Shown here: positions 1 through 64,000 of the stretch, in pieces | How the letters are laid out: each line of letters begins with the position of its first letter | How positions within the stretch are numbered: the first letter of the stretch is position 1 | Source: a virus | Direction: 5' to 3' (one strand) | DNA: 64,000 nucleotides | Virus record (IMG/VR): IMGVR_UViG_3300021399_000161 | Location: 2,449 to 66,448 of that record | Translations under genes and position numbers: made by a program | The notes under the pieces: model-generated | Told to the model about the DNA's origin: nothing | Seen by the model: the letters and a program-made list of their open reading frames with translations, nothing else | Database searches by the model: none

Positions 1-130
1 GCGGCATATATGTAGATCGGAATGATCAGAACATAGTCAGCTTCGAGTGGTATAAGCACCAAGTCCGCAAGACCGGCAAGCATTATCCTGAGATCACGAC
101 AATGATCGAAGCCATGCGGAGGTAATGCCA

Positions 131-319
131 ATGCTGAGAACTGACAGAGACCGCGCCACCTGTGAGAAGTACAGCGCACGGGATGAAACCGGCCACGTGC
201 ATTGCGGTGAGTGCCCGCTTGTAGTGGAGAGCGGCGCACTGCTGTGCAAGGCAACGGCACATTATGACTGGCATCTGCGGGAGTGGGTGCCGGATGAGAA
301 GGGGACGGAGGGACAATGA
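131..319 (+). CDS. hypothetical small Cys-containing protein
   Basis: ORF track 125..319; second ATG at 131 sits 9 nt after GGAGG; CGECP motif. Confidence 0.35.
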   Translation: MLRTDRDRATCEKYSARDETGHVHCGECPLVVESGALLCKATAHYDWHLREWVPDEKGTEGQ

Positions 320-552
320 AGAACACGCTACAGGACGTCAACAATTATCTTTTCGAGGCCATCGAGCGCCTTGATGATTGCACCACGGACGAAGAACTCG
401 ACCGCGAAATCAAACGCGCACGGGCTGTCCGTTCCGTTGCGGAAACAATAATCGACAACGGCGCACTGATCCTTGACGCACAGAAACTCTATGCGCAGTA
501 CCGAGGCATGGAAGATCTGCCGGGTCTGCCGCTCTTTGAGGGCGGTGCCTGA
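316..552 (+). CDS. hypothetical protein
   Basis: 78-aa ORF whose stop overlaps the next start (TGATATG); phage-like acidic/helical composition. Confidence 0.45.
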   Translation: MKNTLQDVNNYLFEAIERLDDCTTDEELDREIKRARAVRSVAETIIDNGALILDAQKLYAQYRGMEDLPGLPLFEGGA

Positions 553-553
553 T

Positions 554-1198
554 ATGTGGCATCCGACAAACGAACAGCGGGAATGGTTCCGGGAGAACTG
601 CCGGGGGAAGAACTACCGGCAGATAGCCGAAGCGTTCACGGAACGGTTTGACATTGAGATGTCAGCAGTACGGGTGAAGTCCTTCATGCAACGCAATCAT
701 CTGCGGACAGGGTTACCGCAGCGTTTCCAGCTTGGGCATATCCCATACAACAAGGGCAAACACATGAAGCCGCCGCCCAACGTCTTCAAGCCCGGGAACA
801 TCCCACACAATCACCTGCCGGTGGGGACGGAGCGCGTCCAGAAGCACGGCTATCTCTACGTCAAGATTGCAGAGCCGAACATCTGGAGACCGAAGTCTGT
901 GCTGTTCTACGAAGCGGCATTCGGCCCTGTGCCGGAAGGATACCATGTGGTATTCGCTGACAGGGACATTCGCAACTTCAACATCTGGAACCTGAAGGCG
1001 GTACCAGTGTCAGAGATATCGACCATAAACCGTCTTGGACTGCCATACTACAGTCCTGCCTCACTGGAGACAGCCAGATATGTTGCAAGGCTGGCAAGCG
1101 CGATCAGCAGAGTACAGAAAAACCGACATCGCAAGCGGAAAAAGGAACTGCGGGAACAACAGCAGCCAATAACACAACCTGGAGGGGTTTCGAAATGA
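554..1198 (+). CDS. HNH homing endonuclease (HNH_3/AP2-like)
   Basis: Motif GYHVVFADRDIRNFNIWNLKAV fits the HNH_3 pattern; basic C-terminal tail; ATG at 554 overlaps upstream stop. Confidence 0.65.
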   Translation: MWHPTNEQREWFRENCRGKNYRQIAEAFTERFDIEMSAVRVKSFMQRNHLRTGLPQRFQLGHIPYNKGKHMKPPPNVFKPGNIPHNHLPVGTERVQKHGYLYVKIAEPNIWRPKSVLFYEAAFGPVPEGYHVVFADRDIRNFNIWNLKAVPVSEISTINRLGLPYYSPASLETARYVARLASAISRVQKNRHRKRKKELREQQQPITQPGGVSK

Positions 1199-1386
1199 AA
1201 TTATTCGTGGAAGACGTAGCAATCCTGACCGACCTTGAACGGGAAGGAGCAATACCGCTGAAGTGCAAGATGGGGCTGGACAGGGACATGCTGAGTATCA
1301 CCTACGAGGGCAACCGTGATGGGTGGATCCTGAAGGTTCCCGTGGACGCCCTGAAGAAGGTTATTCTTGAGGATGATCTGAAATAG
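1195..1386 (+). CDS. hypothetical protein
   Basis: 63-aa ORF with ATGA overlap to the HNH gene. Confidence 0.4.
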   Translation: MKLFVEDVAILTDLEREGAIPLKCKMGLDRDMLSITYEGNRDGWILKVPVDALKKVILEDDLK

Positions 1387-1397
1387 GGCATAAATCA

Positions 1398-1780
1398 AGA
1401 CCAATCATGGATGGAGCTGTGACTGGGATTTTGGATTTTGGCATGGAGACCAATTCCCAGTAGGCGCTTTCCGGTCGATAATGAGATTCCGCATTCCTGA
1501 TTTCCATTTGGGATTTTTCACAGGACCACATATGACGATTCCATTTGGGATTTTCGTGGATACATACAAAAGCCAGAACCAATTTGAGATTTTCGCAGGA
1601 GCACATATGGCAGGAAAAACCAGAAAGAGGAAACACGTAAAGATCACACGAACCGGGGAGTCAGTCTTCCCGGTTTCTATACCGAATAACAAAGGGAAAC
1701 CAATGCACCCGGTTTTCAATCCAAACAACGAAGGGGAGAAAATCTTCCCGGTTTCCATCACAGATAGTGAAAGAGGGGGA
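1398..1780. repeat. Iteron cluster I: at least 4 copies of CCATTTGGGATTTT-like repeats and 3 copies of CTTCCCGGTTTCYAT, upstream of the helicase gene
   Basis: Direct repeats read in the sequence; the listed ORFs 1481..1789 and 1405..1818 are repeat-derived. Confidence 0.6.
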
Positions 1781-1785
1781 TCGCC

Positions 1786-3318
1786 ATGAGCGGGAATGAG
1801 CAAAACGAAGCCAGTCAAGGGAAGAAGCCAGCCAAGGCCGAGACTCCGAAGAGCACCCCCGTCAACATGGCAGAGGCCTACTTACGGTCCGGGCTGACGG
1901 CAGATGACTTCCTGACGGATACCTGGCCGGAGAAAATCAATATTGAACCGAAGGACATGGATCTGAGCATGAAGACGTTTCTGTTCCATAATCTGAATGC
2001 CAAGGGAGAACCGACCGGCGTCAATGACTATAGGATATATACCTATCTCACCCACACGCAGCACATAATCACATGCGGGAAGGTGGTGTATCTATATAAG
2101 AACGGTTATTACCAGGAAGACCTGAGTGAGACGCTGCTGACATCCCTGATTGGGGACTGTATGTTGGAGCAGTTCTATCGTTCAAACACTGTAGCCAGGG
2201 TGCATAAGATGTTCCTCCAGAGGAACGAACTTGTGAAGAGGCCGGAAGAGCTGAACCGATACAACAGCCGTTTCATCAATTTTCAAAATGGGATGTATGA
2301 CGTGACCAGAAGGAAACTGTATAACCATGAACCGAAGCTGCTTTCTACCAATCAGATACCGTGGGATTATGACCCGGCAGCAGACCACGGACCCGGAGAT
2401 GAAATTGAGAAATTCTTAGCTTATGCGATCCCTGACAAGGATGACAGGGAGATGCTTCTGGAGTACATCGGCCTGTGCTGCACAAAGGATGTCCATCAGC
2501 AGAAGATGTTGGTGATCTGCGGAGACGGCGGCACTGGAAAGAGCACCGTGATAAATCTCATTCAGAAGATCGTTGGGAAGCGGAACACTTCGAACGTGGC
2601 TATGTCAAAGCTGTCGATGAATTTTCAGGCAATCAGGATGATGGGGAAGCTGCTCAATTCCTGTGCCGATTTGGAAATTGACGCCCTTGATGACGTGACC
2701 ATGATCAAGAAACTGATAGGAGAGGACAGTATTTCGGATTCATACAAAGGCAAGGATATCATTTCATTCGACAACTATGCGAAACTGTTATTCTCGACAA
2801 ACGAGTTGCCGCTAGTTCGAAATGAGAAAACTGAAGGCTTCTATCGGAGACTTCTTATCCTCACCATGAACGAAAAGCCCGAGAAGCGCGATTCGAAGTT
2901 ACCGGAGAAGCTGGAAAAACAGATACCGTATCTGCTCCACATGGCAATGGAAGCACTCCACAGGATGTATGAACGTGGGTATATCATCGAGTCAGCCGGA
3001 TCCAAGGAGAAGGTCCGTCAACTGAGAAACGACAGTGACACCATCGAGGCATTTCTGTTTGATTGTTGCAAGACAGGGAATACTGAGAGCAAGGTAGAGC
3101 GCAAGATCCTGTATGACAGATACGTCGAATACTGTAAGGACAACGAGAGGCAGAGCCATCAGAAGAACAACTTCCTGAAGGCATTGAGGAACAAAGGCTT
3201 CCCGGAATGCAAAGTCGGTGGAACGTGGATGTTCAGAATGATAAATCTGAAGGAGGCAGATGGAAGTGGCTTCATGCCGGTCCCGGAAGGAGAGCCGGAG
3301 ATACCATTCCCGAGTTGA
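1786..3318 (+). CDS. P4/D5-family SF3 replicative helicase (phage/plasmid primase C-terminal domain type)
   Basis: Walker A VICGDGGTGKST; D5_N-like region upstream; 510 aa; RBS GAAAGAGGGGGA. Confidence 0.75.
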   Translation: MSGNEQNEASQGKKPAKAETPKSTPVNMAEAYLRSGLTADDFLTDTWPEKINIEPKDMDLSMKTFLFHNLNAKGEPTGVNDYRIYTYLTHTQHIITCGKVVYLYKNGYYQEDLSETLLTSLIGDCMLEQFYRSNTVARVHKMFLQRNELVKRPEELNRYNSRFINFQNGMYDVTRRKLYNHEPKLLSTNQIPWDYDPAADHGPGDEIEKFLAYAIPDKDDREMLLEYIGLCCTKDVHQQKMLVICGDGGTGKSTVINLIQKIVGKRNTSNVAMSKLSMNFQAIRMMGKLLNSCADLEIDALDDVTMIKKLIGEDSISDSYKGKDIISFDNYAKLLFSTNELPLVRNEKTEGFYRRLLILTMNEKPEKRDSKLPEKLEKQIPYLLHMAMEALHRMYERGYIIESAGSKEKVRQLRNDSDTIEAFLFDCCKTGNTESKVERKILYDRYVEYCKDNERQSHQKNNFLKALRNKGFPECKVGGTWMFRMINLKEADGSGFMPVPEGEPEIPFPS

Positions 3319-3905
3319 GATTTTTGGAAGTATGATTGCAGGTTCGAGTTGAGATTTCTTGAAGTGGTTTTCGAAATGAGATTTTTCCACGAATGTCTGA
3401 CCTGAATTTCGAAATGAGATTTTCCCAGGAGATCTACAATACAGATTTCGAAATGAGATTTCCGCAGGAATTCTGCTTCTGATTTCGATTTGAGATTTTC
3501 AAAGGCGAACCGGTAACCAAATAACGATTTGAGATTTCCTGAAGAACCTGACAAGCGAAAACAGATTTGAGATTCCGCAAAGAACCCGACAATCAAAACC
3601 CGATTTGGGATTCCCGTAGAACCTGGCAAACAAGAGCCGATTTGAGATTTCTAGGGCCGATATTCCATTTGGGATTTCCCGAAGTGAATGTCGATTTGAG
3701 ATTTCCGGAAGTAAACACAAAGTCAAAAATCAAATTGAGATTTTTCGAGGTAAACTCGAAGTCGAAAATCGATTTGAGATTTTTTGGAGCACACTCGAAT
3801 CCAAATTCCATTTGAGATTTTTCAAAGTGCCCCATAAACCCAATTTCCATTTGAGATTTTCGAAAGTAAAACCATACCCAAAATTCGATTTGAGATTTTT
3901 CAAAC
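3319..3905. repeat. Iteron cluster II: about 17 degenerate direct repeats of GATTTGAGATTTYCNNAAG at a period of about 35-40 bp
   Basis: Read directly; variable 14-25 nt spacers; unit lengths are not multiples of 3, so the overlapping ORFs 3567..3815 and 3593..4246 are artefacts. Confidence 0.7.
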
Positions 3906-3923
3906 CACTTGGAGGTGTAAACG

Positions 3924-4483
3924 TGAGAGTTGATATTGTCAATTATTCCGATAACTGGCAGGCCGTCAAGGATGCCGCAATGAACACAATTGGGATTGAG
4001 TCTGGCAAGTACCCTGACAGCAGCTGGAAGTGGAAAATGCTGAAGGCCGAACACAGCCCAATCAGATTGATCGAGCTGACAATTCGAATTGAGGATATCC
4101 CCTATTGGGTTTCGACGCATCTTGTCAGGCACAAAATCGGGGTGGAACATTTCGTCTCCACTCAGCGGACGGACCGCACTGGCATAAACCGAAATGAGTT
4201 GCCACAAAACGCCCCTGTCTGCCACACCATGAGGATAAACGCTCAAGCCCTGATTGCTATGAGCCGGAAACGGTTATGCCATCAGGCCGCACCGGAAACG
4301 CGTTCGGCGTGGTCTCAGGTCATCGCGGCGGTTCGTGAGGTCGAGCCGGAATTGGCCGCTTGCTGTGTTCCGGAATGCATCTATCGCGGCCACTGCCCCG
4401 AACTGAGATGCTGCGGAGCGTTCGGATCTGGCAAGTTCCAACTGAGACGCGCCGCATACATAAACGGAGTCGAGATGTTCTGA
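3924..4483 (+). CDS. thyX: Compact ThyX-like flavin-dependent thymidylate synthase homologue
   Basis: GTG start after GGAGGTG; RHK-X7-S motif (RHKIGVEHFVS) matches the ThyX RHR-X7-S signature; HSP..L.I and INAQALIAMSRKR blocks parallel T. maritima ThyX; Cys-rich C-terminus. Confidence 0.6.
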
Positions 4484-5575
4484 GGACACAGAGACACCCC
4501 GCAGAAGCCCGTCAGGAGGCCACACAGCCCCCGTCAGGCCGTCAGGGTGGATTTTATCCCGCCAACGGTCAGAAACCGTCTGGTGAGCCGCCAGGAGAGC
4601 CGAAGCCCCACACGCGCACCCGCGCGAGTTGCACCGGATTTTTTGAATTTGGGAAATTGAATACAAAAATAAACGCCGGTCAGAAAGTCGATTTTTTTCT
4701 GGCCGGTTTCGATTTTTGGAGATTTTTCTTGCGGAATGTCTGCCGATCTGGTGTTCGGACCTGGCAGCCCGGTCACCCCTTGGTCGGTCTCTGGGCGGCA
4801 CCTGGGATCCGTCAAGGCCCCCGAAAAGCGCCCCTTGCGCCCCTTGGAACCCGTCAAGGGAACCCGGAAGCCATGCCCGCCCCGCTTGAGACCTTCAGAG
4901 GATCCCCGGAAGAGGCCGCAAGCCGCCCTTACATCACTGGCCAGCCCGGAAGGACCTAAACCAGCCGGAAGCCTTGACCGGTCCGGAAGATCCGGAAAGC
5001 CTATAGGATGAGACCGGCAGCACGACAGGCCGCCGGACGCCCTACAGGATGAGGAAAGCACCCACGGCCAGCGCAAGCGGACCGAAAGAGACCCGGAAGC
5101 GCGACAGACCGCCGGAAGCCGCCAGGACTACAGGCAGACCGCCGGAAGAGGCAGACCCGAAAAAACTACAGGCAGACCGCACACCAGGCAGCCACCAAGA
5201 CAGACAGCCGCAAAGGCAGACCGCCGGACCTATAACCCGCCGGACATGGAAACCACGCCCCGCACGATCTGCCGCCGGACATGGTAAGACATCCGAACAA
5301 AACACCAGTAGCCGCCGGACATGATGAGACCAAGACGGCAGGCAAGCCGAAATCCTACTATATATAGAAGGCACCCGGACAGGATCCCCGGAAGCTGTGA
5401 CGGCCTTCTTCATGTCGGCAGATCCGGAAGCCGTGACGGCCTTCTTTCCTGTATGAGATCCCCCGAAAGTGTAAACCCTTCTATAGCAGATCGGAAAAAC
5501 GGAAACGTGAATGCTTTCTATATTATAGAAGCTATTCTTCTGAACTACCGCCCGAAACCTACTTATATATAGAAG

Positions 5576-5782
5576 TCACTCACCACCAGCGCCGGAAGAG
5601 TCCCGCGCGATCTTTTCCGCAATCGCTTCTTTTATATAGGTATTTACCCCTATGCCAGCAGCAGCCGCCGCCGGTTTCAAGATGTTTTCAAAGTAATCTG
5701 CCTGCAGATCTAGCGGCACGCGCTTGTAGTTTTTCGCAGCGTATTTCATAGACGCCCTTTTTTGTGCTTCACTCGTTGCCAA
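5576..5782 (-). CDS. Ribbon-helix-helix (Arc/CopG-like) DNA-binding protein
   Basis: KRVPLDLQADYFENIL...AAGIGVNTYIKEAIAEKI fits the RHH pattern; TTG start 8 nt after GGAGG. Confidence 0.55.
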   Translation of the reverse strand: MATSEAQKRASMKYAAKNYKRVPLDLQADYFENILKPAAAAAGIGVNTYIKEAIAEKIARDSSGAGGE

Positions 5783-5854
5783 TCTTCACGCCTCCAATCT
5801 ATCAGAACACAAGAAAACACAGTTTCTCAAAGTGAGTATAACACACAATGGAAA

Positions 5855-5955
5855 ACACGTACATGCATATATTGCACAAAACACTGCTATAAATGTACGT
5901 GCATTTTAGCGAGTATTCCGATATTGCTATAAACGTACGTGCATAGTATAATAGC
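5855..5955. promoter_or_regulatory. Divergent promoter/operator region: 21-bp direct repeats YTGCTATAAAYGTACGTGCAT (5883-5903, 5923-5943) plus a partial third copy; the second repeat overlaps a -35 TTGCTA / 17 bp / -10 TATAAT promoter
   Basis: Read directly; lies between the RHH gene (-) and the rightward early genes. Confidence 0.55.
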
Positions 5956-6027
5956 ATCATCAAAGAAAAGCGACGCCCCGAAAGAGACGCCGCCGCACTT
6001 TGAAAACTAAATAGGGAGGTGAAAGCC

Positions 6028-6159
6028 ATGTTAACGGAATTTGGTTACACCGGCAAGGTTGACGGGATCGAATACGCGACCGAGCAGGAAGCCAAAGAAG
6101 CCAACAAGGACAACACCAGGGAGGCGGCAAGGCCGCCCCCGCTCCACTATTTGGTTTGA
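6028..6159 (+). CDS. hypothetical small protein (43 aa)
   Basis: Strong RBS AGGGAGGTGAAAGCC before ATG; too short for the ORF track. Confidence 0.4.
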   Translation: MLTEFGYTGKVDGIEYATEQEAKEANKDNTREAARPPPLHYLV

Positions 6160-6893
6160 TAATAACAGAAATGGAAATAGAAAACAAGAGGCAACAAAAG
6201 TTAGTAAGCAGGGCCGACGAGCCGAGCGCCGCCGGATCTGCTGAACACCAGATAGCCGAGGGAAACAGATTTACCAGAAAGGAAGAAAAAGCCATGACGA
6301 AAAAGAACATGATCAATCTTGAAACCCTGAAAAACGAAATCCGCGCGGAAATCGGAACAGACGCCGCATATCTGGCCGCCGATTATAGCGGATGCAGCAG
6401 CTACATTGAAGACGCGATTTCCGAACGCGCCGACAGCGAAACCAGCATTTACTATCCTGACATTATCAAGTTCATTTCCGAGAACGTCGAAGCCGTCAAC
6501 GATACAATACAGGAGTTTGGATGGGATGGAGCAGGCGCGGACCTGTACAAAGCCGGTCAGCTGGCCGAGTACCTGAAAATTCAGGCGGCATACATGGAGC
6601 AGGAAGCCGGAATCATCCGCTTTGCGGCGGTCATGGACATCATCAGCACGGGACGCGATGAGATCAGCGCGGAAACCTGGGAGGCGATCACGGCGGAACT
6701 TGAAAACCTGGATGCAAGCAGCAGGTTCGATGATATCACCGATATTGTAACGGCCGCACTCGAAGCGGAAGACGCCGAACAGGAAGACGCGGCAAGCGCC
6801 CTTGATGAGATCCGCGACCGGATGACGGCAGGCTTTGAAGGCATCGCGGCAACTGTTGCCGATCAGGGAAGCCCGGAAGCCGTCAAGGCATGA
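6156..6893 (+). CDS. highly acidic hypothetical protein (alternative start at 6294)
   Basis: 245-aa ORF rich in D/E with blocks such as DASSRFDDITDIVTAALEAEDAEQEDAAS. Confidence 0.5.
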   Translation: MIITEMEIENKRQQKLVSRADEPSAAGSAEHQIAEGNRFTRKEEKAMTKKNMINLETLKNEIRAEIGTDAAYLAADYSGCSSYIEDAISERADSETSIYYPDIIKFISENVEAVNDTIQEFGWDGAGADLYKAGQLAEYLKIQAAYMEQEAGIIRFAAVMDIISTGRDEISAETWEAITAELENLDASSRFDDITDIVTAALEAEDAEQEDAASALDEIRDRMTAGFEGIAATVADQGSPEAVKA

Positions 6894-7099
6894 AGGAGGC
6901 GCGGACATGATCGAGAAGAGAAACCGCTTTTATATAAAGTTGCGGCGGGTATTCCCCGCCCGACTTGCCTACAAAATAACCGTTGCAGTAGTGAGATGAT
7001 AGCAGCCTGGACGGCGGACGGAAACGCGGGACCGACACCCGCGCTGGGTATTCTGGTAACTTGAAGACCTAGCACACCAAAGAAAAGGAGTAAAAGTAA

Positions 7100-7558
7100 A
7101 TGAAAAAGAAGAACCTTTTTGATAAGGTCATCAAAGCCGCAACGGCGGCAGGCGCCAACGCCAGAATAACCGCCATAGGCGCGGGACTGTACCACGACGG
7201 AAAACAGCATGGTGAAATCATAGATATTGTTTTTGTCAGTATAGACAGGTACAAATACGGCCACTACAACGGAAATTCGACACGGATTGCACAAGAAGCG
7301 AGAAAAGCAATTTCACGGGTAAAAGGAACGACAATAAAGGAAGTGTCACACCCCGGTTTTTACATCTACCAGGTATACACGACAGCCGACGCGGAACGCG
7401 CGGAAGCCTTACAGAAAGAAGCAAATATTTTTCTTGAAGCGTTCCACCAGGAGCACCACCGGCAGAACGCAGCAGGGGAAAAGCTGGACACAGACAAGGC
7501 CATAGCCTCTGGACATGAAGCACTGAAGGCGGCAGGATACACAAAAGAGGCAGCGTGA
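7100..7558 (+). CDS. hypothetical protein
   Basis: RBS AAAGGAG before ATG; 152 aa. Confidence 0.5.
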   Translation: MKKKNLFDKVIKAATAAGANARITAIGAGLYHDGKQHGEIIDIVFVSIDRYKYGHYNGNSTRIAQEARKAISRVKGTTIKEVSHPGFYIYQVYTTADAERAEALQKEANIFLEAFHQEHHRQNAAGEKLDTDKAIASGHEALKAAGYTKEAA

Positions 7559-7575
7559 AAGAAAGGAGCAACCAC

Positions 7576-7746
7576 ATGAAAAAATATATCTGTTTTGACA
7601 CGGGCGAAACCTGGACGGAAGCGGAAATCCAGGAAGGGTACAACGCAAACCCGGACTTGATCGACACATATCCGGAATTTTCGGACTACCTGGAAAGCCT
7701 GCTTGCACTCGGACGGCAGAAAAGCGGCGGGATCGTAGAAGCATGA
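7576..7746 (+). CDS. hypothetical small protein
   Basis: RBS AAAGGAGCAACCAC before ATG. Confidence 0.4.
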   Translation: MKKYICFDTGETWTEAEIQEGYNANPDLIDTYPEFSDYLESLLALGRQKSGGIVEA

Positions 7747-7761
7747 AAGGAGGAAAACAGC

Positions 7762-7986
7762 ATGACGCAATTTAACCCCTACTTGATCAGAGAAGCCCGC
7801 GCGATATTTTCCCGCGTATACGTCGACCAGGAAACCGAAACCGCCTATATAGGCAGCGAAACGGCCACGGAAGGAGACCGAGTAAGAGTATATATTTCCG
7901 GGTTTGAGTATGAAGAACCCGCGATTATACGCACAAATGAAGAGTTACGGGATCTTGTTTGGGATCATAGCTTGCCTTTTTGCTAG
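7762..7986 (+). CDS. hypothetical small protein
   Basis: RBS AAGGAGG before ATG. Confidence 0.45.
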   Translation: MTQFNPYLIREARAIFSRVYVDQETETAYIGSETATEGDRVRVYISGFEYEEPAIIRTNEELRDLVWDHSLPFC

Positions 7987-8003
7987 AAAGGAGAGAGAAG
8001 AGC

Positions 8004-8192
8004 ATGGACAACTACTACAAAGCATACGCGGCCCGATACAGGGCCGCAAGCGCCACACAGAGACAGGAAAGCCGCCAGCACTGGACAAGATGCCATGCGG
8101 CGAACATGGAAACGGGCAGAGACGATCTGATTATTTTTTCCGGTCAGATCCTGGCAGCGATTGCGGTTATAGATGCAGAAGAGAAAAAGTGA
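8004..8192 (+). CDS. hypothetical small protein
   Basis: RBS AGGAGAGAGAAGAGC before ATG. Confidence 0.4.
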   Translation: MDNYYKAYAARYRAASATQRQESRQHWTRCHAANMETGRDDLIIFSGQILAAIAVIDAEEKK

Positions 8193-8212
8193 AGAAGGGA
8201 GAAAGAGAAGCC

Positions 8213-8668
8213 ATGAAAAAATTTATTCAGATTGCAATTATTATTACTTGCGTTTTGTTTTCCGGCTACGTTGAAGGCCACGCCGCAACGATAACGAAAC
8301 AGGCAGCCAAGACCACCACGACCAAACCCACCAGGAAAACCGACAAGAAAATAATCAAAGATTTCTGCCGGAAGAATTTTCCCGGATACCGCGTCCGGAT
8401 CCGTCCAGCGGAAGAGACCACCGACGCGGAAATAGCAGCCAGGAAGGGGAAAAAGATTGTCTATGTTGACGTCTTCCGGACCCGCGCAACCAGCCGCACC
8501 GCCGGAAAGGTCACGACAAAAGGCCCCTTCTATGGGAACCGCATCAAGTACGCACACAAGGCCAGGAAGGGACAAAAAGTCACGGCTTATTATCTGTATA
8601 ACCCCGAAACCGGATACACAGACGATATCATAGCCACTGTCAGCGGCGGAAAGATCCGGACGGAATGA
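8213..8668 (+). CDS. secreted or lipoprotein-like protein with N-terminal signal peptide
   Basis: MKKFIQIAIIITCVLFSGYVEGHAAT signal sequence; RBS GGGAGAAAGAGAAGCC; followed by a terminator. Confidence 0.55.
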   Translation: MKKFIQIAIIITCVLFSGYVEGHAATITKQAAKTTTTKPTRKTDKKIIKDFCRKNFPGYRVRIRPAEETTDAEIAARKGKKIVYVDVFRTRATSRTAGKVTTKGPFYGNRIKYAHKARKGQKVTAYYLYNPETGYTDDIIATVSGGKIRTE

Positions 8669-8687
8669 AAAATGTAAATGCAGCCAC

Positions 8688-8722
8688 CAGGGGACGCGCA
8701 AGCGCCCCCCGCTTTTTATTGC
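8688..8722 (+). terminator. Rho-independent terminator
   Basis: GGGGACGCgcaaGCGCCCCCC hairpin followed by GCTTTTTATT. Confidence 0.6.
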
Positions 8723-9952
8723 CTTGACTGGCACCAGGAAAGCCACGAAACCCGCATAGAAACCGCCTAGCAGCCGCATACAGACAGCAGACAGACGGAC
8801 ATATAGAAAGACCCGGAAGCCGTCACAAAAGGCCGTAAAAGGCCATACAGGAAGCCGCCACAAAGCACCCCGAAAAGGCCATAGGCAGGACGGTAAAGAA
8901 GAACTCGAAACAGGCCATACAGGGAACCGCCGCAAAGCTGGACATGGAAAGACGCCAGGAAGATACCAGCCGCCAGGAGACAGAAGCCCGGAAGACTGGC
9001 AGCAGATCGGAAGACATGGAGACATGCCCGGAAAGCTGGAGACGGGACACAGACAGAAAGCCGGAAAATCTGCTATCAGACCGGCAGACACCAAAATCCA
9101 AAACCACCAACAGCGGGACCGCGTAAGCGGTCCTTTTCCGCGTCCAGGATCGCACCGAAATAGAATTTTCCCCCGCCTTGGATCCCGCCGGAATGAAATT
9201 TTTCCCCGCAAAAAGCACTCCAAAACCCCGCCGGAATTGGGGCAAAAGTGGTTGAAAAAGTGCCCCAAGACATGCCCCTAAACCCCGCCAAAAATGCCCC
9301 ATTGGGGCATCACACTCAGAACGTTAAAAGTTTAACAATTACAGAAAATTCGAATTGGGGCAAAAATACCCCTGTTAGGGGCACGTTTTTTTACCATTTG
9401 CCCCTAAAAATGCCCCATCAAAAACCCCGTAGTTATAGGCTTTTTTGGGGTATTGGGGCATAAGGGGAATATATATATAAGTTAAAAAAATTATGTATAT
9501 GTATAGTGCATGTATTACATATATAAAGAATAACGGCAAAAATCATGCCCTTTTTGCCCCTAGACTGAATAGGGGCATGAAAACATAGAAAAGTTGAGTG
9601 TGTGCCAACCAGGAAGAGAAGCGGCTTTCCTGGTATAGGCCATCCAGGGGAAACCACCTTGTCAGGCGTCACGATCTGCAAAGCAGCGGCCACCTCCTTG
9701 ACAGGCTTTACGATCTTGCGCGGTTCCTGCCTTGATCGGCTTATACGGTCCGCAAAGAGACTTCACACCCTGTCAGGGCATCCAGTCCGGATCCTGGATA
9801 CAGCTTGCCTTGCCAGGCTTTACGGTCCGGAATTTCCGTATACGTCCCAATGCGCCCCGCCGCACGTTGTACAATGGTTATATAGGGCACGCAAACCCGA
9901 TACAGGGCGCCTAGGACGCCCAAATAGACCACTACAGAAAGGATTGCAGACC

Positions 9953-10522
9953 ATGCCTAGAGGCGGAAGCAAAGACGGGAATAACAGCCCCTTGATAGGG
10001 GATAACGGCGTTCTCGCCAGTACCGACGAGTTGACAGCCCTAACGCGGAACATGCGCGAAAACTTCATAAAGGATCTGTCGCGGCCGCCTGTAGATCTTC
10101 ATGACCCGGAAGCTACAAAAGAAGCTATATATAACTATCTCCTAGACTGTGAGCAGCACGGGAAACGCCCCGGAAACATGGGTTTATATAGGGCGCTGGA
10201 CATATCGCGGCAGGACGTTCACAGCATAATTACGGGACGCGATAAGAAGAAAGTAAGCCCTGAATGCTGCGACATTCTGAAAAAAGCGTTGCAAATGTTA
10301 GGCGAATACAGGGAGCAGCTAGGCGCACAAGGCAAGCTAAATCCTGTCACTATGATTTTTTGGCAAAAGAACTACGACGGACTACAGGACGCCCAGCAAA
10401 TAGAAGTCACCGCCCAGCAGGGCCCGGCCGCATCCATGACGCCGGAAGAGATAGCCAGGCAGATAGAGAAGGACATACCAATAGACGCCGACTATCAGGA
10501 GACGGACGGCGGCACACAGTAA
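9953..10522 (+). CDS. terS: terminase small subunit (Terminase_2/P27-like)
   Basis: NPVTMIFWQKNYDGLQD resembles the conserved 'IFLLKNNFGYKD' block of terS proteins; 189 aa; sits upstream of HNH and terL. Confidence 0.6.
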   Translation: MPRGGSKDGNNSPLIGDNGVLASTDELTALTRNMRENFIKDLSRPPVDLHDPEATKEAIYNYLLDCEQHGKRPGNMGLYRALDISRQDVHSIITGRDKKKVSPECCDILKKALQMLGEYREQLGAQGKLNPVTMIFWQKNYDGLQDAQQIEVTAQQGPAASMTPEEIARQIEKDIPIDADYQETDGGTQ

Positions 10523-10907
10523 GGGATACAGTAGCCCTATAGGCAGCCATACAGAGCTATATAGGGCACTATACAAGGCACTATGCAGGACACACACTAT
10601 CATAGACTATACACAACAGCCGCAATTATCAGACAATAAGCAATAGAGCGGCGCCGCATGCAGTAGCATATATAAAATGTATAGTTTGAGATGCTAATTT
10701 GTGTTATTTCGGGCATAGATCACTACGTCAAACACGGGTTTTCTGTATAGATCTAACCACGGTAAAGCGGTAAAGCATCCACCAGGGCACACCAGCCCCG
10801 CCGCGCTGCCTTGTCAGGCGGGACCCGGGCGGGGGTCTATATGCAACGAGTAGCCGCCCCGGTAAATCCCCAAAATACTCCGCATACAAAAAAGGCGAGG
10901 TAACTTC

Positions 10908-11552
10908 ATGGCAAAGACTCAGTCGATAATTGAAGCAACCCGATATGGTCGAGGGCGCGAGTTTCACGAGGAAATACATGCCGCGATGGAAGGCGTCTGT
11001 GCGAACTGCGGCAGTACGAAGCACATAGAGTACCATCACATAGTGCCGTTGCGTCTTGGTGGTACAAACCGGCTGACGAATATTGTGCCCTTGTGTCATA
11101 GATGTCATGCGGCGGCTCACAACGGAAGGCACGTGAAGCATTATGCGGATCACCCGAAGGATAGCGGTCGGCCTGCGAAATGTGACAACGAGGCGGCGTT
11201 TGAGGCATTGGATCTGCTTGCTGCCGGGGAGATAGGTGTCCGTAGATGTAAGGCTCTCATGAACCTGTCTGATCGAACACAGCCGCAGAAAGTAACGCAG
11301 TATAGCATCTGGAGAGAGAAGCGTGGGGTTACGAGCCTTCGGAACTTCTTGGATGTAAAGATAACGAACAGTCCGATGTCGGTAGAAGACGGTTGCGTGA
11401 TTGGAGAGGTGTCATACGCTGACGGGCGCACAGAGTCTATCTGTTTCAACGACACGGGGTTGAATGACAGCACGGTATACAGGGTACGCAATCAGGGGTA
11501 TGGGTTCATGACCTGGGGAGACATAAAAAAGCGGCAATGGATGGCAGTGTGA
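10908..11552 (+). CDS. HNH endonuclease (terminase-associated)
   Basis: CANCGSTKHIEYHHIVPLRLGGTNRLTNIVPLCHRCHAAAH is a classic HNH motif with a zinc-binding Cys pair. Confidence 0.8.
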   Translation: MAKTQSIIEATRYGRGREFHEEIHAAMEGVCANCGSTKHIEYHHIVPLRLGGTNRLTNIVPLCHRCHAAAHNGRHVKHYADHPKDSGRPAKCDNEAAFEALDLLAAGEIGVRRCKALMNLSDRTQPQKVTQYSIWREKRGVTSLRNFLDVKITNSPMSVEDGCVIGEVSYADGRTESICFNDTGLNDSTVYRVRNQGYGFMTWGDIKKRQWMAV

Positions 11553-11964
11553 GGCACGGTTTTGCGTTTTTGAATGCAGCTGCGTGGCGATACGGGTTTC
11601 GTATTGATAGGAGATAATTATGGCAGTATTGATACCGTTTACTATCATCCTGAACATCATATTCCTTGGCATCCTTGCCTTTTTCACAAAAGACCTTCAT
11701 TGGGGGACTGAGAAGGACAGGGTATCGATTATTGGGTTTGGGTTCATGATTGGGACGATAATTCTGAACATCATTCTCCTGTGCCTTGGTTGAAAGTTCA
11801 TAAACAAAGAGTGCAGGCTATAAAGGAACAGAGGACGAAAGCCACAGAGTCCATGCTGCCGATACCCGGAAGGCGGAGCCTTCCCCTTGTCGGGTGAGCA
11901 CTTGGCTCTTGATAGAAACTGGATATTTGATTTGTGTGTCTGGGATACATACTGGAGGAAATCT

Positions 11965-12375
11965 ATGAGTGAGAATAAGAAAGTGACTACTTGTCCCGAG
12001 AAGAAGCCAATTCCCGGCATGACAACCACCCCTGAGAAGAAAACAATCCCGGGCATGACCACCTGTCCCATTTGTCACCGGGACTTTCCGCTGATTGCGG
12101 AGGAGGCATACATAGCCAGGAATGTAAAGATGGGTGGTCTGGCAGCATCTCTCACGGGTACGGAACCGACAATCTACGATGTCATTGACTGTCCGCACTG
12201 CGGCTGTCAGGTGCGTTTGCAGGAGCGGCTTCGGGTTCACAATCCCATGGATGACTTCGACCTTGAGCTGGAAGACGATGATGTCGATGACTTCGATGAT
12301 GACTTCGATGATGAGGATCCCGAAGATGACTTTGACGCCGGGGAAGATGATGCAGAAGGATCAGAAGCCGACTGA
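11965..12375 (+). CDS. zinc-ribbon protein with poly-acidic C-terminus
   Basis: CPICH...CPHCGC motifs; DDFDLELEDDDVDDFDDDFDDEDPEDDF tail; RBS GGAGGAAATCT. Confidence 0.45.
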   Translation: MSENKKVTTCPEKKPIPGMTTTPEKKTIPGMTTCPICHRDFPLIAEEAYIARNVKMGGLAASLTGTEPTIYDVIDCPHCGCQVRLQERLRVHNPMDDFDLELEDDDVDDFDDDFDDEDPEDDFDAGEDDAEGSEAD

Positions 12376-13315
12376 CGGTTCCGGTCACGACGGCTTCGAT
12401 TATTCCGACTTTGAGGATGATTGCGAAGCGTCGGAAGATGAGGAATACGAGTAGGGCATATCTTTGGGTGATAGATCACATGGTTTGGCCATCTAGCATG
12501 ACCGATACACTGAAACAAGTTGGCCATACTCATTTACTCTCCTTTTTCATACGTTTTGGCGGGTGCGGGGCATTCCTGCATTCGCCGCATTGATTGATCA
12601 AGGCATCGTGTGACGATGACACACTTGGGCAGTCGCGACATGGCGTATTCCGACCTTGACCGGCATGGGAGGCGGCACTTCATGCTGACAGGTGAGCGGA
12701 TATGCCACCACGGTGCAACTCCGTGGCTGTCCACTATGCGTGGTGGTTGGATTTGGGGTCGCTACGTGGCGTTCCGTAGTCTCTATGCGGGACATCACAC
12801 AGCATCACAGCATCTTCGTCTGTTCCGGCCACACGAAGACACGCAGCACTGAACCGATGGACGCATCGGGGAGGGAGCCTGTGTACGTAAACCGGCGCAC
12901 CATGGACGCATGGGAGCTGGCGGGTGCATAGGTATAATTGGGGCATAGCATCAGGGTTGATCTGTCCCTGGTGATGTTCCAGACGTTGGTGTTGTAGCAG
13001 AAACGGGGATACATCGGGCAGTGTTTTCTGGTATCCGCCTCTTTGGCAATGTGGGGTGGTCTGTCAGTGGCTGACGCTTGAATGTGTTTCTATTACCCAC
13101 CTCAACATCAAAAAACGTGCAGGTTATCCCACTTGGCGTAAGTAGGGAACGCGCCGGGGCTGGCTCCTCTGGTCAGCCTGATGGAGATACGGGTCCGAGT
13201 CCCGTAGTGGGAGGTTGGTCGGCCACATGCATGAAAGAGGAATACCGCTCCTCCCAACGAACCTCGCCCCTGATTGCGTGTGGTTCGGCCATTATTGTGA
13301 TTGTGGACAAAGGAT

Positions 13316-15025
13316 ATGCAGAGACAACAGACGCTTGAGCAGAACAAAGACATCATCCGAAAACTTCATACGCTTGACCTGAATGACGTGAAAATCCTGA
13401 CCATGCTTTACGACATGTGCCTGGCTATCAAGGATGAAGACATCGATATGGCGAAGACCGAGATGAAGACGGTCAAGAACCGTGCGGCTTCCCTGACAAG
13501 GACTGTTGGAAAGCCTGCCGTGGAGTTGTATTGGAATGCCATGCTGTTTCTGGCGCAGAACCGCTGCCTGGATGAGGCGCTTATATACCTGGAAAGGTAT
13601 CGCCTGCCGGAGGACCGGTTCTATCTTCCGAGACGGAAGGTGTTCCTGAAGTTAGGTATCACACAAGCATTGCAGAGACTCATAGATGACGAAATAGATG
13701 TTCTTACATTGTCTTGCGCTCCTGGAATCGGAAAGACCACGATGTCCGAAATGTTCCTGTCCCTATGGATTGGATGGGATCCGGATGCCTGTAACCTGTT
13801 CAGCTCCCATTCCGGGCATGTCACCCGCATGGTATATGATGTCATCAGCAACATCATCGGGGCAGACTTGAAGAAGGGGCAGATACCGGAGTATGCCTGG
13901 CGGGAGATTTTCCCGACTGTCAATATTCAGGATGTGAATGCGAAGGAGGAGACGATCAACCTTGGCAAGTTCAAACCATTCAAGAGCATCACGTTCAGGG
14001 CTATCAATGCTTCTCAGACTGGCGTCACCCGTGCTGATGGGCTGTTGTATTGCGATGACCTATGCTCTGGCATTGAAGAGGCCCTTTCGAAGATACGTCT
14101 CGATAAGCTGTGGCAGAAGTACACCACAGACCTGAAGACCAGAAAGAAGGGTGGGCGGCATGGCAGGCGCGTGAAGGAACTGCACATAGCCACCCGGTGG
14201 AGTGTCCATGATGTCATTGGGCGTCTCCAGAGGCAGTATGAGGGAGATCCGCGCTGTGAATTCATTTCATATCCGGATATCGACCCTGAGACCGGGAAGA
14301 GTAACTGGAACTATGATTACGGCGTAGGGTTCGATGAGGCATATTTTGAGGACATCCAAAATACCCTTGACGATATCACCTACAAGTGTCTGTACAAGAA
14401 CCAGCCGATAGAACGAGAAGGCCTGCTGTTTGAGCCGGATCTGCTTCGGCGCTTCAGGGAACTGCCGCCGGGCAAGACGCCGGATGCCATATGGGGCTTC
14501 CTTGATCCGAAAGGTACTGGTACGGACTACAATACCTTGGGCGTCTTCTACCAGTACGGGACAGATTACTATCTGGCCGATGTAGTATTCCGGAATATCG
14601 ACCCGTACATGCTTGACCGGCTGAATGCCAATATGCTGATTGAGCATGACGTGCAGATCTGTCAGATTGAGTCGAACAAAGAAGGCGTAAGGACCGGAGA
14701 CGAGATACAGAGACTGGTGAAGGAAGCCGGTGGGCGATGCTCCATTGAGAAACGGTATTCGACTGCCAACAAGGAGACACGTATCATTGTCAATTCGCCG
14801 TGGGTGATACAGCACGTCCTGTTCCTGGAGGGCAAGTCTCCGGACAACCCTGACGGGTATGCTCCGAATTCCGAGTATGGGCAATTCATGGCGGCGCTGA
14901 CAAGCTACAGCCAACTTGCGAAAAATCCGCATGATGATGCACCGGATATGGTGACCATGCTTGCGATACATGAGGGTGGAGACAACCTGTCTCCTATAGC
15001 AACTATTTTCACTGGAGTTATGTGA
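13316..15025 (+). CDS. terL: terminase large subunit
   Basis: Walker A-like SCAPGIGKTT; about 570 aa; position between terS/HNH and portal. Confidence 0.8.
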   Translation: MQRQQTLEQNKDIIRKLHTLDLNDVKILTMLYDMCLAIKDEDIDMAKTEMKTVKNRAASLTRTVGKPAVELYWNAMLFLAQNRCLDEALIYLERYRLPEDRFYLPRRKVFLKLGITQALQRLIDDEIDVLTLSCAPGIGKTTMSEMFLSLWIGWDPDACNLFSSHSGHVTRMVYDVISNIIGADLKKGQIPEYAWREIFPTVNIQDVNAKEETINLGKFKPFKSITFRAINASQTGVTRADGLLYCDDLCSGIEEALSKIRLDKLWQKYTTDLKTRKKGGRHGRRVKELHIATRWSVHDVIGRLQRQYEGDPRCEFISYPDIDPETGKSNWNYDYGVGFDEAYFEDIQNTLDDITYKCLYKNQPIEREGLLFEPDLLRRFRELPPGKTPDAIWGFLDPKGTGTDYNTLGVFYQYGTDYYLADVVFRNIDPYMLDRLNANMLIEHDVQICQIESNKEGVRTGDEIQRLVKEAGGRCSIEKRYSTANKETRIIVNSPWVIQHVLFLEGKSPDNPDGYAPNSEYGQFMAALTSYSQLAKNPHDDAPDMVTMLAIHEGGDNLSPIATIFTGVM

Positions 15026-15041
15026 CGGGAGTGGATAGCGG

Positions 15042-15494
15042 ATGGACAAGTCTTTGCTGGCAGAATATGAGAGTGCCTGTAAGCTGATTGACGAGACCGA
15101 GAAGGATCTGAAGAAGCTGGTGGAAGCCAGTGAGAACGTCCTTCAGGACTCTGTGGTCGGCTCCAATCCTGTATTTCCGTATGAACCAAGGAAATTCCAC
15201 ATTGAGGGTATCGGTGGATATGTGAGCACGGAAGAGATATCCCAGTTCAGAGACATATTGAAGAGGCGCAGGGCTGCCGCAAAAAAACTACGGCTCGAGG
15301 TAGAGGCGTGGGTGAACACGATCCCACCGAGGATGCAGCGCATTGTCAGGCTCAGATATTTTGAAGGGGATACATGGGAGAAGGTGTCGGCGAAGATGGG
15401 CTTCACGTCTCCGAATGCGGCCAGAATGGCACTGGACAGGTTCCTGAAGGATGATTGTGGGAAAAATACCGAAAAAATCCTTGAGAACGCTTGA
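15042..15494 (+). CDS. sigma-70 region-4-like / ArpU-RinA-family putative late transcription regulator
   Basis: C-terminal block RIVRLRYFEGDTWEKVSAKMGFTSPNAARMALDRFLK resembles a region 4.2 helix-turn-helix. Confidence 0.45.
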   Translation: MDKSLLAEYESACKLIDETEKDLKKLVEASENVLQDSVVGSNPVFPYEPRKFHIEGIGGYVSTEEISQFRDILKRRRAAAKKLRLEVEAWVNTIPPRMQRIVRLRYFEGDTWEKVSAKMGFTSPNAARMALDRFLKDDCGKNTEKILENA

Positions 15495-15625
15495 CATGTT
15501 CGTTTTGTGCCGATAGTTTGAAAGTGGAAGAACAGCAGTATATGAGATGTGCGCGACCCGCATGTCTCTATTTTTTTGCGAACAGGACGTGCCGTTGGTG
15601 CGTCTTTTTGTGTTCGGGTGACGAG

Positions 15626-15796
15626 ATGGCGAAAGAAAAAATGGATTTCCGGTGCGGATCCTGCGGGAAACTGCTTGCCAGAACCAACGGCGATACAGAG
15701 ATAAAATGTCCGAGGTGCGGTTCTGTCAATATTTTGGACGCCGAGACCGGTGAAGTAAGTCACACTCCGAACCGGCGGGGTGACAAAGGCAGGTGA
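15626..15796 (+). CDS. Com-like zinc-ribbon protein
   Basis: FRCGSCGKLLAR...IKCPRCGS has two CxxC pairs as in Mu Com; overlaps the portal start. Confidence 0.4.
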   Translation: MAKEKMDFRCGSCGKLLARTNGDTEIKCPRCGSVNILDAETGEVSHTPNRRGDKGR

Positions 15797-17402
15797 TCTT
15801 GTGGACGGCGCATACCTGAAAGAATACGATCTGGAACTGCTTGGCAGAAAAAGGATATATACGGATGCCGATGAGATTACTGCAAAGAATATCTTCGGTG
15901 TTCTGAGTCAGGCAATGACGATCCATGAGATTAACATGCGGGAAGAGTTATACCTGCTGCGATACGAAAAGGGCGTTCAGCCGCTCGTAAGGGAGAAAGT
16001 TGTCAGAGACGAGATAAATATCGAGGTCTCCGATAACCTGGCGAACCAGATTGTCGAATTCAAGCTGGGTTATAACTACGGGAACCAGATATCCTATGTT
16101 CAGCGCGGAAACAAGGACATCTCGGGAGGCTCACCCGATGAAGATGACGATGCCGTAAGCCAGCTGAACGAGATGAATGACTTCGAGGGTGCCTATGCCA
16201 AGGATCAGGAGTGCTTCAGGTACATGGAGATCACGGGCATCGGGTATGAGATGATCGACGTGAAGCGCGACTATGACGGCACTTCCGTATTTGATCTGCA
16301 CGTTCCGCACCCCATGTACACATTTGTTGTGTACAAGAACGACATTGGCGAGACTCCCATGATGGGAATTACCTTCCGTCAGCTCGAGAACGGAGACAGG
16401 TACTTCACGTGCTACACGAAGGACACGCTGTTTGAGGTCAAGAACCTTGGCGAGATCGTCAATGGGGAACGAAAAGCCATATGGGGGTTTGATTCACAGC
16501 TTCCGGGCTATGCCGGTGAGAAGAACCCGCTCGGCATGATCCCGATTGTGGAATTCAACCGGGCATATGACCGCATGGGCGTGTTCGAACGGCAGATATC
16601 CATGATGGATGCGCTGAACGTGGAAGTCTCAGACTTTGTGAATGCGGCGGCGCAGGCCTGTCAGGAGATTTGGTGGGGCAATGATTTTGAATTCCCGGTG
16701 GACCCGAACACGAAGGAAATCATCAAACCAAAAACCGGCGGATGGGTGCTGACCAAGACACTGGCGAACGGCAAGACCCCGCTCATTCAGGCAATCACGA
16801 GCACCTTTGATTTCGAGAATGTCCAGAAGAACATCGAAAGTAAAAGGAATTCCATCCTTCAGAAATGCTATGTCCCGCTCCAGTCTGATCCGAGTGGCGG
16901 TTCCACTGCAAGTGCCATGAGTCTGTCTTCTGGATGGTCGGCAGCAGAAAATGCCGCCCAGAAGGAAGAGCAGATCGTCAAGAGAAGCAAACAGCAGATA
17001 TTGGCACTGGAACTGGCCGCAATCAAGGTTCGGTCCTACTGGCTGGAAGGCAGCCCATTGGTTGACCTGAAGCTGTCCGATGTGACCATCAAGTTCACCC
17101 GTCAGAAGACCTATGACCTTGGCACGAAGACCAACGCCATGGTTGCTATGATCAAGTCCGGCATCAATGGCCGGGTGGCCATGCAGACGGTTGACCTGTT
17201 CCCGGATGTGGCACAGGCCTGGGCAGACAGCAAGGAGACAATCGAGAAGTTCCAAGACTCGCTGTTTGACAAGAAGGAAACCGTCCAGACAGACACGAGA
17301 CGTGAGACTTCGGACCTTACTGACCAGACGGGGAACAGCCCCATCCTTGATGGCATGAATACAGATGCTGAGTCAGGTGGTGATGAAGATGTCGATACCT
17401 GA
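15780..17402 (+). CDS. portal protein
   Basis: 540 aa immediately after terL; acidic C-terminus; GTG start (alternative GTG at 15801 after AGGTGA). Confidence 0.75.
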   Translation: MTKAGDLVDGAYLKEYDLELLGRKRIYTDADEITAKNIFGVLSQAMTIHEINMREELYLLRYEKGVQPLVREKVVRDEINIEVSDNLANQIVEFKLGYNYGNQISYVQRGNKDISGGSPDEDDDAVSQLNEMNDFEGAYAKDQECFRYMEITGIGYEMIDVKRDYDGTSVFDLHVPHPMYTFVVYKNDIGETPMMGITFRQLENGDRYFTCYTKDTLFEVKNLGEIVNGERKAIWGFDSQLPGYAGEKNPLGMIPIVEFNRAYDRMGVFERQISMMDALNVEVSDFVNAAAQACQEIWWGNDFEFPVDPNTKEIIKPKTGGWVLTKTLANGKTPLIQAITSTFDFENVQKNIESKRNSILQKCYVPLQSDPSGGSTASAMSLSSGWSAAENAAQKEEQIVKRSKQQILALELAAIKVRSYWLEGSPLVDLKLSDVTIKFTRQKTYDLGTKTNAMVAMIKSGINGRVAMQTVDLFPDVAQAWADSKETIEKFQDSLFDKKETVQTDTRRETSDLTDQTGNSPILDGMNTDAESGGDEDVDT

Positions 17403-18087
17403 TGGCGTCAGTATTGAGGAACTGAATGAATTGTACGAGCGGGAGCGGGGCGATAAGCTGCGCTCCATGCCGTTTGAGCAGTTCTTCGGGGAGATGGATC
17501 TTTCGCAAGCGCAGAAGGAAAAACGCATTGAGACTGCGGAGGACATCTTCGAATTCATGCGTCTGACGATTGCCAGTATGTACTATGAGCGTGCGGCTCT
17601 TGGTTTCGATGAGATGAACCGCCTGGGTCCGGTGATATATACGGACTATACCGCTCCCGCAGAAGGGATTGAACGGAACTACCAACAGATGCTGGAAGAG
17701 ATGGATGCCCCGCATACGGAATACTTCGCGGCTACGCATGCGAGGACAACAGCATTGGAGATAGCACTTGCCACTACGATGCACTCCGATGACCCATACT
17801 TCTACAGCGATGACCGTGTACGGCTGATTGCTGAGAACGAGTCCAATAGCATCTGGAACGACTCGGATTATGCGGACGCCATCCTGACTGGCAAGACCAG
17901 AAAGACATGGCATGCAATTATCGACAGGGTGACACGAGGAACGCACAGGGATGTGAACGGTACTACCATTCCCATCTCTGAACCATTCACTGTCGGAGAC
18001 TCCCTGATGATGTTCCCGATGGATGAGTCAATGGGAGCTGGCCCCGAGGAAATTGTAAATTGCAGATGCTCTGTAACATATCATTGA
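17365..18087 (+). CDS. head morphogenesis protein (Mu F / SPP1 gp7-like)
   Basis: C-terminal NCRCSV motif typical of the Phage_Mu_F family; follows the portal gene; alternative start at 17383. Confidence 0.7.
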   Translation: MLSQVVMKMSIPDGVSIEELNELYERERGDKLRSMPFEQFFGEMDLSQAQKEKRIETAEDIFEFMRLTIASMYYERAALGFDEMNRLGPVIYTDYTAPAEGIERNYQQMLEEMDAPHTEYFAATHARTTALEIALATTMHSDDPYFYSDDRVRLIAENESNSIWNDSDYADAILTGKTRKTWHAIIDRVTRGTHRDVNGTTIPISEPFTVGDSLMMFPMDESMGAGPEEIVNCRCSVTYH

Positions 18088-18273
18088 TGAAAAAACAGAA
18101 ACACATTATCTAGTGATTGAGAGACTGGGAGATGCAACCCGGTCTCTTTCTCTATACGAGTCAGAGAAGACTCCCAAAAACACGACAGCAACAAAAACAA
18201 AATCAATCGTCAGAGAAGACGTAAAAACACACCAAACGGTCAGAGAAGACCTGAAAACACAGGAGGACACAAA

Positions 18274-18804
18274 ATGGCAGAAGAGACACGCACTGAGCAG
18301 ACGCAGGAACCCGCAGAGCAGAAGACCGAACAGGAGATTCCCGAGGTTACGATGGAGTCCCTGAGTGCTGACAACGCAAAGCTGAAGGCGGAAATCGCCA
18401 AACAGAAACTTGCGCTGGACAAGGCGCTTCACAACAACGGTGAACTGACCAAGCAGCTCCGGGCGAAGATGTCCGCTTCCGAGCAGGAGGCAGAAGCTAA
18501 GAGAGAGGCCGAAGAAGCCCAGGCGAACCGCATCAAGGAACTTGAGGATTACAAGCGCCGGTCCGAGGCAAGAGAGAGGTACATGGCTACCATCGGTATG
18601 TCTGCGGATCTGGCGAAAGAAGCGGCTGAAGCAGAAGTATCTGGAGACATGGATGCTCTGGCGTCTGTGTACAAGAGACATCAGGAAGCCGCCATCAGAG
18701 CGAGTGAGGCTGAGTGGCTGAAGAAGCGTCCGATGCCGGAGACCAGCCGGGAGGAGCAGGCGGCAAAAGAGGATCCGTTTCTCAAGGGCTTCAATCAGGG
18801 CTGA
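18274..18804 (+). CDS. scaffolding protein
   Basis: Coiled-coil E/K/A-rich 176-aa protein between the head morphogenesis and capsid genes. Confidence 0.6.
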   Translation: MAEETRTEQTQEPAEQKTEQEIPEVTMESLSADNAKLKAEIAKQKLALDKALHNNGELTKQLRAKMSASEQEAEAKREAEEAQANRIKELEDYKRRSEARERYMATIGMSADLAKEAAEAEVSGDMDALASVYKRHQEAAIRASEAEWLKKRPMPETSREEQAAKEDPFLKGFNQG

Positions 18805-18859
18805 CACATAAGACAGTAGAGTGCCATTGAGCGCCGTAGATGATAAGGAGGACCACAAA

Positions 18860-19228
18860 ATGGCACTTGGTATGAACTATGCCGAGAAGTATTCCCCGAT
18901 AGTAGACGAGCGCTTCGCACTCGGTTCCCTGACCGGCGGAATGGTAAACAACGAGTATGAGTGGATCGGTGTACAGACGGTAAACGTGTACTCGATCCCG
19001 ACGGCGGCTATGAACAACTATAGCCTGACCGGCATGAGCAGATACGGCACTCCTGCTGAACTTCAGAATGACGTTCAGGAGATGACCGTATCCATGGATC
19101 GCTCTTTCACCTTCACAATCGACCGCAAGAACCATGATGACACCATGATGGTCATGGAAGCTGGCCGTGCTCTCCGCAGACAGATCGATGAGGTTGTTAT
19201 ACCTAGACAGAATTGGGTCGCTGCGTAG
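18860..19228 (+). CDS. major capsid protein, N-terminal segment (putative exon 1)
   Basis: Strong RBS AAGGAGG; capsid position; ends in tandem stops TAGTAA immediately before the HEG insertion. Confidence 0.5.
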   Translation: MALGMNYAEKYSPIVDERFALGSLTGGMVNNEYEWIGVQTVNVYSIPTAAMNNYSLTGMSRYGTPAELQNDVQEMTVSMDRSFTFTIDRKNHDDTMMVMEAGRALRRQIDEVVIPRQNWVAA

Positions 19229-20048
19229 TAATACGCATACGAAAACTTGCTTAATTGCTGGAAACTCTCCTGTTTGATAGGTTGCAGGAGACAATCAGCA
19301 GCCAAACTGAATAACGTAATTATGACCACTTAATTGGAGGACAGATATGGAAGAATGGAAAGCTGTAGTTGGGTATGAAGGCTTCTATGAGGTTTCATCT
19401 TACGGAAGAATAAGAAGTATTGATAGATATGTTAAGACTGGGATTCTTCACAGTGAAGCGAAACTTCAAAAGGGGAAGTTATTAAAACTCAACAGGAAAC
19501 GCAGTGGATATCTTTCAGTGGATCTCTGCAAAGAAAACAAGATAAAAACGATGTCCGTGCATAGAATTGTGGCGCTGGCGTTTATAAAAAAGCCGGAAGG
19601 CAAAGACGTCGTAAACCACATCAATCTAGATAAGACCGATAATCGCGTAAAGAATCTTGAATGGGTTACTTGCAGAGAAAACACACAACACGCCGCTAAA
19701 AACGGAGTGATTTATGGTGGCTTGAGAAAGTTAGTCAGGTGTTGCGAGACTGGAGATACTTTTTCAAGCAGTTACAAAGCCGCTGAATGGTTGAATAAGA
19801 CAAAATTCCATTATTCAAAACAAATTGATTCAATGGGTAAAAACATTCGTGCTTGTTGTCAGGGTAAACGCCCTACAGCATACGGATATCATTGGAAAGA
19901 CGTTATTCAGGAAGGTTCAACGACTAGTCCGTGAGGACGTACACCCAAGTGGGTGGAAATGGCAGGCTCCACGTAAAGTGGATGAAGATATAGTCTTATC
20001 TATGCAGAAATGCATAGCAGTTAATAACGGGCATGGAGATAACGAACC
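19229..20048 (+). mobile_element. HNH homing-endonuclease-containing insertion splitting the capsid gene (candidate group I intron)
   Basis: Non-coding 118 nt and 114 nt flanks around the HEG ORF; flanking capsid segments are in different frames. Confidence 0.45.
19347..19934 (+). CDS. HNH homing endonuclease (NUMOD4 + HNH_3)
   Basis: WKAVVGYEGFYEVSSYGRIRS (NUMOD4) and HINLDKTDNRVKNLEWVTCRENTQH (HNH_3) motifs. Confidence 0.85.
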   Translation: MEEWKAVVGYEGFYEVSSYGRIRSIDRYVKTGILHSEAKLQKGKLLKLNRKRSGYLSVDLCKENKIKTMSVHRIVALAFIKKPEGKDVVNHINLDKTDNRVKNLEWVTCRENTQHAAKNGVIYGGLRKLVRCCETGDTFSSSYKAAEWLNKTKFHYSKQIDSMGKNIRACCQGKRPTAYGYHWKDVIQEGSTTSP

Positions 20049-20555
20049 ATGCTGAAAAAAATGGAGATTGACACCTATCGTATCGCAGCTCTCGTATCTG
20101 GTGCTGTCTCTGCGCAGGTTCATGACGCCGCAGCGGCCAGTGCGACCAACGCCTACGAACTGTTCCTTGCCGGTCAGGAAGATCTTGACAATGCGAAGGT
20201 CCCGCAGGGTGGCCGTTTCGCCATTGTAACCCCGAAGTTCCTCAACTACGTCAAGCTGAGCGATAACTTCATCAAAAAGGGTGACATGGCGCAGCAGATC
20301 GCAATCACTGGTGTGGTTGGCGAGATTGATGGCGTGTATATCATCAAGGCTCCTACCAGCTACTTCCCGACGAAGGTTCAGTGCATCATCACGAACCGGA
20401 TGGTAATGCCGTCCCCGGTTAAACTTCAGGACTACAAGATCCATCAGGATCCGCCCGGAGTGAATGGGTGGCTCGTCGAGGGGCGCATCAGATACGATGC
20501 CTTCATTCTGAACGAGAAGAAGACAGCCATCTCGGTGATCGCAAACCCTTCGTAA
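20049..20555 (+). CDS. major capsid protein, C-terminal segment (putative exon 2)
   Basis: 168 aa in the capsid position; alone it is too small for a capsid protein; weak RBS GGAGA. Confidence 0.5.
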   Translation: MLKKMEIDTYRIAALVSGAVSAQVHDAAAASATNAYELFLAGQEDLDNAKVPQGGRFAIVTPKFLNYVKLSDNFIKKGDMAQQIAITGVVGEIDGVYIIKAPTSYFPTKVQCIITNRMVMPSPVKLQDYKIHQDPPGVNGWLVEGRIRYDAFILNEKKTAISVIANPS

Positions 20556-20941
20556 GTACTACCACGGTATCGCCCGAAGATGGTAGTACGGAAATCTGGG
20601 GCTACTCTATAAGCGACCTTCAGTCTGATGTTGAGATTGATGACGGTGCGATTACTGGCACGTTGTCCTATATCGACACTGGAACTCTTGCCGATGAATG
20701 GGGAGCGGGTAACTTTATCGCACTGAAATTTACGTTGCCTGAAGGAGCAACGCCAGATACCGTCAGGGTTGGCATGGACCCGTCTGTGAGTTCCGGTCTT
20801 CTTCCTCTGGATGAAGATTTGAACGCTATCTGCAAGGTGACCGACAAGGATGGACAGAATTTTGTTGTGGAAACATGGACGGGAGGCTACTGGCACAGGG
20901 ATGTATACGACCTGTCAGGGCTGACGGTTCTGGATGAATAA
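20423..20941 (+). CDS. -1 frame extension open across the capsid stop (possible frameshift-added C-terminal domain)
   Basis: The -1 frame is open from 20423 to 20941 with no ATG start; A_AAC_CCT heptamer lies 2 codons before the TAA; the GTG at 20468 is an alternative independent start. Confidence 0.3.
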   Translation, partial: TSGLQDPSGSARSEWVARRGAHQIRCLHSEREEDSHLGDRKPFVSTTTVSPEDGSTEIWGYSISDLQSDVEIDDGAITGTLSYIDTGTLADEWGAGNFIALKFTLPEGATPDTVRVGMDPSVSSGLLPLDEDLNAICKVTDKDGQNFVVETWTGGYWHRDVYDLSGLTVLDE

Positions 20942-20954
20942 GGAGAGTTATTTT

Positions 20955-21131
20955 ATGATAACCCTTGAAAGAGATGGCAAGAGAATGGAGGTCGCAACTG
21001 AGTTGCAGGCCTCCGTCATGGAGCGGAGCGGTTACACACGGGTGGAGCCGGAGAAACCCGTATCTCCCGAGTCACCCAAGAGCGCGCCGCCGAAACGCAG
21101 ACGGCCCGTGAAGACCGAAGAGGCGGAGTAG
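20955..21131 (+). CDS. hypothetical small protein (basic C-terminal tail)
   Basis: RBS AAGGAGAG before ATG. Confidence 0.4.
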   Translation: MITLERDGKRMEVATELQASVMERSGYTRVEPEKPVSPESPKSAPPKRRRPVKTEEAE

Positions 21132-21159
21132 GCAGCAATCTACACACGAGGTATGTGAT

Positions 21160-21501
21160 ATGGAGACAGAGATCCTGACAGCGGTACAGACGTACTTGGA
21201 ATATACAGGGGAGACCGTGACTGAAGAATTTCTGTCTCTGATCATTGCCTCTGTGATAGAGAATTACAAACAGCAAAGATGTTATCCGGACAGCATGGAC
21301 GAGGAAGCCATCGATGCCGATGTTGAAAAATACTTCACCAACAAAAAGACCTATGTGGCCACACAGGTCATTCCGGCCATCCTTGGGAAGGTCGGCGGTG
21401 AAGGTCTGACATCCATCATCGACAACCAGACTTCCAGGTACTGGAAGACGGACTTCCCTGTCTACTTGCCTGATGTGGTTCCGTATTGCGAGGTGGTCTG
21501 A
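21160..21501 (+). CDS. head-tail connector (gp6-like)
   Basis: TAVQTYLEYTGETVTEEFLSLIIASVIENYKQQRCYP resembles Phage_connect_1 family proteins. Confidence 0.55.
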   Translation: METEILTAVQTYLEYTGETVTEEFLSLIIASVIENYKQQRCYPDSMDEEAIDADVEKYFTNKKTYVATQVIPAILGKVGGEGLTSIIDNQTSRYWKTDFPVYLPDVVPYCEVV

Positions 21502-21503
21502 GC

Positions 21504-21917
21504 ATGAGAAACCTTGTCGCAAACAACCGGCCCCTGTGGTATTCATTGTACTTGGGAGAGACACCGGTGCTTGACGAGAACGGAGACTACACCGGGGAAG
21601 TGCAGCAGTCATATTCCGAACCGGTCAAGTTCATGGCGAATCTGTCAGCCACCCGTGGAACGCAGGGCTTCACTGGAACGGGAAGCACCTTCGACTACTT
21701 CGGTGCTGACATCGATTATTCGCTGATCATCAGCACGGCAGATATGACGCTCCCCATCGATGAGTACAGTCTTGTCTGGGACGTGGAGCCTGCCACTGAC
21801 GGTCAGGGGAACGTGGACTTCAGCAAGGCGCGGTTCAATGTGACTGCCGTAGCCAGAGGCCTTGTCCAGATGAAGTACGCCATCAAGCGGCGGCCAGAGA
21901 CAGAGGTGAGGTCATGA
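21504..21917 (+). CDS. head-tail joining / head closure protein (by position)
   Basis: RBS GAGGTGG before ATG; position in the structural cassette. Confidence 0.45.
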   Translation: MRNLVANNRPLWYSLYLGETPVLDENGDYTGEVQQSYSEPVKFMANLSATRGTQGFTGTGSTFDYFGADIDYSLIISTADMTLPIDEYSLVWDVEPATDGQGNVDFSKARFNVTAVARGLVQMKYAIKRRPETEVRS

Positions 21918-22486
21918 AGATCTCATTCAACGCCTTTTCGCCTGATAGTGTCAGGGCCGCGCAGAAGGCTCTCAAGGAGTACCAGGACAGCCTTGCCGGT
22001 AAATGTACCACTTTCGTCCAGAAACTGGCTGAGATAGGCATAGACACAGCCAGAATGGCGGTTGATACCGTTGACGGGGATGTGGAGTCCCGGTCTATGG
22101 GCAAGTACATCATTTTCCAGACGGAACTTGAACCGTCCAAGCATGGGGCGAAGGCACTCATGATTGCTTCCAACACCGGCCTGATCAAGAGCGAATGGAG
22201 GGCAAAGGACGGAACCGTCAAGGAAGCAGATGTCTCCCCCATCCTGATGGCTGAATTTGGTTCTGGTCTGAATGCCAATAATCCCGATGCTGGCAAGCAT
22301 GGAATGGGTACAGGCACGTTCCCTGGGCAGACTCATGCAGAGGATCCTTCTGGCTGGTGGTGGATGGACGTTGACGGCGAATGGCATCATTCTCATGGCA
22401 TAACCCCATCGATGCCCATGAGCAGAGCCGCCGGAGAGATGTTCTTCCAAATCCAAAGAGTGGCGAAGGAGGTGTTCGGAACATGA
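21914..22486 (+). CDS. tail-completion / neck protein (by position)
   Basis: ATGA overlap with upstream gene; structural cassette. Confidence 0.45.
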   Translation: MKISFNAFSPDSVRAAQKALKEYQDSLAGKCTTFVQKLAEIGIDTARMAVDTVDGDVESRSMGKYIIFQTELEPSKHGAKALMIASNTGLIKSEWRAKDGTVKEADVSPILMAEFGSGLNANNPDAGKHGMGTGTFPGQTHAEDPSGWWWMDVDGEWHHSHGITPSMPMSRAAGEMFFQIQRVAKEVFGT

Positions 22487-22553
22487 GCATTTCCGGTTAC
22501 CTGAGGCGTGTTCGGAACATGAACATTTCTGTTTCCCCGGGAGGTGATGGATC

Positions 22554-22952
22554 ATGATTGACGCGTGGAACCGTGTCATGACCAACCTTCGCATTGCTGA
22601 GAAGGGTGTATGCAGTAGGATTGTTGCAAGTATAAGCGACATCCCTGCCGAGTTACCGGCCATGGCGGTTGAACAGACCGAGAACTATGAAGTGGCTGTT
22701 GACCTTGAGAACACAGAGAATGCAGTGCGATCCATCATCCGGATACAGACATTCTCCAAGAAGAGCCGCATGGAGGCGCGAGAGATCCTGTCCATTGCCT
22801 GTGATGCCATGCGTCAGATGGGATACAGACGGTACTTCGGACCGGAACCTATCCCCAATGTCTCTGACGGCATGATATACCGCATGGAAGCTAGGTTCCG
22901 GCGCACTATCGGGGACGTGGATGAAGAAATCCCGGTATTCCCGGAAGAATAA
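22554..22952 (+). CDS. tail terminator / neck protein (by position)
   Basis: RBS GGGAGGTG; 132 aa. Confidence 0.45.
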   Translation: MIDAWNRVMTNLRIAEKGVCSRIVASISDIPAELPAMAVEQTENYEVAVDLENTENAVRSIIRIQTFSKKSRMEAREILSIACDAMRQMGYRRYFGPEPIPNVSDGMIYRMEARFRRTIGDVDEEIPVFPEE

Positions 22953-23052
22953 GTAACATGAGCGACAAGGGGCTGCCTATGCAGTCTTTTTTGTTTGGAC
23001 AAATAAACAGCAGAGAGCCTTTGAGCGCCTTTTCATACAAGGAGGTATTCAA

Positions 23053-23460
23053 ATGCCTGCAAAAGCGTATAGCACAATTAACACTGTACTGAAAGCTGGC
23101 TCTGGCACAACCCTGACCCAGCTGTGCAAGATCAAATCCTATCCGGATCTTGGCGGTGCACCGGATACTCTGGAAACTACCGACCTGGAAGATACCATGC
23201 AGACCTTCGTCCCCGGCGTCCAGTCTCTGGATCAGATGGAGTTCACGGCCAATTACACTCCCGAGGCGTATGCTACAGTCATTGCATCCATCAACACCGA
23301 GCAGAACTATCAGCTGGAAATGGGAGAGGATGGAGCGCAGGGCATCTTCAAGTGGTCTGGCCAGCACAATGTCTACGTCAACGGCGGCGATGTAAATGCT
23401 GTGCGTGAGATGACCATCGTTGTCACTCCGTCCAGCGCCATCACGAAGGTGACCACCTGA
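23053..23460 (+). CDS. major tail (tube) protein
   Basis: RBS AAGGAGG; 135 aa rich in T/S/G; placed before the chaperone and tape-measure genes. Confidence 0.55.
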   Translation: MPAKAYSTINTVLKAGSGTTLTQLCKIKSYPDLGGAPDTLETTDLEDTMQTFVPGVQSLDQMEFTANYTPEAYATVIASINTEQNYQLEMGEDGAQGIFKWSGQHNVYVNGGDVNAVREMTIVVTPSSAITKVTT

Positions 23461-23593
23461 TAGGAGTCAGGAGGCTTGCCTGAACAGCTAACCAACAGGG
23501 GAACATGTCTATGATGTGTTCCCCTTTTTTTGTATGGGGCATTGAGCGCCCCATCACAACCTTCACTTTTTCGATTCCCAGAAGGAGGAACAC

Positions 23594-23974
23594 ATGAACA
23601 CAGTAACTATCAATGGCCGGGAATACGTCATCCCGGAAATGGACTTCGAAACGGTTTGCCAGTTGGAGGAGAACGGAATCTCCCTTCTTGCGATGGATGA
23701 GAGAAATCCCAAGATTGCTACGATGCTCCGTGCATTTGTCGCATGGATTATGAAGACTACCCCGCAGAGGGCGAGTGCGGAGATCCAGGCGCACTTGAAC
23801 AACGGCGGCAATCTCGTTGACCTGATCACCATCATCACCACCGCTCTTGAAGATTCGGGTTTTTCCAGAGGGAACCGCACAAAAGTGAAGGAGTTCCCGG
23901 ATCATCAGAAGAAGCAGCAGAACAGAAACAAGAACAGAAACAACGGAAGACCTACCGAACCCTCACAGAACTGA
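23594..23974 (+). CDS. tail assembly chaperone (gpG-like)
   Basis: RBS GAAGGAGG; lies immediately before the tape-measure gene. Confidence 0.55.
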   Translation: MNTVTINGREYVIPEMDFETVCQLEENGISLLAMDERNPKIATMLRAFVAWIMKTTPQRASAEIQAHLNNGGNLVDLITIITTALEDSGFSRGNRTKVKEFPDHQKKQQNRNKNRNNGRPTEPSQN

Positions 23975-23988
23975 TCAATGATGTCTGG

Positions 23989-24378
23989 GTGCCCATTGGT
24001 GCAAGGTACTTCATCCCGCTGTCGGAGTTTTATCGTCTCAACCCGAAAAAACTGCAACGGTATCAGCCATATCTGGCAGAGACACGGGAGCTGATGATGG
24101 AAGATATCCATGTGTCTGGGTGGGTATACGGGCAGTACGTGGCCTCTTCGATTGCCAGCAATTTTTCCAAACGTCATAAGTACCCGAAGGAGCCATACTT
24201 CCTTGCCCATCAGCATGACGAGGAGGAAGGCGTTCCCATGACGGATGCTGACAGGTTTGCGGCTTGGGCGGCGGCATTCAATGCCGGTCATAAGGACTTC
24301 AAAAAGGCCGATGGGGAAAATGAGTCCGAAGTCAATGACTTACCGGCAATCGTTTCAGATCCAGACATCACAGAGTAA
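23989..24378 (+). CDS. tail assembly chaperone -1 frame segment (gpT-like, possible G-T frameshift product)
   Basis: The -1 frame is open from 23881 or earlier through the gpG stop; GTG start if expressed independently. Confidence 0.4.
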   Translation: MPIGARYFIPLSEFYRLNPKKLQRYQPYLAETRELMMEDIHVSGWVYGQYVASSIASNFSKRHKYPKEPYFLAHQHDEEEGVPMTDADRFAAWAAAFNAGHKDFKKADGENESEVNDLPAIVSDPDITE

Positions 24379-24430
24379 CCCTTGAGTGCCCAGAGCGCCG
24401 GTCGGGAAAGAAGAAAGACAGGTGCGTTAT

Positions 24431-27400
24431 ATGGGCATGGAAATAGATAGTCTCGAGATTGCCATACAGGCGCAAGCGCGTGAAGCATCCCGAGAAATCG
24501 ATGGTTTATACCAGAAACTTGGCAATGTCGCGTCTGCCCTGAACCGCACTGCGTCAGGGTATCGGTCCGCAGCCAAGGAAGCTGGGCGCATGGCGGCGGC
24601 GTTCCGGTCTATAGCTTCAATCAGGATCCCGAACTTCTCCGGGCTTATCCAGCAGATGGAGTCTCTGAGCAAGATTGACTTCAAGGGAATGACGAACAAA
24701 AAGTTCGAGATCAAAGTCGATGTGGATGTCCCGAAATCTGCCAGTCAGGTTCAGTTCGCCCTGGAGAAGGCGATGGATGCGGTGAAGGTGGATTCCAGTA
24801 AGTTCGCCGACAAGCTGATTGATGAATACAGTCTCACGGGTAAGGCGGCATCCACTGTCAGGCGGCTTGTTTCCGTGATGGTTGCAGAGATGAGCGCCGG
24901 TTTTGACGGTTCCGGTCTCAGTGGTGTCAGCAGCAAATTCAATGATGCCTGGAATCAGATTGATGAGGTCATCCGTGAGCACGGAAAGATTGAGGCTGAA
25001 ACCGTAAGAGATAATCGTGCAATGGTCTCGGAGCAGTACGCCGAACTGGCGGAGACTATGCGCGGTCAGAGCATCGTCATCTCTGACGAACTGAAAAGGG
25101 GTATTGGTCGAACTGAATTTGCGGAAATGATCAAGGAATTTCCAGGATTGTTTGTTCGAAGCGTCAGTCAGGCCAAAAACAGTATCCTGGATCTGAACAG
25201 CGTTTGGGAATCGTGGACAGCCAAGGCCGAAAACGGCGGAAAGGCCGGACAGTTTGCAGATATCCTCTCACGAGATGTTACGAACGATGCCGATCAGGTA
25301 ATGCAGCTTGTGCAGGCTCTCAGAATTGCCAAGGAAGAGGCAAATAAAGTTCGCATATCCGGCCTTGGAGGGGAGTCTGCCGATCTGGCAGGCCAGTCCG
25401 TCAGGTCTTCCGTGCTGGGCATGTCCACTGACATTACGAACGCACTGAAGAATGGTTTCAATCGCGCTATGCAGGAGTCCTCCAAGGATCTCATGATTGA
25501 CGTGGGAGTCAATCAGGAAAAGATTGTCCGTGACATCCAGAGCGCTATCAATTCCGCATCCAATGCTACTTTCAAACCGGTCAAGGTGACACTGGATATT
25601 GATAAGGCCAATATCAAGAACAGGGTCTCTGAGGAACTTCAGAATATCAGCGAAGGGAACCTTACGAGTATTGCAAACGCCTATAAGGAACTGGTAACTC
25701 AGTTTTCAACGCTGAATACCGTTGCCCAGAACGCCAAAGGCGTCAACAACATGATCAACTCTATCCGTAGATTGGCTGATACGGATATGGGTAAGTTCGA
25801 TTCGGTGAAGTTCTCCGAGATGACCAGCGGTATTGCGGCACTGGCATCCATGCCGGATGTGTCCGGTACGCTTTCCAAGCTGATCAATTCCCTGATCCGT
25901 CTGTCTGGTGCGGCGTCCAATATGAATGCGGCAACCAGTGCCATTCCTGCCTTCACCACGGCTATCCGTGACATGTTGGGGGCGGTTGGTCAGGCCAATG
26001 CAGACAAGGGCACTGTGGCGCTTCTGAACACCATCACGAGGCTGTCAGGTAGTGGTCAGGGCATGGCAGATGCAGCGCAGAATATGCCGCTGTTGACGAA
26101 TTCCATAAGGGAGTTCTTCGTAGCAATGTCTCAGGCTCCCGTGGTTCACAATAACACCCTGAAGATGACGCAGGCGCTTGCTCGACTGGCAAAAGATGGG
26201 GGAAATGTCAGGGATGCGTCTGTCAACGTCAACCACGGCTTCAGCGATATGTCGAAGAGCGGAAGCAAATTGCAGTCCGTCCTGAGAGGCCTGTCCACTG
26301 TCGGGAATAAGATAAAGTCTGCATTCCAGGGACTTGCTACGGCAGTCAAGGATACTGTGGGAAATGTAGCGAAGGGAGCCGGAAAGATTGTTGCCGGGTT
26401 CAAGAACATTGGGCGTGGGACAAACCACATCCAGAAAGCCACTCTCAGTCTGAAGAACCTTCTTCAGGTGGCACTCGGTTTCTACGGGATCCGCACACTG
26501 TTCAATTGGGGCAAGGAAGCACTGAAGCTGTCTTCGGATCTGACCGAAGTACAGAACGTAGTGGAGAATTCCTTTGGCACAGAAGGGACCAAGGCGGTTG
26601 AAGAATTCGCTTCCACATCCATCAAGTCTCTTGGGATGTCGGAACTGACCGCCAAGCAGGTGGCCTCTCGTTTTCAGGCCATGGGCAACGCCATGGGCAT
26701 CACTGCCGGTCAGGTAGCGAAAGCCACTGAGCAGGTGTCCGGAAGGATGGAGGAGAGTTACCGTAACGTCGGGGATGGTATGGGCAATATGTCCATCAGG
26801 CTGACCATGTTAGCCGCTGACATGGCTTCCTTCTACAATGTGGAGCAGGATACCGTAGCCGAAGCACTGAATGCTGTTTACACAGGCCAGACAAGGCCTC
26901 TGAGGCAGTACGGTCTCGACCTCACGCAGGCAACACTTCAGGAATGGGCAATGAAACAGGGTATCGACGCAGATATCCAGTCCATGTCCCAGGCAGAGAA
27001 GACACTGCTCAGATACCAGTATGTTATGGCGAATACATCCACCATACAGGGAGACTTCGCCCGGACATCCATGACATGGGCAAACCAGATTCGTATTCTG
27101 AGACAGCAGTTTGAAGTTCTCGGAAGAACAATCGGTGATGTTCTTGTCAATACATTCCGACCGCTTGTCGTGTGGCTGAACACAGCCATGGAGCAGGTCA
27201 TCGCATTTGCGGAGACCATCGGGAATGCGCTCGGGAAGATCTTCGGATGGCAGATTATGCACACTCCGGCGTCCAATGCCGCTGATGTGTATGCAACGCT
27301 CACTGACAGTCTGGAAGATACTGCCGGTGCCGGAGACGACACATCGAGTAGCTTGCAGGACGCAACGAAGGCGGCGGAGGATTACAAAAATACAGTCCTT

Positions 27401-30400
27401 GGCTTTGATGAACTGAACAAGCTGAACGATGTCTCCGAAAGAACCTCCACCCCGTCCTCTGGTTCTGGCGGCGGATCCGGAGCGCCTTCCTCCGCCGGGT
27501 TGAACCCGGTCAGTGCATCGGGGGCAGACTTCACATCCATCAAACAGCCTACTTGGTTCGAGGATTACAAGAGTGAGATTGATAGTCTCCGTGAACTTGG
27601 AGACTACATCAATACGGCACTCACAGATGCCATGAACCGCATCAAGTGGGAAGAGATATACGCAAAGGCATCAGGCTTCGGGACGGGCCTTGCGAACTTC
27701 CTGAATGGCCTGATCAGCCCTGGACTGTTCAGCGCAGTGGCAAGCACTATCTCGAGCAGTCTCAACACGGCACTGCATTTCCTGGATAGGTTCGGCAACA
27801 CATTCAGTTGGACCAACTTTGGGAATTCCATCAGTGCCGGTCTCATTACCTTTTTTGAGACATTTGACTGGAAGCTGGCGGCGAAAGACTTCCTTACGTT
27901 GACTGGCGGGATCTCGACAGCTATAGGGGCTGCTCTGGACAGTTTCAACGCGAGTAACGGATTTGAACTTGTCGGGACGAAGGTTGGCGGATATGTCAAG
28001 GATGTCCTGACCCGGTTCAATTATGATATTGTCGCAGACAATTTCGTGAAACTTGTCAACGGCATCAAGACAGCCATCAGCAGTGCCCTTGACAAGATGG
28101 AAGAGAATGACGGCTTCGGAGTAGTCGGTCGGAAGGTCGGCCATGCTGTCAGGAAGGTTTTGAATACCAATGACTGGCAGCTGTCTGCGCGGAACTTCTC
28201 CAGGCTTACGAACGGCATTATCCGTTCCATCAGAAGCGCCGTTGATGAAGTCGGGCAGAACAATGGTTTCTTCTTCATCGGTTCACAGATCAGTGGGTTT
28301 GTCGCAACCGCTCTCGGTGGAATCGAATGGGAGTCTGAGGTATATCCGGCGGCGAATTCCTTCGCGTCCGGTCTGGCTGGCTTCCTGAATGGGCTGTTTG
28401 ATGAGAATACGTTCTCGACACTTGGCAGTACAGTGGCCGGTCTGATCAACACGGCACTTCACTTCCTTGATACATTCGGGACAGAGTTTGAGTGGGGCAA
28501 TTTCGGTATCTCTCTTGCGGCAGGAATAAATTCCTTCTTCAACACCTTCAATTTTGAGATGCTTGCTTCGGCGTTCAATAATTGGGGTCTCGGTATTCTT
28601 GAAAGCCTCAAAACCATGTTGGTTACTATCAGGTGGTTCGAGATTGGGCAGAATATCGGGAATTTCATCCGTGCCATAAAGTGGGAGAACTGGTTTACTG
28701 GAATTGCCGATTTGCTTGCAGCTGCTGTACAGGCGGTCATAGATACTGCCAAGGGCATCATAGATCCGTCTGGCCTTGGGAACAAGCTGACGGGAGCATT
28801 GGACAACATAAAGACATCCTGTGATAAATTTGTGCAGGCAGTGGATTGGGCAACCCTTGCCGAGTCGGTCAAGAAACTAGTAGACGCTCTCGCGCCTGCG
28901 GTCGCAGGATTTGCGGAAGGGTTGACAACAGCGTTTAGCATACTTGCCGACATTGGCGCAGTAGCCCTGAATGCTATTGGAATTGCCTTCAATCTGATAG
29001 CAAACGCAATCAACTCACTCCCCGAAGGTCTTGTGGAGGACTTCGGCAAAGGCCTTGGTATCGTTGCGGGTGCGTTAGTTACAATCAATGGTCTTGACAG
29101 GGTCGTGTCCATCATAGGTGGAGTCACCACAAAGATACTCGGTTTCGGAACGGCAACCGGGACGGCAACAACAACCGTAGCCAATGCCGGTGGAGCAACT
29201 ACAGTTACAACCGGAATTTTCGGGCAGTTTGCACAGGCCATACTCAAGAGTTCCGGGTTCCTGGAAGGGGCATTGGTAAGCGGTGCGGTAGAAGCAGGAA
29301 AGGGTCTCCAGCTTCTTGATGAACAGACAAGAGGAGAGAACGGTCAGCTCTCTGAGATGGGTGGCGTGATGGATAGCATTGCAACCCAGTTCTCACCCGA
29401 GATGGAAAGCAAGATCCGAGACCTGAAAAACGAACTGGAAAACAACGGAGCAACTGCCGATGAAGCAGCCTCTGCGTTTGCAGATTTCTTCACTGGAGAA
29501 CATGTCGCTCCAGAGAAACTTGAGAGTGCGATGGGCGTTGTCAGGACAGAAATGTCGCTGACAGATGAACAGGGATATCTTCTGGATGAAACGCTCAAAA
29601 GGATGGGCGAGCAGAGCGGAACCACTGGTCAGCAGATGACGATGTCTCAGACTGATTATATCGGCTTCAAAGATGTACTCAACGAGATGGTCAGGGAAGG
29701 CACTCTTGGCGGAGACATGATAGAACACCTTGATGGTGTCCTCCAACAGCAGGTCGGCGCAGGAACTGCGAAGGAAGCCTATGACAAGGTGAAAACTGCC
29801 CTCAGTGAGATGGGGGTTGAAACAGACACTTTCGATACGAAAGTTCAGGAGAAGGTGCCGGGTGCATTCAGCACTATCAGCAATCAGTCTCTGACAGCCG
29901 AGGAGAAAGTCCAAAAAGTCAAAGATGCATTTTGGACGATGGCTCAAGGGATTGGCGAGAAGGCCGGTATCATCAAGTCGCAGGCCGGAGATGCACTTGG
30001 AAATGTCGGAGAGAAGGCTGACGAAGCCGATACAAAAACAGGAACATTCCAGACCAACCTGTTTGCCTTTGCCGGAGGCATCTTCGCACAGGCAGGCCTG
30101 ATGGCGCTTATGGGAACTACATTTGGCACGATGGGTGATAAATCCGAGACTGCCAAGGGGAAGGTCAACGGCCTGAAGGACAAGGTCGGAGAATTCGTCA
30201 GGAGCGTCAAGGATAAGGCTTCAGAAGCAGAGACAAATTCAAAGACCGTTGGTGAAATCGTTCCGAAGGCCATGGGTGAGGCCATGGAGAACAACAAGGG
30301 CAAATTGGAACTGGCATGCACGAATATGTCTAAGACCATCAAGGACAAGACGAATGAGGGACTTGGATGGGACGGAACCTCTTTCGCTGTTGTAGATGTG

Positions 30401-31273
30401 ATTGGCCAGAATGTTGACAGCGGCCTTGGCAATAGCATCACGGAAAATGCCGGGGATGTAGAGGACGCCGCCGAAAAACTTGCCGACACGTCCATCCTTG
30501 GTGTACTGGATACAACGCTTGATGAGAATTCTCCGTCCAAAGAAGCCGAGAAGAGAGGCAAGTATGTAAACGAAGGTCTCGCAAACGGTATAAGCGGCAA
30601 CGCAACAACGGTTACAGAGGCAGTCAGCGATCTTGTGGAAGATATGCTTGGAGAGATTGCAGGGCAGGACGCTCTGGCAGATTTCCTGTCCGCCGGTGAG
30701 GATCTGGCGGCTGAAGTCAAATCCGGGATGGAAACGGAGGATTTCTCCGGTGTAACAAGTACATGGTATTCGGGTATGAACTTCCCTAGCTTCAACACTG
30801 ATATGTATAATGCCGGTCAAGCGGCTTTATCGAACTTCAAGAGGGGTCTGAATGCGAGTACGATGCCAGTGATGTACTACTATGTTGATTCGTACGATGG
30901 GCACGATGTTGATGGTGACCGGATTGACGATAGCTGGACTCCTGTATATAAAGCCACGTGGCGGGCCAAGGGTGGTTTCCCGAACATGGGCGAACTGTTC
31001 GTAGCCAATGAGGCCGGACCCGAAATGATTGGTAAGATGGGAAGCAAAAACGTCGTAGCCAACAATCTCCAGATTACGGAGGGCATCAAGGCCGCTGTTG
31101 TGGATGGCATGATGGAAGTGGCCATGGCTACCGGCGGCAACAGTGATAACTCCGTGCCGTATGTCATCAATATGCGTGTCGTAACCGATGACGATGAGAC
31201 TCTGGCCAGAAGAGTTGAGCGCGGAAGAATGAAGAGGGAAAGCCGGTACAGTCCGACTCCCGCATATGTCTGA
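24431..31273 (+). CDS. tail tape measure protein (about 2280 aa)
   Basis: Giant Ala/Gly-rich protein with internal repeats of about 40 aa (W..NF..L..GI..AI..ALD). Confidence 0.85.
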   Translation: MGMEIDSLEIAIQAQAREASREIDGLYQKLGNVASALNRTASGYRSAAKEAGRMAAAFRSIASIRIPNFSGLIQQMESLSKIDFKGMTNKKFEIKVDVDVPKSASQVQFALEKAMDAVKVDSSKFADKLIDEYSLTGKAASTVRRLVSVMVAEMSAGFDGSGLSGVSSKFNDAWNQIDEVIREHGKIEAETVRDNRAMVSEQYAELAETMRGQSIVISDELKRGIGRTEFAEMIKEFPGLFVRSVSQAKNSILDLNSVWESWTAKAENGGKAGQFADILSRDVTNDADQVMQLVQALRIAKEEANKVRISGLGGESADLAGQSVRSSVLGMSTDITNALKNGFNRAMQESSKDLMIDVGVNQEKIVRDIQSAINSASNATFKPVKVTLDIDKANIKNRVSEELQNISEGNLTSIANAYKELVTQFSTLNTVAQNAKGVNNMINSIRRLADTDMGKFDSVKFSEMTSGIAALASMPDVSGTLSKLINSLIRLSGAASNMNAATSAIPAFTTAIRDMLGAVGQANADKGTVALLNTITRLSGSGQGMADAAQNMPLLTNSIREFFVAMSQAPVVHNNTLKMTQALARLAKDGGNVRDASVNVNHGFSDMSKSGSKLQSVLRGLSTVGNKIKSAFQGLATAVKDTVGNVAKGAGKIVAGFKNIGRGTNHIQKATLSLKNLLQVALGFYGIRTLFNWGKEALKLSSDLTEVQNVVENSFGTEGTKAVEEFASTSIKSLGMSELTAKQVASRFQAMGNAMGITAGQVAKATEQVSGRMEESYRNVGDGMGNMSIRLTMLAADMASFYNVEQDTVAEALNAVYTGQTRPLRQYGLDLTQATLQEWAMKQGIDADIQSMSQAEKTLLRYQYVMANTSTIQGDFARTSMTWANQIRILRQQFEVLGRTIGDVLVNTFRPLVVWLNTAMEQVIAFAETIGNALGKIFGWQIMHTPASNAADVYATLTDSLEDTAGAGDDTSSSLQDATKAAEDYKNTVLGFDELNKLNDVSERTSTPSSGSGGGSGAPSSAGLNPVSASGADFTSIKQPTWFEDYKSEIDSLRELGDYINTALTDAMNRIKWEEIYAKASGFGTGLANFLNGLISPGLFSAVASTISSSLNTALHFLDRFGNTFSWTNFGNSISAGLITFFETFDWKLAAKDFLTLTGGISTAIGAALDSFNASNGFELVGTKVGGYVKDVLTRFNYDIVADNFVKLVNGIKTAISSALDKMEENDGFGVVGRKVGHAVRKVLNTNDWQLSARNFSRLTNGIIRSIRSAVDEVGQNNGFFFIGSQISGFVATALGGIEWESEVYPAANSFASGLAGFLNGLFDENTFSTLGSTVAGLINTALHFLDTFGTEFEWGNFGISLAAGINSFFNTFNFEMLASAFNNWGLGILESLKTMLVTIRWFEIGQNIGNFIRAIKWENWFTGIADLLAAAVQAVIDTAKGIIDPSGLGNKLTGALDNIKTSCDKFVQAVDWATLAESVKKLVDALAPAVAGFAEGLTTAFSILADIGAVALNAIGIAFNLIANAINSLPEGLVEDFGKGLGIVAGALVTINGLDRVVSIIGGVTTKILGFGTATGTATTTVANAGGATTVTTGIFGQFAQAILKSSGFLEGALVSGAVEAGKGLQLLDEQTRGENGQLSEMGGVMDSIATQFSPEMESKIRDLKNELENNGATADEAASAFADFFTGEHVAPEKLESAMGVVRTEMSLTDEQGYLLDETLKRMGEQSGTTGQQMTMSQTDYIGFKDVLNEMVREGTLGGDMIEHLDGVLQQQVGAGTAKEAYDKVKTALSEMGVETDTFDTKVQEKVPGAFSTISNQSLTAEEKVQKVKDAFWTMAQGIGEKAGIIKSQAGDALGNVGEKADEADTKTGTFQTNLFAFAGGIFAQAGLMALMGTTFGTMGDKSETAKGKVNGLKDKVGEFVRSVKDKASEAETNSKTVGEIVPKAMGEAMENNKGKLELACTNMSKTIKDKTNEGLGWDGTSFAVVDVIGQNVDSGLGNSITENAGDVEDAAEKLADTSILGVLDTTLDENSPSKEAEKRGKYVNEGLANGISGNATTVTEAVSDLVEDMLGEIAGQDALADFLSAGEDLAAEVKSGMETEDFSGVTSTWYSGMNFPSFNTDMYNAGQAALSNFKRGLNASTMPVMYYYVDSYDGHDVDGDRIDDSWTPVYKATWRAKGGFPNMGELFVANEAGPEMIGKMGSKNVVANNLQITEGIKAAVVDGMMEVAMATGGNSDNSVPYVINMRVVTDDDETLARRVERGRMKRESRYSPTPAYV

Positions 31274-31408
31274 TAGGGCAGCCGGGGCAACCTGGCTCCC
31301 GCATATGTATGAGAGTGCTGAATTGAATGGCACTCTATAACCCTACAACACGGTGCGTCCTCATAATCGGGGATGCACCGTTTCCTATATATACGGGAGG
31401 TAACTGGA

Positions 31409-31777
31409 ATGGCTAACCACACAGGCATGCTGACGGTCGATGGAACTCCAATCAAGACGCCTTCGAGTATGACCATCGACTATCAGGACGTATCCACATC
31501 GGACGCCGGACGTACTCAGGACGCACTGATGCATAAGAACCTTATCAGCCGGAAGGTGAAGATGGCCCTGTCCTGGTCGAATCCGTCACCGGAGGATGCC
31601 CACACCATCTTGAGGGCGTTCTATCCGGAATACTTCAATGTGACTTACTATGATCCGCTTGAAGGGGATACGGTCACGAAGAGGTTCTATTCAGGAGACA
31701 AGAGCGCTCCGGTCAAGATATGGACGGCAAACAATAAGAGATACGAGACAATCTCTTTTGATATTATTGAGAGGTAG
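31409..31777 (+). CDS. tail component (putative distal tail protein)
   Basis: RBS GGGAGG; lies directly after the tape-measure gene. Confidence 0.45.
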   Translation: MANHTGMLTVDGTPIKTPSSMTIDYQDVSTSDAGRTQDALMHKNLISRKVKMALSWSNPSPEDAHTILRAFYPEYFNVTYYDPLEGDTVTKRFYSGDKSAPVKIWTANNKRYETISFDIIER

Positions 31778-31790
31778 GTGAGAACCGGGT

Positions 31791-34700
31791 ATGTATGCTA
31801 TAAGTTCTGCGTTCCGTACTCAGATTGAGAACGACAACCGCTTCTACGCCGTCCGGCTCGTCTTCACATTTGCCGACAGTACAACCCTGACGGTGACCAA
31901 TTCCTCCCTGTGGGCTGGCGGGGTACGGTTTGAGGACGCTGTTTCCGGGGATAACGAATTCCAGGTAGGCAGTGCCATTGTCAATAAGCTGTCAGTAACC
32001 CTCAATAACATAAATGACGAATTCAGCAGCTACGAATTCGAAGACGCCACTGTCGTAGCATATATCGGGATCAATCTTCCGAGCGGTGCGTCTGAATACT
32101 ATCGGCGCGGCACCTATATTGTAGACACTGCGACAGGACAGAACACATCCCTGATCAAGTTGGAATGTCTGGACTTCATGAAGAAATTCGACAAGGAGTA
32201 TGCCCTTGTCGTGACGAACTATCCGGCAACCGTCCAGACCATTGTTCGGAACATCTGTACGGCCTGCGGAGTCACCCTTCAGACCACTACGTTTTATAAC
32301 GGCACATACGTTGTTCAGAAACGCCCCGAGAGTGATGGCCTGACATGCAGACAGGTACTTGCCTATGCCGCACAGATTGCCTGTTCCTTCTGCCGTATGG
32401 ACCCGATTGGACGTCTCCAGTTCAAGTGGTACGGATCCGCTGACAGCCCCAATCACTCTTTTACTTCTATATATAATATAACCACGAGTCGGTTCATGGT
32501 CGATGTGACGGGCGTCAAGGTCACAGAGGAATTCCCGGAGACCGAGACCGCCAAGAAGGGTGAGTACCAGTACGGTGTTGACGGGTATGTTCTGGACATT
32601 TCAGGGAATGACCTGATCCAGGACGGCACTGCCCAGATAGTGGCCGAGGCAGTAGGCTCACGTGTGGTTGGGATGCAGTTCAAGGTGGTAGATGCCACTG
32701 TATCGTCTGATCCGTCCGTAGAAGCCGGTGATACGGCAACTATCACGGATGAGAAGGGGAATACCACCTTCTTCTATGTGACGAGGGTGGTTTTCGAAAC
32801 CGACAACAGTATGCAGGTCGGCTGTTCTGCGAAGTCTCCAGTGACGAAGGCATCTTCGCAGTATTCCGAGATGACGAGAGCACTCATCAAGGCAAGACAG
32901 ACAGCGGCAGCGCAAATCTCTGAGTATGACCTTGCTGTCCAGAACCTGACCACCCTGATGGCCGAATCGTTTGGTCTGTTCAAGACAGAAGAGGTTCAGC
33001 AGGACGGCTCCACTATCTACATCCTCCACAACAAACCAGACCTTGCAGACTCCAACATTCAGTGGAAGATGACCGCCGGGGCACTGGCAGTCTCCGAGGA
33101 TGGCGGACAGACATGGAGGGCCGGTATCGATGCACAGGGCAACGCCGTGGTCAACGTACTGTCAGCAGTGGGGGTGAACGCTGACTGGATAAGCGCCGGA
33201 CGCCTTGCCGTGTCTGATGCGGGCGGGACGCCTTTGTTCATAGCGGACTACGACACAAAGTCTGTATACATTTCCGGGGACAGAGTGTTTATCGGAGATG
33301 AGTCTGCTACGGATGCAATATCACAGCTGTCCGGCGTGTTAACGGTCTCGTTGTCGAACGAATCTCAGGGGATACCTGTTGACGCAGACGGAGACTACAC
33401 CACATTCCCAACCACTTTCACGAACATCAGGGTGTTGTATGGCGGGCAGGACGTAACCATGTCCTGTACCCTCACCGATAACCCGTTCGGGATAATAGGA
33501 ACCCTGACCAACAACGGTTCCTACTATACATATACTGCAACAGGGATGGATGCGGAGACAGGCTATGTATCGTTCACGGCAAAGTACAATACAGGGACGG
33601 AAACTGTACAGAACACCAAGCGTTTCAACCTGTACAAGGTACGGGCAGGCAAGGACGGCCCGGCAGGTATCGGCGAGGATGCCAGGATCTACTTCATTGA
33701 GCCGACAGCCGATATCCTGAAGCAGGGTCAGGACAATGCCTACATCCCGCCGTCCATTACCTTCTACGCCTACTACAGAACCGGAAGTTCCGTTGACCGG
33801 GTAGCCTATGCCGGGCTGTTCAAGGTGGAAGAGACTACTGACGGGACTACATGGACAACGGTTGAACAGCCAACCACAGTCAAGACTTCGACGGTCTACA
33901 CGCCGTCTTCCACGAACATAGCCGCTGTCAGGGCAACACTCTACGCAGAGGAAGACATCAAGACCACTATCTACGGTCTGGCAGGAGGGGACACGACATC
34001 ATTTATTGCTGATGCAGACGGAGCCATGTTCCAGATAGACAGAGAGGATGTACCCGTCTCTGGTGGCAAGCAGCTTGACATCCAGACCGCCGCAGTGGTG
34101 AAGGATGTCTCTGCACTGGATCAGGATCAGATATTCAATCTTCTGACAAATAACCGTCAGGACGATGCACTGATTTTCCAGAACGGTAGGATTTACCTCA
34201 ATGCCACACAGATGGCCACAGGCGTCTTGTGGTCGAGGAATTCCTCCGGCCCGCAAACCTACTGGAACCTTGAGACTGGTGTGCTACGCATAACCAAGAA
34301 CAACACCACCATCTTCAGCGCAGACACGTCAGGGAATGGCGTGAACATTGTGGCGAACAATTTCAGCCTGACAAGCGGGGAAACTATCGATTCGATAGCC
34401 GACAGTAAGGCAGATGCGGCACTGACAGAGGCCAAAAATTATGCGGATTCTGCCGCCGATTCAGCCGTGGACGGCATGTCCCAGAAGGATGTGTTCGACA
34501 AGCTGACCAAGAACGGGACAGTGCAGGGTTTGAGGCTGGCAAACGGCGAGTTGTATATCAATGCCACATATATCAATTCGGGAACATTGAATGCCGACAG
34601 GATAGGAACCGGCTCCATCAAGTCTTCAAATTATGCGTACTCATCCGGCAATTTCTCGACAGCTGGAACGCTTATTCAGATGAGTAATGGACTGATACGT

Positions 34701-35420
34701 TCCAAGCAGTTTGCGATTGATGGAAACGGGAATGCCATATTCAGCGGCACCTTGTCTGCCGCAACTGGGACGTTCTCCGGTTCGCTGTCTGCCGCATCTG
34801 GAAGTTTTTCTGGTTCGATTACTGGTGGCAGTATAAATATCAATAACAAGTTCAAGGTAGAGAATACGGGTGCTGTTACTGCTTCGGATATGACCATCAC
34901 TGGCGGGAGCATCAAGATTGGCAGTGCCTTCAACGTTACCAGTGCCGGTGCTGTTACGGCATCAAACCTGTCAATTACTGGTGGAAGCATATCAATTGGG
35001 TCGAACTTTTCGGTAAATACAAACGGGGCACTGACCTGCTCTGGAGCAACTATCAATGGAACTATACAATCCACATCCGGAAATCTGCGGACAAGGCTTG
35101 CAAATGGGGCACTGTCAGTAGGATCCATGTCTGGTTCAACCTATACCGAACATGGCAAAATCCAGTTTGATGCCCAATATAGTCGCATAGCTATTACGGG
35201 TGGTAGCAGTGTCTTTATGTATGCTCCAAACAATGTCACTATCTCTGCGGGGCAGTACGGGAATTATTACCTTTCGGTAGACAAAAATAACGGTTGTACG
35301 TTCAGCGATGGCTATTCCAGTGATGGACGGGTATATATTCCTACCGCGATAGATAGCAGCGGGGTAGTGACGAAGTGGGTTCTATTATATATACGCGGCG
35401 GGATACTGAAGACAGTGTAA
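31791..35420 (+). CDS. tail fibre / tail-associated protein (Tal-like) with C-terminal repeats
   Basis: 1209 aa; C-terminal repeats such as GSLSAATGTFSGSLSAASGSFSGSITGGSI and TGAVTASDMTITGGSIKIGSAFNVTSAGAVTASNLSITGGSISIG. Confidence 0.7.
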   Translation: MYAISSAFRTQIENDNRFYAVRLVFTFADSTTLTVTNSSLWAGGVRFEDAVSGDNEFQVGSAIVNKLSVTLNNINDEFSSYEFEDATVVAYIGINLPSGASEYYRRGTYIVDTATGQNTSLIKLECLDFMKKFDKEYALVVTNYPATVQTIVRNICTACGVTLQTTTFYNGTYVVQKRPESDGLTCRQVLAYAAQIACSFCRMDPIGRLQFKWYGSADSPNHSFTSIYNITTSRFMVDVTGVKVTEEFPETETAKKGEYQYGVDGYVLDISGNDLIQDGTAQIVAEAVGSRVVGMQFKVVDATVSSDPSVEAGDTATITDEKGNTTFFYVTRVVFETDNSMQVGCSAKSPVTKASSQYSEMTRALIKARQTAAAQISEYDLAVQNLTTLMAESFGLFKTEEVQQDGSTIYILHNKPDLADSNIQWKMTAGALAVSEDGGQTWRAGIDAQGNAVVNVLSAVGVNADWISAGRLAVSDAGGTPLFIADYDTKSVYISGDRVFIGDESATDAISQLSGVLTVSLSNESQGIPVDADGDYTTFPTTFTNIRVLYGGQDVTMSCTLTDNPFGIIGTLTNNGSYYTYTATGMDAETGYVSFTAKYNTGTETVQNTKRFNLYKVRAGKDGPAGIGEDARIYFIEPTADILKQGQDNAYIPPSITFYAYYRTGSSVDRVAYAGLFKVEETTDGTTWTTVEQPTTVKTSTVYTPSSTNIAAVRATLYAEEDIKTTIYGLAGGDTTSFIADADGAMFQIDREDVPVSGGKQLDIQTAAVVKDVSALDQDQIFNLLTNNRQDDALIFQNGRIYLNATQMATGVLWSRNSSGPQTYWNLETGVLRITKNNTTIFSADTSGNGVNIVANNFSLTSGETIDSIADSKADAALTEAKNYADSAADSAVDGMSQKDVFDKLTKNGTVQGLRLANGELYINATYINSGTLNADRIGTGSIKSSNYAYSSGNFSTAGTLIQMSNGLIRSKQFAIDGNGNAIFSGTLSAATGTFSGSLSAASGSFSGSITGGSININNKFKVENTGAVTASDMTITGGSIKIGSAFNVTSAGAVTASNLSITGGSISIGSNFSVNTNGALTCSGATINGTIQSTSGNLRTRLANGALSVGSMSGSTYTEHGKIQFDAQYSRIAITGGSSVFMYAPNNVTISAGQYGNYYLSVDKNNGCTFSDGYSSDGRVYIPTAIDSSGVVTKWVLLYIRGGILKTV

Positions 35421-35444
35421 ATAGAAGAGGAGACAATCACCAGA

Positions 35445-35702
35445 ATGTTTAACGGATATGATTTATTGGCCATAGAAAACGAGATCTACAACACCATAAT
35501 TGAGATCCTTAACAGAAATAACGTACCCGTGGACGTGGCCTACATCCTCATGGAAGCTGTTTGCAAAAAAATCAGTGATGGTGCTTATTTTGATGTGATA
35601 AATACAATAAGGCTCATGCAGAATCCAACCGTACCGAAGGATGCAGACGGGGCAAGCGCCGGTGAAGGACAGGGCGGAGTTGATGTCGTGGACGGAGAAT
35701 AA
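35445..35702 (+). CDS. hypothetical small tail-associated protein
   Basis: 85-aa ORF ending in a Gly/Asp-rich tail. Confidence 0.4.
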   Translation: MFNGYDLLAIENEIYNTIIEILNRNNVPVDVAYILMEAVCKKISDGAYFDVINTIRLMQNPTVPKDADGASAGEGQGGVDVVDGE

Positions 35703-35742
35703 TAGTTCGGACATCCAGATAAGAACAATAAGAACACCAATC

Positions 35743-35778
35743 AGGAAGGGACTGTCTCCCTTCCTATTATATTGATTG
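35743..35778 (+). terminator. Rho-independent terminator
   Basis: AGGAAGGGActgtcTCCCTTCCT hairpin followed by ATTATATTGATT. Confidence 0.55.
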
Positions 35779-35845
35779 CGGGTATTTACTGTCTGTACTT
35801 ATAGCTGACATTTCTACCCGTGCCTATCATAGGGAGGGAAACACC

Positions 35846-36349
35846 ATGGCAGATACCACCTATACAGTCAAGAAGATAACAGACCTTGCGGCAAACTCGA
35901 CTGCGAATGATACAGACGTGTACGTCTTAGGCAATCAGGGAACCGCTACCATGAGGAGGATCACATTCAGCACAATTGCGAGTGCGATCCTGAACAAGTT
36001 GGCCAGCTTTTCGTTCAGCAGCTTGACTACATCGAGTAAGAACCTGCCCGGCGCGGTAAATGAATTAAACTCGAAAATGGAGCTGACCCTTGTGACGTAC
36101 ACCGCGCAGTATACATGCGCCGCAAATAACGCGCTGGCAATTACTGACAGCGATTTCGGAATGTCAACACCGTCTGGTTTTACGCCGTGCTGTATTACTC
36201 AGGCAACCACAGGAAATAACAATGTGTTAATCCGTGGATACGGTGTAGGCGTTGGCAATAACGTTTTGATCGTCAGAAACGTGTCATCTTCTTCTGCATC
36301 TGCGACTGCAACAATAAGGGTTCTTTATGTCAAGTATGGGCGGCTATAA
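35846..36349 (+). CDS. tail-fibre tip / receptor-binding protein with switchable C-terminal domain (expressed copy)
   Basis: RBS AGGGAGGG; the C-terminal 93 aa after the NS(K/N) junction at 36066-36075 are homologous to three inverted cassettes at 37595-38460. Confidence 0.65.
   Translation: MADTTYTVKKITDLAANSTANDTDVYVLGNQGTATMRRITFSTIASAILNKLASFSFSSLTTSSKNLPGAVNELNSKMELTLVTYTAQYTCAANNALAITDSDFGMSTPSGFTPCCITQATTGNNNVLIRGYGVGVGNNVLIVRNVSSSSASATATIRVLYVKYGRL
36066..36075 (+). repeat. Shufflon core site TAAACTCGAA within the expressed fibre-tip gene
   Basis: The same 10-mer (or its 11-mer variant) occurs in inverted orientation at the 5' junction of each silent cassette. Confidence 0.6.
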
Positions 36350-36364
36350 AATGGCGGTTTAATT

Positions 36365-36383
36365 CAACCGGTGTTCGGTTTTC
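36365..36383 (+). terminator. weak intrinsic terminator after the fibre-tip gene
   Basis: AACCGgtgttCGGTT followed by TTTT; only a 5-bp stem. Confidence 0.35.
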
Positions 36384-36425
36384 CTGGCCTCTGGGGATGA
36401 TAAACTATCCCCGGAGGTGATAGGA

Positions 36426-37436
36426 ATGAGAGATGCACGGAGCATTATCGCACAAAATGTTCTCGGAACACTACTGAAGCACGACGTCGGCCAAGAAGTG
36501 ATTGACGAAACACAGGCAGCACTGGAGCGACAGCTTGACCGGTATGAAGTTCTACCCCGGTGTACAGAAGTGGCGGTGGTAGATGACAGCGCATTGAAGC
36601 ACCTGAAGGATTTTATCCTCTGCAAGAGGATAGAAGGCCGGTCAGAGCAGACTTTGAAGCGGTACTGGTACGAACTGGAGAAGCTGGTCATGTACTTCCG
36701 CAAGCCACTGTCGGATTACACCACGCAGGATCTACGGGATTACCTGGAGTACAGGAAGCGGAACGCCACATACAGGCAGGAGCTGTCCAAGACTACCCTT
36801 GACGGGATGCGGCGGATATACAGTTCCTTCTTCGCGTGGCTGACGGCAGAACGGATCATCAATTGGAACCCGACACTTGCCGTCCGCCCTATCAAGCACA
36901 AGAGGGCGGTGCGGGTGCCGTACTCCGCCGTTGAGATCCAGAAGCTGAAGGAAGCCTGTCAGACGAAGCGGGATGTGGCTATGGTTGACTGGCTCCTGTC
37001 TACGGGATGCCGTGTCGGGGAGCTGCCGACCGTCTCGGTCAGTGCCATAGACTGGCAGAGAAAAAGCTGTGTCGTGACGGGCAAGGGAGACAAGGAGCGG
37101 GTGGTGTACTTCACGGATGTGACGGCCATGCACCTGTCAGAGTATATAGCAGACCGGGGCAGTCAGAGTGATGCCCTGTTCCTTGGACGATCCGGGAAGC
37201 CTATGCAGATAGGCTCCATCCGTGCGGCAGTGCAGCGGATAGGCAGGCGGGCAGGAGTGGCGAAGGTCTTTCCGCATCGTTTCCGCCATACCTTTGCTAC
37301 GCAGATGTGTGCCAAGATGCCGGTCATGGAAGTGGCGTCCTTGATGGGGCATGAGGATATCAGTACCACACAGATCTACTGCCACGTAGATCCGGTATCT
37401 GTAGCGGCAAACTACCGACAAGCCATGGCGGGCTGA
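36426..37436 (+). CDS. tyrosine site-specific recombinase (Rci/XerD-like), putative shufflon recombinase
   Basis: R...HxxR...Y catalytic layout (RFRHTFATQM, HEDISTTQIYCHV); RBS CCGGAGGTGA; sits between the expressed fibre gene and the inverted cassettes. Confidence 0.85.
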   Translation: MRDARSIIAQNVLGTLLKHDVGQEVIDETQAALERQLDRYEVLPRCTEVAVVDDSALKHLKDFILCKRIEGRSEQTLKRYWYELEKLVMYFRKPLSDYTTQDLRDYLEYRKRNATYRQELSKTTLDGMRRIYSSFFAWLTAERIINWNPTLAVRPIKHKRAVRVPYSAVEIQKLKEACQTKRDVAMVDWLLSTGCRVGELPTVSVSAIDWQRKSCVVTGKGDKERVVYFTDVTAMHLSEYIADRGSQSDALFLGRSGKPMQIGSIRAAVQRIGRRAGVAKVFPHRFRHTFATQMCAKMPVMEVASLMGHEDISTTQIYCHVDPVSVAANYRQAMAG

Positions 37437-37524
37437 CCGGCGGCAACTGAACAGGTTTCAGTACACCGGGGACGGCTCCGGTGTTTTTTGCGTGCCCATA
37501 AGCGCTTGTAATTCAATTGGATCG

Positions 37525-37583
37525 ACTTGGAATAGGCTTGGAATTGACTTGGAATTGACTTGGAATTGACTTGGAAGTCAATT
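37525..37583. repeat. Tandem 11-bp repeat (GACTTGGAATT) in 4-5 copies, ending in the palindrome AATTGACTTGGAAGTCAATT
   Basis: Read directly; lies between the recombinase stop and cassette A. Confidence 0.6.
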
Positions 37584-37594
37584 AAACCGCCATA

Positions 37595-37897
37595 TCAGGC
37601 CATCGCAGAGGTTCTGATCCAGACGATTCCAAGCGTAGCCGTGCCAGATATAGCAGACGAGCCAATGTTTCGGATGCTGAAGGCCGTGCCGCTTGAGGAT
37701 GGCCAACCATTCGCCCAACGGATCAGCACGTTGGGATGCCCGGTATTGATGTTATACAGAGCAAAAGGAGTATACCCTGATATGGAGTCAATCCCCAACA
37801 TGGAGCCTGTAATATTCAAAGCAGCTCCGCCTGCAAGATCACTGTAGGTGTACGTGTATGACTGCCTCTGTACAAGGCCGGACAGGTTCGAGTTTTA
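37595..37897 (-). other. Silent alternative fibre-tip C-terminal cassette A (no start codon; TAA immediately upstream of the junction)
   Basis: Translation ...NSNLSGLVQRQSYTYTY...SGYTPFALYNINTGHPNVLIRW...SIRNIGSSAISGTATLGIVWIRTS aligns with the C-terminus of the 35846 gene; junction TAAAACTCGAA. Confidence 0.6.
37887..37897 (-). repeat. Shufflon core site (cassette A junction), inverted
   Basis: Plus-strand TTCGAGTTTTA equals TAAAACTCGAA on the minus strand. Confidence 0.55.
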
Positions 37898-38157
37898 TAT
37901 TATGACTCCAACCACAGTTCCAGCTGATGCTGTGTTTGTGATCGTGGCTGTCGTTCCACTCACCGACACGGTGTAATTAGATGCCGGGATTACCGGATTG
38001 ATGTTGTTCGGGATGAGAATATACAGACCACGAAATCCCGCCACACTGTTGTGACCAGTGAGCAGGATACGATAGGTCTGTTCACTCCCGAAGTCATATT
38101 GGCCCGTTGCTCCCTTTGCGACCGACACTGTGATCCTGGCGTCCTTCGAGTTTATAT
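37895..38157 (-). other. Silent alternative fibre-tip C-terminal cassette B
   Basis: ...DINSKDARITVSV...DFGSEQTYRILLTGHNSV...; junction ATAAACTCGAAG. Confidence 0.5.
38145..38154 (-). repeat. Shufflon core site (cassette B junction), inverted
   Basis: Plus-strand TTCGAGTTTA. Confidence 0.55.
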
Positions 38158-38460
38158 CACTCCTGAGCGAACATAAATCACGCTTACAGCAGCTGTTGCA
38201 GTTACGCTTGCATTGGATATATTGCGGCAAATCAGGATTGACCCGGAAGCAGCGTTGCCATAAAAAGCCTGGAGAAGAACAACATTGCTGCCGGTCGTGG
38301 CTCTCGCAAGTGCTATCGGCGTGTATCCACTCGGGGCTGATATGCCGAAGTTGTTATATGTCAGCCACACGGTGTTGCCGGAACCGACAGTATATTCGGC
38401 TGTGTAGCTCACGATCTTGAACAGCTCCGCCAGGTTCGAGTTTATTTTGTTCCCCATCAA
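38152..38460 (-). other. Alternative fibre-tip C-terminal cassette C (has ATGATG but no good RBS)
   Basis: MMGNKINSNLAELFKIVSYTAEYT...APSGYTPIALARATTGSNVVLLQAFYG...ILICRNISNASVTATAAVSVIYVRSG is strongly homologous to the expressed C-terminus. Confidence 0.6.
38435..38444 (-). repeat. Shufflon core site (cassette C junction), inverted
   Basis: Plus-strand TTCGAGTTTA; flank CAGGTTCGAGTTT shared with cassette A. Confidence 0.55.
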
Positions 38461-38524
38461 CTAGGCTGCATGGCCTTTTCACATCAGACACCATAGTAAA
38501 TCACACCATAGGAGGGCGCCGCCA

Positions 38525-38938
38525 ATGACCATTGCGGAAAGCATCATCAGTATACTTGTGGGGGGAGGGCTTCTGGCCTTCATCCAGTTTCTCATCACAA
38601 GGCACGACAATAAGCACGATAAATTCAAGTCCGTACTGGATGCCATCAAGGGCGTCAACTCGGAGATCGAGGATGTGCGGAAGGAAATAGCAACACTGAA
38701 GGATGATGCTGACCGCCGGGACGCCGTGCAGGCACGGACGCACGTCTTGAGGTTCCGGGACGAGCTGCAAAACAACATCGATCACTCATCCGAGTATTTT
38801 GACCAGATACTGGAGGATGCGGAACGCTACAAGAAGTTCTGTGAGAAGCATCCCGATTTCCCAAACGGCAGGACGGAGGCGGCAATCGAGTACATCACGG
38901 ATGAACACCAGCGGCTTCTCCGGGAACACAAGCTGTAA
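38525..38938 (+). CDS. membrane-anchored hypothetical protein (N-terminal TM, coiled-coil)
   Basis: RBS AGGAGGG; SIISILVGGGLLAFIQFLI transmembrane segment. Confidence 0.45.
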   Translation: MTIAESIISILVGGGLLAFIQFLITRHDNKHDKFKSVLDAIKGVNSEIEDVRKEIATLKDDADRRDAVQARTHVLRFRDELQNNIDHSSEYFDQILEDAERYKKFCEKHPDFPNGRTEAAIEYITDEHQRLLREHKL

Positions 38939-39004
38939 AAAGTTTGCGAACACTGCAAAAAGTTTGCGAAAGCAGGAATTATTCGTGTAAAAGGGGGATT
39001 TACT

Positions 39005-39232
39005 ATGCAGTTACCAAACCGTACATACGATATCCTGAAGTGGGTGGCGATTATCGCGCTCCCCGCAATAAGTACCTTTATCGTAGTTATCAGTAAAATC
39101 TGGGGATGGGCAGACATGGGAAGCATGATCGCTCAGACCGTGACTGCCGTAGCTGTGCTGTTAGGTGCGCTTCTGGGCGTGAGCGCGGCGAACTATAAGC
39201 CGGGAGAAGGTGAAGAGAATGCAGACAGCTGA
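39005..39232 (+). CDS. holin (two transmembrane segments)
   Basis: 75 aa with two hydrophobic helices and a charged C-terminal tail; RBS AAGGGGGA; overlaps the endolysin start. Confidence 0.65.
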   Translation: MQLPNRTYDILKWVAIIALPAISTFIVVISKIWGWADMGSMIAQTVTAVAVLLGALLGVSAANYKPGEGEENADS

Positions 39233-41144
39233 AGAGATGAAAGCCATTGCATGGCGGTATTTCTTATCCCACGGTCTGACAGAAGAGGGCACGGCGGGTC
39301 TGATGGGGAACCTTGTTGCGGAAAGTGACGGGTTTTTCCCGAATAGGGTTGAGTATTTGTGCCTTCGCCGTCTGAAGGAGGCAGGGAAGATATACACCCA
39401 CGCAACGTATACAGCACTTGTTGATGACGGGACAATCAGCCGGGCGGAATTCCTCAACCCACTGCCGGGGCGTGTATATGCTTACGGCCTCGCTCAGTGG
39501 ACGGCGCCTGCCAGAAAGGCCGGTCTATATGACCTGTGCAAGCAGAGAGGCGTATCTATAGCCGATTTGGACACACAGCTAGATTATCTCATGTACGAAC
39601 TGGAAAACAGCTACGTGAGCCTTCTAGCCACCCTCAAGAGCACGCATGACATACTTGCCGCATCGAATGCTGTGCTGACCAAGTTTGAGCAGCCCGCTGA
39701 TATCGGTTTCGCCGTCCGCAAGGTACGGTATGATTACAGTCAGCAGGTTTACGATACCTTCCACAAGGGGGATTCCGACATGAGCAGGGCAGAAGCCGTT
39801 CAGAAGGTCATCGAGATTGCAGCGGGGGAGGTAGGGTATCTGGAGAAGAAAAGCCTTGCCAACCTCGACAGCAAGACGGGCAATCCGGGCGCAGGAAACT
39901 ACACGAAGTATTGGCGTGATATCTATCCGCAATTCCAGGGACAGCCATGGTGCGCCGCCTTCGTCAGCTGGTGCATGATGAAAGCCTTCGGTCTGGAAGC
40001 CGCCAAGAAACTGCTCGGACACTGGCCGTATGTGTACTGCCCGACACTGGCCGCAAAGACCACCAACAAGACGCCTCTGCCCGGCTCCGTGGTCATCTTT
40101 TATCGAAACGGCACCTTTACCCACACCGGCCTTGTAGTGGGCGTCAACGGGCAATCCATCATCACCGTAGAAGGGAACACCTCCGGGGCATCTGGGATAG
40201 TCGCAAACGGCGGCGGGGTGTGCCAGAAGAGCTATCTGCTGACCAGCCTGTCAGGCATGACCAAGTATTATATGCCGGATTATTCGATAGTGGCGAAGGA
40301 GGAAGTGGATATGTACTATGTGCGCTCCAATTGGGCAGACACGGGCAGTCAGACTTACAAAGGTATCAGCTTCGAGAAGGCCAAGGAAGCCTGCAAGAAG
40401 TCAAAGCAGCTCTACGTCTACAACAGCAGAGGTGTGATCCTCTACCCTGTACACTCCGGCGAAAAGGCCAGAATTGAGAGGGCGGTACTGTGGGCGAATG
40501 CGGTCGCGAAAGATAAGCGGCACGGCTACGACAACCGTCACGGATACAGGTGGGGCGAACACGGTGATTATGCCTGTTCTTCGCTTGTCATCACCGCCTA
40601 TCAGAACGCCGGGGTGCCGGTCAAGGACAAAGGCGCAACGGTCACAGCGGATATGCGTGATGCTTTCATCAAGGCCGGGTTTGCTGATGTGACATCGAAG
40701 GTCAACTTTACCACCTGCGCTGGTATGGTGCGTGGGGATGTGCTGATCACTCCGGGCAAACACACGGAAATCTATATCGGCTCCAAGCGCCTGATCGGGG
40801 CCAGAGGCAACGCCACAGGGGACGGTCCGGAGAACGGGAAGGCGGGAGACCAGACTGGCGGGGAGATCGTGAAGAGCGGATACTACAATTATCCGTGGGC
40901 AATCTGCTTGCGCTACGTCGGCCTTCCGAAGAATACCAGGATCCAGTGTGGCTCTTTCAAGCAGAGGCCGAACGCAGAAAAGCTGGTGGAGAATCTGCGG
41001 AGGAAGTTCGACTGCAACGCCAAGGTCGAGAAAGTAGATGAGTGGTACGTGGTCAGGACTCCGAAGCTGACCAGAGAGGATGCTGTCGCTCTCAGGAAGA
41101 AGATGCTGGCAGCGGGATATGAAGCGTCACTGTTTGATGCCTGA
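39219..41144 (+). CDS. multidomain endolysin: lysozyme-like, CHAP, NlpC/P60-like and SPOR domains
   Basis: GLMGNLVAESDGF (lysozyme-like); CAAFVSWCM...HTGLVVG (CHAP Cys/His); CSSLVITAY...GKHTEIYIG (second Cys/His peptidase); C-terminal SPOR-like 70 aa. Confidence 0.75.
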   Translation: MQTAEEMKAIAWRYFLSHGLTEEGTAGLMGNLVAESDGFFPNRVEYLCLRRLKEAGKIYTHATYTALVDDGTISRAEFLNPLPGRVYAYGLAQWTAPARKAGLYDLCKQRGVSIADLDTQLDYLMYELENSYVSLLATLKSTHDILAASNAVLTKFEQPADIGFAVRKVRYDYSQQVYDTFHKGDSDMSRAEAVQKVIEIAAGEVGYLEKKSLANLDSKTGNPGAGNYTKYWRDIYPQFQGQPWCAAFVSWCMMKAFGLEAAKKLLGHWPYVYCPTLAAKTTNKTPLPGSVVIFYRNGTFTHTGLVVGVNGQSIITVEGNTSGASGIVANGGGVCQKSYLLTSLSGMTKYYMPDYSIVAKEEVDMYYVRSNWADTGSQTYKGISFEKAKEACKKSKQLYVYNSRGVILYPVHSGEKARIERAVLWANAVAKDKRHGYDNRHGYRWGEHGDYACSSLVITAYQNAGVPVKDKGATVTADMRDAFIKAGFADVTSKVNFTTCAGMVRGDVLITPGKHTEIYIGSKRLIGARGNATGDGPENGKAGDQTGGEIVKSGYYNYPWAICLRYVGLPKNTRIQCGSFKQRPNAEKLVENLRRKFDCNAKVEKVDEWYVVRTPKLTREDAVALRKKMLAAGYEASLFDA

Positions 41145-41147
41145 TTG

Positions 41148-41178
41148 CGAGGGGGCTTCGGCCCCCTTATTTTTTTGC
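41148..41178 (+). terminator. Rho-independent terminator
   Basis: GAGGGGGCttcgGCCCCCTT hairpin followed by ATTTTTTT. Confidence 0.7.
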
Positions 41179-41277
41179 CTATTCTTAAATAAATGTTGCT
41201 GTTTCAGTTGACATTTAAATAAATGTATGATAATATGCAGACATATAAATAAACACCGATACAGGAGGGCGAAAAAC

Positions 41278-41706
41278 ATGAAAAAGATTATTGACGGCAA
41301 GCGGTATGACACAGACACCGCGAAAGAGATGGGAAGCGATAGCTTCTCAAACAGGCGGGACTTTCATTATTGGATGGAAACCTTATACCGCAAAAACACG
41401 GGTGAGTTCTTTCTACACGGAGAAGGTGGCCCGATGAGCAGGTACGCAGTGACCACTGGCCAGAATGAATGGTCGGGAGGGGAGAAAATCATCCCTCTCA
41501 CAATCGAATCGGCGAAAAGCTGGGCAGAGGAGCATTTGGATGCTGACCAGTACGAGAAGATCTTCGGGGTTGTCACCGAAGACGGCTACAAAAAAACGGT
41601 AACATTCTCCCTCCCGGAGACCATAATAGAGAAGATCAAGCATGATGCCAGCCAGTCAGGCATGACCATGTCGGATTACGTGGCTGACTGCATCGCCAAG
41701 GCGTGA
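41278..41706 (+). CDS. moron: unknown N-terminal domain fused to a C-terminal ribbon-helix-helix domain
   Basis: RBS ACAGGAGGG; C-terminus TFSLPETIIEKIKHDASQSGMTMSDYVADCIAKA fits the RHH pattern; bracketed by two terminators. Confidence 0.5.
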   Translation: MKKIIDGKRYDTDTAKEMGSDSFSNRRDFHYWMETLYRKNTGEFFLHGEGGPMSRYAVTTGQNEWSGGEKIIPLTIESAKSWAEEHLDADQYEKIFGVVTEDGYKKTVTFSLPETIIEKIKHDASQSGMTMSDYVADCIAKA

Positions 41707-41713
41707 GAAAATT

Positions 41714-41739
41714 GGCGGCTAAGTAAGCCGCCTTTTTTG
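41714..41739 (+). terminator. Rho-independent terminator
   Basis: GGCGGCTaagtaAGCCGCC hairpin followed by TTTTTT. Confidence 0.7.
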
Positions 41740-41747
41740 TGCAATAT

Positions 41748-42340
41748 TTTTTTGCCGTCCAGTGATGAGGGCGGCTTTTTTGATGGGCGAATATGCATGG
41801 TTACATGAACAAAATAACCTCAAAATGATGGCATCAGGCCCCAAAGGGTAGTGGGTAAGGGGTCACCTGTTGTCTTTTCATTTTTTGACATGTAACCAAC
41901 CCGCATGGTTACGCGGTTTTTCGCCTGTTGTCTTTTGTTGTCTACTAGGTCAAAATAAGCACTTTTAGGGGTAAAATCTTGCCTTTTTCGGATAAAAGAA
42001 AAACCCGGAAATCCTTGTACCTACGCGGAAAACTCGGATTTTCGGGTGTTGTCTAAAAGTCGGGGTAGTGGGATTTGAACACAAATGAGAAACCCCAAAA
42101 CCCGCATAAACACGCGGTTTTTCGCATATCATCTGTTGTCTTTTGTTGTCTCGTCAAAATTGCGGTTACATAATCATGTAATCACGTGTAACCAGACAGC
42201 TTCATTTCCTGCCTTGTATGGCCTACTTTCAAGGCCATTCCCATCATGTGATCACGACATCGGAAGTATCGTATTCCGGGAAAACGGAAGGCGTGGTTAC
42301 ATTTCTGTTGTCTTTTCCCACTACCCCTAAAACATCACTA
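41748..42340. other. attP region: arm-type direct repeats (CTGTTGTCTTTT x4-5, ACGCGGTTTTTCGC x2-3, GGTTAC x5) and a tRNA 3'-end-like fragment
   Basis: Read directly; 42062-42080 GGGGTAGTGGGATTTGAAC is the reverse complement of a tRNA T-loop plus acceptor 3' strand (TTCAAATCCCACTACCCC); it lies adjacent to the 3' end of the integrase gene. Confidence 0.6.
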
Positions 42341-43395
42341 TCTTTGGTGCTGATAGTAATATCTTTACTTTCCCCAGTGATAAGCCCCGAGAAGTGATCC
42401 GACATCTTATTCGAATACTTATCCGCCGCAATGTCAATCTTGTTCTGGTACACAGCCTTCATGACCGGCGAACCATGACGCCAGCCGCCGAATTCTGCCA
42501 GGTAGATGTCCGGGATCCCCAACACAGCCCCAATCGATGCGTAGTAATGCCGCAGGTCATGGAACCTGATATCTATCCCCAGCTTGTTCCTGAGACGGTT
42601 GAACCGATGTGTCACCCTGTCAGGATGGGAGAGAGTCACGTATGCATCATCCGGACCGTCACCGATCAGGTCAATCACCTGTTGGGGGAGCAGTACGCTG
42701 CGGATAGACTCGGATGTCTTCGGAAAATCTTTGTACACGAAGCCGTCCATGGACTGCACCATGTCGGCATGAACATGGGCGATGCGTCCATCGATATCCT
42801 TATGCTTCAGGGCACATATCTCTCCTCTCCGCATAGACCCGAAAGCCGCCAGTGCGATACACACCTTCAGCTCCTCACCGGCCTGCGTGAACAGTTCCTT
42901 TACGTCATCATCTGATGGAGCAGACCTTCTCGCCTTCGGTTTCTTCGGCAGGGTAGTGCGGAATACTGCATCGGGCCGGAACATATATATGGCCGATGTG
43001 AGCAGTCCATAGATATTCCCGATGCTCTTAGCTGATACCTTCCCGACAAGGCTGGCAACGAAGAGTTGCATATCCTCCGTTGTCAGGTTATACACCAGTT
43101 TATCCTCGATGCGCCCGAAGTGGGTGTTCTGCAAGGATCTGTATGACCTGATGGAAGAGGGGGAGAGTATCTTTTCCTTGGAATAGATGTATCTCTCTAT
43201 GGCTTCTCCCACTGTGATCTCCCTTATGTCTCCCGGCTTTCCCACCTCATCCAGGTGCCTGCCTGCCCTTATTTCCGCCTCCTTCTTCGTCTTCCCGGAA
43301 ATGGCAGTATATACCTTCTTCCCGGTCTTCTTGTCGATGCCGTCATAGACGATCACGCGCCAATTCCCTGACGGCTGTCTTTTTGCAGTTGCCAT
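42244..43395 (-). CDS. int: tyrosine integrase (phage integrase family)
   Basis: FHDLRHYYAS and AVYQNK catalytic Arg/His/Tyr pattern; N-terminal SAM-like domain; 383 aa; arm repeats continue into its 3' end. Confidence 0.85.
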   Translation of the reverse strand: MATAKRQPSGNWRVIVYDGIDKKTGKKVYTAISGKTKKEAEIRAGRHLDEVGKPGDIREITVGEAIERYIYSKEKILSPSSIRSYRSLQNTHFGRIEDKLVYNLTTEDMQLFVASLVGKVSAKSIGNIYGLLTSAIYMFRPDAVFRTTLPKKPKARRSAPSDDDVKELFTQAGEELKVCIALAAFGSMRRGEICALKHKDIDGRIAHVHADMVQSMDGFVYKDFPKTSESIRSVLLPQQVIDLIGDGPDDAYVTLSHPDRVTHRFNRLRNKLGIDIRFHDLRHYYASIGAVLGIPDIYLAEFGGWRHGSPVMKAVYQNKIDIAADKYSNKMSDHFSGLITGESKDITISTKDSDVLGVVGKDNRNVTTPSVFPEYDTSDVVIT

Positions 43396-43536
43396 AATCT
43401 AAGCACTCCTTCCTTCCTCCTGTTCCGGATTTCACCAAGAAACCGAACAGGCGTTTCATTGTGTTTTTCCCCTAAAAGTGCTAAGATCAGAATTGCCTTT
43501 CTTGGACTAGCACTTTTCATAGAGCTGGTTCAGATG

Positions 43537-43576
43537 CCCTCCCTTCATGGCAGTGGGGAGGGTATTTTTATTTTTG
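43537..43576 (+). terminator. intrinsic terminator-like hairpin (plus orientation)
   Basis: CCCTCCC-loop-GGGAGGG followed by TATTTTTATTTTT. Confidence 0.4.
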
Positions 43577-44056
43577 GGCCTCGTCTCTCCTCACTGTCAG
43601 AGACGGTTCAAACGAGATCCAGTAACCGTTGTGTTTTACGCCAAGACCGTAGATGCCTCTGTATCTGTCAATAGCTTCCCGAAGGTATCCTTCTGTACAG
43701 CCAAGATACTCAGCTGTCTCATAGGCGTTCTGGCATCCTGCCTTGCAAGCGTCCACAATGCCGTCAAGGCTTATCATGAGATTATATCCGTAGGTTCGAG
43801 CCTTGACTTCCTGCTTGTAATTATTGGGATCAGCGTAATTCAGTATATCCCCGGCGGATGTCGCATCGTGCCCGATTTCTTCAGCCAGTACGCCAGCCTT
43901 TTCCGCTGAAGTCTTCAGCCTGTCGCTGATGGCTATGTTATGACCGCATATCAGGCCATCGTAGTAGAGCAGTCTTTTCTCCTTTACATTTAACCGCCGG
44001 TCAGCGGCTATGAACAGCATATTTTCGTATTTCTGCATTTCGTCATTCACCTCCAT
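43568..44056 (-). CDS. ImmA/IrrE-like (DUF955) putative anti-repressor protease with a non-canonical AEEIGH motif
   Basis: Layout resembles the ImmA family, but the HExxH motif reads AEEIGH (first His missing); lies in the int-cI neighbourhood. Confidence 0.4.
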   Translation of the reverse strand: MEVNDEMQKYENMLFIAADRRLNVKEKRLLYYDGLICGHNIAISDRLKTSAEKAGVLAEEIGHDATSAGDILNYADPNNYKQEVKARTYGYNLMISLDGIVDACKAGCQNAYETAEYLGCTEGYLREAIDRYRGIYGLGVKHNGYWISFEPSLTVRRDEAQK

Positions 44057-44323
44057 CGAAACAGACTGTCGGTGATTTTATTTTCGGTCATGTGGTGTCA
44101 GATATTTTGAACGCCATAAACGTGTCGAAGCATCTTGGGGTTAATGTTATAATTTGGGTATATAGATACATGAAAATACCCGATAATCGATAAGGCTAGA
44201 TAAAGGAGTGTGTTTATCATGCCATACAAGATTGATGTCAAAATTATTTCCCCGGACATCAGCATCCTTGCGGATGCTTGTAAACGCACCGCAAATCATC
44301 CCAAAAAGGAGGAGACCCAAACC

Positions 44324-44647
44324 ATGAAGCACCCCACAATCGAAATTAAGCGCGGCAATTCAAACGGCGGGAGACAGGTGACACAGATATTCGTTGATGG
44401 GCATCCGATCCACGGCGTCCGTAGTTTCAAACTGGAGCAGGATACCTCACTTGAAATTCCAGTGCTGACATTGGAGATAAATGCCCTGGACATATCCATT
44501 GACTCTCCCATGACCATCAACCACGCCCGTCTTGGGAACGTCAAAGATATCATCTTTGAAAATGAAGGCGTCAACGCAGCCCTTCATGGCCGTTGCCAGA
44601 CTATTGTTGACTGTGAGTCTCCGACAGTAGCACCGTCTCAGTCTTAG
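44324..44647 (+). CDS. hypothetical protein (moron-like)
   Basis: Strong RBS AAAAAGGAGGAG before ATG. Confidence 0.45.
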   Translation: MKHPTIEIKRGNSNGGRQVTQIFVDGHPIHGVRSFKLEQDTSLEIPVLTLEINALDISIDSPMTINHARLGNVKDIIFENEGVNAALHGRCQTIVDCESPTVAPSQS

Positions 44648-45049
44648 TGCTCATATCCTTTCTGATCCAAAACAGAACACTCAGCCCTGCCCCTGCACTG
44701 CACACGTTGCATGATGGGGCAGGAGAACATGGTGCATATCTTTATTACGCCCTCAAAATCATCGGCACGAATATAATCAATAGATACGGTTTGCTTTTTC
44801 CCTGTCTTCTTGCAGATGCCGGTTTCCGAAATCACTTTGCATTTCCTCCCAAATAAAAACCCGGTAACCATAAGGCTACCGGGTGTCTCTCATAGAAAGT
44901 CTCAGGATGGGCGGCGTATCCATCATCTCAGGTACCTTTTTGTCGGTGCGTCGGGAGCCTTTCCGACCTCTGAGACTTATCGGTAGCTTCAATATACTAA
45001 ATGTTTACTGCTCGGTCAAGGCAACGCCACTGTTGACATCATCCCCGTT

Positions 45050-45592
45050 CTAGAAATCCTCCTTCACAATCTCCACGTCATGCCTACGATCCTCATCAGT
45101 TCCAGTGGCATCCGGGTTCTCATGGGCGGCGAGGAGGTCTTGTTCTGCGGTCTGGATGGACAGGAGCGAAGACGCATATTTCTTTAGCTTCTTCTTATTG
45201 TCCGGGAGGAGCCTCCTGTAATTATTGAGGAGTTCCTTTTCATCCGTTGGGAACAAATATGGGTGTTGGGCATTAAATTCATCAGCGAACGCAGAAAACC
45301 GTTCTGCATCTGAAGGGCGTCTGCGTGGAACGTTATACCCCATCAGCCAACCTTCACTAACATCCAAAGCACGTGCCAAAACATATATCTTGTCCTGGAG
45401 CGGTTCGCATTTCCCGTTGCAATACTGACTGAGACTTGATTTATTCATCTTTACATTATGTACTTTGCAAAGCGGCTCGGATAACTTTATTACATCGGCC
45501 TGAGTAAGTCCCCTTTCCATCATTATCTGTTTAAGCCTAGCGGCAGTGGTGCTTTCCTTATTATTCATTGGTTTTCCTCCTTGCTCCCCCAT
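45050..45592 (-). CDS. CI-like repressor (XRE-family helix-turn-helix)
   Basis: ARLKQIMMERGLTQADVIKLSE HTH; divergent from a cro-like gene across a three-operator region; no obvious S24 peptidase domain. Confidence 0.7.
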   Translation of the reverse strand: MGEQGGKPMNNKESTTAARLKQIMMERGLTQADVIKLSEPLCKVHNVKMNKSSLSQYCNGKCEPLQDKIYVLARALDVSEGWLMGYNVPRRRPSDAERFSAFADEFNAQHPYLFPTDEKELLNNYRRLLPDNKKKLKKYASSLLSIQTAEQDLLAAHENPDATGTDEDRRHDVEIVKEDF

Positions 45593-45741
45593 GGCAATAC
45601 AATATCACCTATTGAACAAAAGTTCAATAGCGAAAACTAGAAAAGTTCAGTTTGTTGAATTTTAGTATTGACATGTAGAACAAGACGTGGTAATGTTTTG
45701 GTGGTTCAAGAGTTTGAACATACGGAAAGGAGGTTACCAGA
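45593..45741. promoter_or_regulatory. Immunity switch region with three operators containing GTTCAA/TTGAAC half-sites and a rightward sigma-A promoter
   Basis: Palindromes CTATTGAACaaaaGTTCAATAG (45609-45630), AGTTCAGtttgTTGAAT (45644-45660) and GTTCAAgagtTTGAAC (45704-45719); TTGACA (45668) / 17 bp / TAATGT (45691); RBS GGAAAGGAGG. Confidence 0.65.
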
Positions 45742-45972
45742 GTGGCTTTTGACTATAGCAAACTCAGAGGAAGGATAGTAGAAATATTCCTTACTCAGTC
45801 AGCGTTTGCCGTTGCGATGGGCTGGTCCGAGAGAACCTTGTCACTGAAAATGACCGGACAGAGAATGTGGAAACAGAACGATATTATTAAGGCAGTAAAG
45901 CTGTTAAAAATTGATGAGTCAGAGATTCCGGTTTATTTTTTTACGGCAAAGGTTCAAAGAATTGAACAGTGA
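45742..45972 (+). CDS. Cro-like XRE-family regulator
   Basis: GTG start 8 nt after GGAAAGGAGG; 76 aa; divergent from the repressor gene. Confidence 0.6.
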   Translation: MAFDYSKLRGRIVEIFLTQSAFAVAMGWSERTLSLKMTGQRMWKQNDIIKAVKLLKIDESEIPVYFFTAKVQRIEQ

Positions 45973-45983
45973 GGTGGCGCAGA

Positions 45984-46892
45984 GTGATCAAGATAGACCA
46001 AGAGTTCCAGTCTCTCATCCCGGAGTTGTCTTCGGAGGAATACACGCAGCTTGAAAAGAACATCATCAAAGACGGTATCCGAGATGCCCTGGTGGTCTGG
46101 AAAACAAAGGCCGGAGAAGAAATCCTGATTGACGGACATAACCGCAAACGGATTGCTGATGCTCATCCGGGAATAAGATATGACATCAAGTATGTAGAGT
46201 TCCCTGACAGGGAAGCCGCCAAGAGGTGGATTATCCTCAACCAGTTCGGGCGAAGAAACCTGTCAGCATATGATCGGAGCGTTCTGGCCTTGAAGCTGAA
46301 ACCACTGATTGCGGAGAAGGCAAAGGAGAACATGCTTGCCACGCAGAACAATGAAAATGCATCAGCTTTTCAGAAATCTGATAAGCAGGTCAATACCGCA
46401 AAGGAACTTGCCAAAGCCGCCGGTGTCTCTCACGACACAATCCACAAGGTGGAAACAATCGAAAACAGCAATGACGAACGCCTGAAAGAGCAGGTACGAG
46501 CTGGGGACATTACCATCAACAAGGCATACCACATTGTCAAGGGAGACCCGCCGAACAAATCCATGTCCAAGTTGGTCAAGGAAATGGTAGAGGACGCCAA
46601 ACAGCAGCATCAGGAATTCGAAGAAGCCAAGGCAGAGAACGGGACGGTTTCCTTCTCGGATATCAAAGTCGATAAGGAAAACAAGAAGCTGATCGCCAGA
46701 GACACATGGCAGAAATGCATGAAGATGGGGTCAGCGATTGAGAGCGTAATCCTCAGCCGGGAAGCTGGTGATATTGATCTCGGCCTAGTGGCGTCCGAGA
46801 TGCCGGAAGAGGATCTGCAAATCCTCAAGGAAGCAATCAAGACATGGGCAAAATACCTGTCCCAGATTTACAAGGAGGTGTTCGATGAATAG
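45984..46892 (+). CDS. ParB-like nuclease-domain (ParB/Srx N-terminal) protein
   Basis: ILIDGHNRKRIA contains the ParB DGHxR motif; central HTH-like region AKELAKAAGVSHDTIHKVE; GTG start after GAGGTGG. Confidence 0.55.
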   Translation: MIKIDQEFQSLIPELSSEEYTQLEKNIIKDGIRDALVVWKTKAGEEILIDGHNRKRIADAHPGIRYDIKYVEFPDREAAKRWIILNQFGRRNLSAYDRSVLALKLKPLIAEKAKENMLATQNNENASAFQKSDKQVNTAKELAKAAGVSHDTIHKVETIENSNDERLKEQVRAGDITINKAYHIVKGDPPNKSMSKLVKEMVEDAKQQHQEFEEAKAENGTVSFSDIKVDKENKKLIARDTWQKCMKMGSAIESVILSREAGDIDLGLVASEMPEEDLQILKEAIKTWAKYLSQIYKEVFDE

Positions 46893-47343
46893 GGTTTCGG
46901 AGATAGTCGATATCGAGATCACCCTGATAGAAGAAGAGATGCAACGGTTAGGACGGCACGTGATCCGGACCGAAACAGTTCGCGAACGTGCGTTGAGGCA
47001 CATCTACTTTGACGGGGAAAATGAGGAAACGAAATACTGCACGAGAATTGGCTTCGGGCAGGTCATCCAGTCAAGGCTCCAGACGAGAGGATACCGCTCA
47101 ATCAGGGAAGGCCGGTTCGTCAATGCCGCCAAATGCGATAGCATCCCGTATCTGACAGAACTGCTCAGACACGCAAAACTGACAGCTGACGAAAAGGCTG
47201 CTGTTGCGAAAAGGATCAGCGTATTGAGGCACACGAAGATGACCGGACAGGAAGTGTTCGACACGAGCGGCCTTGACCTGGAAATCATCATCCCGCCGAA
47301 CGAAAAGGAATTCACGGAGATGGTTGAAGCGGACGCTGTATAA
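46885..47343 (+). CDS. hypothetical protein
   Basis: 152 aa; ATGA-type overlap with the upstream gene. Confidence 0.45.
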   Translation: MNRVSEIVDIEITLIEEEMQRLGRHVIRTETVRERALRHIYFDGENEETKYCTRIGFGQVIQSRLQTRGYRSIREGRFVNAAKCDSIPYLTELLRHAKLTADEKAAVAKRISVLRHTKMTGQEVFDTSGLDLEIIIPPNEKEFTEMVEADAV

Positions 47344-47778
47344 GGTCAAGCAGGAGACACCCACTTAGGTATAGTTCCTGCCCCAAACGAAAAGACGTGC
47401 CCAATCCACTACAAACCAGACACGTACTTTTCTGCCTTTTATCTACTATGATCCGTTGTGGTCAGGCGCTCTGGGCGCTCTAACATACCCGCGGATATGT
47501 TAATCAGACCCGTGATCAGGGACACCTTTTTGGAGGGTGATCTGGTAGTGGTATCACACTTCAACGGGTGCGTTTCTTATGAAGAGGCTTACTTCACAAC
47601 CCCGTCGCAAACGCCCCGGGCAGAGGATGCGATTAAACATCCAATGTCCGGTCATAGTGCAGGGGCTGTATCATGAGTTTCCTCATGGGGATACATCACC
47701 TCCTTGTACGACATTTCAGCGGGTTGCAACCTGAATTGTAACACGGGTTTGAAAATATTCAAAGGTGTGGAGGAGAAA

Positions 47779-47988
47779 ATGCACGAGAAAATTATTTTCC
47801 TGTGTAACTCGAAAGGCATCTCAGTGAACGTTCTTGAACGCAAGCTGGGTTTTGGAGCAGGAACTATATCTAAGTGGCGGACATCATCCCCGGCACTGGA
47901 CAAGGCGGTAAAGGTTGCGGATTACTTCTCCGTAAGTCTTGACTGGTTGGCTGGGAGGAACGTGGAAATGAGTAATAAGGAGGAATAA
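47779..47988 (+). CDS. XRE-family HTH protein
   Basis: ISVNVLERKLGFGAGTISKW HTH; RBS GGAGGAGAAA. Confidence 0.55.
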   Translation: MHEKIIFLCNSKGISVNVLERKLGFGAGTISKWRTSSPALDKAVKVADYFSVSLDWLAGRNVEMSNKEE

Positions 47989-48016
47989 GCAAAAGGGGAA
48001 TGGGAGGGACAAGAAA

Positions 48017-48553
48017 ATGAGGTACATCGACACGGATGGCCAACAACGCATAGGCTTCGATTTTTATTGTGACGTCGCGCAGAACATTGTCCGGGCAAGG
48101 AAGGACAAGGGATGGACAGCGGAACAGCTTGCAAAAGAAGCCGGTATCAAGCTGAGCCTGATGAAGCAGATTGAAGGCGTGAAGATCAGGATAGAACTTG
48201 AGATGCTTGAAAAACTGGCAAAGGCACTCAACGTAAGCATCGACTGGCTGATTGATGCAGAAATCCTTTACGGCGGTCAGGATTGCCTTTTCCTGTGTTG
48301 GTCGGAAGCATTTGAGCCTATGCGATTGTACCAGAGAGGGCCAAGTGTAAGAATGGCCTACCTGCTCTTTGTGGATAGGCTAAAGAAGGGGCACATCACA
48401 CCTTTCATGAACGCCCGAGACAGGATAATCGTGAAGCTGGTAGGCGTTCCTGTTTCCGATGCAGAACTTAGGAGAACATACAAGAACCGCACGGAAGAAC
48501 CGGAACCGCTTGACAGCGAAGATGACGAAGGGAGGCCGCCATGCCCAGAGTGA
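48017..48553 (+). CDS. XRE-family HTH protein
   Basis: WTAEQLAKEAGIKLSLMKQIE HTH; RBS GGGAGGGACAAG. Confidence 0.55.
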   Translation: MRYIDTDGQQRIGFDFYCDVAQNIVRARKDKGWTAEQLAKEAGIKLSLMKQIEGVKIRIELEMLEKLAKALNVSIDWLIDAEILYGGQDCLFLCWSEAFEPMRLYQRGPSVRMAYLLFVDRLKKGHITPFMNARDRIIVKLVGVPVSDAELRRTYKNRTEEPEPLDSEDDEGRPPCPE

Positions 48554-48792
48554 GACCGCTCACGCCAGTCAGCCGGTCGGATGTGGAGCAGGACGCACTG
48601 CTTACATGGTTGAGGGTGGGGCTGGCGAGAACAAACATGAGACGGGTTGACCTTTGTAAGTTGACGGGGATTACAGAGGGAACCATGAAAAACAGGTTCC
48701 GTAATCCGGGCAGTATGAAGCTGTCTGAGTTATGGAAGATAGAGGAAGTTCTTGGAGACTTCCGAAGAGGGGAGGGAGAAACAACAAAATGA
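48541..48792 (+). CDS. hypothetical small DNA-binding-like protein
   Basis: VDLCKLTGITEGTMKNRF is a possible HTH. Confidence 0.4.
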   Translation: MPRVRPLTPVSRSDVEQDALLTWLRVGLARTNMRRVDLCKLTGITEGTMKNRFRNPGSMKLSELWKIEEVLGDFRRGEGETTK

Positions 48793-49067
48793 ATAAGTTG
48801 GTAAAGAACGACGGCGGGTTCCGTCCCATGCATGCGGTACTGGAGCGGTACGGCATCGGGAGCACCGACAAGTATGGAAGGGGCATCTGGATATCGCATA
48901 CGGATCTTCCGGCCATTAAGGACGCCATGGATGCGGACCCCACAGCTGTCAGGGGCGAGTGGAAAGGGAAACCGTACCTGTTCGTTCAGGGGAGCAGCAA
49001 GCACAATCACGTGCAGTACGCTGACTTCTCGGGGCTGTTCGAAGGAGGTGTTCCTGATGGCAAATAA
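48789..49067 (+). CDS. hypothetical protein
   Basis: RBS GGGGAGGGAGAAACAAC before ATG. Confidence 0.4.
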   Translation: MNKLVKNDGGFRPMHAVLERYGIGSTDKYGRGIWISHTDLPAIKDAMDADPTAVRGEWKGKPYLFVQGSSKHNHVQYADFSGLFEGGVPDGK

Positions 49068-49362
49068 AATCGCCATGGCGGTGGCGGTTGCCGTGATCCT
49101 CTTCCTTCCGGAGACAAATCGGTTTGATCTGGCAACTGTGATGCTGTTGGGATACGCCTGTGCGTTTTATCTCGTAAGGCACATAGCCGGAGCGCACAGC
49201 CGGTTCCATGCTGAGAGGGAGAGGGTAAACCGGATCCGGTGGATCAGGAGAAACCCTCCGAAGACGCCGAGTCTGAAGGGGATTAGGGATGGCATGGTCT
49301 ACTACGCCCCCAACGGAACGGTCTGGTTTGACTGGATGCCCGCAAAAAAAGAAATGCCCTGA
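49057..49362 (+). CDS. small membrane protein
   Basis: RBS GAAGGAGGTG; IAMAVAVAVILFLP transmembrane segment. Confidence 0.45.
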   Translation: MANKIAMAVAVAVILFLPETNRFDLATVMLLGYACAFYLVRHIAGAHSRFHAERERVNRIRWIRRNPPKTPSLKGIRDGMVYYAPNGTVWFDWMPAKKEMP

Positions 49363-49450
49363 TGCTTGGCAGAGCAAACAGGGCAGGGAAAATACTGAAA
49401 CTGATTTTCCAGTGCTATTTTAGCACAAGAAGCACAAGAGGACAACCATA

Positions 49451-50266
49451 ATGCCATACATATATCGATACATAAATCCAGATGGCGAAACGAAATATAT
49501 TGGAATAATCAAACAAGATACAAATATGCCAGGGCGCTTTTATCAGCACAGAGGAGATGATTGGTACAACGATTGTAATTGGAAAATCCAATATGCGTAC
49601 TACGAGACGATCGCAGACGTGGAAGTGCTAGAAGGCCATCTGATCGCAGTAGAACTTGAACGTGACCACGAACTTTTCAACAAAGCGAAAACAAATTGGG
49701 GCGAATCATCATTTGTAGATGAGAAAACAATTAATTGGAAGGATTATGACGAGAGGGACTTCCCAACGAAAAGCAGGAGGTGTTGTTCTCTCCTTGACAA
49801 GCAGTACAGCACTCTTCAGGATGAAGTCTTTAGTGTTCGCAGACAAATAAAAAGCATAGAGGGACAACTGCGAGATATTAGAGATGACCTTGATAATAAT
49901 ATGAAGCACGATTTCATTGAATGGTTTTACGAAGATATAAAAGTGCTCTCCCGGTCTTCGATACAGAAGGCATACGAGAAAACCGGAATTAAGGCAAACA
50001 CTTCCATAAGCGCTTTGTATCATAGCTACATTATCTACATAAACGAACATGATTGCTACGGATATTACGATGAAGATGCCTTCGTCTATAGGATAGGGCA
50101 AAGAAACAGTGTTTTTAATAACAGTGGTATATATATCGGCGAGTTCAGTGGCAAGAAGTTTGTATTTGGATGTCTCCTTAAAAACGATCCGTTACTTGAA
50201 ACCGCCTTGGGAATATACGAAGAGGAAAAAAGAAGTGCGGTGCTTTCCATAGACATTGGGATATAG
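49451..50266 (+). CDS. GIY-YIG domain protein (homing-endonuclease-like)
   Basis: N-terminal YIYRYINPDGETKYIGI (GIY-YIG) plus conserved Arg/Glu downstream. Confidence 0.6.
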   Translation: MPYIYRYINPDGETKYIGIIKQDTNMPGRFYQHRGDDWYNDCNWKIQYAYYETIADVEVLEGHLIAVELERDHELFNKAKTNWGESSFVDEKTINWKDYDERDFPTKSRRCCSLLDKQYSTLQDEVFSVRRQIKSIEGQLRDIRDDLDNNMKHDFIEWFYEDIKVLSRSSIQKAYEKTGIKANTSISALYHSYIIYINEHDCYGYYDEDAFVYRIGQRNSVFNNSGIYIGEFSGKKFVFGCLLKNDPLLETALGIYEEEKRSAVLSIDIGI

Positions 50267-50286
50267 AATAGCGTATGAGGTGAATA

Positions 50287-51048
50287 ATGGCAAGCTATGT
50301 GTATAAATATGAGAGCAACGGGATCCCGGTATACATTGGAATAACTGACAACATGAAGCGCCGCGTCTCTCAGCATAAAAACGACAAACTGAAAGTGATA
50401 AATAATCCCAAAATACAATTCATAAAGGTTGAAAACAGAGCCGACGCAGAGGCGATGGAAACATACCTGATCAGCAAGTATGATACTGGCTCATACTTCA
50501 ATGTGTCAAAGACAAAGAAAGGGAAAGCAGCGTACTTTGACAGCATCTTTGATAACATTCCGTGGAGTGACTATAACGAGAATACGGACGAAGACATAGA
50601 TATATTTCGACTCGATCTTGCCCATACTGTCCAGACTGTGTATCGCGACCGTGTGATAGAGCGCCAAAAAGGTTTTTCTTTTGACAAGCAACAACAGGAG
50701 AAACACGAGTGCATTGAATATCTAGAGGAAGAAGCAAGGGAGGAACGCAAAATAATACCCATGCTTGAAGACCTTCTTCTAAACCCGCCATCGAACAAGG
50801 TGGTATGCCCAGGTCACCTGTTGGAAAAAGGTATATGTCTTCACAAAAAAAGGCTAAATGCCTTAGAAAGGGCAATATATGTTGTAAGAAAATCGCTCAG
50901 GCCATATAGAGGTTCTGAATTAAAGGAAATGCAAAGAGAATTGGCTACCCTGCCTTTTGTGCTTGAAGACATTATAGATGCTATCAATGAACATGAAGCA
51001 CATGTCAGGCTAATCATGGCGGAAAAGAGGGAGCAAAACAACAAATGA
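50287..51048 (+). CDS. GIY-YIG domain protein (second, tandem)
   Basis: N-terminal YVYKYESNGIPVYIGITDNMKRRVSQH. Confidence 0.6.
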   Translation: MASYVYKYESNGIPVYIGITDNMKRRVSQHKNDKLKVINNPKIQFIKVENRADAEAMETYLISKYDTGSYFNVSKTKKGKAAYFDSIFDNIPWSDYNENTDEDIDIFRLDLAHTVQTVYRDRVIERQKGFSFDKQQQEKHECIEYLEEEAREERKIIPMLEDLLLNPPSNKVVCPGHLLEKGICLHKKRLNALERAIYVVRKSLRPYRGSELKEMQRELATLPFVLEDIIDAINEHEAHVRLIMAEKREQNNK

Positions 51049-51236
51049 TCACATACCGATGCCCCAACAGGGCATGCCCAATCAAGAAACGCTGCTTCAT
51101 CTGCAAGACCGCATCTCCGGTTCCGGAGGATACCACATTCATGGTCAAGTGCCCGGCCTATAAAAAGGACATCATGGTGAATGCGGGGACAGCAAGGGAA
51201 GCAGGGATATTGGATAGACCGCAGTACAATAACTGA
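51045..51236 (+). CDS. small zinc-ribbon protein
   Basis: CPNRACPIKKRCFIC...VKCPAY. Confidence 0.35.
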   Translation: MITYRCPNRACPIKKRCFICKTASPVPEDTTFMVKCPAYKKDIMVNAGTAREAGILDRPQYNN

Positions 51237-51366
51237 AAAACCAAATACAGAACACACATGTGAGAGATCCGCTTTGACGTGATGAGTCACTGGTTTATAG
51301 GGCAAACCATAAATCAGGCTCGTCTTGTCAGGCGGTTTTTTATTGAGTGAAAAGGAGGTAAGGGAG

Positions 51367-53337
51367 TTGGAACATATCAAACTGAAGAGTCTCCATCTGA
51401 AGAACTTCAAAGGCATCACGGAATTCGGTCTGAAATTCGGACCGAAAGTGACCACGGTCTCCGGGAGAAACGCTTCCGGCAAGACCACGCTGATAGACGG
51501 GTTCAGCTGGCTGCTGTTCGGGAAGGACAGTCAGGGAAGGGCAGACTTCCAGATCCGTCCGGTCGATGCAGACGGGAATTTGATCGACAACATCGACATC
51601 GAAGTCGAGGCGGTGCTGATTGTCTGGGACGATGCCGACATGAGACCGAGAACAGTGGAGCTGAAAAAGATCCAGAAACAGAACTGGGTGAAAAAGAGAG
51701 GTTCTGAAGCACCCACATTCCAGGGCAACACGAACACCTATGAGGTGAACGGATACCCGGCCAACCAGAAGGAATTCGAAGGGAAAATCGCATCCCTGAT
51801 TGACGAACAGCTTTTCCGTCTGCTGACCAATCCGAGGACGTTCGCTGCTATGAAGTGGCAGGAACAGAGGCAGACGCTCCTGAAGTTCGTCAGCGAAATC
51901 ACAGATGCTGATGTGCTGGCAACGGATATGGAGACCTTCGCGCCAATTGCAAACGAGGTTGAGGAAGCCGGTGCGGAAAAGGCAAAAGAAAAAGCCGTAG
52001 CTACACTGCGGAAGCTGAAGGAAGAACAGAAGACATACCCTGTCAGGGTGGATGAGGCAAGTAATTCCCTGATAGAAGAGACAGAGGATCCTGATAGCCT
52101 TGGTCAGCGGAAAGCCGAGTGTGAGGCGAAGCTGAAGGCCGTCCAGAACGAGCGTGACAGCCTCTCCGAGAGCCTTAAATCCGTAGGGGATATACAGGCG
52201 CAGATTATGTCTCTGAAGCTGGGAATGGGCGATGTAGAGAGCGATGTAGCTGCCGAGAACGCAAGACGTAAACGGTCATGGGAAAAGGCCGTGGAAGATG
52301 CCGAAGCAGAGCTGAAGAAGCTGGAGTCTGAACGCGAACGCATCCTCTCCGACATCAAGTACAAAGAAGCCGACCTGTCTGCAAAAGACGAGGAATTCTC
52401 GGCACTTGGAGAGGAATTCAAAACGATCAGTGCAAGGGTTCTTCCCGGGGACAAGACGGTCTGCCCCACATGCGGCAGGTCATTTGACCCGGAGAAGATT
52501 GCTGAGATCCAGAAGGAATTCGATGACAGGAAGGCCAGGGACATAGGCCGCGTCAAGACCAGAGGGAAGCAGCTTCACACTGCATCCGACAATATCCGGT
52601 CCGAAATCGAGAGCCTGAAGCAGTCACTGGCGGCAATCACAGAAAAGGTTCCTGAAGCATCTGAAAAGCGCGACAAGACCGTTGAGGCCTTCCGCAAAGG
52701 CGTTCCGGTCACAAACTTCCGTGATACGGACGAGTATAAGGCTCTTGCATCAAAGATGTCCGAACTGGAGAAACAGCTTGCATCCATGGACAACGGGAAT
52801 GCCCGTAAGGCAGCCCTGCATGAGCGCGAACAGGCCATCAGGGACGAACTGTCGGGGATTGATAGGGCTGTCGCAGTGATTGCCTCAAACGAGCGTATAA
52901 AGGCCCGTATCGAGCAGTTACAGGCCGCGCAGATGGAATGTGCACAGAAGGTGGCTGACCAGGAGCGGAACCTGTACCTGTTGGAGGAATTCATCAAGGC
53001 CAAGATGGACATGCTTTCTGACAAGATAAACGGCCATTTCAAATCGGTTCGGTTCAAGCTGTTCCAGACGCAGATAAATGGGGCAGTGAAGGAAACCTGC
53101 GTGATGCAGATCGCATCCAACGGTTCCTATGTGGATTACCTGAACGCCAACAATGCAGCACAGATCCAGGGCGGTCTGGATGTCATCAATGCGCTGTCAG
53201 AGTTATACGGCATCACAGCTCCTGTCTGGTTGGACAATGCCGAAGCCATCAGCACCGGCGGCATCCCGGAGATGGAAGCGCAGATGGTGCTCCTGACGGT
53301 TTCTGACGAGCCGGAACTGGTGGTAACCGCAGAATAA
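51367..53337 (+). CDS. SMC/RecN/SbcC-like coiled-coil ATPase (alternative TTG start at 51325)
   Basis: N-terminal LHLKNFKGI...VSGRNASGKTTLIDGFSWLLFG (Walker A); long coiled-coil; C-terminal VWLDNAEAIS (Walker B / D-loop); RBS AAAGGAGG. Confidence 0.65.
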   Translation: MEHIKLKSLHLKNFKGITEFGLKFGPKVTTVSGRNASGKTTLIDGFSWLLFGKDSQGRADFQIRPVDADGNLIDNIDIEVEAVLIVWDDADMRPRTVELKKIQKQNWVKKRGSEAPTFQGNTNTYEVNGYPANQKEFEGKIASLIDEQLFRLLTNPRTFAAMKWQEQRQTLLKFVSEITDADVLATDMETFAPIANEVEEAGAEKAKEKAVATLRKLKEEQKTYPVRVDEASNSLIEETEDPDSLGQRKAECEAKLKAVQNERDSLSESLKSVGDIQAQIMSLKLGMGDVESDVAAENARRKRSWEKAVEDAEAELKKLESERERILSDIKYKEADLSAKDEEFSALGEEFKTISARVLPGDKTVCPTCGRSFDPEKIAEIQKEFDDRKARDIGRVKTRGKQLHTASDNIRSEIESLKQSLAAITEKVPEASEKRDKTVEAFRKGVPVTNFRDTDEYKALASKMSELEKQLASMDNGNARKAALHEREQAIRDELSGIDRAVAVIASNERIKARIEQLQAAQMECAQKVADQERNLYLLEEFIKAKMDMLSDKINGHFKSVRFKLFQTQINGAVKETCVMQIASNGSYVDYLNANNAAQIQGGLDVINALSELYGITAPVWLDNAEAISTGGIPEMEAQMVLLTVSDEPELVVTAE

Positions 53338-53375
53338 CTGAACAACAAAGCATCCATGGAAGGGAGGGAAAACAA

Positions 53376-53621
53376 ATGAACCTCATCAAAGTGAAGTTTC
53401 TCAGGAACGGCAAACCTTCGGGCAGAGCCTACGCCTACGAGTCTCCGGTACAGGTCGCTGTTGGGGATCTGGTAGATATCAGTCTTGGTTCTCAGGGACT
53501 CGTAACCGAGATTGATGTGCCGGACGAAGAGATAGCGCCGTTTCGGGACAAGCTGAAAAAGATTATCGGATTGGCAGAACCGTCCGAGGAGGATCCCGGC
53601 GATGGCAGTGATATCCCATGA
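53376..53621 (+). CDS. hypothetical small protein
   Basis: 81-aa ORF directly after the ATPase gene. Confidence 0.4.
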   Translation: MNLIKVKFLRNGKPSGRAYAYESPVQVAVGDLVDISLGSQGLVTEIDVPDEEIAPFRDKLKKIIGLAEPSEEDPGDGSDIP

Positions 53622-53949
53622 CGAATGTTGTGGAAATTGCGAACACCACGAGTCCCAAGGTTATGGACTGTATCTCTGCTCCAATCTGAGAAGTCCCGAG
53701 TACGCCAGAGAGACACTGTTCACAGATTACTGTGACCAATACAAGAGCCTGTATGACGCCAGTTTCTTCACTGGCGGCAAGGGCATAAGCAATGAAAAAG
53801 GAGGGAATAAAACATATGGCTTCAACAGCAATTGCAACCAGAAACGAGAATACAAGCGTGTTCTCAAGTTCCGAGGCATGGGGTCTGGCCACGAAGATGG
53901 CCTCCAGTCTGGCACAGTCAACCATCGTGCCGAAGGAATTCCAGGGTAA
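53602..53949 (+). CDS. Cys-rich hypothetical protein (3' end overlaps recT; extent uncertain)
   Basis: CCGNCEHHE...LYLCSNL...DYCDQYK. Confidence 0.25.
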   Translation: MAVISHDECCGNCEHHESQGYGLYLCSNLRSPEYARETLFTDYCDQYKSLYDASFFTGGKGISNEKGGNKTYGFNSNCNQKREYKRVLKFRGMGSGHEDGLQSGTVNHRAEGIPG

Positions 53950-54709
53950 CGCAAACAATGCCCTGATTGCACTGGAACTGGCAAACAGGCTTCAGGTAAG
54001 CCCCCTGATGGTAATGCAGAACCTGTACGTGGTATATGGCCGTCCGGCATGGTCAGCTCAGTACATGATCGCCATGATCAACGGCTCCGGGAAATATGAC
54101 TTCGAACTTCAGTATGACGAAAAGACCGACAAGAACGGAAAGCCTTTCTCCTGTCAGTGCTGGACAGAAAAGAACGGCAGGAAAGTGTCCGGGCCGGTTA
54201 TCGACATGGATATGGCAAAGGCCGAAGGGTGGCTCGATAAGACCGGGAGCAAATGGAAAACCATGCCGCAGATGATGCTGAGATACAGAGCGGCTTCCTT
54301 CTTTGGACGTATGAATTGTCCCGAACTGACAATGGGCATCTACACACAGGAAGAGGTGGTAGAGATCGGCCCGGAAGACTACAGAGAGGTTGAGTCAGCA
54401 CCGCCGGTGGCGGAGGTCGAGAGAACCGTCAAGGAGGATATCTCAGCGAATGCCAACTCCGTCAGTTTCGAAGAGGCGGAAGTAGTTGTCGAACCGGCAC
54501 CTGCCCAGAAGCCGTCCCCGATGCCCGAACCAACGCCTGAAGCCGTGAAGGCCGCAGAGGCCATGCCTGAGACCCCGAAGAAGGGCAGGAAGAAAGCCGA
54601 ACCGAAGCAGGAACCGGCTCCCGCTCCCAAACAGGAAGCCCACAAACAGCCCGAACAGTCAGCAATCGACATTCCTGATGGCGCTTCAGATCCGGGGTGG
54701 TGGGAGTAA
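53816..54709 (+). CDS. recT: RecT-family single-strand annealing protein
   Basis: ALIALELANRLQVSPLMVMQNLYVVYGRPAWSAQYMIAMINGSGKY resembles RecT family; RBS AAAAGGAGGG; Pro/Glu-rich tail. Confidence 0.75.
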   Translation: MASTAIATRNENTSVFSSSEAWGLATKMASSLAQSTIVPKEFQGNANNALIALELANRLQVSPLMVMQNLYVVYGRPAWSAQYMIAMINGSGKYDFELQYDEKTDKNGKPFSCQCWTEKNGRKVSGPVIDMDMAKAEGWLDKTGSKWKTMPQMMLRYRAASFFGRMNCPELTMGIYTQEEVVEIGPEDYREVESAPPVAEVERTVKEDISANANSVSFEEAEVVVEPAPAQKPSPMPEPTPEAVKAAEAMPETPKKGRKKAEPKQEPAPAPKQEAHKQPEQSAIDIPDGASDPGWWE

Positions 54710-55176
54710 TGATCAGCACTGGCACACTGGGTCAGGCCATCCGAGAGATGAATGACGGCCCCCATGACTACACGAAGGACGGCAAGTGTTCGGGGTGTGG
54801 GAATTGTTGCAGTAACCTGCTCCCAATGAGTGCAGGCGAGATAGCAGACATCCGCAGATACATTTCAAAGAACAACATCCGGCCACACAGCAACATCGGC
54901 AGCCCGTTGGCGAAGCCAATCATAGACCTTACCTGTCCGTTTCTGGACACTACAAGGCCGAAGGACAAATGCATGATCTACAGCCATAGGCCATTCATCT
55001 GCCGGGTGTTCATGTGTAACAAGAAGCCGTGGGAGTCAGACATGACCCGGAAAGAATACATGAGGAAACGGTTTGCTGTCGATGTTCGAAAAACATTCTT
55101 CGGAGACCGGCAGACAAAGGAGGATCGCCGCAATGAGAATCATCAGCCAAGACGGGTTAGTGGACTGCCTGTATGA
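54709..55176 (+). CDS. YkgJ-family (UPF0153) Zn/Fe-S cluster protein
   Basis: CSGCGNCC...LTCPFL...C...C cysteine pattern. Confidence 0.55.
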   Translation: MISTGTLGQAIREMNDGPHDYTKDGKCSGCGNCCSNLLPMSAGEIADIRRYISKNNIRPHSNIGSPLAKPIIDLTCPFLDTTRPKDKCMIYSHRPFICRVFMCNKKPWESDMTRKEYMRKRFAVDVRKTFFGDRQTKEDRRNENHQPRRVSGLPV

Positions 55177-55357
55177 CAGCCTGATCCTGAGAATTGAGGA
55201 CACTGCGATAGTCACAAACGCCGGTGGTCAGTACATGGTCTATATGGCGCTCTATTCAACGCCGGTCAAGGCCAGGGCAGCCATGAAGCGTCTGCATGAC
55301 AGCTATCAGCGCATGGACGTGTCGGTGTTCCAGTTCCCGCAGGATGACGAGATCTGA
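55133..55357 (+). CDS. hypothetical small protein
   Basis: RBS CAAAGGAGGATCGCC before ATG; other frame overlaps the upstream gene. Confidence 0.35.
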   Translation: MRIISQDGLVDCLYDSLILRIEDTAIVTNAGGQYMVYMALYSTPVKARAAMKRLHDSYQRMDVSVFQFPQDDEI

Positions 55358-55374
55358 GGCAACCCGGATGACCA

Positions 55375-56079
55375 ATGATTGAGAAGTGTACAGGGGACGG
55401 GAGACTATCCGAAATGAAACTGATGTGTGTGGGGACAGGATCCAAGGGAAATTCATATGTGCTGACCAATGGGCAGGAGTCTCTGATCCTTGATTGCGGT
55501 ATCCGGTTCTGGGACGTGAAGAAGGCCATGAACTTCAATATCCGTGGGATACGTGGAGCCTTGGTGAGCCACACCCACGGAGACCATGCGGCATACATAC
55601 ATGATTACCAGATGTCCGGTATCCCCGTCTTCCAGCCGTACACGATGGAAAGTCTGCGGCAGGATGCACAGTTCGGAGGTTTCAGGGTTCAATCCTTCGG
55701 CGTGATACATGACGTGCCATGCTGCGGGTTCCTGATCCATCACAAAGACTTCGGAAAGATGCTCTACGCCACTGATACGGCCTACATCAAGTATGTGTTC
55801 AAGGGGCTGTCAACCATGCTGATCGAAGCCAATTATGACGAGCGGTACGTGGATAATACACAGGCTAAGTACAGGCACGTACTGACTGGTCATATGAGCC
55901 TTCAGACCACCATGGAATGCATCAGGGCGAACAGCAGTCAGGAGCTGAGACACGTCATCCTCTGTCATCTTAGCGAGAGCAACGGCAATCCGGTTGAATT
56001 CCGGGAGGAGGTCAGCAAGATCGTCCCTCCCGGATGCACCGTAGACATAGCAGAACAGGGCAGGTCAGTGGAACTATGA
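55375..56079 (+). CDS. metallo-beta-lactamase-fold protein (putative recombination-associated nuclease)
   Basis: HTHGDHA motif; linked to recT/ssb as in many Firmicutes phages. Confidence 0.65.
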   Translation: MIEKCTGDGRLSEMKLMCVGTGSKGNSYVLTNGQESLILDCGIRFWDVKKAMNFNIRGIRGALVSHTHGDHAAYIHDYQMSGIPVFQPYTMESLRQDAQFGGFRVQSFGVIHDVPCCGFLIHHKDFGKMLYATDTAYIKYVFKGLSTMLIEANYDERYVDNTQAKYRHVLTGHMSLQTTMECIRANSSQELRHVILCHLSESNGNPVEFREEVSKIVPPGCTVDIAEQGRSVEL

Positions 56080-56118
56080 CACACTGACAACTGCTCACCA
56101 GAAAGGAATTTATCACAC

Positions 56119-56574
56119 ATGGATATTTGTATTTTCGTGGGAAGAGCCACAAAGGATCCTGTCATACGCCAGACAGCAAGCGGAACAACAACGGCATCGT
56201 TCGCACTGGCGGTCGATACAGGGTACGGGGACAACAAGAAGGCAAACTTCTTCAACCTAGTGGCGTTTGGCAAGACAGCTGAGTCCATCGACAGGTTTGT
56301 CCGCCAAGGGACACGGATCATCGTCCAGTCCGAGGCACAGCAGAATGTCTGGGATGATAAGGAAGGAAAGAAGCACTACGATGTCAACTTCCTGATCCGG
56401 TCTTGGGAATTCGCCGAGAGCAAGAAGGACGGAGTCTCTGATGGTGGTTCGTACTCGTCTCAGGGTGCTTCACAGGCTTCCGGGACTGCTTCACAGCCTG
56501 CGGTATCGGCAGTAAGCGCCGGATTCGTGAATATTCCCGACGGGATAGACGATGGAGAACTGCCGTTTGCGTAA
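56119..56574 (+). CDS. ssb: single-stranded DNA-binding protein
   Basis: OB-fold N-terminus; Gly/Ser/Gln-rich linker; C-terminal acidic DDGELPFA tip. Confidence 0.8.
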   Translation: MDICIFVGRATKDPVIRQTASGTTTASFALAVDTGYGDNKKANFFNLVAFGKTAESIDRFVRQGTRIIVQSEAQQNVWDDKEGKKHYDVNFLIRSWEFAESKKDGVSDGGSYSSQGASQASGTASQPAVSAVSAGFVNIPDGIDDGELPFA

Positions 56575-56683
56575 GCGGAATGCGAAGCGCCGTCTTCGGA
56601 GAATGTGGGGGAAGAGAAGATGTCACCACACCCGGCGAGGCTGGGGAAGACGGGGCAGAAAGCAACTATGGGGAGGTGATTGT

Positions 56684-57085
56684 GTGAGCGCAGAAGCATC
56701 CAGACCATCCGAGATCGTCCAGACCTTCATTGACTGGCTTTCCCGGATGCAAGAGGAGCAGGAAGAGGCATGGCAGATTGTCCTTCGTGAGGACAGCAAA
56801 GTTCAGGACTTTCTACATAAGATTGAATTCGAGAGCAACAGCAAGAAACGCGCCCTGATTGACACAAGACTTCATAACTCACGTGTGGAGCGTAGGCAGG
56901 CGAAGGACAAGGCCAAGGCGCTGAAACCCATAAAGGACTTCATCGGGGACGCTTCAAACAGGGGGTTCATAAAACGCCTGAAACGTTTGCAGTCTGACCT
57001 TCAGGCCGAAGAGGATTTTCTGTCGAGCGAGAGGGTGTATAAGCCGAGGGCGAGAGAGGAAGAGACCGATGGGAATAATAATTGA
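56684..57085 (+). CDS. hypothetical protein
   Basis: GTG start 6 nt after GGGGAGGTG; helical K/E-rich. Confidence 0.4.
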   Translation: MSAEASRPSEIVQTFIDWLSRMQEEQEEAWQIVLREDSKVQDFLHKIEFESNSKKRALIDTRLHNSRVERRQAKDKAKALKPIKDFIGDASNRGFIKRLKRLQSDLQAEEDFLSSERVYKPRAREEETDGNNN

Positions 57086-57111
57086 TGCTTTCGCCGGTGG
57101 AGGAAGAAGAA

Positions 57112-57321
57112 ATGAATCCAGTATTTGTATTTTTAGTGATACTTGGTGCAGCACTATTATGGCTGTTATGCTCGTTTGCCTTCAGGTTGATCGGTGGAAT
57201 TGCTACGCATTTCGTGAAGAAGGCTGAAAAGGCCATGAGTGATGAGCCGTCAAAAAAAGATATGTTCGTTGCAGGATTCAAGAGTTCATTGAAAGAAAGG
57301 AGAAAGACGAAGAATGAATAA
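57112..57321 (+). CDS. small single-pass membrane protein (possible SPFH partner)
   Basis: VFVFLVILGAALLWLLCSFAF transmembrane segment; sits just before the SPFH gene. Confidence 0.45.
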   Translation: MNPVFVFLVILGAALLWLLCSFAFRLIGGIATHFVKKAEKAMSDEPSKKDMFVAGFKSSLKERRKTKNE

Positions 57322-58252
57322 AGGAGTAATAGGAGCAATCATTCTAGGCGTAGTGTTCATCATTGCGCTGATTGTGGGATTTTCATGTGCAAAGAAGGTG
57401 CCTGCCGGATATATCGGTATCGTGTATAGCATGAATGGCGGTGTGTCTGATGAAACACTCAATCAGGGATGGCATATCGTTTCTCCGACGAAGGAAGTTA
57501 CGCTCTACTCTGTCGGCATTGAACAGTCATACCTTACTTCGGGCGAAGACGGAGATTCGGAAGGCGATGACAGCTTTGAGGTGCCGTCTTCTGACGGGAA
57601 AGGCCTGAAAGTAGATCTTACATTCACGTATAGATATGACGCAGACAAGGTGACAAACCTGTTTACACGGTTTAAGGGCCAATCTGGCAAAGAAGTCCGA
57701 GACTCGTTCATCAAGCCGAACATTATTTCCTGGACGAAGGAAGTAACAGCAAAGTATCCGGTTACAGATATTCTCGGAGACGAAAGAGCCAATCTGAATA
57801 TCGCTTTGTCAGAGTATATTTCGGAGAAGTTCGCTCCATATGGCATCATCATCGAAAACGTATCTCTGATCGATATTGACGCAGATGATGAAACCAGAGC
57901 ACAGGTTCAGAAAAAGGTAAACGCACAGCAGGAGCTAGAGCTGGCGAAGATTGAAAAACAGACCGCGACGGTTCAGGCCAACAAAGACAAAGAAGTGGCT
58001 TTGATTAAGGCTGAACAGGACAAGGAGACTGCTGAGATTGAGGCGGAACAAGAAAAGATAAAGGCACAAGGCAAGGCTGATGCAATGAAGATTGAGGCAG
58101 AGGCAGAGGCCATGGCAAATGAGATGGTGGCTAAATCACTGACGCCGGAGTTGATCGAGAATAACAAAATCGACAAATGGGATGGAAAGCTCCCAACCAT
58201 TCAGGGGTCCGGTGCAGCAATCGTGGATGTGGGGAGTATCGGAGAGGAGTAA
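57314..58252 (+). CDS. SPFH/band-7 (stomatin/prohibitin-like) membrane protein
   Basis: N-terminal TM followed by an SPFH-like core and an E/A/K-rich coiled-coil tail. Confidence 0.65.
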   Translation: MNKGVIGAIILGVVFIIALIVGFSCAKKVPAGYIGIVYSMNGGVSDETLNQGWHIVSPTKEVTLYSVGIEQSYLTSGEDGDSEGDDSFEVPSSDGKGLKVDLTFTYRYDADKVTNLFTRFKGQSGKEVRDSFIKPNIISWTKEVTAKYPVTDILGDERANLNIALSEYISEKFAPYGIIIENVSLIDIDADDETRAQVQKKVNAQQELELAKIEKQTATVQANKDKEVALIKAEQDKETAEIEAEQEKIKAQGKADAMKIEAEAEAMANEMVAKSLTPELIENNKIDKWDGKLPTIQGSGAAIVDVGSIGEE

Positions 58253-58254
58253 CT

Positions 58255-58560
58255 ATGCCGCCAAAAGACATTCAACCACATGAACTTTTATTCAGCGCAG
58301 ATAATGGCAAGACGTATCAGCCAATGGCGCATATAACTGATGTGCCGGAGATGGTTGTTCCAGATGGATTATCAGAAAATGAAATGTTTGATTTTCAGTT
58401 TCCGCAGGAAATGACGATAACTGTAAACATCAGTCATAAACCATACTGGATGCGTGCCATGTTTGGAGATGCTAAGTCTATCCCGAATAACTGGCTGAAG
58501 ATGCACGGATTTCCAATGCGGAGGAGAAAAACGAAATGGAAATCAAAGAAGGAAAGGTGA
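58255..58560 (+). CDS. hypothetical protein
   Basis: RBS GGAGAGGAG before ATG. Confidence 0.4.
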   Translation: MPPKDIQPHELLFSADNGKTYQPMAHITDVPEMVVPDGLSENEMFDFQFPQEMTITVNISHKPYWMRAMFGDAKSIPNNWLKMHGFPMRRRKTKWKSKKER

Positions 58561-58877
58561 AGGATTTTAAACACTTCGTCGAGATCAATAGCAACGATGG
58601 TTATTCCTACGGTGTTGTGAAGTACATGCACTGGTGGACCGATCTGATGGAAGCGGAAATGGCGAAGGGTAAGAAGCTGGAAGACATTGCCGAGAAGACT
58701 TCCCACGATGCCAACAAAGAAGGTATTACCGGCTTCATGTACGGATATGCGGTGGCTGCGCTTGCTGACTTCTGGGAGTACGGGGAAGAGCTGAGACAGT
58801 GGCATAACGGCAAGTACGGCCATTATGGCGATGGAGTGGTCAATCCGGCAATCATAACCGTTAGGGAGAAGAAATGA
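58536..58877 (+). CDS. hypothetical protein
   Basis: 113-aa ORF. Confidence 0.4.
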   Translation: MEIKEGKVKDFKHFVEINSNDGYSYGVVKYMHWWTDLMEAEMAKGKKLEDIAEKTSHDANKEGITGFMYGYAVAALADFWEYGEELRQWHNGKYGHYGDGVVNPAIITVREKK

Positions 58878-59047
58878 GTATCAGCCGAGAAAACCAAGTT
58901 AAGATCGTCAACGCTATCGGGCAGTACCTGGCGGACCATGCGGACGAACTTTACCTGATAGAGTGCTCTGACCTGACGGGCAATGATATTTGGATACACC
59001 TAAGGAGATGTGAGGCGAAAGATGAGAATCGCAGCCAACAAGGGAAA
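58874..59047 (+). CDS. hypothetical small protein
   Basis: ATGA overlap with upstream gene; RBS AGGGAGAAG; under the ORF-track length cutoff. Confidence 0.3.
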
Positions 59048-59195
59048 TGATTATCCCGTTATCTGCGCAGAATGCCGAGATACGGGCAGGATAACCAGAT
59101 TGCCGGATGGCAACCATCTGACATGCGCCTTGATGGATGAGCGGCCAGTATGGGGCAGTAAACCGAAGTGGTGTCCGAAGGAGAAACACACATGA
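59022..59195 (+). CDS. small Cys-containing protein
   Basis: VICAECRDTGR...CA...WCPK. Confidence 0.3.
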   Translation: MRIAANKGNDYPVICAECRDTGRITRLPDGNHLTCALMDERPVWGSKPKWCPKEKHT

Positions 59196-59812
59196 TCATT
59201 GCAGTAGACAAAGCCCAAAAAGAAGGCAAACACGACATCAAGCACCGGCAGCTCATGGATCTGGGGCACAAACTTGGATACCTGCCGCTCCCTGTCGGGG
59301 ATTACATCGTGGTGGATGATGCGGTCAAGGAAGTCATTCGGAGGCGTGGAGACAAGCTGAAGAAGATGGATCTGCTGGGGGTAACGAAGAGGAGTGTGGA
59401 TTCCAAGTTCGGAATGACCGAAATATACGGCAACGTAATCGGCAAATCCCATCCCCGTTTCCGTGATGAATGCATCTTGGCACAGCAGAACCACATCGAC
59501 TTCTACGTGCTGATCGAGTCCGCCCCGGAAGTAGGTTCTCTGGAGGATGTGAAGAATTGGAAGAACTGGAAACAGTTGTACGCCTACTGCCGCAGGAACC
59601 GTATCAAGACCGGTCAGGGCATGATGGACAGGATCGAAGAATTCGTCCGGCATGGTGGTCAGAAGCCACCTGTTGACGGAGAGCAACTGTACAAGGCCAT
59701 GGTGACCATGTCCGAGAAGTACGATGTACACTGGCGGTTCTGCTCCCCAGAAAATGCCGGGAAAGCGATTGTGGAATTATTGAGTGGTGATCACCAGTCA
59801 AGTGACAACTGA
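59192..59812 (+). CDS. hypothetical protein, possible nuclease (weak ERCC4/PD-(D/E)xK-like GDYIVVDD motif)
   Basis: VGDYIVVDDAVKEVIRRRGDKLKK; function uncertain. Confidence 0.4.
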   Translation: MIIAVDKAQKEGKHDIKHRQLMDLGHKLGYLPLPVGDYIVVDDAVKEVIRRRGDKLKKMDLLGVTKRSVDSKFGMTEIYGNVIGKSHPRFRDECILAQQNHIDFYVLIESAPEVGSLEDVKNWKNWKQLYAYCRRNRIKTGQGMMDRIEEFVRHGGQKPPVDGEQLYKAMVTMSEKYDVHWRFCSPENAGKAIVELLSGDHQSSDN

Positions 59813-59844
59813 GCAACCAACCAAGAAGGGAGGAACCCAAAGCC

Positions 59845-60153
59845 ATGCATAAGCCAGATGGATGTACCTACCCTGATTGCTTCTCCTGCCAACTCCCTGA
59901 CTGCTCATACAGTGAACGGGAGATATTTCTCGATAGACAGGCCGCAAATATGCGGAAACGACGAAAAGCCAAGCCGGAGCAATACCTGGCAGCCCAGAGG
60001 AGACAGCGGGCTGCCATGGAGGCAAAGGATCCCGGACACTATGCCAGACTGGCAAGGGAATATCGGAAGCGGAAAAAGCAGAAGCACAACGCCGTAGAAA
60101 TCGAAATGAAATGGTTAAAGATGACGATATCGAAAACATCCGGCAAACAGTGA
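59845..60153 (+). CDS. small basic Cys-rich protein
   Basis: CTYPDCFSCQLPDC motif; K/R-rich tail. Confidence 0.4.
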   Translation: MHKPDGCTYPDCFSCQLPDCSYSEREIFLDRQAANMRKRRKAKPEQYLAAQRRQRAAMEAKDPGHYARLAREYRKRKKQKHNAVEIEMKWLKMTISKTSGKQ

Positions 60154-60680
60154 CGATGCGGGAGCTGGCAACGTCCTACGGGTACAAGGTCACGCCATCC
60201 GGGTTCTGTAGATGCCCATTCCACAACGATAAGTCCCCGAGCATGAAGATCTACGATGGGCAGCGCGGCTACTACTGCTTCGTCTGCAATAAGGGCGGGG
60301 ATATCTACGATTTCGTGATGGAACATGATGGCGTAGGCTTTGAGGCCGCTGTCAGGAGCATCGCAGACCGATTTGGTATCCACATAAGTGATGGGAAGGA
60401 AGTCAGTCAGGAAGCCCGTCAGAGGATGCTTGAACGGCAACGAGAACGGGAGGCTATGCAGAATGCAGAAGCCGCCAGACAGAAGCGGTTGCAAGCCCTG
60501 TCTGGGGAAATTCAGCTGATGAAAGACTGGTTGGAGAAATGTACGTCCCCGGTCAGCCCACCCTGGAGGGAGAAGAATACATCCACAATCAGCCCACTCT
60601 GGATGGCTCTCCAGAAGCGCATCGAAAACCTTTCCCTTGAATGGGAATACTTGTTTGCCGGACATGATAGGCACACCTGA
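60111..60680 (+). CDS. CHC2 zinc-finger protein (DnaG-primase-type zinc-binding domain only)
   Basis: CRCPFHNDKSPSMKIYDGQRGYYCFVCNKGGDIYDFV; no TOPRIM domain evident. Confidence 0.6.
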   Translation: MVKDDDIENIRQTVTMRELATSYGYKVTPSGFCRCPFHNDKSPSMKIYDGQRGYYCFVCNKGGDIYDFVMEHDGVGFEAAVRSIADRFGIHISDGKEVSQEARQRMLERQREREAMQNAEAARQKRLQALSGEIQLMKDWLEKCTSPVSPPWREKNTSTISPLWMALQKRIENLSLEWEYLFAGHDRHT

Positions 60681-60716
60681 AGTTCATAATCCAACCAGAA
60701 AGAAGGTGAAACATAT

Positions 60717-61220
60717 ATGGATCTGAAACCCATTGGCAAGGCATACGGCGTGACATGTGATATCGCGGAGAAATATTACGGGAAGCCGCTATTCTATTTG
60801 CCTGAGATGATGGCGGAAATGAAGGACTCCGGAAACAGAGAGTGGGTCGAGACCGAGAAAGCATTCCCGATTCCCTTATACTCCAAGCTGACAGACATCA
60901 TTGTCAGGTATTTCTGGAGAGGTTTCCCGTGCATCCGGAAGGAAACCATCAAGCCCGCAATCCTGACCGCATGGAAATACCACAAGAAGTATCTCTTGCA
61001 GCTATTCGAACCAGGCGGACCGCCGAAGGATCTGATGGATGTGATGGTGGCGGAGGCGAACCCCATCATCCTGGACGCTTCGGCTCAATGCATTGACAGG
61101 GATTTTCTTACAGAACTCTGTTTTCAGGCCGCAGATGATGTGGCGAGGCGTCTGGAGAAGATTGAGCAGGTTATGGCCATGGCGGAGCCGGAGACAGAGA
61201 CCACTGAAAAAGCGGATTGA
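60717..61220 (+). CDS. hypothetical protein
   Basis: 167-aa ORF. Confidence 0.4.
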   Translation: MDLKPIGKAYGVTCDIAEKYYGKPLFYLPEMMAEMKDSGNREWVETEKAFPIPLYSKLTDIIVRYFWRGFPCIRKETIKPAILTAWKYHKKYLLQLFEPGGPPKDLMDVMVAEANPIILDASAQCIDRDFLTELCFQAADDVARRLEKIEQVMAMAEPETETTEKAD

Positions 61221-61244
61221 CAAGGGAACCAGAGGTAAAGGGGA

Positions 61245-61433
61245 ATGGATGGGAACCACAGGGCGAAGGATAACGCCACGGATAAGTTCATCCGTTGGGC
61301 GAAGAGGACGGGGAAATTGAAGAATTCATATATGGATAAATTCTACAAACCATCTAAGGAGGCGCTGTTTCAGTTGGAACGAATGCGGAGACAGGCCGCA
61401 AAGGGGGAGAGCAAAGATGAGCCGGGATCATAA
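61245..61433 (+). CDS. hypothetical small protein
   Basis: 62-aa ORF. Confidence 0.3.
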   Translation: MDGNHRAKDNATDKFIRWAKRTGKLKNSYMDKFYKPSKEALFQLERMRRQAAKGESKDEPGS

Positions 61434-61454
61434 AGCGAGAGGGGGCGCAAAAAG

Positions 61455-62009
61455 ATGATCTATGACGAGAAAGACCGGGCACTCAAGGCATACTGCCGTC
61501 AGTTTGCGATGTGTGATGAATGTCCGATTGACACAGAAATGCCGAACCACAAGTGTGGCCAGGGGTACACATTCGGGTATCACGCCTTCAACTCGGCAGA
61601 CCTTAACGATATGTTTGCGATAGCCTTTGCTGGGATGTCAGATCAGGAAGTGAAAGAGATGTATCTGGATGAAACACCAGACCAGACGGAGGCCAACCCT
61701 GACAGTCAGACGGCTGACCAGACAGCGAAAGCGGACGCGGGAAAGCCAGAACTGTCAATGGTTCCGAAAGAAATCATTTACTCCATCGAGCGTGTACGCC
61801 GGTTTGGGAATCAGAAATACGGTTCTCCCGACAACTGGCGGAATGTGAGCATTGACCGATACTGGGAGGCGTTCCTACGTCACACACTGGCGGCATGGAA
61901 CAATATTGAGGCGGTAGATCAGGAAAGCGGGCTGTTGGCAATTGAGCATTGTGCCTGCAACCTGGCTTTCATTCTGGAGCTGATGAAGGAGAAACGCAAC
62001 AATGATTGA
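61455..62009 (+). CDS. hypothetical protein with N-terminal Cys cluster; C-terminus possibly MazG/NTP-pyrophosphohydrolase-like
   Basis: CDECPIDTEMPNHKC; IERVRRFGNQKYG...AIEHCACNLAFILEL; weak call. Confidence 0.35.
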   Translation: MIYDEKDRALKAYCRQFAMCDECPIDTEMPNHKCGQGYTFGYHAFNSADLNDMFAIAFAGMSDQEVKEMYLDETPDQTEANPDSQTADQTAKADAGKPELSMVPKEIIYSIERVRRFGNQKYGSPDNWRNVSIDRYWEAFLRHTLAAWNNIEAVDQESGLLAIEHCACNLAFILELMKEKRNND

Positions 62010-62086
62010 AGTAAAAATCATAACCGCCTGCCTGATGTGGTTGGTTGGGGCGCTGGCGGTGTTTGAGTGGCTGAAGGGGTGAGGGG

Positions 62087-62302
62087 ATGAGGCTGGTAAA
62101 CGAAGAAACCGGAATGGAAATCGGAGTTGCGAATATGCCGGGCAGGGTTAAACCCTGTCTGATAGTCAAAACGGATAACGTGACAACCAAATACGCCTCA
62201 TTCAACAACGATTTTGCGGCCGACCGGTTTATGGAATTGTTATCGGATTTTGTGGGGGCGCATAGCGATGAAGATAGGCCTGATAGATGTGGATGGTCAT
62301 AA
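62087..62302 (+). CDS. hypothetical small protein
   Basis: 71-aa ORF. Confidence 0.3.
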   Translation: MRLVNEETGMEIGVANMPGRVKPCLIVKTDNVTTKYASFNNDFAADRFMELLSDFVGAHSDEDRPDRCGWS

Positions 62303-63222
62303 TTTCCCGAATCTCCCACTGATGAAGCTGTCAGCATGGCACAAGGCACAGGGAGACAGCGTGGAGTGGTATCAACCGTTGTTTTCCGGGCATCTGGATA
62401 GTGTGTATATGTCCAAGGTATTCAGTTTCACGCCTGATTATGAATACCCGGTAAATGCGGATCAGGTAATCAAGGGCGGGTCTGGATACTGCATCGACCT
62501 GGTGGGCGGGAAAGAAACCTATCACGCCGAGAGAGACAGACCACTGCCTGATGAGGTTGAGCATATCTATCCAGACTATAGTCTTTACCCTGACCTGACG
62601 AAGGACACGGCTTTCGGCTTCCTGACAAGGGGCTGCCCCCGTGGATGTGGATTTTGCCATGTTGCAACAAAAGAGGGGGGGGCGTTCACACAAAGTATCA
62701 GAGTTACGGGAATTCTGGAACGGTCAAAAGAACATCATCTTATGCGATCCGAATATACTGGCCTGCCGGGAACATCCGAGACTTCTTCGGCAGTTGGCAG
62801 ACAGCAAGGCAAGGGTGAACTTCAACCAAGGATTAGACATCCGGCTGATCAATGACCGCAATCTTGACCTGATACGACAGATACGCCTTGACAGCATCCA
62901 CTTTGCATTTGATCGATGGCAGGACAAAGATATCATAGAGCCGCGCCTGAGAGCGTTTGCGGAAAAGACAGGCTATGACCGGAACAAGGGAAGGGTGATG
63001 GTTTACATCCTCTGCAACTATGACACGACACTTGAGCAGGACATTTACCGCATCCAGTTATGCAGGGAATTGAATTTCAGTCCGTATCCGATGATATATG
63101 ACAAGGCGCATTGTGATCCGGTCTACAGGCAGCTACAAAGGTGGTGCAACAACTTTATTTTTTGGAAAGTACAGACGTTTGAGGAGTACAGGAAACATGG
63201 GAACCAACACAGCAAAAGATGA
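62268..63222 (+). pseudogene. radical SAM protein gene interrupted by a frame change at a G8 homopolymer (62675-62682)
   Basis: CPRGCGFC is a CxxxCxxC radical-SAM motif in ORF 62214..62855; the protein continues in the next frame (ORF 62641..63222); removing one G restores a single ORF of about 318 aa. Confidence 0.55.
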
Positions 63223-63427
63223 ACACTGCGGAACCTGCCGCTATCACCGATACGACAAGAACAGCCAGGACTACATCTGTACCTGTCCCGAGAGCGAGTT
63301 TATCCGGGTCATCGCGCAATACCTGATTGACCAAGCCGATGAGCTTTGCGTGGTGGAGTGTTCGGATAATGATGGCGAGATTCGCATACGCCTGATGCAC
63401 ACGAAGGGACAGGCAGACGTTAAGTGA
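63197..63427 (+). CDS. small Cys-rich protein
   Basis: RBS GGAGTACAGGAAAC; CGTCRYH...CTCPES. Confidence 0.35.
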   Translation: MGTNTAKDEHCGTCRYHRYDKNSQDYICTCPESEFIRVIAQYLIDQADELCVVECSDNDGEIRIRLMHTKGQADVK

Positions 63428-63460
63428 AGAAACAGCCGGGATTATGGAGGAGGTAAAAGC

Positions 63461-63733
63461 ATGGGAATTATGTTGGGCAACCAAACGCCAGACCAGATTG
63501 CAAGGCGATTAAAAATTGAATTGTCCGAGGAACACAGGGCGGAGCTGTTGGAGACATGGCAGCAGAAGGCAGAAAATATAGCAGTAGATAAGTGGCACTG
63601 TTTCGATATTCCGTTCATGATGGTGTGCGGGAGCAAGGAGGTAGCAGAAAAGTTACGGGATATGTTCCTGACATACGACTTAAGCAAGGGCGAGCGGTTT
63701 CAGATAGCGTGGCAACAACAGCCGGGATTATAG
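63461..63733 (+). CDS. hypothetical protein
   Basis: RBS GGAGGAGGTAAAAGC before ATG. Confidence 0.45.
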   Translation: MGIMLGNQTPDQIARRLKIELSEEHRAELLETWQQKAENIAVDKWHCFDIPFMMVCGSKEVAEKLRDMFLTYDLSKGERFQIAWQQQPGL

Positions 63734-63742
63734 GAGGGGACA

Positions 63743-63967
63743 ATGGAAGATTTTGAAGTAGGCGAATATATCATCTATCACAATGGCGAAAAATACGAGC
63801 TAGGCAGGGTTGCGAGTCTGCGGGATGACGGAGCTTTTGTTTGCTATCATGGCGGCGAAACAGCCGCAAAGACGCCGTATGACCATATGCACAAGCTGAT
63901 TAATGCTTACGTGCTGAAAGAGACGCTGTTAGGCGGCGGACGGTTTGAACGGGAGGCAGATACATGA
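63743..63967 (+). CDS. hypothetical protein
   Basis: RBS TAGGAGGGGACA before ATG. Confidence 0.45.
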   Translation: MEDFEVGEYIIYHNGEKYELGRVASLRDDGAFVCYHGGETAAKTPYDHMHKLINAYVLKETLLGGGRFEREADT

Positions 63968-64000
63968 ACATGAAGAAATTCACCGCCGAACGTGACGAAG

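What the first reader, a model, noticed from the sequence alone, without database searches (positions are those of the whole stretch)
3319..3905. Array of ~17 degenerate iterons (GATTTGAGATTTYCNNAAG) immediately downstream of the SF3 helicase gene, a putative replication origin
Over about 590 bp a conserved unit of roughly 19 bp recurs about 17 times with variable 14-25-nt spacers and no stable reading frame. The pattern resembles the ori/crr iteron fields bound by the P4 alpha primase-helicase, and the adjacent gene encodes a P4/D5-family helicase. The copy number is unusually high and the spacing regular, and a further iteron-like copy (CGATTTTTGGAGATTTTT) sits at about 4708. The repeat degeneracy and short length argue against a CRISPR array.
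Basis: seen in the sequence. Interest (0 to 1): 0.6.

Follow-up and report, generated by a model that had tools for sequence, protein, structure and literature searches.

The report
Probable phage replication-origin repeat array
Just after the replicative helicase gene of an uncultured temperate rumen phage lie 17 same-direction copies of a 12-13 bp motif, most likely the DNA sites where that helicase binds to start replication; the principle is known, but the array is unusually large and regularly spaced.

Summary
Seventeen copies of the core TGRGATTY (fuller form A-W-TTGAGATTTT-C) lie on the + strand at 3316-3898, mostly 37-39 bp apart, where about 0.06 is expected by chance. The claimed copy at about 4708 is a one-mismatch near-match in the T-tail of a terminator.

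The gene at 1786-3318 encodes a self-loading SF3 helicase: D5_N, an SF3 ATPase and a C-terminal winged helix. Its best solved relative is SaPI5 PriRep (7OLA). SaPI Rep proteins, and the homologous gene in Streptococcus phage Sfi21, have their origin directly 3' of the helicase gene.

Nine related rumen phage lineages (helicase 55-66% identical) carry the same motif beside the helicase gene. Their spacers differ. More distant relatives carry other repeats there, many with the classic layout of short iterons, an AT-rich centre and inverted iterons. All nine TGAGATTT lineages share the helix peptide KALRNK; all 13 lineages with other repeats differ.

Best reading: an initiator-binding origin field. 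It departs from characterised origins in being unidirectional, 0.6-1.2 kb long, spaced at 13/26/38-39 bp, bracketing the helicase gene, and lacking a discrete AT-rich core. Function is inferred, not shown.

The parts
3312..3905 (+). Main array: 17 direct copies of A-W-TTGAGATTT-T-C (cores start at 3315, 3349, 3376, 3414, 3453, 3490, 3529, 3567, 3605, 3642, 3669, 3696, 3735, 3774, 3812, 3851, 3890). Spacing is 37-39 bp in 12 intervals, 27 bp in 3 and 34 bp in 1. The helicase stop codon TGA (3316-3318) lies inside the first copy. The last copy ends 6 nt before the RBS of the next gene.
1505..1596 (+). Upstream cluster: three strong copies (cores 1508, 1545, 1584; spacing 37 and 39 bp) between a weak promoter-like site (1454-1482) and the RBS/ATG at 1607. 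Two degenerate copies lie at 1424-1431 and 1482-1489.
   Evidence: Comparable upstream copies occur in L033, L163 and L270, and inside the 5' end of the gene in L032.
1786..3318 (+). Self-loading SF3 helicase/initiator, 510 aa: D5_N, DUF5906 (SF3 ATPase) and a Pox_D5 C-terminal domain. It has no primase domain. It is the presumed binder of the repeats.
   Evidence: Pfam and PHROGs. The family profile hits PDB 7OLA (SaPI5 PriRep) at E 8e-27. The AF2 model has pLDDT 78 and 7OLA is its top Foldseek hit.
2995..3249 (+). C-terminal winged-helix domain (residues 404-488). The predicted recognition helix is residues 460-469 (nt 3163-3192), the KALRNK peptide is residues 465-470 (nt 3178-3195), and the wing is residues 474-484.
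   Evidence: AF2 secondary structure with pLDDT 87-93. Pox_D5 and RFX_DNA_binding hits at residues 416-474. KALRNK is present in 9/9 TGAGATTT lineages and altered in 13/13 lineages with other repeats.
1607..1789 (+). Small ORF (60 aa) whose stop overlaps the helicase start (ATGA). It is called as a gene in the source contig. It is not conserved in related phages, so it is an unlikely binder of the conserved repeats.
3923..4483 (+). ThyX-like gene directly downstream (GTG start, GGAGG RBS). It is a neighbour, not part of the element. It is absent beside the arrays of L033, L270 and L271.
4675..4717 (+). Intrinsic terminator (13-bp stem) and its T-tail.
   Evidence: and the sequence

Best explanation
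The array is a cis-acting field of binding sites (iterons) for the phage's own self-loading SF3 helicase/initiator, and it acts as, or within, the origin of phage DNA replication.

Proposed mechanism. After induction or infection the early operon is expressed. The helicase recognises the asymmetric 12-13 bp site A-W-TTGAGATTTT through the recognition helix and wing of its C-terminal winged-helix domain. Many protomers or hexamers then assemble on the 17 same-orientation sites downstream of the gene, and on the 3-5 sites upstream of it. The resulting nucleoprotein complex distorts the moderately AT-rich repeat DNA (58-68% AT), so that the helicase can load itself and the separate DnaG-type primase, SSB and a polymerase can start synthesis. 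The upstream sites lie between a promoter-like sequence and the operon's first RBS. They may also let the protein repress its own operon or pair with the downstream field.

What is shown: the repeats and their statistics; the domain make-up and fold of the helicase; the position of the array relative to the gene; conservation of the core against divergent spacers; and the association between repeat sequence and recognition-helix sequence. What is inferred: binding by this protein, origin activity, the site of unwinding and any autoregulation.
For: (1) The repeats are real, one-stranded and confined to the flanks of the helicase gene. Only 7 other TGRGATTY matches occur in 64 kb on both strands, below the chance level of about 12.

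(2) The helicase has D5_N, an SF3 ATPase and a C-terminal winged helix. Its closest solved relative by sequence profile (E 8e-27) and by fold is SaPI5 PriRep. SaPI Reps bind iterons located immediately downstream of rep through the C-terminal winged helix (PMC9371898; PMC7581432).

(3) In Streptococcus phage Sfi21 the homologous gene (BLASTP E 3e-19) is followed at once by the annotated 302-bp origin of replication. That origin has GTTAC repeats in both orientations around an AT-rich centre.

(4) About two dozen more distant relatives (35-50% identity; Lachnospiraceae genomes and viral contigs) start a run of 4-6 short repeats 9-12 bp apart within about 30 bp of the helicase stop, with a gap of about 50-75 bp between sub-clusters. 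In the two I read in full, L119 and L140, the run is followed by an AT-rich stretch and inverted copies.

(5) Nine rumen phage lineages with 55-66% identical helicases carry the same core next to the helicase gene, with divergent spacers and copy numbers of 5 to about 30. Weights from 87 copies give about 12-13 informative positions and no flank complementarity.

(6) The repeat changes with the protein. KALRNK in the predicted recognition helix goes with TGAGATTT in 9/9 lineages. AALRKK goes with TGGGATTT, RALRNK with TGAGTTTTT, KALRSK with GAAAAGCTATGG, and nine further variants with other repeats.

(7) The helicase is the only neighbour common to all arrays. The ThyX-like gene and the small upstream ORF are not conserved partners.
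Against: There is no experimental evidence of binding or origin activity. All copies point the same way and no inverted copy lies near the array, whereas SaPI origins need oppositely oriented iterons on both sides of an AT-rich centre. The window array has no discrete AT-rich unwinding element: the least stable 60-bp windows of the phage are elsewhere, for example 9468-9527.

The 37-39 bp spacing is not a multiple of the helical repeat and is much wider than in characterised Rep origins. In L270 and L272 other genes separate the array from the helicase gene.

The association between helix and repeat is confounded by phylogeny. L117 differs from the TGAGATTT group by only one residue in the hexapeptide. 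The array is probably co-transcribed with the helicase and ThyX-like genes, because no terminator is predicted between them, so an RNA role cannot be excluded.
Confidence: 0.6

Rival explanations
1. The helicase binds the repeats, but the large downstream field is a control or enhancer element rather than the place where DNA is opened. It would titrate or pair ('handcuff') initiator molecules, as the nine incA iterons downstream of repA do in plasmid P1 or as crr does for P4. The true start site would be the small upstream cluster at 1505-1596 or another sequence.
For: The bipartite layout of 3-5 sites upstream and 17 downstream of the initiator gene recurs in the window, L033, L163, L270 and L032. 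The downstream field has no AT-rich core or inverted copies. Copy number is highly variable, from 5 to about 30. The P1 and P4 layouts are from my own knowledge and were not tested here.
Against: The phage encodes an integrase and a CI-like repressor, so it is not a plasmid prophage needing copy-number control. L114/L029 and L115/L274 have no upstream cluster yet keep the downstream one. In every characterised relative the origin is the downstream element.
Confidence: 0.17
2. The repeats are binding sites for a different DNA-binding protein of phage or host origin, and they act in transcription control, genome condensation or partition, or packaging. Arrays such as F sopC (12 x 43 bp) are a precedent, known to me from the literature.
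For: The regular period of about 38 bp resembles centromere-type arrays more than Rep origins. The region holds further arrays: CCGGAMR x17 at 4864-5430 and an 11-bp tandem shared with L116/L273. Several small HTH genes are nearby.
Against: No ParA or ParB was found among the 30 larger ORFs scanned, and the phage integrates. The large terminase candidate lies about 10 kb away. No neighbouring gene other than the helicase accompanies the arrays across lineages. The motif does not occur at other promoters of the phage. The repeat sequence tracks the helicase recognition helix.
Confidence: 0.12
3. The functional form is RNA. The helicase-to-ThyX intercistronic transcript would carry 17 UUGAGAUUUU motifs that bind or sequester an RNA-binding protein, or tune translation or stability of the flanking genes.
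For: All copies are on the coding strand. No terminator or promoter is predicted between the helicase gene and the ThyX-like gene. The fold energy is slightly better than shuffles (z = -2.4; 1 of 20 shuffles is as good).
Against: There is no Rfam match. Across 87 copies there is no conserved pairing or covariation between flanks. Copies also occur upstream of the operon and, in L270, after genes on the opposite strand. Distant relatives have direct-plus-inverted DNA iterons at the same position, which only makes sense for double-stranded DNA.
Confidence: 0.06
4. The array is a functionless minisatellite that expanded by tandem duplication of a unit of about 38 bp in a tolerant intergenic gap.
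For: Local sub-families of near-identical neighbouring units show recent duplication: 3376-3453, 3529-3606 and 3735-3890 in the window, and perfect 38-bp tandem copies in L117. Copy number is variable between phages.
Against: The 12-13 bp core is conserved across nine lineages whose helicases are only 55-66% identical, while the spacers are unalignable. Strand and position relative to the helicase gene are conserved. A separate cluster upstream carries the same core.
Confidence: 0.04

Closest known systems
SaPI Rep / ori (Staphylococcus aureus pathogenicity islands; PriRep5 structure 7OLA)
   Same: It has a homologous self-loading SF3 helicase with a C-terminal winged helix (profile E 8e-27 and top fold hit). 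Its repeats begin immediately 3' of the helicase ORF. No separate loader is known (PMC9371898).
   Different: SaPI iterons are 5-6 bp, number 6-12, are closely spaced, and lie on both sides of an AT-rich centre in opposite orientations. Here the site is 12-13 bp. There are 17 + 3-5 copies, all in one orientation, mostly 37-39 bp apart over about 600 bp. No AT-rich centre is present and a second cluster lies upstream of the gene. The element is a complete temperate phage, not a satellite.
Origin of Streptococcus thermophilus phage Sfi21 (302-bp non-coding 'phage inhibitory sequence')
   Same: This is a temperate phage with a homologous helicase gene ('putative primase' orf382; E 3e-19). The annotated origin starts at that gene's 3' end.
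   Different: The Sfi21 origin is 302 bp, with short GTTAC-type repeats in direct and inverted orientation around a strongly AT-rich core. It has no long regular unidirectional array.
Satellite phage P4 alpha protein with ori and crr
   Same: P4 alpha has an SF3 helicase and a C-terminal winged helix that binds iterons (domain organisation cited in PMC2777425). From my own knowledge, it needs two separate cis elements that both carry the iterons.
   Different: P4 alpha carries a fused primase domain, whereas here the DnaG-type zinc ribbon is a separate gene at 60111-60680. P4 iterons are 8-bp TGTTCACC-type in both orientations (from memory, not tested). There is no sequence similarity between the sites.
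P1 RepA incC/incA and F RepE iteron plasmids
   Same: They share the layout of a few iterons upstream of the initiator gene, overlapping its promoter region, and a larger same-sequence set downstream of it (my own knowledge).
   Different: The initiator family is unrelated (RepA/RepE, loaded with host DnaA and DnaB). Iterons are 19 bp at about 21-22 bp phasing. Those elements are plasmids with copy control, whereas this element integrates.
SCCmec Cch2 origin
   Same: A self-loading helicase binds direct repeats downstream of its operon through its C-terminal domain. The direct repeats alone are sufficient for binding, and the inverted repeats are dispensable (PMC7581432).
   Different: It has three 5-nt AAGTG iterons only, and the helicase clade is different.

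Membership tests
SaPI/PICI-type Rep-ori module (self-loading SF3 initiator helicase plus iteron origin) | The initiator is an SF3 (D5/P4-alpha type) helicase with a C-terminal winged-helix DNA-binding domain | tested here: met
   Pfam D5_N, DUF5906 and Pox_D5 hits. Profile hit to 7OLA at E 8e-27 over residues 111-482. The AF2 model has a winged helix at 404-488 and 7OLA is the top Foldseek hit.
SaPI/PICI-type Rep-ori module (self-loading SF3 initiator helicase plus iteron origin) | Repeated sites lie immediately downstream of the initiator ORF | tested here: met
   The first copy contains the stop codon (3316-3318). The same holds in L029 and L031. In L272 the stop codon in the first copy is that of the inserted DUF551 gene, not the helicase. 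The array is displaced by inserted genes in L270 and L272.
SaPI/PICI-type Rep-ori module (self-loading SF3 initiator helicase plus iteron origin) | Short 5-6 bp iterons, 6-12 copies, closely spaced | tested here: not met
   The site is 12-13 bp, with 17 + 3-5 copies and a modal spacing of 37-39 bp.
SaPI/PICI-type Rep-ori module (self-loading SF3 initiator helicase plus iteron origin) | A central AT-rich region with at least two iterons on each side pointing in opposite directions | tested here: not met
   There is no minus-strand copy within or near the array. AT content is 58-68% throughout, with no discrete unstable core. Distant relatives L119 and L140, and Sfi21, do meet this feature.
SaPI/PICI-type Rep-ori module (self-loading SF3 initiator helicase plus iteron origin) | Specific binding of Rep to its cognate repeats, and Rep-dependent replication of ori-bearing DNA | not testable with these tools
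   There is only indirect support: KALRNK in 9/9 TGAGATTT lineages and a different helix in 13/13 lineages with other repeats.
P4 alpha / ori-crr system | Primase, SF3 helicase and winged helix fused in one polypeptide | tested here: not met
   The 510-aa protein aligns only to the helicase and C-terminal parts of primase-helicases. A DnaG zinc-ribbon gene is separate, at 60111-60680.
P4 alpha / ori-crr system | Two separated cis elements carrying the same iterons | tested here: met
   The clusters lie at 1505-1596 and 3312-3905, flanking the gene. This is not universal in relatives. Whether both are required cannot be tested.
CRISPR array | Near-identical repeats of 23-50 bp separated by unique spacers of similar length, usually with cas genes or a leader | tested here: not met
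   The conserved unit is about 12-13 bp and degenerate. Gaps between units run from 0 to about 26 bp. Copies abut at 13 bp in L032 and L272. No cas-like gene was found among the 30 ORFs scanned in this window.
Plasmid/prophage partition centromere (sopC / parS-type array) | An adjacent or co-resident ParA/ParB-type partition genes on an extrachromosomal replicon | tested here: not met
   An integrase and CI-like repressor are present. No ParA or ParB was found among the 30 larger ORFs scanned with Pfam. Not every ORF of the window was scanned.

The most novel reading that the evidence does not exclude
The array may be a new origin architecture rather than an enlarged SaPI-type origin: a unidirectional multi-hexamer assembly platform. 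Sites would be set on a 13-bp quantum (13/26-27/37-39 bp). The modal 38-39 bp period would match the footprint of one SF3 hexamer, so that up to 17-30 helicase rings, or a helical protein filament, load in a single orientation. This would drive unidirectional replication, while the upstream sites pair with the field to regulate the helicase operon. The same period with an unrelated motif in L117 would then reflect a structural constraint of the protein rather than shared ancestry of the repeats.
Probability: 0.2. Interest if true: 0.65.

Novelty: new variant of a known kind. Interest (0 to 1): 0.42.

Why it matters
Origins of replication are almost never annotated in uncultured phages. This case gives a concrete, testable origin and initiator pair for a clade of temperate rumen phages known only from metagenomes. 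Their more distant helicase relatives sit in Lachnospiraceae genomes, and the nearest GenBank phage helicase is only 30% identical.

The case also suggests a simple rule across about 120 loci: look directly 3' of the SF3 helicase stop codon. That rule could be used to annotate origins and to predict which satellites or phages share initiator specificity.

The unusual geometry poses a specific mechanistic question for the self-loading helicase field. The sites are many, unidirectional, set on a 13-bp quantum with a 38-39 bp mode, and they bracket the gene. How is a double hexamer, or bidirectional replication, set up without oppositely oriented sites?

Practically, such a fragment could serve as a phage-dependent replicon, or as a 'phage-encoded resistance' decoy of the kind described for dairy streptococcal phages.

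Tried and rejected
- **Rfam.** Gathering thresholds on the whole window and permissive thresholds on 1300-6100 found nothing in the array. The only permissive match was a meaningless Virus_CITE_1 hit at E 0.85.
- **RNA folding.** Folding 3300-3920 gave z = -2.4 with no repeated structural unit. Tests of complementarity and mutual information across 87 copies were negative, so I dropped the hairpin idea that the TTCGAAA...TTTCGAA and TTTGA...TCAAA flanks of some copies had suggested.
- **Promoter reading.** I tested TTGAGA as a -35 element. No + strand sigma-70-like promoter is predicted in the array, and the total number of sites does not exceed shuffles.
- **DnaA boxes.** They are not enriched (44 observed against 43 expected).
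- **AT-rich unwinding element.** None is present in the array. GC skew is dominated by gene orientation and was uninformative.
- **Close relatives.** Megablast of the first 12 kb against GenBank phages found no match. A single-protein scan of IMG/VR found none.
- **DNA-pattern scans for the repeat.** In IMG/VR and in metagenomes these mostly returned unrelated low-GC micro- and minisatellites and giant-virus repeats. These scans cannot be used to measure how exclusive the association with the helicase is.
- **ORFs in 4484-5575 and the small ORF at 1607-1789.** tblastn found no conservation in related phages.
- **CRISPR, centromere and packaging-site readings.** I considered and rejected them; see the membership tests.

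Full report
**The observation**

The region 3312-3905 holds 17 copies of a short motif, all on the + strand. The pattern TGRGATTY occurs 29 times in the window, against 12.4 +/- 3.4 in dinucleotide-preserving shuffles, and no shuffle reached 29. Seventeen of the matches lie between 3316 and 3898, where about 0.06 would be expected. Start-to-start distances are 34, 27, 38, 39, 37, 39, 38, 38, 37, 27, 27, 39, 39, 38, 39, 39. Tandem Repeats Finder and the repeat finder independently report 38-39 bp periods.

Two points need correction. First, five more copies lie on the same strand upstream of the helicase operon. Three are good (cores at 1508, 1545 and 1584, spaced 37 and 39 bp) and two are degenerate (1424, 1482). 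Second, the 'copy at ~4708' has a mismatch at an otherwise invariant base and is the T-tail of a strong terminator at 4675-4707. It is within chance expectation.

**The surroundings**

The window is a temperate phage known from sheep-rumen metagenomes; an identical helicase occurs on a 65.8-kb contig. It encodes:
- an integrase (42244-43395, - strand), a CI-like repressor and a Cro-like protein;
- a Rad50/SbcC-like ATPase, a RecT-like protein and SSB;
- a separate DnaG zinc-ribbon protein;
- a 2295-aa ORF, probably a tail component by its size.

Strong Shine-Dalgarno sites are used. More distant relatives of the helicase lie in Lachnospiraceae genomes such as Blautia and Dorea, which points to a clostridial host.

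The gene at 1786-3318 encodes D5_N, DUF5906 (an SF3 ATPase) and a Pox_D5 C-terminal domain, with no primase domain. A profile of 36 homologues hits one PDB family convincingly, SaPI5 PriRep (7OLA, E 8e-27, residues 111-482). An AlphaFold2 model (pLDDT 78) has the same chain as its top Foldseek hit. The model shows a confident C-terminal winged helix at residues 404-488. The presumptive recognition helix is residues 460-469 (KNNFLKALRN) and the beta-hairpin wing is at 474-484. A disordered tail follows.

**What relatives show**

I recovered about 120 loci encoding relatives of the helicase and examined the DNA after each stop codon.

Distant relatives. About two dozen relatives at 35-50% identity begin a run of 4-6 short repeats 9-12 bp apart within about 30 bp of the helicase stop, with a gap of about 50-75 bp between sub-clusters. 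The two I read in full, L119 (AGAGCAGTT) and L140 (GGGGGCAG), follow the run with an AT-rich stretch and inverted copies. That is the layout described for SaPI origins: 6-12 iterons immediately downstream of rep, an AT-rich centre, opposite orientations on the two sides, and recognition by the C-terminal winged helix (PMC9371898; PMC7581432). The GenBank record of Streptococcus phage Sfi21 annotates its 302-bp origin at the 3' end of a gene homologous to this helicase (E 3e-19). That origin has the same layout, built from GTTAC repeats. The rule 'the origin lies directly 3' of this helicase gene' is therefore documented for a satellite and annotated for a phage, and the same sequence pattern recurs across the family.

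Close relatives. In the window's own clade the element is much larger. Nine lineages with 55-66% identical helicases carry the same core: the window, L029/L114, L031/L032, L115/L274, L033, L163, L269, L270 and L272. Their spacers are unrelated and copy numbers run from 5 to about 30. Position weights from 87 copies in six of these lineages give an asymmetric site of about 12-13 informative positions, A-W-T-T-G-A-G-A-T-T-T-T-(C). There is no excess complementarity or mutual information between flanks. Spacings cluster at 13 (4 cases), 19-21 (4), 26-27 (9) and 36-40 (39). These are roughly multiples of 13 bp, and copies abut at 13 bp in L032 and L272.

- In the window, L029 and L031 the helicase stop codon TGA lies inside the first copy. 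In L272 the stop codon inside the first copy belongs to an inserted DUF551 gene.
- Copies upstream of, or in the 5' end of, the helicase gene recur in the window, L033, L163, L270 and L032.
- The helicase is the only conserved neighbour. The ThyX-like gene is missing beside the arrays of L033, L270 and L271, and the 60-aa ORF at 1607-1789 has no counterpart elsewhere.

Sister lineages carry other repeats in the same place:
- L116/L273: AAATTGAGTTTTT;
- L271: TTGGGATTT;
- L117: GAAAAGCTATGG, also with a 38-bp period.

[quoted passage not shown] It differs in all 13 lineages with other repeats that I examined: AALRKK, RALRNK, KALRSK, KSLRVK, RSLRTK, IAMRAK, SNLREK and others. This is what co-evolution of a binding site and its reader would produce. 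However, the association is confounded by phylogeny, and L117 differs by only one residue.

**Alternatives**

- RNA element. No Rfam family matches, there is no conserved pairing, and the fold is only marginally better than shuffles (z = -2.4). Copies also occur outside the intercistronic transcript. Distant relatives at the same position have both-orientation repeats, which implies duplex DNA.
- Promoters. None is predicted on the + strand of the array.
- Centromere or packaging site. The phage integrates and no ParA/ParB was found among 30 ORFs scanned. The large terminase candidate is about 10 kb away.
- CRISPR. The unit is too short and too degenerate, and copies can abut.
- Neutral satellite. 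This is contradicted by strict conservation of the core against diverged spacers across nine lineages.

**Most likely mechanism, and where it departs from known origins**

The best-supported reading (about 0.6) is that these are iterons for the phage's self-loading helicase/initiator and constitute, or form part of, the origin of phage replication. Binding, unwinding and any autoregulation through the upstream cluster are inferences.

The element fails two defining features of the characterised SaPI/Sfi21 type. It has no oppositely oriented copies and no discrete AT-rich core. It also differs in site length, number, spacing and bipartite placement.

A serious variant (about 0.17) is that the long downstream field is a titrating or pairing control element, comparable to P1 incA or P4 crr (both from my own knowledge), and that opening occurs elsewhere. 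The same-direction sites raise a real mechanistic question: how could two opposed hexamers be set up, or is replication unidirectional? The modal 38-39 bp period is about the size of one SF3 hexamer, and it recurs with an unrelated motif in L117. That leaves room (about 0.2) for a distinct multi-hexamer loading architecture.

**Novelty and score**

The principle is known. The clade-specific architecture and the phage group are new: the nearest GenBank phage helicase is 30% identical and there is no nucleotide match. I rate this a new variant of a known kind, with interest 0.42. It is a solid, testable origin prediction with an unusual geometry, but a specialist would not find its existence surprising.

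Noticed in passing
window 4864-5430 (+), within the gene-poor stretch 4484-5575: There is a second, GC-rich array: 17 copies of CCGGAMR (often CGCCGGAAG or CGCCGGACATGG), all on the + strand. It lies between the ThyX-like gene's terminator and a minus-strand 68-aa HTH gene (5576-5782). The window as a whole has 96 matches against 34 expected. None of the ORFs there is conserved in related phages, whereas ThyX and the HTH gene are. Relatives have GC-rich repeats with periods of about 36-39 bp at the same place, but with other motifs. The function is unknown. It could be a binding field for another protein, or a second part of the origin region.
   Followed up: partly
window 37505-37576 (+); L116 5465-5508; L273 4690-4733: An 11-bp tandem repeat CTTGGAATTGA (x6.6) sits just after a terminator-like hairpin at about 37.5 kb in the window. 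The identical 11-mer (GGAATTGACTT x4-5) directly follows the helicase-associated array in the related phages L116 and L273. It was absent from the other 273 loci held at the time. This suggests a shared binding site that sits in different genomic places.
   Followed up: partly
window 3250-3315 (helicase residues 489-510): The helicase ends in a disordered acidic tail (pLDDT < 50) with a conserved (D/E)-(I/L/M)-P-F motif near the C-terminus: EIPFPS here, and DIPF, DLPF or DMPF in relatives. P507 and F508 are nearly invariant in 36 homologues. The motif resembles the C-terminal DDDIPF tip of bacterial SSB (my own knowledge), which recruits partner proteins. It may be a docking peptide for the primase or host replisome factors.
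   Followed up: partly
window 44898-44977 (-): A full-length skipping-rope RNA (Rfam RF02924, 72 bits against a gathering score of 36.7) lies in the lysogeny region between the integrase and CI-like genes.
   Followed up: no
window 61455-62009 (+), 3923-4483 (+); dUTPase/DCD genes in L029, L031, L033, L271, L272, L274: A dATP/dGTP diphosphohydrolase N-terminal domain protein (PF18909, E 3e-19) and a short ThyX-like protein (186 aa, matching only the C-terminal third of the Thy1 profile) lie in the replication module. Relatives add dUTPase/dCTP-deaminase-like genes. Together these hint at nucleotide-pool remodelling or DNA base modification in this phage group.
   Followed up: no
window 9468-9527: This is the least stable 60 bp of the whole window (87% AT, TA-rich, about 5 sd from the mean). 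It sits upstream of the ORF at 9602-10522. It could be a strong promoter or regulatory region, or an alternative unwinding site.
   Followed up: no
L117 1809-2130; L116 4968-5440: In these sister lineages the helicase-proximal array is split into two sub-arrays by a GC-rich hairpin followed by a T-run (terminator-like): L117 about 1958-1990 and L116 about 5191-5220. The window's array has no such interruption.
   Followed up: no
window 473-1198 (+); 50287-51048 (+): An HNH endonuclease gene lies immediately upstream of the helicase operon, and a GIY-YIG domain gene lies in the early region. Relatives have HNH or NUMOD1 genes at the same spot (L271, L272). These are likely mobile homing-endonuclease insertions around the replication genes.
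   Followed up: no
window 13127-13213 (+): ARAGORN predicts a tRNA-Ala (GGC) of unusual length (87 nt) just upstream of the 574-aa ORF at 13301-15025.
   Followed up: no

Follow-up and report, generated by a model that had tools for sequence, protein, structure and literature searches.

The 64-kb stretch of viral DNA analyzed here (the window) carries a thymine-poor, motif-dense, non-coding tract that appears, from its sequence and that of its relatives, to be a conserved cis element of the replication module in a clade of rumen siphoviruses. Our best guess, and a tentative one, is that it forms a strand-polar protein-binding repeat array accessory to that module. An RNA sponge or scaffold is nearly as likely.

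Organization of the locus

The first-pass annotation described a single 1.1-kb T-depleted tract. Its T-poor core is real, but the span is not uniform and contains several distinct zones, which are given here together with their neighbors.

1786-3318, + strand: gene for a D5-like/SaPI5 PriRep5-like self-loading initiator-helicase whose C-terminal domain is a winged helix
3311-3903, + strand: iteron array, about 15-16 copies of ATTTGAGATTT (GAGATTT) in one orientation with a 38-39 bp period
4610-4645, + strand: conserved GC palindrome CGCGCACCCGCGCG followed by AGTTGCACCGG and a T run
4675-4707, no strand assigned: hairpin with a 13-bp stem, on the + strand preceded by an A run and followed by a T run
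4711-4850, + strand: short arm of opposite skew, A-poor (A 13.7%) and G+T-rich
4850-5345, + strand: T-poor core with GCCGGA[AC]/CCGGAAG, CAGAC(C), CTAYAGG and CCGGACATGG sub-repeats
5345-5575, no strand assigned: regulator-proximal, AT-containing palindrome zone (T 23.7%)
5576-5782, minus strand: RHH-like regulator gene, 68 aa, TTG start, phrog_13890
5856-5952, no strand assigned: divergent promoter/operator region with ACGTAC(A/G)TGCAT boxes and a + promoter, TTGCTA-17-TATAAT
8736-9240, + strand: sister T-poor tract with CCGGAA, CCATACAGG and GGACATGG (T 6.5% in 8736-9120)

The palindrome at 4610-4645 is the sole intergenic part that can be aligned between distant relatives (blastn, window against L016 and L010), and it was also spotted by eye in L008, L012, L092, L094, L293 and L294. 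The hairpin, previously placed at 4677-4710, is terminator-like and reads as a bidirectional terminator and the left boundary of the element; analogous hairpins are present in relatives. Within the short arm, the inverted motif TTCCGG occurs in L292, L092 and L094; the window's own inverted arm is weak and has no clear inverted motifs.

To the right of the core, four palindromic boxes, (C)TTCTATA..TATAGAAG, lie at 5363, 5478, 5524 and 5568. The two 23-bp direct repeats noted earlier are real and correspond to a 36-nt tandem of 2.1 copies at 5388-5461. Between close relatives the palindromic box is kept while the surrounding sequence is replaced, and the box recurs in L003, L012, L016 and L294. 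Homologs of the regulator, whose transcript would head into the tract, show a weak PF10723 match, and in L012 an XRE-type HTH gene takes its place. The boxes of the divergent promoter region form an inverted repeat and vary among relatives.

Base composition and motif content

The T depletion read from the letters was confirmed by windowed composition. The + strand at 4850-5340 contains 6.9% T, 29.5% A, 34.8% C and 28.7% G, compared with a mean of 21.3% T (sd 4.6) over all 200-nt windows of the 64 kb. Less than 9% T per 200 nt was found at four places only, 4888-5384, 8717-9135, 18150-18410 and 54459-54690, of which the first reaches the lowest value (2%) and the last two are short spots; AT skew among these places is as high as 0.73. 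Relative to the window mean, T is swapped for C on the + strand of the tract, and other intergenic regions of the same genome show no comparable skew.

The dense, strand-asymmetric packing of CCGGAAG is likewise far beyond chance. The window contains 38 copies of the heptamer, where shuffles give 8.85 +/- 2.8; 11 copies lie on the + strand of 4864-5598, and 18 copies of CCGGA fall within 4840-5600. CCGGAAG had been proposed as the key motif; it is enriched in the window, but GCCGGA[AC] is the form that relatives keep. Copies are irregularly spaced and show neither helical phasing nor any other CCGGA periodicity above the null; local spacings of 35-40 nt are local duplications. Stop trinucleotides, ATG and TANNNT are only about halved in the tract; in L008, TANNNT and stop trinucleotides are not reduced. 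Avoidance of translation signals is therefore not the driver, and the same counts led us to reject a promoter-proof, stop-codon-free spacer as the rationale.

The sister tract, said to carry the same motif, was borne out, with six copies of CCGGAA. It lies after a + strand terminator (8700-8714) and before a GGGGCA/TGCCCC repeat zone and terS. The two tracts (4850-5345 and 8736-9125) are 3.9 kb apart and share composition and vocabulary, with no blastn match between them at E<=1e-3. Analogous terS-proximal patches are present in L008 and L016. Both patches have the same vocabulary and precede the terS promoter, which in L016 (TTGACG-17-TATAAT) falls at the patch end; in these loci the promoter therefore does not lie ahead of the patch. 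A further leader that is T-poor on the + strand, with three copies of GTCAGAGAAGAC, is found at 18160-18250.

Conservation across related rumen phages

At least eight related rumen phages, assembled independently in several studies, have the same layout, so that an assembly artefact, the alternative named at the outset, is ruled out. The shared order is the ThyX stop, the terminator hairpin, the short A-poor arm, the long T-poor arm, the CTATATATAGAAG palindromes and the stop of the leftward regulator. Tract sequences, about 200 to 900 nt long, cannot be aligned across relatives; what is kept is place, composition and the core motif GCCGGA[AC]. In six non-aligning tracts GCCGGA was observed 31 times against 2.7 expected, and CGCCGGA 18 times against 0.8. 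The motif is present in a single orientation at 8-23 copies per tract, and skew profiles placed the opposite-skew arm in 11 loci with a convergent gene layout.

The core turns over through indels of at most 37 nt, the largest of about one repeat unit; the arrays of the closest relatives differ through indels of 11-37 nt, one of them roughly a unit long, and through the exchange of modules. Spacers between the motifs are T-free in every relative and are kept so by the substitutions observed (19 A<->G against 6 C<->T), and T-gaining changes are under-represented between close relatives.

GenBank phages contained no similar DNA in near or distant mode, and IMG/VR searched with the helicase peptide gave no close relatives. 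An IMG/VR pattern scan for three GCCGGAM at short distance was uninformative, since most matches were Pro-Glu linkers within coding sequence or simple tandem repeats. In human-gut ThyX loci, the T-poor windows proved to be genes encoded on the minus strand of bacterial contigs and were rejected.

This combination of turnover and constancy bears on the reading, unlikely in our judgment, that the tract has no function of its own and is a self-propagating minisatellite grown from a T-free founder unit, or the footprint of strand-asymmetric mutation in a convergent non-coding gap, for example A-to-G on an often single-stranded strand as in vertebrate mtDNA. The variable length, the indels up to unit size, module replacement and loss of alignability would all fit, as would the T-to-C shift on the + strand and a split into G+T-rich and A+C-rich strands, an asymmetry also seen between the heavy and light strands of mtDNA. 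However, the layout, the skew switch, the motif and the CTATATATAGAAG boxes outlast complete sequence turnover among phages whose helicases are 56-65% identical. The AT skew of 0.6-0.7 is, to our knowledge, far above the mutational skews of bacteria or phages, and both the unskewed remaining intergenic regions and the shortage of T-gaining changes speak against a neutral origin.

The tract is non-coding

As proposed from the sequence alone, the tract is non-coding: it lacks 3-nt periodicity, frame-specific conservation, indels restricted to multiples of three and, in the five loci named below, gene calls. Period-3 power was 0.7-3.1 in the tracts and 3.7-25 in coding controls. Weak tblastn matches were of equal strength in all six frames, close relatives differ by indels of 1, 8, 11, 32 and 37 nt, and no gene was called at the tract in L001, L003, L008, L294 or L295. 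A hidden gene for a disordered, low-complexity protein, K/R/P/E/Q-rich from the + strand or G/P/R/L-rich from the minus strand, has in its favor that one caller predicts genes here, of 255 aa on the minus strand of L293 and of 159 aa within the sister tract. Stops are scarce on both strands and leave ORFs of 91-374 aa. Given the periodicity, the lack of frame preference, the non-3n indels and the missing calls, and with no RBS seen, we give a hidden gene next to no credence.

Association with a self-loading helicase replicon

The upstream helicase contains Pfam D5_N, DUF5906, Pox_D5 and an RFX-like winged helix, is assigned to the PHROG DNA primase, and matches PriRep5 of SaPI5 (PDB 7OLA) with an E value of 4.8e-16. 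The GAGATTT array at 3311-3903 is probably the SaPI-type origin of the module and is kept in every relative with the tract. We compared loci that share a similar ThyX. Where the D5 helicase (56-65% identity) is accompanied by five or more GAGATTT iterons, the tract is present whenever enough sequence is available (eight loci with the tract, two of them weak), and loci without that helicase have neither iterons nor tract. No tract lies beside distant helicase homologs; distant relatives of the helicase occur in Clostridia MAGs. A lytic origin or unwinding element had been suggested; an origin-associated element is viable in view of this strict co-occurrence, but the tract is disfavored as the lytic origin itself because a more canonical set of iterons is present at 3311-3903 and the tract is GC-rich.

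In SaPI PriRep5 the winged-helix C-terminal domain binds 5-6-nt iterons in opposite directions, and in SaPI origins 6-12 iterons directly follow the 3' end of rep and surround an AT-rich center (PMC9371898). The present locus resembles these origins in its PriRep5-homologous helicase with a winged-helix C-terminal region, in its many short 5-6-nt repeats co-inherited with the helicase, and in the opposite arms seen in some relatives. In contrast to SaPI origins, the slot 3' of the helicase gene is occupied by another iteron, GAGATTT, and the tract starts about 1.5 kb past the helicase stop, beyond that array and ThyX. It is also GC-rich, has no AT-rich region at its center in the window, and spreads up to about 24 irregularly spaced sites over 0.5-0.9 kb with T excluded from one strand.

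A second comparison is with phage P4 ori/crr and P1 incC/incA, in each of which one initiator binds two separated iteron loci. Here too, two loci with one short motif lie a few kb apart, near a P4-family/D5-type primase-helicase that is a candidate for binding the tract. P4 and P1 iterons are 8-19 bp long, well conserved, regularly spaced and of normal base composition, unlike the irregularly spaced motif and skewed composition of the tract.

A strand-polar protein-binding array is our preferred, if tentative, reading. In the order self-loading PriRep5/D5-like helicase, ATTTGAGATTT iteron origin, ThyX and tract, the last would function as DNA, presenting 10-25 short sites with core GCCGGA[A/C] in a strand-polar array. 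A protein encoded by the module or the host would fill the sites, for which GCCGGAAG-containing duplexes are candidate binding DNA; candidate binders are the helicase C-terminal domain (residues about 410-510), the RHH protein, a ParB-like protein (45969-46892) and host proteins. The bound sites would create an extended zone of nucleoprotein lying about 1 kb from the origin on one side, and a smaller version would adjoin the terS/cos region. Its role may be accessory replication control, as another locus bound by the initiator, comparable to P4 crr or P1 incA; alternatively, it may serve as a polar barrier to forks or transcription that would make replication one-sided. Protein binding at the sites, the identity of the protein and the effect of the complex are steps that we infer.

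The earlier proposal of a protein-binding array thus stays viable as to the motif array, enriched and kept across relatives, with the binding protein hypothetical. The short single-orientation motif, strongly over expectation in six otherwise non-aligning tracts, argues for binding sites, and their turnover by indels and module swaps resembles the evolution of iteron and centromere arrays. The tract tracks the D5 helicase and GAGATTT iterons, the helicase is homologous to PriRep5, whose iterons run in opposite directions, and L292, L092 and L094 have the inverted TTCCGG arm. The position of the L016 and L008 patches relative to the terS promoter, and the lack of structured-RNA signs or a consensus + strand promoter, also favor DNA. 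However, duplex binding needs no T-free spacers, so that the exclusion of T from them is unaccounted for. The irregular, unphased spacing, the canonical origin slot already filled by GAGATTT, the missing AT-rich center and the weak inverted arm in the window also count against the array, and co-occurrence with the helicase could equal plain co-inheritance inside one clade.

A possible RNA product

The T-free spacers lead to the reading that is nearly as likely as the protein-binding array, namely a single-stranded untranslated RNA with many short ligand sites that would act as a sponge or scaffold for an RNA-binding protein. In minus sense it would lengthen the regulator mRNA at its 3' end by an A-poor stretch of about 0.9 kb, running from the promoter to the terminator at 4707-4675 and bearing UCCGGC/CUUCCGG sites; in plus sense it would be a U-poor read-through RNA bearing GCCGGA sites. 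Exclusion of one base through motifs and spacers alike is most naturally a single-strand constraint. The regulator gene has what reads in the sequence as an extended -10-like promoter, together with an RBS, and the first convincing terminator on its path is the 4675-4707 hairpin, where a U run follows in minus sense too. The opposite-skew left arm fits the convergent genes of the 11 loci: with skew reversed there, a transcript entering from either flank would be A-poor. The repeated short motifs, poor conservation and repeat-unit turnover are typical of sponge RNAs, and the T-poor leader at 18160-18250 may be a further case.

On the other side, a scan against consensus promoters found no + strand promoter upstream of the main or sister tract, and expression of the tract is hypothetical; nor was a minus-strand promoter present right of the sister tract. 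In L016 and L008 the promoter nearest to the terS-proximal patch comes after it, stop and ATG trinucleotides are not reduced further than by about half, and we know of no candidate RNA-binding partner for GCCGGA/UCCGGC. Neither strand, nor the two-arm region folded into a single long hairpin, showed excess stability (z-scores of -1.08 for the + strand, -1.32 for the minus strand, +0.44 and +0.26). Rfam at gathering thresholds and at E<=1 gave no match in the tract (a skipping-rope RNA elsewhere in the window is unrelated). A structured ncRNA, as first suggested, accordingly finds no backing in the Rfam scan or in fold z-scores of about -1.

The first-pass annotation had also compared the tract to CsrA/RsmA-binding RNAs of the CsrB/RsmZ type. 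GGA is indeed dense, at 1 per 11-46 nt, and CUAUAGGAUGAG and CUACAGGAUGAGG at 5003-5060 resemble the CsrA SELEX consensus, RUACARGGAUGU. GGA is, however, enriched just inside CCGGA. In none of the eight tracts does A(N)GGA rise above expectation (z = -0.9 to +1.2); GGA is flanked by a conserved GCC and not by A-N, and a CsrA sponge is unsupported because of this lack of enrichment. Additionally, GGA does not lie in hairpin loops, folding is not in excess, no CsrB, CsrC or Rsm-family match was obtained in Rfam at E<=1, no discrete promoter-terminator unit is apparent from the consensus scans, and the known Firmicutes CsrA antagonist is a protein, FliW. We consider a CsrA/RsmA sponge highly improbable. 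In broader terms the tract resembles the CsrB/RsmZ (CsrA) and CrcZ (Hfq/Crc) sponges in repeating a short motif through poorly conserved, repeat-built non-coding DNA, and its + sense RNA, if made, would be A-rich, U-poor and weakly structured as protein-sponge RNAs are. It differs from CsrB, RsmZ and CrcZ in having no A(N)GGA enrichment, stem-loop presentation, apparent promoter-terminator unit of its own or Rfam match.

Other candidate functions

A Chi-like array for protection of ends against exonuclease, with polar motifs read on the 3'-ended strand by host AddAB/RecBCD, is quite improbable. AddAB/RecBCD would enter from the right (cos) end, which is likely injected first, and the array would shield the early anti-defence operon and the replication module and limit CRISPR spacer acquisition. 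As with Chi, the motif has a single orientation, with all copies upstream of terS/HNH on the strand whose 3' terminus is the presumed right end. The cos-like repeat zone directly adjoins one of the tracts, one relative has an AcrIC5-like gene in the operon between the tracts, and GGAAGCG/GAAGCGG-like versions in L008 recall S. aureus Chi, GAAGCGG. Unlike Chi, the motif is clustered in two non-coding tracts and not enriched elsewhere in the genome: outside the tracts it is neither over-represented nor unusually skewed (CCGGAAG 19 observed against 14.3 expected, z 1.8; GCCGGA 47 against 40.8). The core, GCCGGA followed by A, C, T or G, is too degenerate, the T-free spacers and the co-occurrence with the helicase module are unaccounted for, and the position of cos is inferred.

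Several further candidates were rejected. A T7/SP6-type promoter array, suggested by the resemblance of CTATAGAAG/CTACAGG, was dismissed, as the 42 ORFs scanned include no single-subunit RNA polymerase; apart from those for a tape-measure protein and a tail protein, the window has no very large ORFs. A centromere of RHH protein and heptads (omega/ParR-like) is weakened by the lack of a partition NTPase among the same ORFs, by L012, which keeps the tract though its regulator is swapped for an HTH gene, and by the regulator-specific boxes lying in the divergent promoter. A type III toxin-antitoxin RNA (ToxI-like) or a CRISPR array does not agree with a single 36-nt tandem of 2.1 copies among otherwise degenerate units, and no toxin or cas gene adjoins the tract. 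A Z-genome or base replacement was rejected as the cause, a MazZ-like domain being the only sign and PurZ not being found. A restriction-site decoy was likewise set aside, CCGG not being avoided genome-wide. GCCGGC is totally avoided, an observation that gives no explanation of the tract.

Implications

One base is nearly absent from one strand over 0.5-0.9 kb of non-coding DNA, and this is upheld through complete sequence turnover. Literature searches on thymine-free tracts and phage CsrA sponges, and Rfam, revealed no such phage feature. The tract may possibly, though we hold this with considerable doubt, exemplify a class of phage cis element that is new and defined by composition, with selection acting on one strand from which a base is excluded over hundreds of nucleotides. 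That strand could be an untranslatable RNA, A-free (minus) or U-free (plus), with 10-25 UCCGGC/GCCGGA sites, or the strand along which the self-loading helicase-primase tracks, or which it primes, on leaving the origin; either way the element would be tied to one replication module and duplicated beside the packaging site.

If the tract is a protein-binding array, it would be a second cis element for the poorly understood self-loading SF3 helicase replicons, which are widespread in gut and rumen phages and satellites. A role as RNA would instead make it a sponge or scaffold encoded by a phage. The T-free skew and GCCGGA beside a D5/PriRep helicase and GAGATTT iterons make a searchable signature. 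Gene callers place spurious ORFs on the A-free strand, and recognizing the element therefore improves annotation. Finally, it offers a testable handle on replication, early anti-defence expression and packaging in uncultured rumen phages.

A T-poor composite tract between operons of a temperate phage

In the window is the genome of a temperate, siphovirus-like phage, with genes for the small and large terminase, an HNH endonuclease, an SPP1-type portal, a MuF-like protein, tape-measure and tail proteins, an endolysin, two tyrosine recombinases, HTH regulators, a Rad50/SbcC-like ATPase, a RecT-like protein and an SSB. The tract and its sister (8736-9240) both occupy gaps between plus-strand operons, each just past a plus-strand terminator. 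Rightward of the divergent promoter region lie six small plus-strand genes, a terminator and the sister tract, beyond which GGGGCA/TGCCCC repeats precede terS.

Features of the tract and its surroundings
1786-3318: D5-like helicase gene, left of the tract
3311-3903 (also 1481-1592): about 15 ATTTGAGATTT repeats in one orientation with a 38-39 bp period, directly after the helicase gene
3923-4483: short ThyX-like gene, between the iteron array and the tract
4610-4645: first segment of the span, a conserved GC palindrome CGCGCACCCGCGCG, then AGTTGCACCGG and a T run
4675-4707: second segment, terminator hairpin
4711-4850: third segment, A-poor, G+T-rich arm (A 13.7%)
4850-5345: fourth segment, T-poor core
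5345-5575: last segment, AT-containing zone with four TTCTATA..TATAGAAG boxes
5782-5576, minus strand: 68-aa RHH-like gene (phrog_13890), right of the tract
5856-5952: divergent promoter region with three ACGTAC(A/G)TGCAT boxes and a plus-strand promoter, between the RHH gene and the rightward operon
9233-9580: about 12 GGGGCA/TGCCCC boxes within an AT-rich zone that immediately precedes terS and an HNH gene

The first-pass annotation had described 4484-5575 as a single 1.1-kb tract; its T-poor core (4850-5345) stands, but the span is not uniform, being a composite of distinct segments. The T depletion reported for 4850-5340 was borne out (plus strand A 29.5%, C 34.8%, G 28.7%, T 6.9%), mean T over all 200-nt windows of the 64 kb being 21.3% (sd 4.6). 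In such windows T fell below 9% at four places only, the two largest being 4888-5384 (minimum 2%) and 8717-9135, and AT skew reached 0.73. The residual T is mostly found inside recurring sub-motifs, e.g. CTAYAGG, CATGG and GATGAG. The proposed density of CCGGAAG heptamers also held, with 11 plus-strand copies in 4864-5598 and 38 in the window compared to 8.85 +/- 2.8 in shuffles. CCGGA occurs 18 times in 4840-5600, its three reverse-strand matches all lying inside TCCGGA palindromes, and its positions are no more periodic than randomly placed ones, at the helical repeat or at any other. The 23-bp direct repeats are real and belong to a 36-nt tandem of 2.1 copies (5388-5461), and TATAGAAG is found only once in the window beyond its four copies in 5345-5575. 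The hairpin, likewise real, has a 13-bp stem with an A run before it and a T run after it, and can thus terminate transcription both ways.

Several palindromes are strongly avoided window-wide, namely GCCGGC (0 vs 22 expected), AAGCTT (0 vs 11.5), CTGCAG (1 vs 15.3) and CCGCGG (1 vs 8.7), which suggests host restriction systems of those specificities; CCGG is not avoided, and GCCGGC is never formed despite abundant GCCGGA. At 18160-18250, three exact GTCAGAGAAGAC copies lie in a T-poor stretch of about 130 nt ending AGGAGG-ATG; it precedes the gene that comes after the portal and MuF genes and might serve a head gene as leader or regulatory repeat. An unrelated IMG/VR contig (L231) finishes, right behind a terminator-like hairpin, with 11 or more perfect 13-nt tandem repeats of GCCGGACAGGACA (11371-11507), which show the GCCGGAC and CAGGAC vocabulary in simple tandem form.

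Coding potential and RNA-level features

Four lines of evidence agree with the earlier assignment of the tract as non-coding. Period-3 power was 0.7-3.1 in six tracts vs 3.7-25 in coding controls, two of which were T-poor spots, the control at 18150-18410 being part leader. A tblastn search of all six frames against the relatives' tracts gave weak matches only, equal across frames; indels between the window and its closest relative measured 1, 8, 11, 15, 32 and 37 nt; and gene callers placed nothing here in the loci L001, L003, L008, L294 and L295. Long minus-strand ORFs do cover T-poor tracts (8144-9268, 374 aa; 8823-9302, 159 aa; L293 3619-4386, 255 aa), and two of the three are called as genes in public assemblies; they are probably artefacts, because a strand without A has few stop codons. 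A hidden gene is therefore scarcely credible.

The suggestion of a structured RNA found no backing in Rfam, which returned nothing for the tract region at the gathering score or even at E<=1. The core folded no better than shuffles (z -1.08 and -1.32 for the two strands), and a long hairpin between the two arms was insignificant (z +0.44 in the relative L092, +0.26 in the window). The likeness to CsrA/RsmA-binding RNAs fell away, as A(N)GGA is at its expected level in 8/8 tracts and GGA is enriched only through being part of CCGGA, which leaves a CsrA sponge very improbable. Consensus scans of the stretch from the terminator to the T-poor arm (window, L294, L008 and L016) found no plus-strand promoter. 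Judged from sequence, the regulator gene's transcript should enter the tract and, with no convincing terminator between that gene and the hairpin, its minus-sense, A-poor 3' extension is the likeliest transcript here, if there is any. Elsewhere, a full-length skipping-rope RNA (RF02924) was matched at 44898-44977 (minus strand, 72 bits, E 1.5e-15) in the lysogeny/early region.

Conservation of layout and motif among relatives

Syntenic loci were found through RHH and ThyX homologues in independent assemblies (ENA, Logan, IMG/VR and JGI) from different studies, so the objection that the tract is an assembly artefact fails. In L003, whose helicase is 98% identical, the left 900 nt aligns at 91-96% identity with indels up to unit size, and the 250 nt adjoining the regulator gene are swapped for unrelated sequence that still has five CTATA(T)ATAGAAG boxes in 37-38-nt units. 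Core substitutions between the window and L003 (n=39) included 19 A<->G, 8 A<->C and 4 C<->G, but only 6 C<->T; T accordingly remains rare, though the signal is weak.

In L293, L294/L295, L092, L012, L008 and L016 (helicase 56-65% identical) the layout is the same, and the GC palindrome element (4610-4645) is the sole aligning part of the ThyX-regulator gap. It is alignable in the distant relatives L016 and L010 and, by eye, in L008, L012, L094, L293 and L294; relatives carry the palindrome GGTGCACC at the position of AGTTGCACCGG. The element loosely resembles a CRISPR type I-C repeat.

Skew profiles across 11 loci run from a neutral stretch through a short A-poor arm to a long T-poor arm of 200-700 nt, with T down to 0.5% per 200 nt in L293. 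GCCGGA was observed 31 times vs 2.7 expected from dinucleotide shuffles, in 6/6 tracts tested, and CGCCGGA 18 times vs 0.8 across the six; the CCGGAAG of the window is a local variant of this GCCGGA core. CACCAGG, GATCC, CAGAC, CTACAG and TATATA are further shared vocabulary, and in the short arm of L292, L092 and L094 the motif is inverted, as TTCCGG. Patches with this vocabulary also lie close to terS in L008 (12850-13050) and L016 (8370-8560), the latter ending in a promoter close to consensus (TTGACG-17-TATAAT) that points at terS; the L016 patch is thus upstream of that promoter.

Neighboring boxes vary by relative. Those of the divergent region (TTCGTACGAATA in L008 and L016, TAACGTTA in L010, ATAGACATATTGCAC in L012) are probably operators of the regulator itself. 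The GGGGCA/TGCCCC position holds GGTGCA/TGCACC in L003, GGGGAA/TTCCCC in L008 and AGGGAA/TTCCCT in L016, and this zone is probably the cos/pac region bound by terminase, changing along with terS. The small genes that separate both tracts may form an island of early anti-defence functions, in which the RHH/HTH gene would play the part of an Aca-like regulator; a 39-aa gene in the regulator-to-terS operon of L295 (5407-5526) has a precomputed AcrIC5 (PF22147) match.

Linkage to the helicase module and possible functions

Among about 170 loci encoding a similar ThyX, the tract was found only where the D5-like helicase and at least five GAGATTT-type iterons lie upstream; carriers are the window and seven distinct loci, with two more weak and two cut by contig ends. 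Neither iterons nor tract occurred in loci with an equally similar ThyX but without this helicase (L013, L014, L015, L018, L009 and others), nor in the Clostridia genomes and MAGs that encode distant homologues of it (36-47% identity). The ATTTGAGATTT array is kept in every tract-bearing relative (GAGTTTT in L293), and L008 has two ATTTGAGATTT copies upstream of its terS promoter. The helicase is homologous to SaPI5 PriRep5 (PDB 7OLA, E 4.8e-16), a self-loading initiator-helicase whose winged-helix C-terminal domain binds 5-6-nt iterons; these lie immediately 3' of the gene and point opposite ways on either side of an AT-rich centre (PMC9371898). Position makes the GAGATTT array the stronger origin candidate; it is probably an origin of SaPI type, or else an array bound by the winged-helix domain of the helicase. 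The tract, inherited together with it, is this module's second cis element. A ParB-like protein (45969-46892; phrog_4715, E 2.8e-11, without a Pfam match) is a possible binder of one repeat array.

A MazZ-like dATP/dGTP diphosphohydrolase N-terminal domain (PF18909, 61455-62009), a radical-SAM-like protein after it (phrog_9298, 62214-62855) and ThyX (plus a dUTPase in L294) make up a nucleotide-metabolism set; no PurZ was seen, so a Z-genome is unlikely, and the DNA may be modified.

Beyond the tracts, the motif is no commoner than its context would predict (z <=1.8) and so does not act genome-wide as a polar signal of the Chi kind; a Chi-like array is quite improbable. No single-subunit RNA polymerase turned up among the 42 ORFs scanned, making the likeness of CTATAGAAG to SP6/T7 promoters coincidental. 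Avoidance of promoters or translation signals does not account for the composition, as the reduction in -10-like TANNNT and in stop trinucleotides is only about twofold and is absent in L008.

DNA and single-strand explanations each match a different half of the evidence. Our first choice, at low confidence, is the protein-binding array already proposed, here strand-polar and accessory to the replication module, which could bind the initiator at a second locus, control copy number or form a polar barrier. Motif turnover by repeat-unit changes, co-inheritance with the initiator-helicase, one motif at two loci, patches upstream of promoters in some cases and the missing RNA signals favor it; the T-free spacers are left over. 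T is missing from these spacers as well as from the motifs, the skew switch mirrors convergent transcription units and substitutions are biased, which points to selection on a single strand (RNA or exposed DNA); that the tract acts as RNA ranks a close second, likewise at low confidence. A functionless minisatellite or mutational footprint is unlikely, and the remaining probability falls to explanations beyond these. No reading considered here fits all the evidence, the T-free spacers being the main leftover fact. Iteron- or centromere-type binding arrays and repeat-built sponge RNAs come closest in working, but the tract misses defining features of each family tested. It might conceivably represent a class of cis element that is new and defined by its composition, a proposal to which we give somewhat low credence.

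Follow-up and report, generated by a model that had tools for sequence, protein, structure and literature searches.

A probable IA2-type group I intron with an HNH homing-endonuclease gene in the major capsid gene of a phage

Introduction

Introns in phage capsid genes are already known, and the element described here extends that phenomenon. RT-PCR and N-terminal sequencing demonstrated that the capsid-gene intron of mycobacteriophage LittleE is spliced (Pope et al. 2013, PMC3706429); lactococcal phage Tuc2009 is cited there, and listed in PMC2504315, as having an intron in its major-head-protein gene. As far as these sources describe them, both systems resemble ours in that a ∼0.8-kb intron with an HNH endonuclease gene splits the major capsid gene, the last nucleotide is U in exon 1 and G in the intron, and the product is colinear with intron-less homologues. 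They differ in their capsid family, which is unrelated, and in their hosts. In LittleE the intron was rated 'most likely group I', with the fold left undefined, and the opposite strand encodes the endonuclease (PMC3706429), whereas ours shares its strand with the capsid gene and occupies the P6a loop of an intron whose fold is defined and backed by covariation and whose splicing is predicted.

The T4 td, nrdB and nrdD (sunY) introns, of subgroup IA2, have the core architecture found here, with P7.1/P7.2 between P7 and P3′, and share with our intron the J6/7-P7 (GUUCAACGACUA) and J8/7-P7 (GAUAUAGUC) sequences. In T4 introns the ORF is looped out of a peripheral stem, as it is in the present one. 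However, they interrupt nucleotide-metabolism genes and encode GIY-YIG enzymes (I-TevI, I-TevII) or HNH enzymes of another type, whereas ours lies in a structural gene and encodes a NUMOD4/HNH_3 protein. With I-HmuI, from the DNA-polymerase group I intron of Bacillus phage SPO1, our endonuclease shares the N-terminal NUMOD4 region and the HNH core, and both enzymes are encoded in phage group I introns; the target genes differ, and the C-terminal 70 residues of ours have no match to I-HmuI. PMC3706429 cites I-HmuI as a nicking enzyme (Landthaler et al. 2004). The likeness to PhiPA3 gp210 is a functional analogy only: this intron-encoded HNH endonuclease acts in phage-phage interference, targeting a specific sequence of a related co-infecting phage and blocking progeny virus assembly (Birkholz et al. 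2024, PMC11620839), and it comes from a jumbo phage and targets PhiKZ gp178.

Here we analysed a stretch of 64,000 nucleotides (the window; positions 2,449 to 66,448 of IMG/VR record IMGVR_UViG_3300021399_000161), whose source is probably a rumen phage. We argue that its capsid gene is very probably a single gene interrupted by a mobile IA2-type group I intron that carries an endonuclease gene.

Results

Capsid gene and its exons

The first-pass annotation had described a 122-aa ORF with a strong ribosome-binding site (18860..19228, plus strand; frame 18860 mod 3 = 2) ending in TAG (19226-28) and TAA (19229-31), a spacer of 118 nt, a 195-aa NUMOD4 plus HNH_3 ORF (19347..19934), a further 114 nt and a 168-aa ORF (20049..20555; frame 20049 mod 3 = 0), and all of these elements are present. 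Gene callers render the capsid gene as two anonymous 'hypothetical proteins'. Minus-strand ORFs across the capsid region had no support, and promoter and terminator scans of both strands over 18200-21200 gave nothing above chance. Matches to PHROG 422 'major head protein' (profile positions 4-114 for exon 1, E 1e-22; positions 114-293 for exon 2, E 7e-33), together with homologue alignment, defined the coding parts of the gene:

18843..18849, plus strand: ribosome-binding site AAGGAGG of the capsid gene, 10 nt 5′ of ATG 18860 (sequence reading)
18860..19204, plus strand: capsid exon 1, 115 codons, ending ...DEVVIP, phase 0 (PHROG 422 match and homologue alignment)
20064..20555, plus strand: capsid exon 2, 163 codons and stop, starting EIDTYRIAAL (PHROG 422 match and homologue alignment)

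The exons join in frame, ...GTT ATA CCT with GAG ATT GAC..., and the conceptual product is a 278-aa major capsid protein; the predicted spliced junction brings GTTATACCT up to GAGATTGAC and the predicted junction-spanning peptide is QIDEVVIPEIDTYR. More than 6,000 capsid homologues were found, the best of them 276-279 aa long and 82-83% identical at 100% query coverage. Uninterrupted homologues (276-279 aa) are colinear with the joined protein, all those aligned read ...IP/E(I, V or L)DTYR (the first slash marking the junction), and in every one of them the first block closes at an invariant P115. The spliced product is similar over its full length to annotated major capsid proteins: tblastn gave 41-53% identity over 95-98% of the query to annotated major head/capsid genes, the annotated matches including Thermus phage phiOH2, Bacillus phage TP21-L and Clostridium phage XP41-N3. 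It also matched 'major capsid protein gp6' (PDB 8E16, E 1.6e-5). Neither Pfam nor NCBIfam, scanned locally with the spliced protein, gave a match above cutoff, so that its identity as a capsid protein rests on PHROGs, tblastn and PDB; the homologues carry Pfam PF25209.

The last 7 codons of the first ORF (RQNWVAA) and the first 5 codons of the second (MLKKM) have a counterpart in no homologue. Since the true exon boundaries lie at 19204/19205 and 20063/20064, both peptides correspond to intron sequence, and the earlier placement of the exon ends at the ORF ends had to be corrected. The proposal that the pieces add up to one capsid-sized protein held for the single gene; its length is 278 aa, not about 290. 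Candidate 3′ splice sites at G20051 and G20054, drawn from the in-frame TAA at 20040, were rejected, as the homologue alignment leads to G20063/G20064.

As a separate observation on the other end of the gene, a programmed -1 frameshift is likely at the capsid stop codon, and the predicted frameshifted form, about 14 kDa larger than the predicted capsid protein of ~30 kDa, carries the peptide VIANPFVSTTTV.

Ribozyme core

The insert at 19205-20063 has a GC content of 40.7%, compared with 52-54% in the exons, and holds a full group I core, P7.1/P7.2 and P6a included. Its predicted parts are:

19205..20063, plus strand: group I intron, IA2-type, 859 nt (RF00028, junction from the homologue set, covariation in 9 copies, blastn)
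19201..19218, plus strand: P1, ACCU/AG (19201-06) with the internal guide sequence UUGGGU (19213-18) (RF00028 alignment, covariation)
19222..19237, plus strand: P2 hairpin UGCGU/ACGCA, with TAG TAA in the stem end and loop (fold and covariation)
within 19246..19303, plus strand: P3 5′ strand 19246-51; P4 19256-61 with 19295-300 (fold, RF00028 positions 1-119)
within 19246..19303, plus strand: P5 19266-72 with 19285-91; P6 5′ strand GCC 19301-03 (fold, RF00028 positions 1-119)
19307..19317, plus strand: P6a 5′ arm CUGAAUAACGU (perfect 11-bp complement of 19900-19910)
19900..19916, plus strand: P6a 3′ arm 19900-10; P6 3′ strand GGU 19914-16 (fold, covariation, RF00028)
within 19922..19995, plus strand: P7 5′ strand 19922-26; P7.1 19927-38; P7.2 19942-55 (RF00028, covariation)
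within 19922..19995, plus strand: P3 3′ strand 19961-66; P8 19968-82; J8/7 19983-90; P7 3′ strand 19991-95 (RF00028, covariation)
20000..20063, plus strand: P9 20000-17 (GAAA loop); P9.1 20031-36 with 20047-52; 3′ tail to the terminal G20063 (covariation)

When the intron region was scanned with RF00028, the 3′ part matched at E 1.8e-8 and the 5′ part at E 0.015 (scanned together). Scored alone, the 5′ half reached 34.4 bits (model positions 1-119, E 1e-7) and the 3′ half 42.3 bits (positions 118-253, E 5.6e-10), and the two matches tile model positions 1-253; adding the two half scores does not amount to a formal test. The scan, which the first-pass annotation had proposed, matched both flanks of the endonuclease ORF, and these flanks, described there as non-coding only, are ribozyme core. 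All matches stayed under the curated gathering score of 50; over the full length the best one was 40.6 bits here and 30-43 bits in 8 relatives, a shortfall that we attribute to the ORF insertion of ∼590 nt. In blastn searches, 19897-20063 matched known phage introns (td, nrd and polymerase; one record annotated Intron_gpI), and in Pectobacterium phage POP12 the td gene region aligned with 19919-20063, the alignment ending at the 3′ splice site 20063.

Every helix of the P3-P9 core could be located, in two domains (P4-P6 and P3-P7-P8-P9) with a P3/P7 pseudoknot. As in group I introns, the predicted 5′ splice site follows the U of a U.G wobble in P1 (U19204.G19215, UG in 9/9 copies), and a terminal omega G, G20063, stands just before the 3′ exon. 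When the joined protein was aligned to uninterrupted homologues, the exon junction that they define fell exactly at this predicted U.G site and at the terminal G. P10 comprises at most 2-3 bp. In the Michel-Westhof scheme, subgroup IA2 is marked by two extra hairpins, P7.1 and P7.2, between the P7 5′ and P3 3′ strands. Both are present here, in a stretch that Rfam handles as an insertion.

Nothing but the interruption of the gene speaks for an intein or a group II intron. As the first-pass annotation had pointed out, the capsid ORFs do not share a frame, and because stop codons also lie between them an intein is excluded; a group II intron is opposed by the absence of a reverse transcriptase or maturase ORF and of any group II domain match in Rfam at E up to 10, RF00028 being the sole intron family matched. 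We judged an origin of either kind exceedingly improbable and retained the group I assignment.

The fold of the group I intron was then compared across nine copies. In an alignment that we built ourselves, with the endonuclease loop excised and the structure derived from the window sequence, which favours this first measure, 98.0% of pair cells were standard pairs, against 33-42% in slid controls. The compensatory counts in the other sequences are not favoured in this way: 36 of the 74 pairs changed on both sides. None of 500 shuffles reached any observed measure. P3, P4 and P5 were 98-100% paired (2, 1 and 6 covarying pairs, respectively), and P7.1, P7.2 and P8 were 100% paired with three covarying pairs each, as was P2, in which 3/5 pairs changed on both sides; covarying pairs made up 6/7 of P9 and 4/4 of P9.1. 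The exon-guide pair next to the P1 wobble covaries as well (AU in 4 copies, CG in 3, GC and UA in 1 each). P6a, a perfect 11-bp stem across 582 nt, closes the loop that holds the endonuclease gene, and it too covaries, intron L053 having an unrelated yet complementary 12-mer. The P9 loop is a GNRA tetraloop and the intron ends in G in 9/9 copies (here G20063). Given core helices that are 98% paired and the lack of any variation in P7, J8/7 or the terminal G among nine diverged copies, the ribozyme appears to be under continuing selection. The motif ATATAGTCTTATC, noticed earlier near the 3′ end, is located at 19988-20000. The tandem stops TAG TAA, previously placed directly after exon 1, are indeed present; they lie in the P2 loop region, 22-27 nt from the 5′ end of the intron.

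Homing endonuclease

The endonuclease gene lies within the P6a loop:

19336..19340, plus strand: ribosome-binding site GGAGG of the endonuclease gene, 6 nt 5′ of the ATG (sequence reading)
19347..19934, plus strand: homing-endonuclease gene, 195 aa, NUMOD4 and HNH_3, I-HmuI-like, in the P6a loop (Pfam, PHROG, PDB)

The GGAG core upstream of its ATG is kept in all relatives, and the last 35 nt of the ORF double as ribozyme core (P6a 3′, P6 3′, J6/7 and P7 5′), with the stop codon in the P7.1 loop. Both homing-endonuclease domains scored above the curated Pfam cutoffs, NUMOD4 with 63.3 bits (cutoff 23.4, E 2.4e-17) and HNH_3 with 36.2 bits (cutoff 24.8, E 4.6e-9); the protein also matched the PHROG HNH endonuclease profile (E 5e-44), and its nearest solved relative is I-HmuI (PDB 1U3E, E 2.5e-12, residues 3-122). 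Across 16 relatives, with identities as low as 43%, residues N90, H91, N99, N103, N112 and H115 do not vary, and H91 aligns with the His of the I-HmuI VVDH motif. The conserved HNH His and Asn are candidate catalytic residues, their roles being assigned by analogy.

Intron family

Nine distinct introns of 857-868 nt were found at one codon boundary in capsid genes. Where tblastn aligned them, the capsid exons that host the relatives are 54-79% identical to those of the window; the L051 capsid falls below this range and the L053 capsid gave no tblastn match at E 1e-5, so that intron-bearing capsid genes span down to roughly 50% amino acid identity or less. On a capsid tree (neighbour-joining, without support values), intron-plus alleles are interleaved with intron-minus ones; the intron-less junction in L005 or L007 reads CAGATCGATGAAGTAATTATCCCTGAAATTGATACCTAC.

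Searches for further members were run with several patterns. Exact 20- to 25-mers of the intron returned nothing from IMG/VR. As a family-specific marker, GACAATCAGCAGCCAA was rejected, since it matched more than 120 unrelated viral contigs, among which only L085 has a split capsid gene; we infer that it is a widespread group I core motif. A pattern joining the P7 3′ strand and the exon 2 start recovered only the same phage and an L050-type relative, and contig L179, having no capsid, endonuclease or Rfam match, was discarded as a chance match. A gapped pattern for endonuclease-free copies, with the P6a arms 2-32 nt apart, found none in IMG/VR or the JGI metagenome set.

These comparisons bear on the alternative named in the first-pass annotation, in which a free-standing HNH gene was inserted and the 122-aa and 168-aa polypeptides are translated separately and co-assemble without splicing. 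A precedent exists in T4-like phages, where free-standing endonuclease genes are known to divide other genes. Both pieces are ORFs with start codons, and the family introns invariably close with an ATG or TTG that shares the reading frame of exon 2, which makes an internal start formally possible. However, the endonuclease is flanked by a complete group I core (36 covarying pairs, Rfam) that mere insertion does not need, no Shine-Dalgarno sequence precedes ATG 20049 or ATG 20061, and the tails RQNWVAA and MLKKM are foreign to all homologues. In addition, only among the intron-plus alleles is Pro115 always encoded by CCU (CCT in 9/9, compared with CCT, CCG or CCC in intron-minus alleles). The homologues show one gene and not two separate conserved genes, and the whole fold covaries; separate translation of two capsid pieces is, in our judgement, very improbable.

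Another concern is a decayed intron that no longer splices, or an assembly artefact, in which case the capsid gene would be a pseudogene, its phage defective or its contig chimeric. The metagenomic source and the full-length Rfam score under the gathering cutoff are compatible with it. Nevertheless, several samples yielded the identical split arrangement, on 5 contigs assembled independently, every copy has an intact endonuclease ORF and two intact exons, the core retains the pairing and invariant positions described above in nine diverged copies, and the major capsid protein is indispensable for phage propagation. We see very little chance that decay or misassembly accounts for the locus. All in all, RF00028, the junction, the homologues and covariation support the original proposal that a group I intron with an internal HNH gene splits the capsid gene, and we hold this with high confidence.

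Discussion

Splicing itself, and the activity of the endonuclease and its target, we infer from the features of the locus. The late structural transcript would carry exon 1, the intron and exon 2, and the intron RNA would fold into the P1-P9.1 ribozyme. External guanosine would attack after U19204, held in P1 by the U.G wobble; the exon-1 3′-OH, once freed, would attack after the terminal G20063, joining the exons for the 278-aa capsid. On unspliced RNA, ribosomes would stop at TAG TAA, 22-27 nt into the intron.

If it acts as I-HmuI does, the endonuclease would introduce a nick or a cut near IP/EIDTYR in the intron-less capsid alleles that co-infecting relatives carry, and repair templated by the intron-plus allele would then insert a copy of the intron. 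The insertion site is conserved and the intron-plus alleles are patchy on the capsid tree, a pattern that lends indirect support to endonuclease homing. One site kept over wide capsid divergence, with the endonuclease always intact and no endonuclease-free copy found, is not what the gain-decay-loss cycle of a purely selfish element leads one to expect. A tentative and rather unlikely explanation, modelled on PhiPA3 gp210, is that the endonuclease might be kept as an interference weapon that disables the capsid gene of intron-less co-infectors, the capsid also needing both splicing and a programmed -1 frameshift for its full product set. If true, the weapon would be aimed at the most highly expressed structural gene.

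Recognizing the intron gives back a normal 278-aa capsid protein. Since gene callers split the gene, capsid-based classification and marker surveys of rumen and gut phages would miss or truncate the capsid. With at least nine diverged introns at one site, an IA2 ribozyme and its I-HmuI-like endonuclease can be studied comparatively, and the element offers a way to ask whether the endonuclease has a role in phage-phage competition. Finally, because each virion requires hundreds of copies of the capsid protein, splicing must be efficient, which makes the element a good test case for intron tolerance in the most highly expressed late gene.

The major capsid gene is divided by an 859-nt insertion

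Reading of the sequence confirmed the layout described in the first-pass annotation: a 122-aa ORF (ORF1, 18860..19228) with an upstream AAGGAGG RBS and terminal TAG TAA, 118 nt, a 195-aa NUMOD4/HNH_3 ORF (19347..19934), a further 114 nt, and a 168-aa ORF (ORF2, 20049..20555) in a frame different from that of ORF1. The NUMOD4 and HNH_3 matches both exceeded Pfam cutoffs. Terminase, SPP1-type portal, Mu-F-like and scaffold-like genes lie 5′ of the locus, and head-tail genes lie 3′. ORF1 aligned with positions 4-114 (E 1e-22) and ORF2 with positions 114-293 (E 7e-33) of the 297-position profile of PHROG 422, 'major head protein'; the two ORFs are two halves of a single capsid protein.

Used as a query, the joined conceptual protein returned thousands of relatives, the closest being 276-279 aa long and 82-83% identical at 100% query coverage. 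By tblastn, cultured phages contributed genes annotated as major head or capsid protein, with 41-53% identity at 95-98% query coverage. To find the insertion point in the way proposed, the joined protein was aligned with 11 homologues that lack an interruption, which located it between VVIP and EIDTYR: every sequence read ...QIDEVVIP/EIDTYRIAAL..., and there was no counterpart to the C-terminal 7 residues of ORF1 or the N-terminal 5 of ORF2. Because the alignment fixes the junction and leaves these ORF ends unmatched, the boundaries are:

Exon and intron boundaries from homologue alignment
18860-19204: capsid exon 1, 115 codons, phase 0
19205-20063: intron, 859 nt
20064-20555: capsid exon 2

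The joined exons encode 278 aa, the same length as the closest homologues, and their GC content is 52-54% compared with ∼40% in the intron and endonuclease gene. These results show a single capsid gene with exact exon boundaries. That the split arose during assembly is ruled out, because the same arrangement, with an identical endonuclease, is present in 5 contigs assembled independently of one another, among them a 65.8-kb ENA scaffold and the assembly GCA_001684375.1.

The insertion folds as a group I intron

The Rfam group I scan suggested in the first-pass annotation gave RF00028 matches on both endonuclease flanks, at 19783-20017 (40.6 bits, E 1.8e-8) and 19195-19392 (20.9 bits, E 0.015). 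When scored alone, 19195-19322 (34.4 bits, E 1e-7, model positions 1-119) and 19896-20017 (42.3 bits, E 6e-10, model positions 118-253) together tiled the entire model. No single match in the intron reached the gathering score of 50, leaving it below the formal RF00028 threshold. In the Rfam alignment, the P1 U.G wobble (ACCU/AG with UUGGGU) coincides with the homologue-defined 5′ junction, and the last intron nucleotide is G20063. The remaining elements are:

Paired elements of the intron
P2: TAG TAA stops in stem end and loop
P3, P4, P5, P6: all readable in the intron sequence
P6a, 19307-17 with 19900-10: perfect 11 bp, closing a 582-nt loop that holds the endonuclease gene
P7 with P7.1 and P7.2: present
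P8, P9 (GAAA loop), P9.1: present

P7.1 and P7.2 together are the signature of IA2 group I introns. P10 is a candidate pairing of at most 2-3 bp. Within 18800-20600, only 19897-20063 matched the phage genome collection at the DNA level; this stretch aligned with known introns of the td, nrd and DNA polymerase genes (one of them annotated Intron_gpI), and the match in the td region of Pectobacterium phage POP12 stops at 20063.

Covariation among nine introns

Relatives of the endonuclease (57-78% identity) all occupied one slot (portal, Mu-F, scaffold, short ORF, endonuclease, longer ORF), in capsid genes whose interruption, by tblastn and direct reading, fell at the same codon boundary. Compared with the window capsid, the exons were 54-79% identical in most loci and less so in locus L051; the exons of locus L053 gave no tblastn match to it at E 1e-5. 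Nine distinct introns (857-868 nt) were aligned after excision of the endonuclease loop. Standard pairs filled 98.0% of 662 pair cells versus 33-42% with partners slid by 1-3 columns, a paired-cell figure that is inflated because we took the structure from the window sequence and built the alignment ourselves; this does not affect the number of compensatory changes in the remaining eight sequences. Both sides had changed in 36 of the 74 pairs, and none of 500 shuffles reached any observed pairing measure. The P1 wobble was U.G in 9/9 copies and the adjacent exon-guide pair was AU, CG, GC or UA depending on the copy, indicating that the guide sequence tracks synonymous exon changes. P6a covaried, being replaced in L053 by an unrelated yet complementary 12-mer, and P7 and P6 were invariant. 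RF00028 matched all eight relatives (30-43 bits). The Pro115 codon was CCT in 9/9 intron-plus alleles and CCT, CCG or CCC in intron-minus alleles, in agreement with a ribozyme requiring U at the splice site.

These results show that the group I fold is complete and evolutionarily maintained. The homologue-defined junction, the core fold and the covariation support the original proposal that a group I intron with an HNH gene splits the capsid gene, and on this comparative evidence a functional intron with splice sites U19204/G20063 is very probable.

Peripheral elements varied among the most divergent copies. In L053 (3866-4722) the P1 loop is longer and the P6a sequence entirely different; L049 (3871-4738) and L048 carry an additional hairpin between P9 and P9.1; and exon 2 of L051 starts with Ala at a position where Glu is otherwise conserved.

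The endonuclease gene overlaps the ribozyme core

The closest solved structure to the endonuclease was I-HmuI (1U3E; E 2.5e-12, residues 3-122), the HNH enzyme encoded by the DNA-polymerase intron of SPO1. Residues N90, H91, N99, N103, N112 and H115 did not vary among 16 relatives, the most distant of which is 43% identical. A GGAGG RBS lies six nucleotides upstream of the ATG, and no separate promoter or terminator for the ORF stood out in the scan. The final 35 nt of the ORF (19900-19934, plus strand) double as P6a 3′, P6 3′, J6/7 and P7 5′, with the stop codon within the P7.1 loop. Because of this overlap, the conserved C-terminal EGSTT (QEGSTT) is dictated by the ribozyme core, and a ribosome moving through the end of the endonuclease ORF would need to unfold that core. 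In relatives (L041-L054) the stop codon comes earlier or later, in varying core elements, giving proteins of 186-210 aa. The comparisons show an intact, I-HmuI-like gene in the P6a loop.

By established group I intron chemistry, guanosine would start cleavage after U19204 and the exons would be ligated after G20063. The spliced mRNA would yield the 278-aa capsid protein, and translation of unspliced RNA would end prematurely. During co-infection, the endonuclease would drive homing into intron-less alleles.

Intron distribution

Each of the 36 capsid relatives that a protein-similarity search of IMG/VR retrieved was uninterrupted. The nearest relatives of the window capsid (∼84% identity) lack the intron, intron-plus alleles being more distant, and the two types interleave on a neighbour-joining tree computed without support values. 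Endonuclease identity did not track capsid identity (76% versus ∼56% in L045, 70% versus ∼75% in L048). This distribution fits repeated gain and loss through homing into a conserved site; vertical inheritance with frequent loss may instead account for it. Pattern searches found no endonuclease-free intron copies.

A likely -1 frameshift at the capsid gene end

The capsid gene ends in GCA AAC CCT TCG TAA, in which A_AAC_CCT (20543-49, plus strand) is compatible with a -1 slippery heptamer read in the capsid frame, two codons 5′ of the TAA. Beyond it the -1 frame runs on without a stop for 132 codons, to 20941, has no credible start codon and matches phrog_31690; gene callers left 20556-20773 empty. 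A 9-bp stem (20556-64 with 20581-89; dG -19.1 kcal/mol, z -2.3) follows the heptamer after a 6-nt spacer. In four intron-less relatives (L014, L020-L022), ACCCTTCGTAA is kept, the stem covaries and the extension is homologous from its first residues (55-79% identity); other relatives have an in-frame Big_2 C-terminal domain in its place. A programmed -1 ribosomal frameshift producing a longer capsid form is likely.

Elsewhere in the window, a skipping-rope RNA (RF02924; 44898-44977, minus strand) scored 72.3 bits (gathering score 36.7); no other Rfam family passed its threshold anywhere in the 64 kb.

Relation to known capsid introns

Phage structural genes, capsid genes included, are already known to carry group I introns with HNH genes. 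In LittleE, RT-PCR and N-terminal sequencing verified an 819-bp intron with an HNH gene in the capsid gene (PMC3706429), and a Tuc2009 major-head-protein intron is cited in the same paper and listed in PMC2504315. We found no paper on rumen-phage capsid introns or on the introns described here, and therefore regard these as a new family, with several members, within a known kind. The names of samples and assemblies point to rumen or gut metagenomes as the probable source. PhiPA3 gp210, likewise an intron-encoded HNH endonuclease, interferes with a co-infecting phage (PMC11620839) and may be a functional analogue of the endonuclease described here. In public gene calls (L001-L004, L041-L055) the split capsid appears as two unnamed proteins with weak or no Pfam match, so that the family is systematically missed as a capsid marker. 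All in all, this is a well-supported, clean case of a known phenomenon, whose practical use lies in annotation.
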